DNA from: Puniceicoccales bacterium
Lineage (GTDB): Bacteria; Verrucomicrobiota; Verrucomicrobiia; Opitutales; JAIRKQ01
Length of the DNA stretch: 48,759 nt
Assembly (NCBI GenBank): GCA_031268375.1
Contig: JAIRXJ010000028.1
Coordinates: 1-48,759, forward strand
Direction of reading: 5' to 3'
Below are positions 1 to 48,759 of the stretch, piece by piece. A program made the translations under genes and the position numbers. Every line of letters starts with the position of its first letter. Position 1 is the first letter of the stretch. Under the pieces are notes generated by a model. It had not been told where the DNA came from. It made no database searches and saw nothing but the letters and a program-made list of their open reading frames with translations.

Positions 1-116
1 GATAAATCAATAAATCCAAAGGGATTTGGCAATGCATCGACATTAGGCGAATCTCCAGGATCACCTTGAGCCGAGAAGGCAAAACTAAACACGGCCCCCA
101 GGGCCAATAATTTCAT
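1..116 (-). CDS. 5' end of an exported protein gene running off the left edge (partial)
   Basis: Reverse-strand ATG at 116 opens MKLLALGAVFSFAFSAQGDPGDSPNVDALPNPFGFIDL..., a signal-peptide-like N-terminus. The frame stays open to position 1. It is too short to appear in the ORF track. Confidence 0.35.
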   Translation of the reverse strand, partial: MKLLALGAVFSFAFSAQGDPGDSPNVDALPNPFGFIDL

Positions 117-243
117 ATACTTTTTATAAATCATGGCTTATTCTTCGCATAAATATTTTGCCATGTCAATGATAATTTTGTGGTTAAAATTCTAATATTT
201 TCACCAAAATAACCTAAGTATATCAGCGCCAATTAGTTATAAA

Positions 244-1161
244 TTATTGGCGATTTGGAAAAAATAATGAATTGATATATTCGTCCACGGAAAATCGTTG
301 AATATCCTCTGGCGCTTCTCCTACTCCAACAAAATATATTGGCAATCCAAGCTCTCGATATATCCCTACCACCGCACCGGCCTTGGCCGTACCATCTAAT
401 TTGGTTACAATAATTCCGGTCAGGCCAAACTCTTCATGAAATTTTTTCGCCGATACCAGAGAATTTATTCCAAGACTGGCATCCACAACCAGCCAACAAT
501 GATGCGGCGCCGCGGTATTTTTCTTACCCAAAACTCGTTTAATTTTGCTAAGTTCAGCCATCAACGAATCCTTGTTGTGCAGCCGGCCAGCCGTATCAAG
601 AATAACCACATCTTTCCCTCGGGCCATTGCCGCCTCATAGGTATCAAAGGCCACCGATGCGGAATCTGCACCATGTTGACTACCAACAAGATCAAAGCCC
701 AATCTCTTAGACCATTCTTTTATTTGCTCGTTAGCAGCAGCTCTAAAAGTATCACAGGCCCCAACAATTACACCATGGCCTTCCTTGGAAAATTTATTTG
801 CCAATTTTGCTGCTGTAGTAGTTTTACCAGAACCATTTACACCAACTAAGCATACCACAGTTGGATTGGCTGAGAAGTCGATATCCACATCCGCGCCGAT
901 CAGGATTTTTTTTAAAACCGAAGAAGCTATGTCCAAAGCAGATTTACCTTTAAGCTGCTTGTCGATCCTGTAGGCATCTTTTATTTTAGCTAAAATTTCC
1001 CTGGTGGTATCCACTCCAAAGTCAGCACTGTACATGGCCTCTTCCAATGCCTCTATCGTATCCTGGTCCAAGCTCTTCGAAAATATTCCATCGATTACTG
1101 AAAACAGCCTCGATGAAGTTTCCTTCACCTTATTCCGAAACTTCTTGAACAATCCAAACAC
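244..1161 (-). CDS. ftsY: Signal recognition particle receptor FtsY (NG domain only)
   Basis: SRP GTPase motifs GVNGSGKTTTAAKLA, DTAGRLH, TKLDGTAKAG. The track ORF extends to 1320, but the first ~53 residues are not FtsY-like and overlap the divergent gmhB. An in-frame GTG at 1161 gives the family-typical start (M)FGLFKKFRNKVKET. The start is uncertain. Confidence 0.88.
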   Translation of the reverse strand: MFGLFKKFRNKVKETSSRLFSVIDGIFSKSLDQDTIEALEEAMYSADFGVDTTREILAKIKDAYRIDKQLKGKSALDIASSVLKKILIGADVDIDFSANPTVVCLVGVNGSGKTTTAAKLANKFSKEGHGVIVGACDTFRAAANEQIKEWSKRLGFDLVGSQHGADSASVAFDTYEAAMARGKDVVILDTAGRLHNKDSLMAELSKIKRVLGKKNTAAPHHCWLVVDASLGINSLVSAKKFHEEFGLTGIIVTKLDGTAKAGAVVGIYRELGLPIYFVGVGEAPEDIQRFSVDEYINSLFFPNRQ

Positions 1162-1197
1162 ACCTGGATAGTATCCATAACCACATTGCTGGGCAAG

Positions 1198-1749
1198 ATG
1201 AAAAAATTTAAAAATTCTAGTATCTTCCTTGATCGAGATGGTACTCTCAATGTAGACCATGGCTATGTCTGCAATCCAGAAAAAATTCAACTTCTGGATG
1301 GAATAATACCGGCAATTCAATTGCTAAAAAATGCCAAATATAAATTATTTTTATTCACCAATCAAAGCGGAGTTTCCCTAGGAAAATACACCAAAGCTGA
1401 CGTGGATGCCTGTAACAATAGACTCGTCGATCTGATAGGAATTCAGGATTGTTTCACAGAAATCTGTATCGCCACCGAACCACCAAGCCAGGAAAAGTCC
1501 TACAATTACAGAAAGCCTTCGCCACGGTTTATTTTAGAGATGATAAAAAAATATAATTTAGATCCAAAAAAAAGTTACATGGTGGGTGATAAAGATACCG
1601 ATGCATTGGCTGGGATCCGGGCCGGAATCAATGCCATCTATCTAGCCACCGGTGCCCCCCCCACAGAATTCATGGTAAATATTATAAATTCTGGCCAGGC
1701 CATCGGGTTCCCAAGCCTTCTGACATTTGCCCAGTATCTAACAGCCTAA
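1198..1749 (+). CDS. gmhB: D,D-heptose 1,7-bisphosphate phosphatase-like HAD-IIIA phosphatase
   Basis: IFLDRDGTLNVDHGYV is nearly identical to the GmhB N-terminal signature. HAD motifs FTNQSG, RKPSP and GDKDTD are present. The track start at 1186 is TTG; ATG at 1198 gives MKKFKNSSIFLDRDGT. Confidence 0.8.
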   Translation: MKKFKNSSIFLDRDGTLNVDHGYVCNPEKIQLLDGIIPAIQLLKNAKYKLFLFTNQSGVSLGKYTKADVDACNNRLVDLIGIQDCFTEICIATEPPSQEKSYNYRKPSPRFILEMIKKYNLDPKKSYMVGDKDTDALAGIRAGINAIYLATGAPPTEFMVNIINSGQAIGFPSLLTFAQYLTA

Positions 1750-1774
1750 TCCAGTGGCAATCAATGACACATGG

Positions 1775-2806
1775 CTATAGAAAGTCTATCAAATATTTGA
1801 ACAGTTTGTCCTTGCCTTCATTCAATAAAACTATAGGTTCATAGCCCAGATCTCTTCTGGCGGCTTCGTGGGAAAAATAATGATTTTTGCTCAATGCAAT
1901 GGCCAAGGCCCGGGTCATCGGAGGATCTCTACGAAAGGTGCTTAACCCATATATCTTTTCATACCAATAGCCAAGAATATAGGCATTCCATAGGGGAATA
2001 TGCGATGTAACTCTTTTTATACCAATGAATTCAAGCGCATCGTTTATAAAATCCCATAGGCGGATGGGGGATTCCTGGCCGATGAAATAGGCTTTACCAC
2101 AGGCAACATCACTCTTCTCGATGGCTTTAAATGCAAGAAAGTGAGCCCAGGCAGCATTTTCCACAAGGGTAACATCGACCATATTTTGCCCATCGCCGAT
2201 GATTTTCAATTTTCCCTCATTGGCCGTCGCTATGATCTTCGGCATAAAATGCGGATCGCCGGGCCCAAGAATCATATGAGGGCGAACAACCACGGTACGG
2301 AGGGCATCGCCATTGGCAGCCAATACATACTGCTCTCCCAAGGCCTTACTCCTAGCATAGCACCAATGGTATTTATTGCCATAGGGAAGGTTTTCATTTT
2401 CACCGGAAAATGCCTTACCATCGAAAACAACGCTAGGGGAACTGGTATAGACCAGGTACTTGATGCCATATTTTAAACAGGCATTTACCACATTTTCAGT
2501 CCCCACCACATTTGTATTAAAATACTCCTTAAAGTTGCAGCCAAGACCAGCTTTACCGGCAGTATGAAAAACCACATCTATGTCCCCACGCATAGCTATA
2601 TCAACCTCTTCTTCATAGGATATATCGCAGCGCAAGCACTCAACACCGCGTTCCTGAAGCACATACTGCTCACGCCTTGCCAACGAGCACACTTCCATTC
2701 CATGTTCCTGCAGAAGAGAAACCAAATGAAAACCTAGAAAACCACTTCCTCCTGTGACAAGAGCCTTCACAAAACCGGATCCTGAGGCAAAATAATCGAA
2801 AGTCAA
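1775..2806 (-). CDS. 3-beta-hydroxysteroid dehydrogenase/NAD-dependent epimerase family SDR
   Basis: Rossmann motif VTGGSGFLG, catalytic YARSK (YxxxK), and VYTSSPSVVF plus VRPHMILGPGD typical of the 3beta-HSD/extended SDR family. The track start is TTG; a GTG at 2770 would give (M)KALVTGGSG. Confidence 0.75.
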   Translation of the reverse strand: MTFDYFASGSGFVKALVTGGSGFLGFHLVSLLQEHGMEVCSLARREQYVLQERGVECLRCDISYEEEVDIAMRGDIDVVFHTAGKAGLGCNFKEYFNTNVVGTENVVNACLKYGIKYLVYTSSPSVVFDGKAFSGENENLPYGNKYHWCYARSKALGEQYVLAANGDALRTVVVRPHMILGPGDPHFMPKIIATANEGKLKIIGDGQNMVDVTLVENAAWAHFLAFKAIEKSDVACGKAYFIGQESPIRLWDFINDALEFIGIKRVTSHIPLWNAYILGYWYEKIYGLSTFRRDPPMTRALAIALSKNHYFSHEAARRDLGYEPIVLLNEGKDKLFKYLIDFL

Positions 2807-2882
2807 TCACAGGAATTAGCTGATCATAGCATAAAATCGACAATATAATTGACAATAATAGATAAAAATCACCAAATCAATT

Positions 2883-3845
2883 ATGCTTATTCCCAGACAA
2901 CAGGAATTCACTATTTCAGACAATGTTGAAAAGTTTTCATTTGCCGGGCTTATAGCATTGATCATTATTTTAGTCACATCAATGTTGCTCACAGCCATCC
3001 TGGCACCAGTTGTATTTAATATAGTACTATTTTTTGAAAAAACATATTCAACAAAAATTGGAATATATCTGATAAATAAAGGACTGTGTTCTTTTTTTGA
3101 TCGACTCCGTTGGATTCCTGTCGTCATCGGCTTTGTGGTTTTAACAAAAAAGTTCAAATTTACTAAAAATATTTTCATTGGAAAATTTCGACTGAATCCA
3201 ATCTTTTTTGGATTTTTAATTGGCACAGCCTTGATAGCTCTAGGGGCGCTTCCGCATTATTTCCTACCACCATCCTATAGAACAATTTCGCCAACAGAAA
3301 ATCTTTTAACAACCCTATCATTCTTCCTTTTGATGAGTTTCAAGGTGGCTTTCATCGAAGAAATAATTTTCAGAAATATTTTGCTGAAAATATTCTACAC
3401 AGCATTTCGACCATTGCTGGCCATCAGCCTGTCCTCAATGTTTTTTGCATTCGTGCATTTTAAAGGAAACATATCAATCAATGGCAATGAGTATGTAACG
3501 CTGAAAGATGGATTTTTATGTGCCTATTCCTATGGAACATCCTGGGTTACGCGATTTTGTGCCATAGAATTTTTGAATCTTACACTCCTAGGCATACTGC
3601 TGAGCCTTGTCACATTGAAAAAAAGGTCCATATGCATGGCCATCGGCATTCACTGGGGCCTGGTTTTCCTATTACTTACATATAAAAAATTCGTTCACAT
3701 ATTCAATTCAAATCAATCATTTACATTCTTTGGTTCAGCCAAGATCATAGATTCACCATTTGCGTTTCTATTACTGGCAATAATTTCCTACTATTATTAC
3801 AAGACGAAAACCAAATCCATAGCTATAATTGATCATCCATCCTGA
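2883..3845 (+). CDS. CPBP (CAAX/Abi) family intramembrane metalloprotease
   Basis: Polytopic membrane protein with the EEIIFRNIL (EExxxR) and FAFVHF (FxxxH) motifs of the CPBP family. Confidence 0.75.
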   Translation: MLIPRQQEFTISDNVEKFSFAGLIALIIILVTSMLLTAILAPVVFNIVLFFEKTYSTKIGIYLINKGLCSFFDRLRWIPVVIGFVVLTKKFKFTKNIFIGKFRLNPIFFGFLIGTALIALGALPHYFLPPSYRTISPTENLLTTLSFFLLMSFKVAFIEEIIFRNILLKIFYTAFRPLLAISLSSMFFAFVHFKGNISINGNEYVTLKDGFLCAYSYGTSWVTRFCAIEFLNLTLLGILLSLVTLKKRSICMAIGIHWGLVFLLLTYKKFVHIFNSNQSFTFFGSAKIIDSPFAFLLLAIISYYYYKTKTKSIAIIDHPS

Positions 3846-3895
3846 GCATTTTACTTGCGGATGGCAATCAAAGTCATTTTATCTCAGTGGTAACA

Positions 3896-4804
3896 ATGGA
3901 AAATGTAGTGATCATAGGCAGTGGTTGTGCAGGCCTTACCGCGGCCATATACTGTGCCCGAGCCGACTTGCATCCTGTTGTAATAGAAGGATCTCAGCCC
4001 GGTGGCCAATTAACCACAACATCGCTGATAGAAAATTTTCCAGGATTTCCAGATGGCATAGGTGGTTTTGAATTGGTCAATAATATGAAACAACAGGCCG
4101 AAAAATTTGGTACAAAATTCCTATCCGAAGAGGTAATTTTTATTGATTTTTCTCTAAAAACTAAAAAGTTGACCACCGCCACAGGTACCATGGAAGCTAA
4201 GGCAATCATTGTTGCCACCGGAGCCGCACCGAGATTTCTCAACATTCCCGGCGAGAAAAATTTCTGCAATGGAAAAGGATTAAGTACCTGCGCCACCTGC
4301 GATGGAGCTTTTTTTAAAAATAAAATCGTTGCTGTCATCGGCGGAGGAGATTCTGCCTGTGAGGAAGCGCTATTTTTAACCCATTTCTGCCAAAAAGTAT
4401 ACATAGTCCATCGACGAGACCAACTTCGGGCTTCGAAGATAATGTCAGAGAAAGTGATGACTAATAACAAGATAGAAATTTTGTGGAATTCTGTGCCGGT
4501 GGAGATGTTGGGCAATGAAAAATTATCTGGCCTAAAGTTAGTCACTAGTGGTCAAAAAAATATTCTTAATTGTGATGGCGTGTTTCTGGCTATAGGACAC
4601 ACTCCAAACACTAAAATATTTGCCCACTGGCTTGACCAAAGCGAAGAAGGTTACATCCTCACCTCATATTCCCAGACAAATATCTCGGGAGTTTTTGCCG
4701 CCGGCGACTGTGCCGATCCAAAATTTAGACAGGCTGTAACCGCAGCAGGTCTGGGATGCTCGGCAGCAATGGAAGCTGAACGTTATATAGTATCAAAATG
4801 CTAG
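3896..4804 (+). CDS. trxB: Thioredoxin-disulfide reductase
   Basis: FAD site IIGSGCAGLTAA, redox CATCDG, NADPH site GGGDSACEEA. ATG at 3896 is preferred over GTG at 3887. The stop overlaps the ruvB start (ATGCTAG). Confidence 0.92.
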   Translation: MENVVIIGSGCAGLTAAIYCARADLHPVVIEGSQPGGQLTTTSLIENFPGFPDGIGGFELVNNMKQQAEKFGTKFLSEEVIFIDFSLKTKKLTTATGTMEAKAIIVATGAAPRFLNIPGEKNFCNGKGLSTCATCDGAFFKNKIVAVIGGGDSACEEALFLTHFCQKVYIVHRRDQLRASKIMSEKVMTNNKIEILWNSVPVEMLGNEKLSGLKLVTSGQKNILNCDGVFLAIGHTPNTKIFAHWLDQSEEGYILTSYSQTNISGVFAAGDCADPKFRQAVTAAGLGCSAAMEAERYIVSKC

Positions 4805-5790
4805 ACAACCGAGAAAAAAATCAACAGATTCAGCCGGAACCCGAAGGCTATGCCATGGCATCACTGCGTCCAAAATTTTTTAATGAATTCACCGGCCAGC
4901 AGAAAACCCTCGATCGGTTATTGATCATGACCAATGCTGCCAAAAACCGTGGCGAACCACTTAACCATCTTCTATTCAATGGGCCACCCGGCCTTGGGAA
5001 AACCACCCTGGCACTGATCCTCGGCAACGAAATGGACAGCGCTGTGAAAATAACCTCAGGCCCGGTGATAGAAAAAGCCAGCGATCTCGCCGGTCTGCTC
5101 ACCAGTCTGAATCGGAACGACATCCTTTTCATTGACGAAATTCACCGACTTCCCAAAACCGTCGAAGAATATCTATACCCTGCCATGGAAGACTTTAGGA
5201 TCGATATCATGATCGACCAAGGGCCAAATGCCCGGAGCATACGGCTGGACATACCAAAATTTACATTGGTCGGGGCCACAACCAGAACCGGCTTGCTGAG
5301 CTCTCCACTCCGAAGCAGGTTCACTTTACAAACCAGACTGGATTATTATAATCTGAAGGATTTGACCCAAATAGTCCTACGAAGTGCAGCATTGCTATCC
5401 ATGGATATAGAACCATCCGCCGCCATAGAAATAGCCAAACGCTCCCGAGGTACCCCGAGAATTGCCAACAGCCTCCTGTCCTTTGCCCGGGATTACACCA
5501 GAAGCGCACTAGATATGCTGGAAATAGATGAGCATGGCCTGGATGAAATGGACAAAAAAATTCTGTCCTGCATAGCAATTAATTATCACGGAGGTCCGGT
5601 GGGTGTGAACACACTGGCCATTGCCGTCGGTGAAGAAACCCATACCATAGAAGAAGTCTATGAGCCATACCTAATCCAGGAAGGCTATATAAAGAGAACA
5701 TCCCAGGGCCAGGTGATAGAAAATAAGGCATTGACAGCCATCGGACTGCCAATCAATAGAAATCTCCAAGGAGAATTCATAATCAATTAG
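4798..5790 (+). CDS. ruvB: Holliday junction branch migration helicase RuvB
   Basis: GPPGLGKTTLA Walker A, ILFIDEIHRL Walker B, GATTRTGLLSSPLRSRF, GGPVGVNTLAIAVGEE..IEEVYEPYLIQEGY. Confidence 0.95.
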   Translation: MLDNREKNQQIQPEPEGYAMASLRPKFFNEFTGQQKTLDRLLIMTNAAKNRGEPLNHLLFNGPPGLGKTTLALILGNEMDSAVKITSGPVIEKASDLAGLLTSLNRNDILFIDEIHRLPKTVEEYLYPAMEDFRIDIMIDQGPNARSIRLDIPKFTLVGATTRTGLLSSPLRSRFTLQTRLDYYNLKDLTQIVLRSAALLSMDIEPSAAIEIAKRSRGTPRIANSLLSFARDYTRSALDMLEIDEHGLDEMDKKILSCIAINYHGGPVGVNTLAIAVGEETHTIEEVYEPYLIQEGYIKRTSQGQVIENKALTAIGLPINRNLQGEFIIN

Positions 5791-5865
5791 TCAATTTATC
5801 TTGACAGTAGGCGAAAATTTGAGACAAATACAGCGGTCCACCGTCGGATACTATCAAGTTTTACA

Positions 5866-6114
5866 ATGACAAAAGAAGAGATAAAGGACATCGTCAAAAG
5901 CATAATTGCCGAAATAGCACCTGACGAAGATGTTAGTAATATTCAGAATGACGTTCCATTGCGAGATCAATTGGATTTGGATTCGATGGATTTCCTGGAC
6001 ATAGTAATGGAATTGCGAAAAAAGCATAACATAGAAGTCCCGGAAACCGACTACAAACAGCTCGAATCCCTGGACAGTTGCGCTGACTATCTGATCGGTA
6101 AATTCAATGGCTAG
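5866..6114 (+). CDS. Acyl carrier protein / phosphopantetheine-binding carrier protein
   Basis: 82 aa, acidic, with DLDSMDFLDIVMEL around the predicted phosphopantetheine Ser. It is not next to fab genes. Confidence 0.7.
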   Translation: MTKEEIKDIVKSIIAEIAPDEDVSNIQNDVPLRDQLDLDSMDFLDIVMELRKKHNIEVPETDYKQLESLDSCADYLIGKFNG

Positions 6115-7517
6115 GTCCCCATCGAGCCAAGATTAATCTTGGAAATTTTTATTTCTCTCCATTTATTCGTCCTGTATCTATGGTATAAAAAACCTATCCT
6201 CAGGAATAAACTTATGATCATTCCATACCAACCAATGACAGCGCTACACTCCAAGTTTGTATGCGCCATCAGGATATATATGGGAAAAAATTCCAGCAAC
6301 CAATAAGATAATACGTTTACAATCATTGTATATTTTGTGTCACCCGAGGCGGTCAACATGGCCTGGATCGTTGTCCATAGACCGTCAAGTAAAAATGCTA
6401 ACCAAGCCCAAACCAACATCGATCTGGCCAATGGACCAACGGCTTCTGCTATACAATCTCCCTTGAATAATTTTATCAAAATATCCGGCTGAAATACCAT
6501 AAATAAAGAAGTTATGATGGCCAAAATAATCGAAGTTTTACAGGCAGAATTAATACATCGCCGGACGGCATCGTAGTTTAAACAGCCTATGGCATTGGAA
6601 CAAATCGTTCGCACTCCAGCCCCAATACCTTCAATGGCAAAGAAAAAAGCAACATAAAGCGAATGGGTTATGCCAAAGGCGGAAAAATCATCTCTGGATA
6701 CATGTATCTTAATTAGCTGTACCAATATGGACCAGCCGAAACAGTTGATGAAACAATTGATCGACGATGGAAACCCAACCACAATACAATCCTTCATTAA
6801 TTGCCAGTGAAATTTTATATCATCGACTCGGTATTTTTCAAAATATTTTTTTTGAAAAAACAAAGCAAATAATATAACAAGTCCAACGCTCTGGGATAAA
6901 CCGGTGGCAATCGCCGCTCCAGTTATCCCAAATTCCGGAAACCCAGGAATAATTTTATAACCAAAGATGAACAATATATCCAGCAATATATTCAGTAAAT
7001 TTACCACCATCGCCACCACCGGCACCACCTTCGTAACGCCCCTTCCGATAAAAAACGATGCCATCGCCCCAAAGGAAGCATAGTTTATTGGTAAAAATAA
7101 TATTAATGTACGTAAATATGGCACACCCAGAGGCCTATCACTCTCGATCAACAAATGGGGGACCAGCCAAATGGCCACCGGAATAAAAATTAACCAAGTT
7201 AGAAAGGAAAACCAAATCATCTGCCATACCACAGGCCCGATTAGTTTAAATTTCCCAGCACCATTGAACTGGCCAACAAAAACCTCGGCAATAAGAACTA
7301 TATTCATGGCCGTAAACATAAACAGCCAGTACCATTGCATCACACTAAAACAGACATTAAAGGCCTCCTGTGAATAGTGAGACAGCACAATCCTGTCACC
7401 CAAAACCATCAGACAGCCCGAAGCAGAGGCTACCATCATTGGCCAAGAAATAGATAACAACTCACGAGCACTACCAGGCCTATACTTGGATAGCGAATTA
7501 GGGATATCAGAAATCAT
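6111..7517 (-). CDS. MATE family efflux transporter
   Basis: About 12 hydrophobic segments. The N-terminal LLSISWPMM...VGQFNGAGK is typical of MATE/NorM. It is a paralog of 20862..22223. Its stop overlaps the convergent carrier-protein stop (CTAG at 6111..6114). Confidence 0.85.
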   Translation of the reverse strand: MISDIPNSLSKYRPGSARELLSISWPMMVASASGCLMVLGDRIVLSHYSQEAFNVCFSVMQWYWLFMFTAMNIVLIAEVFVGQFNGAGKFKLIGPVVWQMIWFSFLTWLIFIPVAIWLVPHLLIESDRPLGVPYLRTLILFLPINYASFGAMASFFIGRGVTKVVPVVAMVVNLLNILLDILFIFGYKIIPGFPEFGITGAAIATGLSQSVGLVILFALFFQKKYFEKYRVDDIKFHWQLMKDCIVVGFPSSINCFINCFGWSILVQLIKIHVSRDDFSAFGITHSLYVAFFFAIEGIGAGVRTICSNAIGCLNYDAVRRCINSACKTSIILAIITSLFMVFQPDILIKLFKGDCIAEAVGPLARSMLVWAWLAFLLDGLWTTIQAMLTASGDTKYTMIVNVLSYWLLEFFPIYILMAHTNLECSAVIGWYGMIISLFLRIGFLYHRYRTNKWREIKISKINLGSMGT

Positions 7518-7566
7518 AAAAAATAAACGAAAACAACAGCACCAAAAAGGTGAAGACGCGATAAAA

Positions 7567-7642
<76 letters not shown>

Positions 7643-7769
7643 TCTCTAGGTACTATCGTAAGGCGGCTGAAGGTATTTCTACTTCAAAAATCTTTGCCGA
7701 TATTCTCCTAACTAAACTCTCTTGTTCTAAGAAGGCAAGAAAGTTTTATGTACATTTTGTCGGGTTAAA

Positions 7770-8110
7770 GGTAATATGATTTTATCCGCTGTGGAAACTA
7801 TGAAAGGCATAAAATGGAAGGCCAAGAAGAGAATGTAGCCATTTAACTTGGAAAAGGTATTTATTTCTTTCCCTTTCCTTTATTCCCCCATTAGGCTTTT
7901 GCTAATTATCTCCATTCGCTCATCCCTCTGAAATTTCCTTCGCGACTTTGGAAAAGGGCTTTATCCCCCAAGAGCTTCTTCTTTTATCAGTTCCGTCTCT
8001 TGGCTTCGGACTTTCTTCTCCTTTTTCTATTCGTCATCCTCTTTTTATGAGGCTTGACTCTGTCCGCAACTATTGCAAGCCTGTGCTTGTATCAACGTAT
8101 CATAATTTTG
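7770..8110 (-). ncRNA. rnpB: Candidate RNase P RNA (boundaries approximate)
   Basis: The minus strand of a ~540-bp ORF-free gap carries GAAGAAAGTCCGAAGCC (8018..8002), with an exact GAAAGUCCG of the RNase P P4/CR-I core. Collinear purine-rich blocks follow that resemble other conserved regions: AAAGTCGCGAAGGAAA, GGGGGAATAAAGGAAAGGG, CCAAGTTAAATGG, TTTCCACAGCGGATAAAATC. A possible P1 is ATTATGAT (8106..8099) with ATCATATT (7780..7773). The canonical P4 3' strand GGCUUA and the bulged-U geometry could not be confirmed by eye. Confidence 0.33.
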
Positions 8111-8187
8111 GTACCGCAAGAATTGTTTGATATATTTGTCTTTAAATTTTTAAGAAATTCTGTTCACTGCTAGGCAGGTTATATAAA

Positions 8188-9516
8188 ATGAGCTTGGGTC
8201 GCTATTTTAACTATGATTCTATTGTGGAATTGTTCAGTTCATCTTTTAAAGATGCTATGGGTGAAATACTGTCGACTAGTAGTCTTGGAGGAAATGCTGA
8301 TGAAATTGTTTCGAAATTGGAAGCCAAGGAAAGCGAAAATACGTCCTACATAGGCAATAGAATTGCCATCTCCTATTTGTGTTTAGACTTTCCATCTCCC
8401 TGTGAAATATGCATTGGATGGTCCAAAAATGGAATAAGGTCTGGTTTCTCAAGTGTGGGAGAATATGTACGTATTGTCGCTTTGCTGTTGGTGTCGAAAA
8501 GAGAGCATAATTTTTTAAAAATCATTGCCGATCTGGTAAATTTTTTCCAAAAACCATCAGTCACTAAGCTTTTGCAGAAGGCAGAAACATTTGAAACGTT
8601 TAAAACTACTCTGATAGATTCGTTAAAAAATATCGGGAAAAAAGCTAAATTTGTTCAAATAGATCCCAATGAAATTTTTCTGAGAAATGCCGTCGAAATT
8701 GCACGACAGTCGCAATGTACAAATATTATGTTATTTGGTGACATTGATCTTAGCAACATCGACATAGAAGAAGTTTTTAGTGGGATAGGACTAGTAAATA
8801 TCATACAAAGCGAATCCGATTCGAGCAGTATTATCTACGATTCCCATGTGGAGTTTCGCATTAATGCAATACCAACAAACTGGATCCGTGGTTTTAGGGG
8901 AATAATTCTACTGGGCATAGCAAAAAAAATCCTCCGCCACGATTCAAAAGTTTGCTGCGTTGGGAGTAATACAATTCCAAATATTTTGGATACGCTATTC
9001 ATAGTCGATGTTCAAAATGAATTTCATCAGGTCATTTCCTCCGATGCAAAATTTCTACAAGATGATATAAAACCTGAGGTATTGGAACGTGTGTTATCAA
9101 TCGCCATGGAAATTGCCATTGAAGGGAGGGAAGGGAAAGCCGTTGGTTGTCTATTTGTCATTGGGGACATCGACAAGATTTCCCTGTACATGAAGCCGCT
9201 CGTTTGTAACCCATTCTATGGCTATCCAGAGTCCGAACGGAATATTTTCAATCCATTCATGGATGAAACCATCAAAGAATTTTCTTTGATAGATGGAGCC
9301 TTTGTAATCCACGGAAATGGCATAATAGAATCCGCAGGAACGTTGATTTATACGCCAAATCATAATGTCGTCATGCCCGGAGGATTTGGAACAAGACATA
9401 CCGCCGCTGCGTCAATATCAAGCGTAGCCGAATGTATTGCCATCGCTGTATCTGAAAGCACACGAGCGGTAACACTATTCAAAAGTGGACAAATGTTGCA
9501 GGTAATGCAAAAGTAG
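8188..9516 (+). CDS. Soluble diadenylate cyclase (DAC/DisA_N domain) with N-terminal PTS EIIA type-2-like domain
   Basis: C-terminal DAC motifs LIDGAFVI, GFGTRHTAAASIS, AVSESTRAVTLF. N-terminal KESENTSYIGNRIAISY ... VRIVALLLVSKREHNFLKIIADLVNFF matches the EIIA(Ntr)/PTS_EIIA_2 pattern. No TM helices. Confidence 0.8.
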   Translation: MSLGRYFNYDSIVELFSSSFKDAMGEILSTSSLGGNADEIVSKLEAKESENTSYIGNRIAISYLCLDFPSPCEICIGWSKNGIRSGFSSVGEYVRIVALLLVSKREHNFLKIIADLVNFFQKPSVTKLLQKAETFETFKTTLIDSLKNIGKKAKFVQIDPNEIFLRNAVEIARQSQCTNIMLFGDIDLSNIDIEEVFSGIGLVNIIQSESDSSSIIYDSHVEFRINAIPTNWIRGFRGIILLGIAKKILRHDSKVCCVGSNTIPNILDTLFIVDVQNEFHQVISSDAKFLQDDIKPEVLERVLSIAMEIAIEGREGKAVGCLFVIGDIDKISLYMKPLVCNPFYGYPESERNIFNPFMDETIKEFSLIDGAFVIHGNGIIESAGTLIYTPNHNVVMPGGFGTRHTAAASISSVAECIAIAVSESTRAVTLFKSGQMLQVMQK

Positions 9517-9582
9517 TATCATTTCCATAAGGCTACGACCATATGTGGGGATCAAAAAAACGATGTAAGTCGGACTGAATGG

Positions 9583-11238
9583 TTATGGGATTAGCTGTAC
9601 TGCTTCCTCAATCGTAGTCAATCCTCGACATGCACGTGCGAAAGCATCCTGGGCTAGAAATGTCATTCCATCGGCGATAGCAATGGCACGGATTTCAGAT
9701 TCCGATGCACCATTGACGATGGCTTCGTGAATTTTTTCACTCATACCGAGAGTTTCGAAAACTGCCATTCGGCCACGGAATCCGATGCCATTACAGTGTT
9801 CGCATCCCACAGCTTCCATTAATTTTGCGCCGGCAGGTACTGCTGGAACATTGAAAAGGCAACGTAACCTTTCCAATTCATCGGGCGTGTTGAGTTTTTC
9901 TGATTCCCTGGCACAATGTGGGCATAGCCTGCGAACAAGCCTTTGGGCACATACCATTTCTACGGCAGATGCAATCATGTAGTACTCTATGCCGATATCT
10001 TTTAGCCGGGTTATGGACCCCACCGCATCATTTGTGTGTAGGGTGCTTAGGACTAGGTGTCCTGTAACTGCCGCACGAATTGCAATATCTCCAGTCTCGG
10101 AGTCTCTAATTTCTCCCAACATAATAACATCAGGATCCTGACGCAATATGGAACGCAATATGCTGGCGAAAGTTAGCCCTATTTCTGAATGTACCTGTGC
10201 TTGATTAGCACCAGCAATTTCATATTCAACGGGATCCTCAACGGTTATTAGACGGGTCGTTGGGGAATAGACATGGCGTAAAAAAGCACTAAGCGTCGTT
10301 GACTTTCCGGAACCCGTTGGTCCAGTAACTAGAACTATTCCATGCGGCTTACTCAATGCTTTTTCTGCCACTTTAAATTGATACCCTGTCATGTCTAAAT
10401 CACGCAGGGAGACTGGAGCACCACCTCCTTGCCTTAGTAACCTAAGGCTGATGCTTTCTCCATGTACAACAGGTAGCGTAGATATGCGAATGTCGATAAT
10501 ATCCTTGCCCTCCCTGAATGAAATTTTACCGTCCTGCGGACGACGTTTTTCCGAAATATTCAGAGATGCCATAATTTTTAGGCGTGAAATAATTGCTGCC
10601 TGAAATTTCACCAAATTCTCGGGAACACGTACGGCAACCAAATCACCATCTATTCGATACCTTACTTGCAAAAAATTTCTTTGTGGTTCGAAATGAATAT
10701 CTGTAGCTCGCGACTTTAATGCTCGACGAATAACATCATTTACAAATTTCACAACAGCTGCCTCATCTTCGTCTTTGCCTTCATTTTCTTGTTGTGTGGT
10801 TGTCACGTCAACAAAACGTTCTTCCTCGGAAGAAAGACCAAAATGGATAGCCAATTCTCCCGTTATTTCGGATGGTATCCCCAGGCATATTTCCGGATAA
10901 TGCCCAGAAAACATTTCGATTTGTCGGCAAATTTTTTCTTCCAGCGGCCAACAGCTTATCACACAAAATTTACCTTCACCCGTCACATCGCTAATTGGCA
11001 AGATGCCATAGGCATTCAAAAATTCTGCAGGATATATGTCAATGTATGACTTATCAAATTGGAATTGTTCTAGGAATGGAATTTCTAAATTTTCGGCTAA
11101 CCAGATAATTGCCTGTTTTTCGTCTTCGCAGCACAACACTTTTGATAAAACTTCCACACGTCTTTGGATAGGTGCTGACATAATCTTGTCAAAATTTTCT
11201 TTTCCCAATTCGGACAATTTTTCAGAAAGAATATCCAT
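9583..11238 (-). CDS. gspE: Type II secretion / type IV pilus family ATPase GspE
   Basis: T2SSE_N-like N-terminus, Walker A GPTGSGKST, Walker B IMLGEIRD, His box TGHLVLSTLHTND, tetracysteine CPHC...CEHC. Confidence 0.92.
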   Translation of the reverse strand: MDILSEKLSELGKENFDKIMSAPIQRRVEVLSKVLCCEDEKQAIIWLAENLEIPFLEQFQFDKSYIDIYPAEFLNAYGILPISDVTGEGKFCVISCWPLEEKICRQIEMFSGHYPEICLGIPSEITGELAIHFGLSSEEERFVDVTTTQQENEGKDEDEAAVVKFVNDVIRRALKSRATDIHFEPQRNFLQVRYRIDGDLVAVRVPENLVKFQAAIISRLKIMASLNISEKRRPQDGKISFREGKDIIDIRISTLPVVHGESISLRLLRQGGGAPVSLRDLDMTGYQFKVAEKALSKPHGIVLVTGPTGSGKSTTLSAFLRHVYSPTTRLITVEDPVEYEIAGANQAQVHSEIGLTFASILRSILRQDPDVIMLGEIRDSETGDIAIRAAVTGHLVLSTLHTNDAVGSITRLKDIGIEYYMIASAVEMVCAQRLVRRLCPHCARESEKLNTPDELERLRCLFNVPAVPAGAKLMEAVGCEHCNGIGFRGRMAVFETLGMSEKIHEAIVNGASESEIRAIAIADGMTFLAQDAFARACRGLTTIEEAVQLIP

Positions 11239-11268
11239 AAAATTTAATTCTCCATTACAGCTTGTGGA

Positions 11269-11664
11269 TTATTTAATAATAATGCCCAATCCGTTTAAAT
11301 CGTTTAAAGTATTTTTCAGTTTAACCGAAAAGCTTTTTCCATCGGATGTGTGAAAATATAGCGTTTTATTACGTTCATCGAAGGAATCTATCACCATTTG
11401 AGTACGACCATCTCCCTGCCTGACCCATTTACACCTATCACTCATAGGATTATATATGTTAAACATCCTAACACCATCCCTAATCAATATTCCTCGAAGT
11501 TCGTAATTAATTTCAATGTCACCTGCTTTCTTTTTTGATCTACCAGTAGGCGATGAGACTTGTCCAACAAATGGGGAGTTCGCTATGAGCGACTCAAAAT
11601 TTTCACCCATGAGGTACGGTGGAAAAAACAACGCGAGGACTAATATTAATTTTGTTAATGGCAT
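11269..11664 (-). CDS. Small signal-anchored protein, GspC HR-domain/PilP-like (tentative)
   Basis: N-terminal hydrophobic anchor LILVLALFFPPYL followed by YELRGILIRDGVRMFNIYNP...KWVRQGDG...VIDSFDERNKTLYF, which resembles the beta-sandwich secretin-binding module of GspC/PilP. It lies between gspD and gspE and has a good SD (AAGGGGA). Confidence 0.4.
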   Translation of the reverse strand: MPLTKLILVLALFFPPYLMGENFESLIANSPFVGQVSSPTGRSKKKAGDIEINYELRGILIRDGVRMFNIYNPMSDRCKWVRQGDGRTQMVIDSFDERNKTLYFHTSDGKSFSVKLKNTLNDLNGLGIIIK

Positions 11665-11675
11665 AATGTTCCCCT

Positions 11676-13793
11676 TTATGAGTTTCTAGGACGAAATTTT
11701 TTGCTACCTTGCCTTTCATTGATCAAAGGTCTACTTGCTTCCCCAATGACATCTGTTTTTGGATTAGATGCTTTGGTTGTTGTTGTTGTTGTCCTTTGGC
11801 GATGTCTTGCCGTGTGTTTTGTAGAATTGTTGTCATCTGAAGATTTAGTACCTCCCGATTGTCTAACGACATGGGTACCCGTACTGGATAACTTTGCCGG
11901 TAATGCTTCTTCTTCCGATGTTAAATCTACAGCATCTTTTGAATCTGTTTCTTCCGCTTCGCATTTGCATTTATTTCCACATTCGCATTTCTTTGAATTG
12001 TTTTCCTCAGGAGGTATTTGGCCGTAATCAACGAATGGGTCTCCCAATGTTCCTTTTGGAAATTGCATAGCTGGCAAAAATTTCCCCGTTCTGTCATAGT
12101 GCTCTATTTCCGGCTGCAATTCTGACCCATCAAGCGTCCGTTTGGCAAACGCTTTTTCACTTGCTGGGTTTGAAATGATGGTAGGTTTGATAAAGATGAT
12201 CAGTTCCGTGTTTTCCTCATTGACACCTTTTGGAGCAAACAACCAATTTCCGATCACAGGGATATCTCCCAGTAACCACAATTTGCCACTGACCTTGGTG
12301 TTCTTCTTTTGTTGTAATCCAGCCAGTATAACCGTATCTCCATCGTATACGCTCACAAATGATACGGCTTCACTTTTCGACATTGAAGGCATCTTGTTGT
12401 GGTTGATCTCTACATCCTCTTTTTTGTCTTCAATTTTTTGACTGATTTCAAGCTGTATTACGCCATTTATCCCAATTAGTGGCTTAACCTGTAATTCGAT
12501 ACCCACATCCTTATATTCAATGGTACTTTTAATTGCCGTAGTGGCTGCTCCATTTGAATCGGAAATGTCGGATTTTACGACGGGAAGTGAATCAACAATT
12601 TTCACCAGCGCCTGCCGATTATGGGTTGTTACAATCGTTGGAGCCGATAAAATTTTCACGTGGGAATCGCTACGAGCTTTGTTGAAAATTGTATTCAGTG
12701 CGAAATTCTTTATGGTGCCATCTATACTAAGCGGCGTTGCCATGGCGCCTACTTTAGAGATGTCTACATCTATTGTTGGGTTAAAATGTTTATTTGTTGC
12801 AGCATTCACCATATTGCTAATTCCCAAAGACTCTAACCCTGAAGCCTGTCCTTTCGTAAGGGTAACCTTGGCAATGACCACTTCGATCCTGACCTGATCC
12901 AACAACACGTCTATTTGGTTGATTATCGATTCGACAAGTTCGATATCCTTCGAAGTTCCACAGGTAATCACGGCATTGCTGCGAGTGTCATGTTCAATGG
13001 TTAAATTTTTTGAAAACTGAAAAGATGACATATTTTCCAATGTGCGCAGATGCTCCGTAGAGTCATTGGAAGTGTTACCAGATTCCTTATTTCGTGTATT
13101 TAGCTGTCCCTTGATAACTTTATTTAAGAGATCAGCAATTTCTTTGGCATCACCATGTTTTATGCGAAATATTTTCGAATCGAGGACGGAATGTTTTGGA
13201 ATATCTACCCTGCTAAGTATTAGCTCCATGCGTTGCAAATTGGCTATGGAATCCGTTATTAGCATGGAATTGGAATCGCTGAATACTATGGCCGATGCTA
13301 TCTCTGGGTTTAGCAGATTGGTTATTAATTTTGAAAATTCATCAACCGACAAGTGGTGCAATTGAAAAATTTTGGAACAAATCTTTTCGCTGGGAGCCAC
13401 ATCTAGCAATGAATAATCCACAAAAAATGGGGATTGTGTGGGTGCGGATTTCATGCTAACGGCTTTCAATAATCCATCTCCGAGTTCCACTATCGCGATA
13501 TGATTTATCGCTAGCACACTTTCGATGGCCCGTATTGCCTCTTCCTTGCTGATTTCTTTCCGAATTTGCAAGTTTATTAGAACATTCCCCAGTTTGCTAT
13601 CCTGTAGGACTGCTTTGCCTGTTAATTCCTCTATAATATATAGGACCTGAGACAATGGAGCATCTGATAGTGCTATACTTTTTACGATGGCGTCTTCAGT
13701 CTGAAAGGCTTCTTCTGCGTCTTCCTCTTCTTCGGCATACATGAATGGTATGCACAAAACTAAAAGAACGAATATTAGTATATGCTTTTTCAT
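11676..13793 (-). CDS. gspD: Type II secretion system secretin GspD with extended C-terminal tail
   Basis: Signal peptide MKKHILIFVLLVLCIPFMYA, N0-N3-like repeats, and a secretin core (VKILSAPTIVTTHNRQALV ... LLGDIPVIGNWLF ... ELIIFIKPTII). A 162-aa low-complexity tail follows. Confidence 0.92.
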   Translation of the reverse strand: MKKHILIFVLLVLCIPFMYAEEEEDAEEAFQTEDAIVKSIALSDAPLSQVLYIIEELTGKAVLQDSKLGNVLINLQIRKEISKEEAIRAIESVLAINHIAIVELGDGLLKAVSMKSAPTQSPFFVDYSLLDVAPSEKICSKIFQLHHLSVDEFSKLITNLLNPEIASAIVFSDSNSMLITDSIANLQRMELILSRVDIPKHSVLDSKIFRIKHGDAKEIADLLNKVIKGQLNTRNKESGNTSNDSTEHLRTLENMSSFQFSKNLTIEHDTRSNAVITCGTSKDIELVESIINQIDVLLDQVRIEVVIAKVTLTKGQASGLESLGISNMVNAATNKHFNPTIDVDISKVGAMATPLSIDGTIKNFALNTIFNKARSDSHVKILSAPTIVTTHNRQALVKIVDSLPVVKSDISDSNGAATTAIKSTIEYKDVGIELQVKPLIGINGVIQLEISQKIEDKKEDVEINHNKMPSMSKSEAVSFVSVYDGDTVILAGLQQKKNTKVSGKLWLLGDIPVIGNWLFAPKGVNEENTELIIFIKPTIISNPASEKAFAKRTLDGSELQPEIEHYDRTGKFLPAMQFPKGTLGDPFVDYGQIPPEENNSKKCECGNKCKCEAEETDSKDAVDLTSEEEALPAKLSSTGTHVVRQSGGTKSSDDNNSTKHTARHRQRTTTTTTKASNPKTDVIGEASRPLINERQGSKKFRPRNS

Positions 13794-13802
13794 ATTTTTA
13801 TC

Positions 13803-14333
13803 CTATTCCGTATCCAAAATTGAAATAATACAATACGCACTCAACAATTGCCCCTGGGCAGTTATTTGTATTTCTGATATGGCAATATTACTATCCAGTG
13901 CTTCTATTTTGTCAGAAAATGCAACTATTCCAGAAAGAGGTATTCCTTCGAATGAAACTTTGCAGCGATGAATTGTCAGTTGATCGATGTGTCCCTCTTT
14001 TACCTCTGTAAGTATATAATTAGCGCCAGTTTTAGCCGCTATTTTTTCGATGGAAGCTACAACTTTTGGTAAATTTTGTTTTTTGTAACCCGTACCTGAT
14101 TTGGCGAAGGCTCTTAGGTTTTTTTCTATGGTGGCCGATTGGGAAAGCCAAACTTTTTGTCCGTCGTATAGGGAATGTATTTGGCGTATTTTTTTAGGGA
14201 AGGACATCACCAAAATAGCCGATAAACATACAAATACCAGAGATATTAATCCCAATAGGGAAATGGAAATTGTTTTTTGCTTTATCGGCAACAGTCGAAA
14301 TTGCTGCAAAATACTGGTTATATCTATTTTCAC
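13803..14333 (-). CDS. Bitopic inner-membrane assembly-platform protein, GspM/PilO-like (tentative)
   Basis: Short cytoplasmic N-terminus, one TM (ISISLLGLISLVFVCLSAILVM), and a ~125-aa periplasmic alpha/beta region. GTG start 2 nt after the upstream stop. The position in the secretin operon supports the call. Confidence 0.42.
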   Translation of the reverse strand: MKIDITSILQQFRLLPIKQKTISISLLGLISLVFVCLSAILVMSFPKKIRQIHSLYDGQKVWLSQSATIEKNLRAFAKSGTGYKKQNLPKVVASIEKIAAKTGANYILTEVKEGHIDQLTIHRCKVSFEGIPLSGIVAFSDKIEALDSNIAISEIQITAQGQLLSAYCIISILDTE

Positions 14334-14335
14334 AA

Positions 14336-15301
14336 TTATAAATATTCTACTTCAAGATTAAAAGTTGTTCCTTTGGACGATGAAGAAACGCTGGGCGTTG
14401 ATACCAAACATATGGAAGATTCTTTTTTTAGATTTTCCACAAACAGATTTAGTGTGGCAATCGAATCACACATTCCAACGAACTTCATAGCTTTAGGGCT
14501 GCTCATTGTAAATTGACTAAAAAATAGTTGGGCTGGTCGAATTTTATTTATTGCATCCAACCGTTTGAAATACAGGGCCTTCCCTTCGGAAAAAACGCAA
14601 ATCTCATCGTATAATTTTTTGCGCTCAATTATTTGAGCAACCTTAGATTCTCTTTTTTCTAACATTGAGTGTCGCAATTTAATTGAAGAACGTACCATCA
14701 GCAAAACAACTACTAACATGAACAAAACAGATGTTACGGAAACCAGGGGAGAAATTATCTTTTTGCACCAACCATTTAAATTTTCAACTTTTCTAGCAAT
14801 GCTTTTTTCTTGCTGTTCGTGCATTTCGGCACTCCAAAAATCTTCGGAGAAAAGATCGAGTTTATTGCCTTGTACTTCTAGACTGCCATCTTCACTAACA
14901 TCAATGGTAGTACACCTTTCGTCGGTCTTAGTTATGGGGACACCATTGGCATTTTCTCGGCAAAATCTTTCCGGAAGCCAATAGGTACAAGTTTTTAAAT
15001 GGGGTATTTCTCCCAGGACTCGACTTTTAGAAGCAACAAAAATTGTTACATGATTCTTGTCTTGATTTGTAAAAAAGCCAGAAATTATTTTCTGTTTGTC
15101 TACGGGGAAAGCGTTTTCTATGGCCATTTGAGCCATGCTGTTAATTTCCTCCTTTTGTAGGGTTCCCTTGGGCAGTTTGAGCTCATCGAAGAAAAAATAT
15201 TCATCGGGAATAAGTGCTACCACTGGTTTGGTTGTGGTCTTTTTGTCAAGATCCCATACTTTGAAAAAATCACTGAGTGCATATCCCATTGTTTGGGTCA
15301 T
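14336..15301 (-). CDS. Bitopic assembly-platform protein, GspL / fused PilM-PilN-like (tentative)
   Basis: A ~180-aa cytoplasmic domain, a central TM (IISPLVSVTSVLFMLVVVLLMV), a coiled segment and a C-terminal ferredoxin-like periplasmic domain. It is the first gene of the secretin operon. Confidence 0.4.
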   Translation of the reverse strand: MTQTMGYALSDFFKVWDLDKKTTTKPVVALIPDEYFFFDELKLPKGTLQKEEINSMAQMAIENAFPVDKQKIISGFFTNQDKNHVTIFVASKSRVLGEIPHLKTCTYWLPERFCRENANGVPITKTDERCTTIDVSEDGSLEVQGNKLDLFSEDFWSAEMHEQQEKSIARKVENLNGWCKKIISPLVSVTSVLFMLVVVLLMVRSSIKLRHSMLEKRESKVAQIIERKKLYDEICVFSEGKALYFKRLDAINKIRPAQLFFSQFTMSSPKAMKFVGMCDSIATLNLFVENLKKESSICLVSTPSVSSSSKGTTFNLEVEYL

Positions 15302-15592
15302 TGTAATAATTGTAACAATCTGTCAATGTTTTTCGAAAAATTTTATTCAATTTAAATTATTTCATCAAAAATATCAAATATATATATAGATCGGCAGAGG
15401 TTTCATTCCATACTTTTAATGGCCCTTGATGGAATTTTATAGGAATTTCCGTGTTAACTTATGTTAAAAAAAACCAAATCGCGACCAAATGCCATTATTT
15501 TTACATATTACCATTGACTTTTTTAAAATTCGATATAAATAACAAATATAAATCAAGAAAGATTAGAAAGTTTCAAAAATAAACTGTTGGAG

Positions 15593-16453
15593 ATGGTGCA
15601 TGACAACATAACAGTCGTTGATATCGGTAGTGGTTCCATGAAAGCTTCTGTGTTTACCTGCACCCAAAATTCGGTAGCACCTCTGGGTGGAATCTCCCGA
15701 GGATTTAGGCTGTGTTCACAAATGGGAGCGAATATTTCCGACAATAAAATCAAGGTCACTACGGGTTTTTTTGAAGAGGTTTTGGCACTTGCCTATGAGC
15801 ACCATTCAACAAAAATAATTGCCGTTGCCACCCAAGCTGCTAGAAAAGCCGCAAACTTCTCCAGATTGCAGAAGAAAATTTTTAAAAAAACAGGGATTAA
15901 CCTACACGTTATTAGCGGGACAGAAGAAGCCACACTAACAGCAAAAAGTGCGCGGCATCTAACGGAATTGGAAAAATTTATTTCTTTCGACATTGGGTGT
16001 GGTAGCGTGGAAGTAGCAGAATTCGACAAAGTTTTGCAAAATACTTGGAGCCTACCGATCAGCACACTCGACTTGGCCAAAGTGCATAATACTGAAACGA
16101 CACAGGAAGCTATAAAAAATATATTAAATACATTACCCGTGCATACTAGAAACATGGTGGGGTATGAACTGGTTGGTAGCGGGGGAACTTTAAAAATTGC
16201 AAGTATACTGATTAACGGGAAAACACGAAACTTTATCACCCATGATGAAGTTCGAAGTTTGTTCAATATACTGAAGGATAAAACAAAGGAAGAACGCATT
16301 GCCTACGGTGTTTCAAAAAGTCGTGCGGATATTTTGCCCTTTGGGCTGCTAATAATTTCACAAATTATGCAGCATGTGGGGAAAGATAAAGTATTTTTGA
16401 CATCCGGAAGTTTGCGTATTAGTCTAGCCCTTGAGTATTTTAGAATGATATAA
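15593..16453 (+). CDS. Ppx/GppA family phosphatase (short form, actin-like ATPase domains only)
   Basis: VVDIGSGSMKA matches the DxGSNS phosphate-1 motif; FDIGCGSVE and VGSGGT are also present. There is no C-terminal HD-like domain. ATG at 15593 is preferred over TTG at 15587. The stop overlaps the rluD start (TAATG). Confidence 0.72.
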   Translation: MVHDNITVVDIGSGSMKASVFTCTQNSVAPLGGISRGFRLCSQMGANISDNKIKVTTGFFEEVLALAYEHHSTKIIAVATQAARKAANFSRLQKKIFKKTGINLHVISGTEEATLTAKSARHLTELEKFISFDIGCGSVEVAEFDKVLQNTWSLPISTLDLAKVHNTETTQEAIKNILNTLPVHTRNMVGYELVGSGGTLKIASILINGKTRNFITHDEVRSLFNILKDKTKEERIAYGVSKSRADILPFGLLIISQIMQHVGKDKVFLTSGSLRISLALEYFRMI

Positions 16454-17382
16454 TGGTAGGCGATGAACAAACAATCGTAGTTTCGGACAAAGACAAAGGG
16501 AAAAGAATCGATAGATTTTTGAGCGAAATTTTTCAGAATGTTAGTCGTACGCAATTAAAAAAATCTTTCGACGGAGGCTTAGTTTTCATCAAAGGGGTAT
16601 CCATACCTGGGAAGTATGTTTTACGTGGGCAAGAATTAATAACTCTGCGACTGATTCTTCCCGATGACATCACGCTTAATCCGGTCCCTATGCCACTGGA
16701 CATACTTTTCGAAGATGAGGACATTATCGTTATCAATAAATCGGCTGGCATTGTGGTCCACGTGGGCAATGGGACGTCAGCTCCAACCTTGGTCGAAGGA
16801 ATTTTATCACACTGCCGATTGGGTGGATCTGGGAATCCCCTACGACCGGGGGTTGTTCACAGACTAGATAAGGATACGAGTGGAGCGATAATTTTCACTA
16901 AAACGGACAGGGCATATCTGCAGTTGATAAAAATGTTCGCAACGCGTAAAATTAAAAAAACATACCAAACGATTGTTTGTGGAACATTTACCAAAAGCTT
17001 TGGGGAGATTCGTCTGCCGATCCAAAGGGATAGATTCGTACGAACCAAAATGGCAGCCTCGACAGGTGGCAAAGAGGCCATTAGCAGATGGCATATGCTG
17101 AAATCTTTTGGACAGCAATTTACCCATTTGCAGGTGGGTATTTTAACCGGACGAACACATCAAATTCGAGTACATATGGCGGCCATACGCCACCCCATAC
17201 TCGGAGATACAACCTATGGGTATGACAAAAATTTCTCAAAATTGGTGGTCTCTCCTCGGCCAATGTTACACGCTTCGGAAGTGATTTTTGACCACCCGTG
17301 CACCGGGAAAACAATTTCCATAAAAGCACAATTGCCTCCGGATTTTGTGCAGGTCCTCCAGCTGCTGTCGGAAAATTTTTAA
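16453..17382 (+). CDS. rluD: 23S rRNA pseudouridine synthase, RluA/RluD family
   Basis: N-terminal S4 domain (RIDRFLSE...SRTQLKK), catalytic HRLDKDTSG, and GRTHQIRVHMA. Confidence 0.9.
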   Translation: MVGDEQTIVVSDKDKGKRIDRFLSEIFQNVSRTQLKKSFDGGLVFIKGVSIPGKYVLRGQELITLRLILPDDITLNPVPMPLDILFEDEDIIVINKSAGIVVHVGNGTSAPTLVEGILSHCRLGGSGNPLRPGVVHRLDKDTSGAIIFTKTDRAYLQLIKMFATRKIKKTYQTIVCGTFTKSFGEIRLPIQRDRFVRTKMAASTGGKEAISRWHMLKSFGQQFTHLQVGILTGRTHQIRVHMAAIRHPILGDTTYGYDKNFSKLVVSPRPMLHASEVIFDHPCTGKTISIKAQLPPDFVQVLQLLSENF

Positions 17383-17497
17383 TCATTTTTCGTTCACGCA
17401 ATTGGCTGAGTTTGAAATGTAAAATGCAGAAGGTTGAAAAGTTAGGAATCTTTTACTTGCATACATATTTTTGATTTTTAGCATCCAGGAACCTATT

Positions 17498-18439
17498 ATG
17501 AAAAATGTAAAGCTGCCTTTGGTTATATTTTTATACGTCATTACTTTTTTGGTGAGTGGGTGTAACTCTATGATTACGAATAATACCCCTAGTCAAATCC
17601 CCCAAAATGGTTCTGAAACCTACACCATTGCAATGTCCATTAATCCAAATGGAACATATTTTATTCCCAATAGTTGCTCGGCACATATTGTAATCGACGG
17701 AGAAATCCATAGAATGGATAAAAATAGTGATTTTGAGTACTCATACGATTACGCAAGATCGGCTGACCAGCATAAAGTGAACTACTATTACGAAATTGAT
17801 TACAAAAAAAAAGTTAGTGGCAATATCCGTGAAAAATCTCAACGCTCAAAGCTCTATGGTTTAACCATTATAAATAGATATGTTATTGGGTTTGAGAGTA
17901 ATCGAGGGGTTCCCGGTTCGAGGGGCACACTGCTTGGGCGCAGTTTCGAAAAAGGTGATTACGTAGAAATAGGAGGTGTGCCATGTGAAACTACTTTTGT
18001 TTCTCCAAACTCTCTATCCTTCGTTGTGCCAATATTGAGCCACGGTAACAGACACCATGCAAAATTAGTCAGCGATAATGGAGATATTGGGCTTGGGGTT
18101 TTTCACATCGATCGGGTATCTTTTCATAGCAACTTGTCCAGTATCAGTCTAGAGTCTGGAGAAAAACAAGTGCTTGTGGTTTCGATAAACTTTGATGCTC
18201 CCCAGGAAGGTATTGCAATAGATGTAACGACCAACATCCCGGACAGTATTATCATGAAAGATGTTTTCATACCCGCTGGAGCACGGTCAGCCAGCGTGGT
18301 AATTCAAGGAGGAATTGAGGGATCAGGAATGTTATATCTGGCGGCGGAAGGATTTGAGGAACTCAAAATTCCCGTTGAAGTAATTTCCTCGAATGAAGGA
18401 ACGAATGCGACCATCGACGATGGTATTAGCGATGATTAG
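17498..18439 (+). CDS. Lipoprotein with IPT/TIG (E-set Ig-like) domain
   Basis: Signal peptide plus lipobox MKNVKLPLVIFLYVITFLVSG|C. The middle region GTLLGRSFEKGDYVEIGGVPCETTFVSPNSLSFVVP is IPT/TIG-like. AGGA lies upstream of ATG 17498 (the track start at 17471 is TTG). Confidence 0.6.
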   Translation: MKNVKLPLVIFLYVITFLVSGCNSMITNNTPSQIPQNGSETYTIAMSINPNGTYFIPNSCSAHIVIDGEIHRMDKNSDFEYSYDYARSADQHKVNYYYEIDYKKKVSGNIREKSQRSKLYGLTIINRYVIGFESNRGVPGSRGTLLGRSFEKGDYVEIGGVPCETTFVSPNSLSFVVPILSHGNRHHAKLVSDNGDIGLGVFHIDRVSFHSNLSSISLESGEKQVLVVSINFDAPQEGIAIDVTTNIPDSIIMKDVFIPAGARSASVVIQGGIEGSGMLYLAAEGFEELKIPVEVISSNEGTNATIDDGISDD

Positions 18440-18455
18440 TTCTTAAATTTTTAAG

Positions 18456-20705
18456 ATGATAATATCCCCCGAAGAATTAGATAAATTTCTATGTGCTAGG
18501 CATGCTTTTCCCCATGACAGGTTGGGCATGCACCCGGTGACAAGAAATGGTGCTGTCCTTGGCATTGTGGTATGTGCATACTTACAAAACACAGAAAGAT
18601 GTGCCGTCGTTGATGTTTCCACCAACGAGAAATTCGACATGTCGAGGCTCAGTGATAGTGGATTTTTTGAGGTCTTCATTGAAAATCGCAGGGAAGTTTT
18701 TGGCTACCAAATTGTCATTGAAACCTACGAAGAGGATATAATCTTAAAACATGATCCATACGCGTTCCTTCCGACCGTAAGCGCCTTTGACTGTTATTTG
18801 TTTGGCCAAGGGAAACATCGCCGAATTTTCGATCGGCTGGGAGCATGTGTTCGTGAAATGAATGGGATTTTGGGCACATCATTTGCTGTTTGGGCTCCCA
18901 ATGCCAAACGCATATCGGTGGTCGGTGATTTTAATAATTGGGATGGCCGCTATTATCCGATGCGAATGTTGGGAGAATCTGGCATTTGGGAACTATTTGT
19001 CCCCGGCATTGGAAATTTTTCAAAATATAAATATGAATTAATCAACTCCCGCGATGAATTGGTATTGAAAAGCGATCCCTATGGAAGTTATTTTGAGGGG
19101 CCACCGAACAACGCCACCATCGTTTTTGACTCCTCGAATTTTGTGTGGAATGATCAGACATGGATGGGAAAACGTGCCGAAACCAAGTGGCATAACAGCC
19201 GAATGGCGATTTACGAAGTACACCTGGATTCATGGATGCGCGTTCCATCGGACGGAGATCGGCCATTGACATACGTCGAACTGGCAAAAAAACTGACGAA
19301 CTATGTCAAAAAAATGGGATTTACCCACGTGGAATTTATGCCGGTAACGGAATACCCATTTCTCAAATCATGGGGGTATCAGGTCACGGGGTACTTTGCT
19401 CCCACGTACCGCTATGGAACTCCCCTCGATTTTAAGAACTTGGTTGATCATCTACACACCAATAATATCGGAGTGATCATCGACTGGGTCCCTGCCCATT
19501 TCCCAAAGGATGCGTTTGCTTTGGCTGAATTTGACGGAACACGGCTTTACGAGCATGAGGATGAGCGTCGAAGATATCACGAAGATTGGGGAACTCTGGT
19601 ATTTAACTACGGGCGCCACGAGGTTCGAAATTTTCTAATTGGAAGCGTGTTAAATTGGTTCGAAAAATTCCACGTGGATGGTATCCGCGTAGATGCCGTC
19701 GCATCCATGCTATACCTCGACTATTCTCGTAAAAGTGGTAATTGGTTACCCAATTGCTATGGGGGAAAGGAGAATATCGAAGCCCTCGAATTTTTGCGTG
19801 AGATGAACGATGTGATCCACGAAATGTTTCCGGGGACCGTTACCATAGCCGAGGAATCCACTTCTTTTAGTGGCGTCACAAGAAGGACAAAATACTATGG
19901 TCTTGGGTTTGATTTTAAGTGGAACATGGGATGGATGCACGATACCTTGGACTATTTTTCCCATGACCCAATCTATCGCAAGCACAGCCATAACCAACTA
20001 ACATTTGCGATGTTGTACCAATATTCAGAAAATTTTATCAGTTCTATTTCCCATGATGAGGTCGTCTATGGCAAACGCTCGATGCTATATAAAATGCCTG
20101 GGGCGACTATTGCAGAAAAAGCACGGCACCTAATGGCCCTATACGCGTATATGTGGCTATGGCCCGGGAAAAAAACACTATTCATGGGATGTGAATTTGG
20201 GCAAAGCAATGAGTGGCAATATGACAAAAGCTTGGATTGGCATCTATTAAAGTACCCGGATCATAGGTCCATACAACGCCTGGTAACCGATTTGAACAAC
20301 CTCTACGGGCGGTATGATTTCTTGGCTAAATACGACATGGATTCTAGGGGTTTTGAATGGATTTCCTGCGATGATTGCAATAATTCGGTCATCGCATTTA
20401 TTCGGAAAGACATTGCCGATGGCAAGATGATTGTCGTTTGCAATTTTACGCCCGTTGAGCGTATTAACTACAGAATTGGAGTGCCGGAGAAGTGTTTCTG
20501 GAAAGAAATTTTTAACAGCGATTGCGAAGCATATGGAGGAATGAACCGTGGAAATTTTGGAGGCAAGGGGGCCGACAATTTACCATTCCATGGAAGGCCC
20601 TATTCCCTCGAATTATACCTTCCTCCATTGGGGGTACTCTGCCTCATCCCTAAAAAAAATACCTATCGAAGCGCTAAAGACATACACAATTTAGTCTCGG
20701 AGTAG
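18456..20705 (+). CDS. glgB: 1,4-alpha-glucan branching enzyme
   Basis: GH13 catalytic regions HVDGIRVDAVASMLY, TIAEESTS and ISHDEVV, plus the CBM48-like N-terminal region FAVWAPNAKRISVVGDFNNWD. Confidence 0.96.
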   Translation: MIISPEELDKFLCARHAFPHDRLGMHPVTRNGAVLGIVVCAYLQNTERCAVVDVSTNEKFDMSRLSDSGFFEVFIENRREVFGYQIVIETYEEDIILKHDPYAFLPTVSAFDCYLFGQGKHRRIFDRLGACVREMNGILGTSFAVWAPNAKRISVVGDFNNWDGRYYPMRMLGESGIWELFVPGIGNFSKYKYELINSRDELVLKSDPYGSYFEGPPNNATIVFDSSNFVWNDQTWMGKRAETKWHNSRMAIYEVHLDSWMRVPSDGDRPLTYVELAKKLTNYVKKMGFTHVEFMPVTEYPFLKSWGYQVTGYFAPTYRYGTPLDFKNLVDHLHTNNIGVIIDWVPAHFPKDAFALAEFDGTRLYEHEDERRRYHEDWGTLVFNYGRHEVRNFLIGSVLNWFEKFHVDGIRVDAVASMLYLDYSRKSGNWLPNCYGGKENIEALEFLREMNDVIHEMFPGTVTIAEESTSFSGVTRRTKYYGLGFDFKWNMGWMHDTLDYFSHDPIYRKHSHNQLTFAMLYQYSENFISSISHDEVVYGKRSMLYKMPGATIAEKARHLMALYAYMWLWPGKKTLFMGCEFGQSNEWQYDKSLDWHLLKYPDHRSIQRLVTDLNNLYGRYDFLAKYDMDSRGFEWISCDDCNNSVIAFIRKDIADGKMIVVCNFTPVERINYRIGVPEKCFWKEIFNSDCEAYGGMNRGNFGGKGADNLPFHGRPYSLELYLPPLGVLCLIPKKNTYRSAKDIHNLVSE

Positions 20706-20861
20706 CTCGATACCCAATTGAACATTACCATAGGCTACCTTTGCAAGTGACAACGCCCCAAGAATGGTAAGTCCTGATCCGCAAGTAGCAATCGCTCCTA
20801 CCGTTGTGACAGCCGCTCCTGCTACTTTGAGTGCTAGTTTTAGTTTTTCGCGGCCTTGCCC

Positions 20862-22223
20862 CTAGTAGATGACACTTTTATACCATTTCAAACTTTTATA
20901 GCGCCTGTACACTAGCAGTAGGCAGGAGGATATCCAGCAAGTGGATAGTAAATGCACAAGTATTGCGGAGTTCAGCATATTAAATGCGTATAACAATGCA
21001 ACGGGAAGGACAACGAAGCTCCAGAGGCATATTAGGTTGGTAATGTTCAGATATTTTGTATCGCCACCGGATATCAGCGTACCCCAAAAGATAGCACATT
21101 GGGATTCTATCACTATGTTAATGAATTGTATTTTGAAAATTATCGACAGTGTAGGATATAGATGCGTAATATCTTCATTTATGGTGCCAAGAATGCCACA
21201 GAATAGGCGGGGAGAAATAAGCAGTGGAAACATGAAAATAAAGCATAAAATCAATGTCAGGATGGTTAATTTTTTGAGCACCATGCCGATGGATGCCAAA
21301 TCTTTTTTCCCTATGAAATTAGCAGAAATTGCGGCGGTTCCTTTTGACAAACTGTCGCAAATAAAAGCAATCAATACGTAGACCGTCGTAGCGATCCCGT
21401 GGACCGTTGCCAGATCCTTCGATATATGACTCAGGGCTGCATATACCAAATACCACGCAAGTAACTCAACGCTTCGGCCAAATGACATCGGTAGGCCAAC
21501 TTTCAAACACTTTCTAAACATATCTTTGTCGAACTTACGATTCTTGGCCGTATGAAAATGCTGCCTGTTTTTTGAATTCCAAAAAACCCCTGCGAGGATT
21601 AAAATTTGTATGGTTTCGGCAATGATTGTTGCCTCCGCTGCCCCCTTACAGCCAAGGCTGGGAATAATGCCTTTGACCCCGAAAACTAACAAATAATCCA
21701 GGACAGCGTTGATAAGATTGCCAACGATAACGACTATCGTGATGATTTTTGTTTGTCCGCGGCCGATGAAAAAACCTGTAAATGCGGCTGCTAGTCCCGG
21801 CATCCAACAAAAATATGTAAGCAGCTGTTGGTATGCAATACCATCCTTGGCATAACACGCTGGAATCAGATTTAAATGGTCCGAAAAATACCCAATTGGG
21901 ACATAAAAGATCGCAGCAAATATTACCAGGTATATCATCTGCCAAACGGGGGCAGCAATTTTATCATACTTGCCGGCACCATTATACTGCCCGACGAAAA
22001 TTTCCGTAGTTCCTGTGATTGCCATCAAAAGAAACGCATAGAACCCCGCCAAATTGCCACCCAACATGGCCGCATTCATCGCATCCAAAGAGTATCGCAT
22101 CAGAATAAAGCGATCTATTAAAAACATCAAATTGGACGATAAACACGATAAAATTAGCGGAATTATAATCTTTGATATACCAGATATGGAAGTATCTATT
22201 TGTATTTTTTTCGTGAAACTCAT
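20862..22223 (-). CDS. MATE family efflux transporter (paralog)
   Basis: Polytopic, with VGQYNGAGKYDKIAAPVWQM similar to 6111..7517. ATG at 22223 is preferred over TTG at 22259. Confidence 0.85.
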   Translation of the reverse strand: MSFTKKIQIDTSISGISKIIIPLILSCLSSNLMFLIDRFILMRYSLDAMNAAMLGGNLAGFYAFLLMAITGTTEIFVGQYNGAGKYDKIAAPVWQMIYLVIFAAIFYVPIGYFSDHLNLIPACYAKDGIAYQQLLTYFCWMPGLAAAFTGFFIGRGQTKIITIVVIVGNLINAVLDYLLVFGVKGIIPSLGCKGAAEATIIAETIQILILAGVFWNSKNRQHFHTAKNRKFDKDMFRKCLKVGLPMSFGRSVELLAWYLVYAALSHISKDLATVHGIATTVYVLIAFICDSLSKGTAAISANFIGKKDLASIGMVLKKLTILTLILCFIFMFPLLISPRLFCGILGTINEDITHLYPTLSIIFKIQFINIVIESQCAIFWGTLISGGDTKYLNITNLICLWSFVVLPVALLYAFNMLNSAILVHLLSTCWISSCLLLVYRRYKSLKWYKSVIY

Positions 22224-22347
22224 ATAGTCGTTGCTTCTCAACCCGAGAAATTTTAACAACTAACCTTCTTTCCTATGTCTTCTAATTTCTTTGGAAAAGA
22301 AATGGAAAGTCAAGAGAATTGGAAGCCAAGTGGTATCAAATAAAGTT

Positions 22348-23406
<1,059 letters not shown>

Positions 23407-23409
23407 AAA

Positions 23410-25935
23410 ATGGCCGTCTTATCTTGCAAAATTCCTTGGGGCAATTTATTGTCAACAGCCGTCATAATGTTGCCCAATATTCCAGAGTGTGAATTTACGA
23501 AATCGTCCATAGTGTCTTGGAAGAAAAAATTGGCCCAATTTGACATGGGACAATACTTTGGGCGGCGTCCATGTTCCATAGCCAAAGGTGTGTTTGCCAC
23601 GCAGGCAATTAAGAGGATAGTTTTGAAAGAACACGAAGCTACAATCGGGGCATATTTTAACGGGGAAGTAATAAATTTTGACATATCCCTTGACCCTGTT
23701 GGACATCTTGAGACTTCGATCGATAGGTTAAACAAACTGAAAATTACTTCCCAAATTGTAACCATCGCTGCCCTAATGGCGATCACAAAGCTTGTAGATT
23801 CAGAAAATGTAGACCATGGAGAAGATAATTCCGTCCCTTCAATGGATTTCCCAAAGGACGAAATTGCCATGGATGATGGCATGGAAAAGGTGGATGAGAT
23901 AAAGAAGAGTAAATTTGAAAAAAATGTTTTGGTCAAATTCAGCATATGTAACAACGACGTCGTAATGCGTGCATTTTTAGACAACTCCGAAAAAAAACCA
24001 ATTTTCATGCAGAGTAGCAGTTCCATCACGGTGATCTCGGGCAACGTTAAAAAGATGTCTCTGCTGCGTTTGCTATTTTATGCTAAAAAGGCAAAATTTG
24101 AATTCTGTGCAGCCAATCGGGATTATCGTTCGAAAAATTTGAGGGATGCCATCGATTTAATGGGCGATAAATTCGGTGTCTGGGACAAATATTTTTATGT
24201 CCAATTCTCTCCCGAAATGCTATTTCTAAAGCGGAGGGCCATATTTCCAAATATTTGTGCCAAAGTCCATGAAATCGACCCAGAACACATAGAGATTAAA
24301 TGGGTTATTGAGACCGAATATGGGTTGATCGATCCTCAGAAAATGCCCGATCTACTAAAAGCAAATGGTCGCCTAATTTTCATAGAAAAAATAGGAGCCG
24401 TTGCACTAACCACCAATCAAATTTCTGTCATCCGCCATGTATTTTGCAGTGACCATGGGGTCAGATTACGCAAATACATCCTCTACGTATTGCTCAACCA
24501 ACACCACATTCGAGTGGACACATCGGGATGTAAAATTACCCACATTGATGTGGGTAGCGTAAAGTTTAAGTTGCCTGAATTTTTGAAAAACTACCAACGG
24601 GATGGCGTCTACGCGATGCAGGCAATTTTAGATGCAGGATGTCACTGTTTACTTGCCGATGAGATGGGACTTGGGAAAACTGTCCAGGTACTGTCTCTGA
24701 TTAGGGCCAATGGAAAGAACAAACATTCGCTGGTGGTTTGTCCTGCAAGCGTAGTTTCCGTTTGGCAAAAGGAGATAGAAAAATTCTTTCCCGATAAGGG
24801 TTTTGCTATCGTTGACAAATATTACAATTTTTCAAACAAGCCTAATTTTCTGCTGTGCAGCTATGCCCAGGTACATAAGATGAATGCGGAATTGCGGAAA
24901 TTATCCTTCGACTACCTTGTTCTGGATGAAGCGCAATATGTCAAAAATCCACGTTCCAAAACAATGCTGGCCTGCTGCAATGTCAATGGCCGGTTTAGGA
25001 TAGCCATTACCGGCACACCGATCGAAAATAACCTGATGGACATTTGGAGCATATTCAAGTTCCTAATGCCAGGATTTTTCTGTGGCTATAAACAGTTCCA
25101 AGAAAGCATAGGGCAGCTGGATTTTCGCCAAAATTTTCAGAAACAAATTACAACGTTTACCATTAGGCGGACCAAACAATCCGTCGCCATCGAACTACCA
25201 AAATGCAATGAAATTGAGATTGCTTGTAAAATGAATCACGCCCAGAGACTTGCCTACAATGCCATTAGGGATAATTTGCGCTCCAAGTTGACAAACTTAG
25301 ATACATCCAATTCAAAAATGCGTTTGAATATTTTGACGGCTATTACCCGTTTACGGCAAGCGGCGTGTTCACAATTTATCCTCCCGGAAGCTTTGCGCCA
25401 CAACAATTCCCGGGAGTCGCAAAAAATCGACATCCTGATGTTGAAACTGGAAACAATAGTGGCCGAGGGAAGAAAAGTCCTTGTGTTTAGCCAATTTTTA
25501 GAACTTTTGAAAGAAATAAAAAATAGACTCGCGGAAAACATTCCGGAGACAAAAGTATACTCTCTAACGGGGCTAACTTCCAATCGTAAAACACTGGTAG
25601 ACTCCTTTCAAAATATCAAAGGGAGTGCAGTTATGCTGATTAGTTTAAAGGCCGGTGGTGTTGGTCTAACCCTTCATGCGGCAGAATATGCTTTTCTGAT
25701 GGAACCATGGTGGAATCCAGCCGTTGAAGAACAGGCAATAGCAAGAATTCACAGAATTGGTCAAAAAAATATTACCACTGTCTACCGTCTAATCACGGAA
25801 GAATCCATTGAAGAACGTATGCGGGCGATCCAAGCATCTAAAAGCGAGTTATTCAATGACTTCATCAAGACCGGTGTTGACAACATCGCTATGACCAATT
25901 TTTTTCTAAAAAATCTAGAATCTTTACTGGACTGA
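23410..25935 (+). CDS. SNF2/SWI2 family helicase-like ATPase with ~410-aa uncharacterised N-terminal region
   Basis: Motifs LADEMGLGKT (I), LVLDEAQYVKN (II), ITGTPIEN (III), WWNPAVEEQAIARIHRIGQ (VI). Confidence 0.9.
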   Translation: MAVLSCKIPWGNLLSTAVIMLPNIPECEFTKSSIVSWKKKLAQFDMGQYFGRRPCSIAKGVFATQAIKRIVLKEHEATIGAYFNGEVINFDISLDPVGHLETSIDRLNKLKITSQIVTIAALMAITKLVDSENVDHGEDNSVPSMDFPKDEIAMDDGMEKVDEIKKSKFEKNVLVKFSICNNDVVMRAFLDNSEKKPIFMQSSSSITVISGNVKKMSLLRLLFYAKKAKFEFCAANRDYRSKNLRDAIDLMGDKFGVWDKYFYVQFSPEMLFLKRRAIFPNICAKVHEIDPEHIEIKWVIETEYGLIDPQKMPDLLKANGRLIFIEKIGAVALTTNQISVIRHVFCSDHGVRLRKYILYVLLNQHHIRVDTSGCKITHIDVGSVKFKLPEFLKNYQRDGVYAMQAILDAGCHCLLADEMGLGKTVQVLSLIRANGKNKHSLVVCPASVVSVWQKEIEKFFPDKGFAIVDKYYNFSNKPNFLLCSYAQVHKMNAELRKLSFDYLVLDEAQYVKNPRSKTMLACCNVNGRFRIAITGTPIENNLMDIWSIFKFLMPGFFCGYKQFQESIGQLDFRQNFQKQITTFTIRRTKQSVAIELPKCNEIEIACKMNHAQRLAYNAIRDNLRSKLTNLDTSNSKMRLNILTAITRLRQAACSQFILPEALRHNNSRESQKIDILMLKLETIVAEGRKVLVFSQFLELLKEIKNRLAENIPETKVYSLTGLTSNRKTLVDSFQNIKGSAVMLISLKAGGVGLTLHAAEYAFLMEPWWNPAVEEQAIARIHRIGQKNITTVYRLITEESIEERMRAIQASKSELFNDFIKTGVDNIAMTNFFLKNLESLLD

Positions 25936-25936
25936 C

Positions 25937-26335
25937 ATGGTGACGAAGAAAATTTTTGGCCGTAGAATTCGTAATTTGATTGCCGCATTCCGGGGATTGC
26001 CTCCGGAGGAAAGCACCTCGTGTCTAAAAAAAGCTAAAACCATCGGCACATCCATATCCGCCCTATTGAAAAAGTTCAACGTGGTAAAAATAACACCCCA
26101 GCAAATTATCCATCAAAACTGGCCATTCATTGTGGGGGAAAACATGGCCAGGCGCTGCTGTCCTGTAAAAATTTTGAACAATGACACCCTGATCATTCAC
26201 AGCGTAAGTGCAATAATTCGTTCCGAATTGCAAATTCAAAAGCTAAAAATTTTAGACAACCTCCACCAATTTCCAAATTGTGCGCAAATTTCCGATATTC
26301 GTTTCCTTGCTCACAAATCAACGGACACGGAGTAA
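25937..26335 (+). CDS. DUF721 domain protein (DciA-like)
   Basis: NWPFIVGENMARRCCPVKILNNDTLIIHSVSAIIRSELQIQKLKILDNL...ISDIRF fits the DUF721 pattern (W..ivG..la..t.p..l..g.L.v.v.s..w..eL). It starts 1 nt after the SNF2 stop. Confidence 0.55.
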   Translation: MVTKKIFGRRIRNLIAAFRGLPPEESTSCLKKAKTIGTSISALLKKFNVVKITPQQIIHQNWPFIVGENMARRCCPVKILNNDTLIIHSVSAIIRSELQIQKLKILDNLHQFPNCAQISDIRFLAHKSTDTE

Positions 26336-26386
26336 CAAAAATACGCCAAAAAAGAAATTTTTACCATGAAATTAAAATTCCATCGA

Positions 26387-26974
26387 CTATCCGATTTGGT
26401 AACGGACAAATCGACCAACCCTGATGTTCTCGCCTATGGTGGCTACGGATTGGGCAATGTATGCTCCCACTGAAATTTCCTGGACCTTTACGAATGGTTG
26501 ATCCAGCAAACATACTTCACTATGCCATTTGGCTAATTTTCCCGAGATAATTTTCTCTGCGGCATTGGCCGGCTTGCCAGCACACTGTTCAGCTGCAATG
26601 GAACATTCCCTTGCTTCGACTTCCGGAGGAATGTCACTGGCTGAAACATAGATGGGCGACATCGCTGCAATGTGCAAACAAATGTCCTTTGCGAGTTGCT
26701 GAAACGTTTCATTCTTTGCAACGAAATCAGTTTCACAGTTGAGTTCCAATAAAACCCCTATGCGGCCACCACTGTGAATGTAAGATTGAATGGTTCCCTC
26801 CATGGCTTCCCTCCCTGACTTTTTAGCGGCATTTATAATACCACGCTTTTTCAGGGAAAGTATCGCTTTTTCCATATCTCCTTGGGTCTCTACCAAGGCT
26901 TTCTTGCACTCCATCATGCCTGCACCGGACCGTTGGCGCAAATCATTTACCATTTTTGCACTAATCTCTACCAT
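26387..26974 (-). CDS. tsf: Translation elongation factor Ts (short, 195-aa form)
   Basis: UBA-like N-terminus AKMVNDLRQRSGAGMMECKKALVETQGDMEKA, then LLELNCETDFVAKNETF. It lies downstream of rpsB. Confidence 0.92.
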   Translation of the reverse strand: MVEISAKMVNDLRQRSGAGMMECKKALVETQGDMEKAILSLKKRGIINAAKKSGREAMEGTIQSYIHSGGRIGVLLELNCETDFVAKNETFQQLAKDICLHIAAMSPIYVSASDIPPEVEARECSIAAEQCAGKPANAAEKIISGKLAKWHSEVCLLDQPFVKVQEISVGAYIAQSVATIGENIRVGRFVRYQIG

Positions 26975-26985
26975 GTCAATCTTCC

Positions 26986-27819
26986 TTAATTTGCATTTTC
27001 GTTGTCAACTTCCAAAGTTTCCGTCAATAAATTCGTTGATATTTCGTCGACGATTTCCTTTGACATAGAAACTTCGGGAACAATCTTTATCATGTCATCC
27101 GTAGACAATAGCTTTTTCTTCGATGGCCTACGCTCTCCCCTGATTGCAATACCTTCTTGAACATCTTCTAGGAACAACCCCAATATCATCCTCATCGCTT
27201 TGGCAGAATCATCGTTGCACATGATTGGGTAATCGACAAGGGTGGGGTCTGAATTTGTATCAACAATGGCAAACACGGGAATACCAACTTTCTTTGCTTC
27301 CGCTACGGCAATGTGTTCATGCATTATATCAGCAATAAATAGGGCTGCCGGGGGTTCTTCGATCTGCATCAATCCTTCAAAAGAAGCGTGCATACGGTTC
27401 ATTTTACGCCGAACGGCCGCCGCTTCCTTTTTATGCATTTTAGCTAATTCACCACTTTCCTCCATGGTCAAAAATTTTTTATATTTGTTTAAACTGCATT
27501 CTATCGTTTGAAAATTCGTCAGAGTACCTCCCAACCACCGATTTATACAAAATGGCATGTCCACGGAGGTCGCTCCCTCTTTTGTAATGTCCCGTGCCTG
27601 TTTCTTAGTTCCAACGAACCAAATGTCACCTCCTCCGGCGACGATATTTTTGGACACCTCCCCTGCTTTTTCTATTTGTTCACACGTCTTTATAAGGTTG
27701 ATAATTGTTATCCCATTACGGTGATCAAAGATATATGGACGGGTTTTTGGGTTCCAACGCTTTTTCTGGTGTCCGAGGTGAACACCTGCTTCAAATAATT
27801 CCTCCGCTGAAGTTTTCAT
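26986..27819 (-). CDS. rpsB: 30S ribosomal protein S2
   Basis: GVHLGHQKKRWNPK, WLGGTLTNF, VDTNSDP. GGAG SD upstream. Confidence 0.96.
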   Translation of the reverse strand: MKTSAEELFEAGVHLGHQKKRWNPKTRPYIFDHRNGITIINLIKTCEQIEKAGEVSKNIVAGGGDIWFVGTKKQARDITKEGATSVDMPFCINRWLGGTLTNFQTIECSLNKYKKFLTMEESGELAKMHKKEAAAVRRKMNRMHASFEGLMQIEEPPAALFIADIMHEHIAVAEAKKVGIPVFAIVDTNSDPTLVDYPIMCNDDSAKAMRMILGLFLEDVQEGIAIRGERRPSKKKLLSTDDMIKIVPEVSMSKEIVDEISTNLLTETLEVDNENAN

Positions 27820-27950
27820 ATTTTTCTCCGTTTAGCTAGACTACGAACCATTCGCATATCCAACCATTATTAGATACCTGATGAATTTGACCTGGACGCT
27901 GCATATAAAATCGACATTGACAAGAACTTTTTAACAATCCAGAAAAATTT

Positions 27951-28931
27951 ATGATAATTGGCATAGAAAGCTCGTGCGATGAATCAGCCGTTGCCCTATT
28001 TGATGGGAAGATTGGTGTCGTTTTTGAAAAAATTTCATCCCAGGTAAAATTGCATGCCGAATACGGTGGCGTTGTCCCCGAACTCGCTTCCCGGGAACAC
28101 GTTAAAAATTTCGTCCCCCTGCTCAAAGATTTAAAAAATTTTGGAGTAGGAGAGGCAAAATTAATTGCCGTGACCAAGGAACCGGGGCTTCCGGGATGTC
28201 TAAACATTGGACTGGCGGTGGCGAGAGCATTGGCCCTTATGCTGCGCCTGCCGGTTAGGGAAATTAATCATTTGTACGGACATCTATTTTCCCCATTCAT
28301 TCCCGTCCACGCCAAGGACCCGCAATCGTTTTCCTCCAATTTGAAGGAATATCTTCCTCACCTTGGCTTACTGGTCTCGGGGGGTAATACGGTTTTGTTC
28401 GAAATATCGAAAAATCTTGCCATAGCAACGATCGCAGAAACCCAGGACGATGCAGCAGGGGAAGCCTTCGATAAGGGTGCAAGGTTGCTAGGATTGCCAT
28501 ACCCGGGCGGCAATTTGATCGAAAAGCTGGCAAGTTTTGGAAACCCAAAAAAATACCAATTTCCCCGTGCATTTTCGAGTAGATCGGACATGAAGTTTAG
28601 CTTCTCAGGGTTGAAAACGAGTCTGAGATATTTCCTGGAAAAGTTCGAGGGAAGTTTTGTTCCCCACATCAACGATATCTGTGCTTCGTACCAGGAGGCC
28701 ATCGTCGATACGCTGGCAACCAAGGTTTCCCATGCCCTCGAGCAACATTCTTGTAAAAGTATTGGTATTAGCGGAGGTGTTTCCAACAACGATACCCTGC
28801 GAAAAAAAATGGCAACCCTTGCAATAAAATCTAACAAGAAACTTGTCCTGCCCCTAGGCTACCACAGCGGTGATAACGCAGCAATGATTGCATTTGCAGC
28901 ATACATCAATGATAATTCTTATTTACTTTAG
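27951..28931 (+). CDS. tsaD: tRNA N6-adenosine threonylcarbamoyltransferase TsaD
   Basis: IIGIESSCDESAVAL, INHLYGHL metal site, LLVSGGNT, GISGGVSNN. Confidence 0.95.
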   Translation: MIIGIESSCDESAVALFDGKIGVVFEKISSQVKLHAEYGGVVPELASREHVKNFVPLLKDLKNFGVGEAKLIAVTKEPGLPGCLNIGLAVARALALMLRLPVREINHLYGHLFSPFIPVHAKDPQSFSSNLKEYLPHLGLLVSGGNTVLFEISKNLAIATIAETQDDAAGEAFDKGARLLGLPYPGGNLIEKLASFGNPKKYQFPRAFSSRSDMKFSFSGLKTSLRYFLEKFEGSFVPHINDICASYQEAIVDTLATKVSHALEQHSCKSIGISGGVSNNDTLRKKMATLAIKSNKKLVLPLGYHSGDNAAMIAFAAYINDNSYLL

Positions 28932-30089
28932 CCTGGCAAAACTTGGCAATCCATTTTCATAGGTACATTTGACTTCACCGGCAATTAATGGCATTGCGTA
29001 TTTGAAAAATGAAATATCCAATGCCATGTTTTCATAGACATACCATGATTCTGGAAATTCCTTTTTCCTATCGGAAATATTTTCAAAATCTACGCAATTT
29101 GCTTCCGCGGAATACTTACTTCCATCGGTGCGCAGCAGCGTGATCATTTTGCCACTTATCCCCCCGGTGATGGCAAGGTCCAGTGCTTTTTGAGCGCAAA
29201 GTTCAGATTCTATGACATCTACTTCCGACAGTGTCATGCAGGATGTCAATGCCCAATCGTGCAAAGAAATTAAATCTATCTGTACGTCAAAATTAGCCTT
29301 GGAAATAAATTTTATGTACTCTGCTACACCATGGGTGGCAGGATTTTCTTTCTTGGAATGTATAAGCTTGTCCCCGAGAACAATCACACAATTTCCATCG
29401 TTGCGTATTGTTTGGTGAACGTTCTTCACAAATGTCCCTTCGTCAAAGTTTGAAAGAATGAGCAAGTGTGGAGCATCGGCACTGTCCTTGCGCAGTCGCG
29501 CCAATGCCAAGCTACTAATCAGCCATTCGTCATCACATCCCTTTAATTCTAATATGGTTATTGCTCCACTGGTTTGCGTAGACTGGATATTGGTGATGAC
29601 ACTTTTAGCTATTAGGGCCAAATGTTTTGCCATGGACCCATACCCCAAACAATGGTCCGTTAGCTGTAGCCTATTGCGGTCGGATGTGGGAATAAACATA
29701 ATGCGCATCTCATATCTGCTTTCTTGAACAAATCTGTTGATCTCTTTACAGATGCCAATGGATGACTCGTCGCCTATAACAAATAGGTAACGGATGTTAT
29801 TTTTTTGTAAAACTTCTATTACTTTTACTACTTCCGTGTTATCGCAAGGAATAGATTTCAATGCTGCCCCTGGAGTCCCAATGAGATTGGCTATATTTTT
29901 TTGTTGTTGCCCTGCCAAATCGACAAATTGTTCATTCAGCAACTTGGAAACACCACCGATGCACCCATAAATTTCTTCGACGCAATCGAAATTCAATGCC
30001 CTTTTGATTAGTGCAGCCAAAATTACATTTGTAACTGCCGTCGGTTTCCCAATCTGTAAAATCAAAATGCTCCCACGTAATTCTTCCAT
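28923..30089 (-). CDS. Phosphofructokinase-fold protein with degenerate active-site motifs
   Basis: Collinear with PfkA, but GGDxPGxN reads IGKPTAVTN, GGDGS reads IGDESS, PGTIDND reads PTSDRNR and MGR reads KGC. Confidence 0.6.
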   Translation of the reverse strand: MEELRGSILILQIGKPTAVTNVILAALIKRALNFDCVEEIYGCIGGVSKLLNEQFVDLAGQQQKNIANLIGTPGAALKSIPCDNTEVVKVIEVLQKNNIRYLFVIGDESSIGICKEINRFVQESRYEMRIMFIPTSDRNRLQLTDHCLGYGSMAKHLALIAKSVITNIQSTQTSGAITILELKGCDDEWLISSLALARLRKDSADAPHLLILSNFDEGTFVKNVHQTIRNDGNCVIVLGDKLIHSKKENPATHGVAEYIKFISKANFDVQIDLISLHDWALTSCMTLSEVDVIESELCAQKALDLAITGGISGKMITLLRTDGSKYSAEANCVDFENISDRKKEFPESWYVYENMALDISFFKYAMPLIAGEVKCTYENGLPSFARLK

Positions 30090-30392
30090 AAAACTTAAAT
30101 TTTTTCAAAACCTGTTGCTAAAACTAAAATAGGCAATCATTTTTTAAATTTTGCAGAGTTAAAGTTTTACAAAAGTTTCAATTCAGATTCCCGGCGGGAG
30201 GAATCCCAAGATTAATGGATAAAAAGCTTTCCCATGTTTATCCTCTTAGCAATTGTCTCCCCCATAAGTTTTCTTCACTTCATCATTGGCATTGTTTTTA
30301 GGGGAAATATCGGATGAATGAATCTTTTGCCCGAGCTTCTTTTTACATTTACATATCGCCCGCCAGGCCTGTATTTGTACGGCCTTACGCCT

Positions 30393-30466
30393 TGGAGGCG
30401 CGAATCGGAATCGAACCGATGATAAAGGTTTTGCAGACCTCGGCCTTACCACTTGGCTATCGCGCC
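30393..30466 (-). tRNA. tRNA-Cys (GCA), CCA encoded
   Basis: Reverse complement: GGCGCGA TA GCC AAGTGGTAA GGC C GAGGT CT-GCA-AA ACCTT TATC ATCGG TTCGATT CCGAT TCGCGCC T CCA. Confidence 0.9.
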
Positions 30467-30556
30467 ATTTTGAATGCAGATCCAAGCAACAAAATCGCCA
30501 TACTTTTACAAGAGAAAAACTATCCATGCAATATTTTTATTCGGATTATTCATTTC

Positions 30557-31198
30557 CTAATTTTCCTCGGGAACTTTGTAGATGGCATCAACAAATTCTT
30601 GGCTTAGATTAATGTTGTTTACATCCTGCAGCAGGGAATCCAATTGCTCAGACTTCCGTTCGTTTTTCAGAATATTTGCTAGGACATAGGTCGCATTTCC
30701 CCTGAAAGCTCCGTCGAATTTTTTATTATAAATTACGGAATTTAAAAGTTTTTCAGCTCCCACGGTGTTATTTAATTTGTATTCCGCCATGGCCTGACCA
30801 ATTACGGCACGTGGAAACAACAGGTGATGTTTTAAAATTGTTCCAGCGTTTTTATACGCTGATTTGGCGGATTCGTATTCCAAACTTTCCAAATACTCAT
30901 CGCCGAGGAGCAATGATACTGCCCCTGCCAAAAGGTACTTTTTATATTTTTTGGTGAAACGTGTTTTGTCTTCCCTGGTTTTAAGGGAAGCGTATGCCTT
31001 TACCATATTGGAAATTTCATGGGCTGACCATAATTTTTGGAAACAAAACATCACCGCAATCGCAACCATAATTGCCGTAATGATCAAAATTGCTCTGAAA
31101 TTTTTTTGAAAAAATAGCCATGTTCGATCGCTCAATTTCGCCGATTGAAACGCTTCACCTAGGCCATTGTCATTGTTTTTCATATTGCACATTTGCAA
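30557..31198 (-). CDS. Membrane-anchored TPR-like protein (YfgM-like, tentative)
   Basis: One N-terminal TM (AILIITAIMVAIAVMFCF) followed by a helical-repeat region (LLGDEYLESLEYESAKSAYKNA...AVIGQAMAEYKLNN). The track start is TTG; ATGs at 31192 and 31183 are alternatives. Confidence 0.4.
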   Translation of the reverse strand: MQMCNMKNNDNGLGEAFQSAKLSDRTWLFFQKNFRAILIITAIMVAIAVMFCFQKLWSAHEISNMVKAYASLKTREDKTRFTKKYKKYLLAGAVSLLLGDEYLESLEYESAKSAYKNAGTILKHHLLFPRAVIGQAMAEYKLNNTVGAEKLLNSVIYNKKFDGAFRGNATYVLANILKNERKSEQLDSLLQDVNNINLSQEFVDAIYKVPEEN

Positions 31199-31246
31199 AT
31201 TGTTGAAGTGAGCAAAATATTTCGCACAAACTTAGCAAATAAATTT

Positions 31247-31969
31247 ATGCATAAATGTTTCTATGGGCATGATATGGGAGTTGGGATATTGGAGCTTTCT
31301 TCCCCCGAAAGCCATCACCTGTGCAATGTCATGCACGCCCGAATTGGATCAGCGATTACTGTGTTGAACGGCAAGGGATTTCATGCCTACGGCACACTAG
31401 CTGTGGCCGATGGGAAATGTGCACAAATTAGGATTGAAAGAATAGACAAATTTGAGCACCCAAACCATCCGACAACTCTTCTCCAGGCCGTACTAAAAAA
31501 CAGCAACAATGACTATATTGTGCGTGAAGCAACGGCGATAGGAGTAGCGGAAATAATATTTTTTGAGACACAAAATACGGAGTGTAAATTGAAGGAGAAA
31601 ATAGGTAATAAATTGCTCCGTTGGAAGCAAACTGCCGTTGAAGCATGCAAGCAATCCGGGAACCCATTTCTTCCAAAAATTTCATATTTTGAAAAGCTTG
31701 AATCCATCAACCTGTTGCCGTTTGGCACAAAACTTTTCGGCGGATTGAAAGAAAGTTCTCAACCGATAAAAAAAGTCATTTCAACCCATCATCCGAAGTC
31801 GAATATTTGTATGGCCATAGGTCCAGAGGGGGATTTTTCCCCATCCGAATATGCCCATCTAATAGGGTATGGTTTTATTGAATGTAGGTTGACACATCCT
31901 AACGTCCTGCGATCAGAAACTGCTGCCATATATGCCTTGAGTGTTTTGGATCAACTCACCAATTTCTAA
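31247..31969 (+). CDS. rsmE: 16S rRNA (uracil1498-N3)-methyltransferase RsmE
   Basis: SPESHHLCNVMHARIGSAITVLNGKG (PUA-like N-terminus) and IGPEGDFSPSE (GPEGGfs.E). ATG at 31247 is preferred over TTG at 31193. Confidence 0.85.
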   Translation: MHKCFYGHDMGVGILELSSPESHHLCNVMHARIGSAITVLNGKGFHAYGTLAVADGKCAQIRIERIDKFEHPNHPTTLLQAVLKNSNNDYIVREATAIGVAEIIFFETQNTECKLKEKIGNKLLRWKQTAVEACKQSGNPFLPKISYFEKLESINLLPFGTKLFGGLKESSQPIKKVISTHHPKSNICMAIGPEGDFSPSEYAHLIGYGFIECRLTHPNVLRSETAAIYALSVLDQLTNF

Positions 31970-31991
31970 CATTCAACACCTGCCATGGGGT

Positions 31992-32360
31992 TTATAGTCT
32001 CTCGCCATCAACTTCCGTTTCCGATGGTGAGGAAATTTCCAGATTCCATTCGGACAGCTTTTCGATTTTGTCGTTGGTCAGAGCCAATAGGAAACGTTTG
32101 CCATAATGTTCGATGACCGTCAGATATTTCCTGCCACTTAGGATGCGTATGGCAACGACTTTAATTTCATCGCCACTGGACTTTGGCGAGTTTTTATAAT
32201 TACAAAAATATCCACGCCTATGGAATTGAACGAAGAAATAGCCACCCAAGGCCAGCAAAGACAGAAATATGGCAGTGCGTACCACCATCGAGGCGACGCT
32301 TATTTGGGTAGGCGTAGCCAATGCTTCCCCCAGAATTGATGTTATGGGTAAGTTACACAT
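31992..32360 (-). CDS. Small single-pass membrane protein, FliO-like (tentative)
   Basis: TM AIFLSLLALGGYFFVQF followed by IKVVAIRILSGRKYLTVIEHYGKRFLLALTNDKIEKLSEW, collinear with E. coli FliO LKISASASLGARERVVVVDVEDARLVLGVTAGQINLL. Confidence 0.4.
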   Translation of the reverse strand: MCNLPITSILGEALATPTQISVASMVVRTAIFLSLLALGGYFFVQFHRRGYFCNYKNSPKSSGDEIKVVAIRILSGRKYLTVIEHYGKRFLLALTNDKIEKLSEWNLEISSPSETEVDGERL

Positions 32361-32393
32361 GATATTCTTTTTATTGCAATTAACCGTGAGACA

Positions 32394-32819
32394 TTATTGC
32401 TTTTGTATGGTATGTGCCCCCGAACCGATAAACATAAATCCGTACATTGCGGCCGCCAACATTGCAAGATGGGCTACTTCCTCGATCGGGTTACTCCCCG
32501 CCTGATACTTGAGAACCGCTTCCAATAGGAAAAATGTTCCAAATAAAAATGTGCTCGTTTTAAAAAATGCTCCCAGGGCTATCATTATGCCACACACAAT
32601 ATGGCATATGGCAATTATCCATCCCAGATACAATGGCAGTGGTAGAGTGCCGCCTGTGCTTAATGAAACACTTCTAATACCTCCCAGCAAAGCCAGGGAG
32701 GATGGTCCCTCTACGAAAAACATGATACCTTTGGCTGCCAAGACTATACCAAAAATCAACCGGATAAATAATTTACCAAAGTCTTGCCTGTCAAAAAATA
32801 AACCACTCATTGCTTTCAT
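32394..32819 (-). CDS. DoxX family membrane protein
   Basis: 141 aa with four hydrophobic segments. LFIRLIFGIVLAAKG at the N-terminus is typical of DoxX. Confidence 0.6.
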   Translation of the reverse strand: MKAMSGLFFDRQDFGKLFIRLIFGIVLAAKGIMFFVEGPSSLALLGGIRSVSLSTGGTLPLPLYLGWIIAICHIVCGIMIALGAFFKTSTFLFGTFFLLEAVLKYQAGSNPIEEVAHLAMLAAAMYGFMFIGSGAHTIQKQ

Positions 32820-32895
32820 ATTAAATTGTTTTCATTTAAAAACCATAAAAAAATGATGCTTGATTGTTTAATTTTCAATATTATCCATCTTTGCC

Positions 32896-33954
32896 ATGAA
32901 AACCGATGCAAGGGACCTAAGAGATCCGAACACACTGGAACAGGCTATGGCTGCAATAAATAAGCAGTTCGGGGAAGGCTCCATCATGAAATTGGGAAAT
33001 GCGAAAAAAATGGACGTTTCCGTTATCTCCACGGGATCTCTCGCCCTCGATTTGGCCCTCGGAGTGGGAGGACTTCCCCGGGGCAGGATTTGTGAAATCT
33101 TTGGTCCGGAATCTTCGGGTAAAACGACATTTTGCCTAAGTCTCATAGCGGAAGCCCAAAGGGGAGGTGGAAATGCCGTGTTCATCGACGTGGAGCATGC
33201 ACTCGACCCAAGATACGCTAAGGTTGTGGGTGTTGATTTGGATAGCCTTATGGTGGCACAACCCGAAAATGGAGAGGATGCGTTAAATATAACGGAAACA
33301 CTAATTCGATCTGGAGCCGTCGACGTCGTCGTTGTCGATTCCGTCGCTGCCCTAATAAGCAAAGCAGAACTCGATGGCCAAATGGGAGACATAACGATTG
33401 GGTCCCAAGCCAGAATGATGAGCCAAGCCATGCGCCGATTGACATCCGCCATCAGCAAATCCAAGTGTGTGTGCATATTTACAAATCAAATTCGAGAAAA
33501 AATTGGGGTGATGTTTGGCAATCCAGAAACAACACCGGGGGGAAGAGCATTAAAATTCTTTGCTTCCGTTAGGCTCGACATTCGCAGGACGGGGCAAATA
33601 AAAGAGAGTTCCGGAAAAGTTACGGGGAATAGAACACGGGTTAAAATTGTAAAAAATAAAGTGGCTGCACCGTTTACCGAATGTGAATTCGACATAATGT
33701 TCGATGAAGGGATTTCAAAAACTGGTTCAATCATAGACCTAGGCCTTGAGCATAAAATTTTGGAAAAGAAGGGGGCTTGGATCGCCCATAACGGCAAACT
33801 CATTGGCCAGGGCCGCGAAGCCGCAAAACAATATCTTAAAAACAATCCCGATACGGCAAAATTGTTGGAAGAGGAAATTAAGAAAATTGTTCACGTTTCC
33901 GGAGGAACAGTCCTAGCGGAAAATGTGGATGAAGACATGAATGCACCGAACTGA
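32896..33954 (+). CDS. recA: Recombinase RecA
   Basis: [71 protein letters not shown]. Confidence 0.98.
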
Positions 33955-34038
33955 TCCACGTTAATTGTAAATGGGAGATCTCCTCCATATCTGCTTTACA
34001 AAATACGTTCTTTTGTCAATTGTGAGCCATAGAACTCC

Positions 34039-35838
34039 ATGGATCCGGTAAACAAAATAAGGAATTTTTGCATCATTGCCCACGTTGACCATGGTAAAAC
34101 TACTCTCTCGGACCGGTTGCTGGAGCATACGAATACGGTTGTTAAACGGGAGATGCAAGATCAATTGTTGGATTCCATGGATCTGGAGCGTGAACGGGGC
34201 ATAACGATTAAAAATCACCCGGTCTCAATGAGATATAATCACCCGACCAAGGGAAATTTTCTCCTGAACCTGAATGATACGCCCGGCCATGTGGATTTTT
34301 CCTACGAGGTTTCGAGAAGTTTGGCAGCTTGCGAAGGAGCCCTGCTGTTGGTCGACGCATCCCAGGGCATTGAGGCACAAACCGTTGCCAATGCAAACCT
34401 GGCGATGGCCCATGGATTAACCATCATTCCAGTGATTAACAAAATAGATCTGCCGGGTGCGCACGTGGAAGATGTTTTGCGCCAACTGGAAGATGTTTTG
34501 ACCATTCCTAGGGAGGAAGCTCTTTTAGCGAGTGCGAAGTCGGATATCGGCATCGACGACATCCTAAACGCCATAGTCGATAGAATTCCGGCTCCTCCGG
34601 CACAAAAGATTTCCCAAACCCGTGCATTGATTTTCGATTCCATCTTTGACCCATACAAGGGGGTAATTTGCCATGTTAGGATATTTTCAGGATCTTTAAA
34701 AGTGGGTGATACCATCTACATGATGCGTACCGGAATGAGTAATGTGGTCAAGGAAGTCGGATGTTTTTGTCCCAAAATGCGTCCACTGGACATTCTCAGC
34801 GAAGGTCAAATAGGATATATCATTGCTAATATCAGGAATGTTTCGGAAGTTAAAATTGGTGACACCATAACGCTGGCAAATGATCCAGCCAAGGAGATGC
34901 TATCCGGCTACAAAGACGTTCGCCCGATGGTATTTAGTGGCGTATATCCCATCGATACCAATGATTTTGAAAAATTGAAATCCAGCTTGGCAAAATTGCA
35001 GCTGAATGATGCTTCCCTTGTCTATCAATCGGAAAGTTCCATCGCCTTAGGTTTTGGATTTCGCTGTGGATTTCTTGGGCTACTGCACATGGATATCATC
35101 CAGGAACGTTTGCGGCGCGAATATGATTTGGACATCATTTCCACCTATCCAAGTGTTGTCTATGAGGTAAAACTGACAGATGATAGCTGGATAGAGGTTG
35201 ATAATCCCCTAAAATTGCCTGACCCATCGCATATCTCCGAAATTCATGAGCCGACCATATGCGCAAAGATTCACATTCCCAATGCATCGATTGGGGACAT
35301 TCTTGCACTAATCAGTGAAAAACGTGGAGAATGCAATGGGACCGAAACATTGGATACCAACAAAGTGATTCTATCCTGCAATCTCCCCCTGAATGAAATC
35401 TTGATAGATTTTAACGACAGACTGAAAAGTATCACACGGGGCTATGGTTCCATGGATTACGACTTCGGAGAATATATCCAGTCCGACCTTGTGCGTCTGG
35501 ACATCCTTGTCAATGGGGATTCGGTCGATGCATTTTCATCCATTGTTCACCGGACGAAAGCAACATCCCGGGGCCGTGAAATGTGCGAAAAATTAAAAGA
35601 ATTATTACCTCGCCAACTTTTCAAAGTCGCGATACAGGCTGCCATTGGAAGCAATGTTGTTGCCCGGGAAACACTTGGAGCTCTGCGAAAAGATGTCACA
35701 GCCAAGTGCTACGGCGGAGACATTTCTCGGAAAAGAAAATTGCTCGATAAGCAGAAGGAAGGCAAGAAAAGGATGAAACAGATTGGCAGGGTTTCAATTC
35801 CTCAAGATGCCTTCCTAAAGATCTTGAAATCGTCATAG
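34039..35838 (+). CDS. lepA: Elongation factor 4 (LepA)
   Basis: IIAHVDHGKTTLSDRLL, DTPGHVDF, NKIDL, and the LepA-specific C-terminus GYGSMDYDF...CYGGDISRKRKLLDKQKEGKKRMKQIG. Confidence 0.98.
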   Translation: MDPVNKIRNFCIIAHVDHGKTTLSDRLLEHTNTVVKREMQDQLLDSMDLERERGITIKNHPVSMRYNHPTKGNFLLNLNDTPGHVDFSYEVSRSLAACEGALLLVDASQGIEAQTVANANLAMAHGLTIIPVINKIDLPGAHVEDVLRQLEDVLTIPREEALLASAKSDIGIDDILNAIVDRIPAPPAQKISQTRALIFDSIFDPYKGVICHVRIFSGSLKVGDTIYMMRTGMSNVVKEVGCFCPKMRPLDILSEGQIGYIIANIRNVSEVKIGDTITLANDPAKEMLSGYKDVRPMVFSGVYPIDTNDFEKLKSSLAKLQLNDASLVYQSESSIALGFGFRCGFLGLLHMDIIQERLRREYDLDIISTYPSVVYEVKLTDDSWIEVDNPLKLPDPSHISEIHEPTICAKIHIPNASIGDILALISEKRGECNGTETLDTNKVILSCNLPLNEILIDFNDRLKSITRGYGSMDYDFGEYIQSDLVRLDILVNGDSVDAFSSIVHRTKATSRGREMCEKLKELLPRQLFKVAIQAAIGSNVVARETLGALRKDVTAKCYGGDISRKRKLLDKQKEGKKRMKQIGRVSIPQDAFLKILKSS

Positions 35839-35883
35839 TGATACATTTTTACAAATGTGCAAGCTCATATGACCATGGATGGT

Positions 35884-36285
35884 TTATTTTTTCATCCAAT
35901 CGACGATTTTTGATTCTGCAAGCTTCCACAACACACCGGCTCCACCAGCTACAGAAGAGTATCCTAGGGCAACATTGCCCGCAAAAATGGAATATATTCC
36001 AAAGGCGACGGATCCAAGGGCTGCAAGGGCTTCCCCCGTTTCTGTGACACGCAACGTGGTAACTGCCCTGTCCGAAAGAGATTTTTTCTTTTTTATATTA
36101 TCCATTTGCAGGCTTATTGTCCCATCGGGGTTTTGGACTGGTGTTACGTTTGCGGTAATCCGTTTTCTTTTTTCAGGTTTCCTGACTAGGTTCATTAGGT
36201 TATTGGCTGATTCTGGGCTGATTTGAGGTGCCGCAGTATACGTTGACCCTGCTCTCCCCGGCGTTTGCGTAATTGGTTCAGACAT
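35884..36285 (-). CDS. Hypothetical small protein with C-terminal Gly/Ala-rich bilobed hydrophobic segment
   Basis: 133 aa. The N-terminal ~90 aa are polar and basic, with low complexity. The C-terminus is GEALAALGSVAFGIYSIFAGNVALGYSSVAGGAGVLW. ATG start; no family recognised. Confidence 0.5.
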   Translation of the reverse strand: MSEPITQTPGRAGSTYTAAPQISPESANNLMNLVRKPEKRKRITANVTPVQNPDGTISLQMDNIKKKKSLSDRAVTTLRVTETGEALAALGSVAFGIYSIFAGNVALGYSSVAGGAGVLWKLAESKIVDWMKK

Positions 36286-36436
36286 TGTTAACCTTTGTTG
36301 AAAATATTTCGCTTAAACTTTACTTGGGCAAACAACTATGTCAATAAATTTACTAAATTTCCCCCCGACAAGGGATTTCTGATTAATATTTTTCACAAAA
36401 AAAATTTTTCTCTTGGGATGAAACAGTAGTCCATAT

Positions 36437-36934
36437 TCAAATATCAAAAATGTCCCTGGCTGCGAAAAGTTTTACTTTTTGATCCGTACACTTTGTAATT
36501 AGCCGATCAATATGCCGATTTTCAACGACAAAATTGGGAACGATTTCCTTTAGGGGCGCCAGGATAAAGTTACGGTCGAGCATGCGTGGATGTGGAATTA
36601 TTAAATCCGGTGTTGAGATTTTTTCGGCATTGAAGATCAAGAGATCGATGTCTATGTTCCTTGGTCCAAACTCGATGGTTTTATTTCTGCCAATGGAACA
36701 TTCGATAGCCTGGCAGAACCTAAGTAATTGCAGCGCATTAAACGTTGTTTTGATAGATAATACGCAGTTGAGAAAGTTTGGTTGGTTTGCCAAAATTTGG
36801 GGTTCTGTTTCGTAGACACTGGAACATTTTTCAATTTTTAGGCCATCGCACTTTAATTTTGATACAGCAAGGGCCAAAAACCCCAAACGATCTCCAAGGT
36901 TACTTCCAAGCGACAAATAGGCTTCATTGTTCAT
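36437..36934 (-). CDS. folK: 2-amino-4-hydroxy-6-hydroxymethyldihydropteridine pyrophosphokinase
   Basis: AYLSLGSNLGDR, YETEPQ, GPRNIDIDLL, IIPHPRM. Confidence 0.88.
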   Translation of the reverse strand: MNNEAYLSLGSNLGDRLGFLALAVSKLKCDGLKIEKCSSVYETEPQILANQPNFLNCVLSIKTTFNALQLLRFCQAIECSIGRNKTIEFGPRNIDIDLLIFNAEKISTPDLIIPHPRMLDRNFILAPLKEIVPNFVVENRHIDRLITKCTDQKVKLFAARDIFDI

Positions 36935-37298
36935 TGTGCGAAAATGTCGATGAGAATCCCAACCCTGAAAAACTCTTATCCGCCAAAGAATCGGGAAATT
37001 TTTTAATCACGATATCCAGCAGCGTGATTTGCTGAAATTTCCGAAATACTGTGTTTGCTATGTGCTGTGCTAGCTTTTCCAGAAGATTAAAAGATGAACC
37101 CTGAACAGCTTCTAATATTGTCCCTAGTAATTCTGTATAATCGACGGTGTGGGAAACCATGTCGGACTCTTTCGCCCGGGTAGCATCGAATTGGGCTTTT
37201 GCTGAAATTAGGAAACGCTGTAACCTAAATTTTTCTCCAATGGAGGTTCCGTGTTTAGCAAATATCTCAATGTCATCTATGAAAATTTTGTCGTTCAT
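36924..37298 (-). CDS. folB: Dihydroneopterin aldolase
   Basis: MNDKIFIDDIEIFAKHGTSIGEKFRLQRFLISAKAQFD and DYTEL fit FolB. ATG at 37298 is preferred over TTG at 37313. It overlaps folP and folK. Confidence 0.75.
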   Translation of the reverse strand: MNDKIFIDDIEIFAKHGTSIGEKFRLQRFLISAKAQFDATRAKESDMVSHTVDYTELLGTILEAVQGSSFNLLEKLAQHIANTVFRKFQQITLLDIVIKKFPDSLADKSFSGLGFSSTFSHNEQ

Positions 37299-46630: not shown

Positions 46631-46975
46631 ATGTCAAACATAGGAATTTCTAACACAAATACTAGTCAAGTAGATGCAAATGTCACCATGCCTGGCCCAA
46701 CGGGTGTGGTAGGGGATATGAAGACAAATCCCATGGCAAATCCAAATATTCCGCAAAATGATGTGGGGAGCACGCAGCATGTTGGCAGGGAAGTCACGGA
46801 AGTAACCCGTCCAGGAACAAAAGCTTTTGAAAACAAACAGGAGGTGCTGGAAAAATCCGACCCCGAACGACAAAAACTAGACAGTGACGTACTAAAAGCG
46901 GTCATGGTCCATGGTAATCCGAGTGGGGCAAATTTACAAACCAATCCTTCCGTAAGTGCAGAGTATGGAAAATGA
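46631..46975 (+). CDS. Hypothetical small low-complexity (likely disordered) protein
   Basis: 114 aa, rich in N/T/S/P/G/V, with no hydrophobic core or TM. Supported by the strong SD. Confidence 0.5.
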   Translation: MSNIGISNTNTSQVDANVTMPGPTGVVGDMKTNPMANPNIPQNDVGSTQHVGREVTEVTRPGTKAFENKQEVLEKSDPERQKLDSDVLKAVMVHGNPSGANLQTNPSVSAEYGK

Positions 46976-46998
46976 TGGATAAATGCTCCACCGTACAT

Positions 46999-47982
46999 CT
47001 AGCGGTTTTGTCGATGGGCTAAGTAATAGGGAAGCATTGTTTTCAATATCAGCTCCAAAGAGTCATATTTTGGATACCAATCCAATTCACTCCTAGCCCT
47101 ATTGATATCAAAGTATAGGCGCGAAGGATCTCCAATCCGAGAGGGTCCTTCGACTGTTTTAATCGTGAGCCCGAACAGCTGTTCGACCGTTGTGACTACC
47201 TCTCTGACGGAGTATTTTTTACCACTTCCAACGTTATAGGCCATTCCTTCACCGTGAACCGATAATTTGGGGATCACATTCGCACAGGCACTGCAAAAAT
47301 CGTCCACGTGTATGTAATCCCGTTCAGCCGTCAAGTCGATGGAGTCATGGGAAGTCCCAAAAATATTCACTGCGTCTATTTGTCCTAAAATATACCTCAA
47401 AAGGTTTGGAATAAGGCCAGTTCCTAGATTTTGTATGAAATATTCATTTTCTACCTCGCCCATCCCTGTGATATTCGATGCTCTAACAATTGCATAGGTT
47501 AGACCATGGGATATTCTAAAAGATTCCAGCATATTTTCGACGAATAACTGTGCATTGCCCAGTGGGCTTATGGGATTGCGAATCGTTTGTTGGGTAATTG
47601 GCATTTTTTCGACTTCCCCAAAAACAGTGGCCGAAGAGACGTATACTATTTTGCTAATATGTGACTTCAGCAAAGTATCCAATAGAAATACATTGCATAG
47701 GGCATTATTCGTATAGTACGACATTGGGTCGGTGACAGAATTTTCCACGGTGGATTTGCCGGCACATTGGATGACCATTTCGACATTTTCCTGTCTAAAA
47801 ACATTTTGCAGGGAAGATTGTGCCCCGAAATCATAGCAATAGAATGGAATGTTTGATGCCAGTACCTGTTTAGCCCGCATATTATCTATGTCCATTCCAC
47901 AGACACGATGGCCCAACACGCCCAATCTCTTCACCAAATGGCTGCCAACGAACCCCGCTGCTCCTATTACTAAAATACTCAT
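46999..47982 (-). CDS. UDP-glucose 4-epimerase (GalE)-like extended SDR lacking the catalytic YxxxK
   Basis: Collinear with E. coli GalE: VIGAAGFVGSH, VIQCAGKSTVENSV..YYTNN, YVSSATVFG, DYIHVDD. SPYGKSKLMVE is replaced by SPLGNAQLFVE. Confidence 0.8.
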   Translation of the reverse strand: MSILVIGAAGFVGSHLVKRLGVLGHRVCGMDIDNMRAKQVLASNIPFYCYDFGAQSSLQNVFRQENVEMVIQCAGKSTVENSVTDPMSYYTNNALCNVFLLDTLLKSHISKIVYVSSATVFGEVEKMPITQQTIRNPISPLGNAQLFVENMLESFRISHGLTYAIVRASNITGMGEVENEYFIQNLGTGLIPNLLRYILGQIDAVNIFGTSHDSIDLTAERDYIHVDDFCSACANVIPKLSVHGEGMAYNVGSGKKYSVREVVTTVEQLFGLTIKTVEGPSRIGDPSRLYFDINRARSELDWYPKYDSLELILKTMLPYYLAHRQNR

Positions 47983-47998
47983 CGATCCAAGCTGCTAT

Positions 47999-48736
47999 TT
48001 AAAATTCTTCAACCGTTTGAATAGTATTATTTCCACCTAATTTACCATTTCCCGCATACTCTATCTTCCAATAATAATCTGTGGTACGATGAAGTGGTAA
48101 TTGATAGTCCCTATCCCGAACGGTTACAGTAATTTTCATGAACTTGCTGTATGCACAAAACACATCTATTTCCCCGTTTGAACCTTCAGGGAAGTTGACA
48201 AGTTTAGCTTCATGCAGTAGTTCCAATATTTTTCGAATTGTTTTCCTATTTTCTTCGAGCTTAGCTTGATCATTATTGCCTTCTTTAAGTCCGTAATCAA
48301 ATATTTCTTGCATTTTTTGTCTGATTATCGTGGGATTCTTTGACTCTGGTAATTTAGCATCTTTCTTCTGCTGACTACTTATTTCTGGTCGTAGTGGTAG
48401 CGCACACACTAGAGCCAGCCGAACATCCTTGTTTGCTGTGTAAAAATTTATACTATCGATGCCGTTTACAAAGGTTAAACTGCTACCCATTTTTTTCAAA
48501 ATGTTATTTTCAACTTCCGATTTTTTACCTCGAAAGATCTCTTTCCAAGAAGAGAACTCTTTAAAAATACTCACATCCAGATCACGTTTTGTCTCTCTGA
48601 AGTCTTCGATTACCATGCGGAAATATTCCAATTCTTGTTTCATAGAAATTATATCATATGGGGTGAGCCCCGGTTTGTTATATTGGATGCTGTCTGGTTT
48701 GCCTAATACATCTATAATCCTCTCAATATCATCCAA
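47999..48736 (-). CDS. Hypothetical soluble protein
   Basis: 245-aa ORF (TTG start in the track) 16 nt upstream of the GalE-like gene on the same strand. Charged and helical-looking; no motif recognised. Confidence 0.45.
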   Translation of the reverse strand: MDDIERIIDVLGKPDSIQYNKPGLTPYDIISMKQELEYFRMVIEDFRETKRDLDVSIFKEFSSWKEIFRGKKSEVENNILKKMGSSLTFVNGIDSINFYTANKDVRLALVCALPLRPEISSQQKKDAKLPESKNPTIIRQKMQEIFDYGLKEGNNDQAKLEENRKTIRKILELLHEAKLVNFPEGSNGEIDVFCAYSKFMKITVTVRDRDYQLPLHRTTDYYWKIEYAGNGKLGGNNTIQTVEEF

Positions 48737-48759
48737 GAATGGTACTATTTCCCCTTCAT

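Follow-up and report, generated by a model that had tools for sequence, protein, structure and literature searches.

A Predicted Diadenylate Cyclase with a His-Less EIIA(Ntr)-Like Module in a PTS-Less Family of Puniceicoccales

Introduction

In many bacteria, c-di-AMP is essential or near-essential. To our knowledge, the control of its synthesis is known for few cyclase classes, chiefly for CdaA with GlmM/CdaR and for DisA.

The window analysed here—the whole stretch of 48,759 nucleotides, positions 1 to 48,759 of contig JAIRXJ010000028.1 of assembly GCA_031268375.1, from a Puniceicoccales bacterium—contains a gene in which a diadenylate cyclase (DAC) domain is preceded by a module resembling the PTS protein EIIA(Ntr), the phospho-acceptor His of which is replaced. 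This raises the question of what a His-less EIIA module does on a cyclase, and whether the protein represents a novel way of regulating c-di-AMP synthesis. The cyclase belongs to a known kind of system; what is particular is its genomic setting.

Gene and Domain Architecture

The gene and its product are organised as follows:

8188..9516, + strand: complete gene of the three-domain diadenylate cyclase (intact open reading frame, 442 amino acids plus stop)
8188..8637, + strand: EIIA(Ntr)-like module, residues 1–150, with degenerate active site (Pfam match, family profile, fold match)
8371..8376, + strand: Ser62-Tyr63, codons TCC TAT, replacing the Pro-His phospho-acceptor dipeptide of the family (codons read from the window)
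8659..9072, + strand: central alpha/beta domain, residues ~158–295, apparently homologous to DacZ_P (PF21755 match of relatives, alignment)
9073..9513, + strand: DAC catalytic domain, residues ~296–442 (PF02457; fold matches DisA and CdaA)
9292..9300, + strand: active-site DGA motif, Asp369-Gly370-Ala371 (all 114 sequences share D369 and G370)
9394..9399, + strand: Arg403-His404 of the "RHR" motif, which reads RHT here (R403 and H404 invariant in 114 sequences)

Met1 of the cyclase is invariant among the 114 homologues. Its own assembly, G000, has a single DAC and a single PTS_EIIA_2 domain (one PF02457 and one PF00359 match), both located in this open reading frame, and the same sole status is found in almost all genomes of the order. 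The gene is not part of an operon and converges with gspE; synteny within the genus extends to the downstream type II secretion cluster only, and no conserved operon partner was found. Neither the own genome nor the family genomes yielded a match to the c-di-AMP riboswitch RF00379, and a contig search with the window's own protein returned zero matches. An NrnA-like protein is encoded in the genome.

The AlphaFold model built on an alignment of 114 sequences has a mean pLDDT of 84.4 (32 in a single-sequence run), with a pTM of 0.60 reflecting an uncertain interdomain geometry. When the whole model was submitted to Foldseek, the matches comprised EIIA and DAC structures only.

The DAC domain recognised in the original prediction was confirmed by a PF02457 match to residues 309–435 (9112..9492; E 5.7e-21), with the motifs IDGAFVI, GFGTRHTAAA, and AVSESTRAV intact and only 11 of 71 family-conserved positions altered. 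Since the third residue of "RHR" differs widely among DacZ-like sequences (of 148 representatives, 63 have A, 14 have T, and 12 have R), the RHT of this domain appears normal for the branch. The NCBIfam models of CdaA, DisA, CdaS, and CdaM align with the DAC core alone and score 28–33 bits, compared to cut-offs of 189–225, which are set so as to include the respective TM, HhH, or helical extensions. The best NCBIfam model is that of DacZ, NF041371 (E 4e-32), which aligns its positions 74–262 with residues 243–437; its 111.6 bits fall well short of the 430 required of an equivalog, hence, the protein is not a DacZ orthologue.

The middle region, initially left unassigned, can be given a probable identity through its relatives. 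The window's own protein has no PF21755 match (DacZ_A reaches 15.8 bits, below threshold), but aligns without breaks to relatives scoring up to 64.8 bits with PF21755, or DacZ_P, the top value being found on residues 161–282 of homologue P0045. In DacZ-type cyclases, DacZ_P is described as a "probable sensor domain" (Pfam PF21755), and on the basis of the Pfam matches in relatives and PMC6741144 the middle region appears to be such a domain with a pyruvate-kinase-C-like fold. In the AlphaFold model, it is made up of alternating helices and strands, and it contains a Cys256-Cys257 pair that is invariant across the family (114 sequences). Stand-alone proteins of ~290 amino acids devoid of EIIA align to residues ~155–440 (e.g., P0150, E 4.8e-49).

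The EIIA Module and Its Phospho-Acceptor Site

The N-terminal module is an EIIA of type 2 (Ntr-like), as had been proposed from sequence motifs and is now upheld by profile and structure comparison. PTS_EIIA_2 (PF00359) matches residues 24–142 (8257..8613) with 29.0 bits at a cut-off of 27 (E 1.2e-6), which is weak, albeit above threshold, while relatives score 49–71 bits. A profile of the 114 homologues compared with PDB chains retrieved PtsN/IIA-Ntr first (4gqx, E 2.5e-10) and also matched CdaA. In the AlphaFold model, where the pLDDT is mostly 78–90 across residues 10–150, the module superimposes on the IIA-Ntr structures 2a0j, 3urr, 1a6j, and 4gqx with TM scores of 0.74–0.80 (target-normalised) over ~147 residues.

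The replacement of the acceptor site likewise stands. The gene encodes Tyr at residue 63 (TAT, 8374..8376) and Ser at residue 62 (TCC), in a column that holds Pro-His in 84 of 117 full-length homologues; with Tyr63 in place of the acceptor His and Ser in place of the preceding Pro, canonical phosphorylation is impossible. Thus, of the features of a functional EIIA, the type-2 fold is present and the acceptor His in the G-x-A-x-P-H loop is missing. In total, 14 of the 28 family-conserved EIIA positions are altered, including R47K, P62S, H63Y, R65C, R78W, and Y109F.

With Proteobacterial EIIA(Ntr)/PtsN, the closest match of the family profile, the module shares its fold; in contrast to PtsN, it is fused to a cyclase, lacks the acceptor His, carries Lys instead of the partner Arg, and occurs in a genome without EI(Ntr) or NPr. 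K+ homeostasis is under the control of PtsN, which acts on TrkA and KdpD in its unphosphorylated form, as well as of c-di-AMP. As an analogy, the module may also be likened to pseudo-receiver domains lacking Asp, in which the fold is under purifying selection, the acceptor is replaced, and the phosphodonor is absent, although these domains belong to a superfamily different from EIIA.

The Cyclase Class and Its Known Relatives

According to the original prediction, the architecture did not fit any known DAC class. This view had to be abandoned, given that 1,497 homologues are built alike, more than 1,400 being in Opitutales/Puniceicoccales; carriers of the fusion occur in several phyla. Some sources label them "diadenylate cyclase", others "PTS sugar transporter subunit IIA". 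The window's protein is 36–94% identical, at 99–100% coverage, to proteins annotated as diadenylate cyclases of Puniceicoccales, Cerasicoccus, and Rubellicoccus, and the tree groups the cyclase family in a single clade. A class "DacD" with Opitutae/Puniceicoccaceae representatives is listed in PMC6741144, with Corrigan & Gruendling 2013 given as the origin of the name; the "22 families" statement is found in PMC12901056. From these comparisons, PTS_EIIA_2–DacZ_P–DAC appears to be the standard cyclase of Opitutales/Puniceicoccales and a catalogued, not a new, class. While the class is widespread and catalogued, a literature search for a biochemical characterisation of DacD-class cyclases found none, and a search for c-di-AMP in Opitutales/Puniceicoccales found nothing beyond the listing in PMC6741144.

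The window's protein agrees with the DacD class in the kind and order of its domains (the middle one being apparently DacZ_P), its length (~440–455 amino acids in the class), its status as sole DAC, the invariant DAC residues, and the Cys-Cys pair. It differs from the class by Ser-Tyr in place of Pro-His together with altered active-site arginines, by an apparent DacZ_P domain that has diverged below the Pfam threshold, and by residing in a genome without EI, HPr, and HPr kinase. More distant counterparts are the archaeal cyclases DacZ of Haloferax volcanii and DacY/CdaZ of Methanocaldococcus jannaschii, in which a pyruvate-kinase-C-like sensor domain is likewise followed by the DAC domain (PMC6741144); unlike the window's protein, which is from a bacterial host, the archaeal enzymes have no EIIA module. 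DacZ of H. volcanii is the single, essential DAC of that organism (PMC6741144).

Loss of the PTS and State of the Acceptor Site

The family to which the window belongs comprises 23 genomes of 0.7–1.0 Mb, with the window's genome at ~0.9 Mb. EI (PF05524) and HPr (PF00381) were found in none of the 23, versus 15 of 18 other families of the order in each case, and the same holds for HPr kinase (PF07475; 0/23 versus 16/18). Considering that the own assembly is incomplete (73.7%, 52 contigs), it is the agreement of all 23 family genomes that makes this absence convincing; about ten of the family assemblies are >90% complete and one consists of 6 contigs. Throughout the taxonomic class, EI is carried by 295 of 301 genomes, and the class-wide search revealed only five other EI-negative genomes. 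Among these five and the other control genomes, G300 is the sole carrier of the fusion; it has kept Pro-His, its sister G228 has EI, and the EI absence of G300 is probably an assembly gap.

In free-living Opitutales, the EIIA module with its Pro-His is the sole EIIA_2 domain of the genome and occurs alongside EI, HPr, and HPr kinase. Outside the order, members of the taxonomic class possess a stand-alone EIIA and CdaA-like DACs. The suggested coupling of a PTS(Ntr)-like input to c-di-AMP synthesis suits the free-living relatives, but not the organism under study: as none of the 23 family genomes has EI, HPr, or HPr kinase, the PTS wire to the cyclase is cut here.

Regarding the state of residues 62–63, twelve EI-positive genomes carry Pro-His and one, G026, Pro-Tyr; of the EI-negative genomes, 16 carry Pro-His and nine a non-His state (Ser-Tyr in four, Leu-Asn in two, Pro-Asn in two, and Pro-Tyr in one). 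Pro-His is still kept in 14 of 22 PTS-less family genomes. The tree implies at least five changes of the His state, three of them inside the PTS-less family (to Ser-Tyr, Leu-Asn, and Pro-Asn). In the four-genome clade that includes the window (SY clade), Ser-Tyr is fixed and R47K, R65C, and R78W have also changed. The independent PTS losses behind a link with His loss are few, namely a basal one in the family and those of G025 and G040, and an independent-pairs test of His loss versus EI loss on the tree offered 1–2 usable contrasts; with too few independent PTS-loss events, no statistics can be attached to this link.

Selection on the Three Domains

EIIA is the least constrained of the three domains, with a pN/pS of 0.32 for the SY clade versus 0.18 for the Pro-His sister clade, the corresponding values of the DAC domain being 0.07 and 0.03. 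No frameshifts, stops, or deletions were found in the EIIA module in 22 family genomes. In all three domains, pN/pS is about two-fold higher in the SY clade than in its Pro-His sisters, a difference that is not significant (p 0.05–0.18). A relaxation of constraint specific to EIIA following the loss of the His was considered and rejected, because a non-significant rise shared by all domains gives no sign of it. For the cyclase itself, the intact motifs, the sole copy, and the low pN/pS of the DAC domain (0.03–0.07) together suggest that the protein synthesises c-di-AMP.

Possible Roles of the His-Less EIIA Module

In our opinion, the protein is probably a still-needed sole cyclase whose PTS input has been cut, with the EIIA module fixed in the unphosphorylated state and kept as a scaffold or allosteric element. 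The ancestral arrangement would have been a relay from PEP via EI and HPr to the EIIA His, tuning the fused cyclase. The streamlined genomes of the window's family have lost EI, HPr, and HPr kinase; their loss makes phosphorylation of EIIA impossible in any family member and would have rendered the His dispensable. The His was replaced independently in several sublineages, with Ser-Tyr and the neighbouring arginine changes arising in the window's four-genome clade, and the protein would be held in the equivalent of the unphosphorylated state. Given that the DAC domain is strongly constrained and is the only one, this state would have to permit c-di-AMP synthesis. What regulation remains, if any, might come from the DacZ_P domain or from the expression level, and the EIIA module, being under weaker purifying selection, would most likely support the cyclase structurally, help it to oligomerise, or act on it allosterically.

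A further step, which we propose tentatively, concerns the free-living Opitutales. Since PTS-less genomes keep the fusion as their constrained sole cyclase, several of them with a replaced His (Tyr, Asn, Ser), unphosphorylated EIIA might be cyclase-permissive throughout the class; in the free-living members, the EI–HPr relay, on phosphorylating the His, would then inhibit synthesis or at least be unneeded for it.

Alternatively, as the original prediction had suggested, the His-less EIIA could have been neo-functionalised as a sensor and be kept because the cyclase is controlled through a small ligand or partner protein bound to it. Unphosphorylated EIIA(Ntr) of Proteobacteria, for example, exerts its effect by associating with TrkA, KdpD, and other partners. 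A module that the SY clade maintains by purifying selection (pN/pS 0.32), with Ser-Tyr fixed in 4/4 of the genomes, would be in line with such a role, as would the CPA2 antiporter with two RCK_C domains that the genome retains. However, a structural role explains the purifying selection equally well, the module shows neither a new conserved motif nor a new pocket, and no conserved neighbour gene presents itself as a candidate partner. Moreover, the altered positions are losses of conserved residues, with no gains shared among the states SY, LN, PN, PS, and PY, and we regard a new sensory function as unlikely.

It is far less probable that EIIA is a functionless appendage heading for deletion, with the DacZ_P–DAC core alone being of importance. 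Half of the family-conserved EIIA positions are altered, the Pfam score has dropped to 29 bits from the 49–71 of relatives, EIIA is the least constrained domain, and stand-alone DacZ_P–DAC proteins of ~290 amino acids do exist; yet, the pN/pS of the module (0.2–0.3) is far under 1, its fold is confidently predicted, and it has remained free of frameshift, stop, and deletion in 22 family genomes despite strong streamlining. That PTS genes were merely missed in incomplete bins such as the own assembly, with EIIA working via a non-canonical residue, is scarcely credible, because three unlinked genes are each missing in 23/23 genomes, the same searches detect them in nearly all larger relatives and control genomes, and the acceptor His is gone regardless.

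Conclusions

Retention of the sole cyclase with a scaffolding or allosteric EIIA module thus remains our preferred reading, and it bears on more than a single genome, as an entire order of Verrucomicrobiota appears to rely on the EIIA-fused class as its standard cyclase. Within this order, a streamlined lineage has dropped EI, HPr, and HPr kinase and has kept the cyclase together with its EIIA module, of which only the phospho-acceptor site has decayed. The c-di-AMP signalling predicted from these sequences would, hence, survive genome reduction to ~0.9 Mb. The presumed switch would also gain a direction, with the unphosphorylated state permitting synthesis, and the PTS-less family provides a natural mutant series (Tyr, Asn, Ser) for the EIIA–DacZ_P–DAC class. 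If this is true, the fusion would constitute an in-cis link from PEP/carbon status to K+/osmotic control, the polarity of which may be read from comparative genomics.

A Known but Uncharacterised Class of Diadenylate Cyclases

The diadenylate cyclase (DAC) encoded in the window is a degenerate, orphaned-sensor variant of a known, widespread and catalogued, though biochemically uncharacterised, class of enzymes, in which an EIIA(Ntr)-like module and a DacZ_P-like middle domain precede the DAC domain. The relevant features are as follows:

8188..9516, plus strand: diadenylate cyclase ORF, intact, 442 residues
8374..8376, plus strand: Tyr63 codon (TAT), read from the window; residue 62 is Ser
8953-8958, plus strand: Cys256-Cys257 pair of the DacZ_P domain, invariant in 114/114 aligned family members
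7567..7642, minus strand: tRNA-Met, separated from the cyclase by an ORF-free gap (7643-8187, ~545 bp)

The start methionine shows no variation across 114 aligned homologues. PF02457 covers residues 309-435 (E 5.7e-21) and the DAC motifs are intact; the RHT variant found here is usual in its branch, with Ala and Thr as third residue in 63 and 14 of 148 representatives, respectively. For the N-terminus, the Pfam call is weak, with PF00359 (PTS_EIIA_2) matching residues 24-142 at 29.0 bits, barely over the gathering score of 27. It is confirmed independently by a PDB search with the family profile, in which PtsN/IIA-Ntr chains rank first (4gqx, E 2.5e-10), and by the predicted fold. In an AlphaFold model computed from the 114-sequence alignment (mean pLDDT 84.4), residues 1-150 superpose on IIA-Ntr structures (2a0j, 3urr, 1a6j, 4gqx; target-normalised TM 0.74-0.80) and the C-terminus on the DAC domains of DisA and CdaA.

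The top NCBIfam model is haloarchaeal DacZ (NF041371, E 4e-32, residues 243-437), the equivalog cut-off of which is not reached (111.6 vs 430 bits); DacZ_A on residues 164-193 stays below the Pfam threshold, and with the CdaA, DisA, CdaM and CdaS models the DAC core alone aligns (28-33 bits). The middle region, left without assignment in the original prediction, corresponds to residues 161-282 of a Rubellicoccus homologue, which match PF21755 ("DacZ_P, probable sensor domain") at 64.8 bits. In DacZ/CdaZ-type cyclases, the N-terminal domain is pyruvate-kinase-C-terminal-like (Braun et al. 2019, PMC6741144). The Cys256-Cys257 pair, together with Cys177, Cys321 and Cys416 (each at least 90% conserved in the 114-sequence alignment), suggests that the sensor domain may hold a site sensitive to redox state or metals.

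The proposal that this architecture lies outside the known DAC classes has to be abandoned, given more than 1,400 homologues, mostly with the same domains. With E <= 1e-3 as threshold, 1,497 proteins matched in a word-indexed search; the best 120 of these are nearly all 440-455 aa long, carry precomputed PF00359, PF21755 and PF02457 matches, originate from Puniceicoccales/Opitutales bins and isolates (Rubellicoccus, Cerasicoccus, Lentimonas), and are named either "diadenylate cyclase" or "PTS sugar transporter subunit IIA". An exhaustive HMMER search of 50%-identity representatives gave 1,223 matches with full-length top scorers, below which ~290-aa proteins align solely to residues ~155-440, i.e., DacZ_P-DAC cores without EIIA. 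Proteins from Lacunisphaera, Puniceicoccaceae, Coraliomargarita and Opitutae represent the bacterial class "DacD" (Braun et al. 2019, PMC6741144). DACs are split into 22 architecture families according to Galperin 2023, as cited by a 2026 paper (PMC12901056), which also places DacZ-type enzymes in Verrucomicrobiota. A literature search found no biochemical study of the EIIA-DacZ_P-DAC class.

Degeneration and Constraint of the EIIA Module

Ser62-Tyr63 occupy the alignment column of the family's phospho-acceptor Pro-His (PH), as originally predicted; hence, from domain hits, fold match and this column, that observation was correct throughout. The 117 full-length homologues divide into 84 with PH at this dipeptide, 13 with PY, 8 with PN, 4 with SY, 4 with LN, 2 with PS, 1 with VG and 1 with VC. 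Damage extends beyond the histidine: judged by positions conserved to 90% or more among 67 canonical members, the aligned protein of the window is altered at 14/28 in EIIA (including R47K, P62S, H63Y, R65C, R78W and Y109F), 15/30 in the DacZ_P region and 11/71 in DAC.

On phylogenetically independent pairs within the genus, pN/pS in the four-genome SY clade versus its PH-bearing sisters is 0.32 versus 0.18 for EIIA, 0.13 versus 0.07 for the middle domain and 0.07 versus 0.03 for DAC. All three domains are under purifying selection, EIIA being constrained least. The SY-clade values are about two-fold higher in all three domains alike, a difference that is not significant (p 0.05-0.18), and this comparison gives no sign of EIIA-specific relaxation after His loss. 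In no genome of the family is the EIIA module truncated or interrupted by a stop or frameshift, and it is not decaying.

This constraint would suit a new ligand- or partner-sensing role of the His-less module; however, the replacement is not the same across the His-less lineages, and none of the neighbouring genes is a conserved partner candidate, which leaves this reading doubtful. A purely vestigial module is unlikely because pN/pS is well under 1.

Two relatives carry additional copies. One (G010) has, in addition to an intact gene on a different contig, a pseudogenised second cyclase (G010:C43:2412-3734), which is interrupted by several stops and aligns piecewise at 62-74% identity. Another (G007) has two intact copies (84% and 45% identity), which may reflect a mixed bin, since its contamination is 3%.

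At 9583-13793 on the minus strand of the window, a T2SSE ATPase, a small ORF and a secretin are convergent to the cyclase gene, an arrangement syntenic in a same-genus relative, in which the cyclase upstream side differs. An Rfam scan of 7400..9700 (E <= 0.1) found only the tRNA, with neither RNase P RNA nor a riboswitch matching, and the single promoter-like site ahead of the cyclase (8108..8136) is no more than expected by chance.

Loss of the PTS

The window's family is a strongly streamlined verrucomicrobial lineage of 23 genomes (0.7-1.0 Mb, many >90% complete); the own assembly (715,708 bases) reaches 74% completeness. By Pfam, HPr (PF00381), the Enzyme I (EI) N-domain (PF05524) and HPr kinase (PF07475) are each found in 0/23 of these genomes and in 15/18, 15/18 and 16/18, respectively, of those from other families of the order. 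As EI is near-universal in the class (295/301 sampled genomes), the absence is a real and unusual lineage-wide loss and not due to incomplete bins; with three genes missing in 23/23 genomes, an assembly artefact is very unlikely. The fusion is the sole PF02457 and sole PF00359 match in nearly all genomes of the order, the own one included, while class members outside the order have a stand-alone EIIA of ~150 aa and a CdaA-like DAC instead. Canonical phosphodonor and acceptor are both absent here, and the cyclase is single-copy.

EI-positive genomes have PH in 12/13 cases, the exception (G026) combining PY with a second EIIA_2 protein; among EI-negative genomes, PH is retained in 16/25 and non-His found in 9/25. 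In a maximum-likelihood phylogeny, the PTS-less genomes of the family form a single clade with an SH-aLRT support of 100, the SY clade (G000, the own genome, with G001, G004 and G013) is nested among PH-bearing sisters, and the His state changed at least five times, three of them within this family (SY, LN, PN). The PTS was lost once at the family base and, independently, in one or two small genomes outside it, so few events that the association of His loss with PTS loss is beyond statistical testing; the pattern is consistent, not proof.

The only linkage of the fusion to a PTS gene was seen in G025, a 0.9-Mb single-contig relative from another family with the Pro-Tyr variant, which has HPr and HPr kinase, but not EI. 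There, hprK follows the EIIA-DAC gene in the same orientation at a distance of ~500 bp (G025:C1:225625-227955).

Proposed Mechanism and Implications

Two further genes of the own genome may act downstream:

G000:C49, L058 2134-4701, minus strand: 855-aa CPA2 (Na_H_Exchanger) antiporter with two C-terminal TrkA_C/RCK_C domains
G000:C36, L059 561-1529, plus strand: 322-aa NrnA-like DHH/DHHA1 protein

In Ktr/CpaA proteins, c-di-AMP is bound by RCK_C domains; the antiporter is a plausible candidate receptor, and the NrnA-like protein a plausible candidate phosphodiesterase. The c-di-AMP riboswitch RF00379 was found neither in the own genome nor in its family.

The originally proposed PTS(Ntr) input to c-di-AMP synthesis, an interpretation only partly supported, probably applies to free-living Opitutales, where a relay from EI via HPr to the EIIA histidine would control the fused cyclase; it does not apply in the window's family, which lacks EI, HPr and HPr kinase. 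When the streamlined lineage discarded the PTS input, the histidine would have turned neutral and drifted, and the module would have been kept for a structural or allosteric contribution to the enzyme. The cyclase would now be permanently in the unphosphorylated configuration, which would have to permit c-di-AMP synthesis because this enzyme is the only DAC and strongly conserved. His-less natural variants of the fusion provide material for testing, and the cyclase of the window can be viewed as a natural experiment that hints at the active state of the switch.
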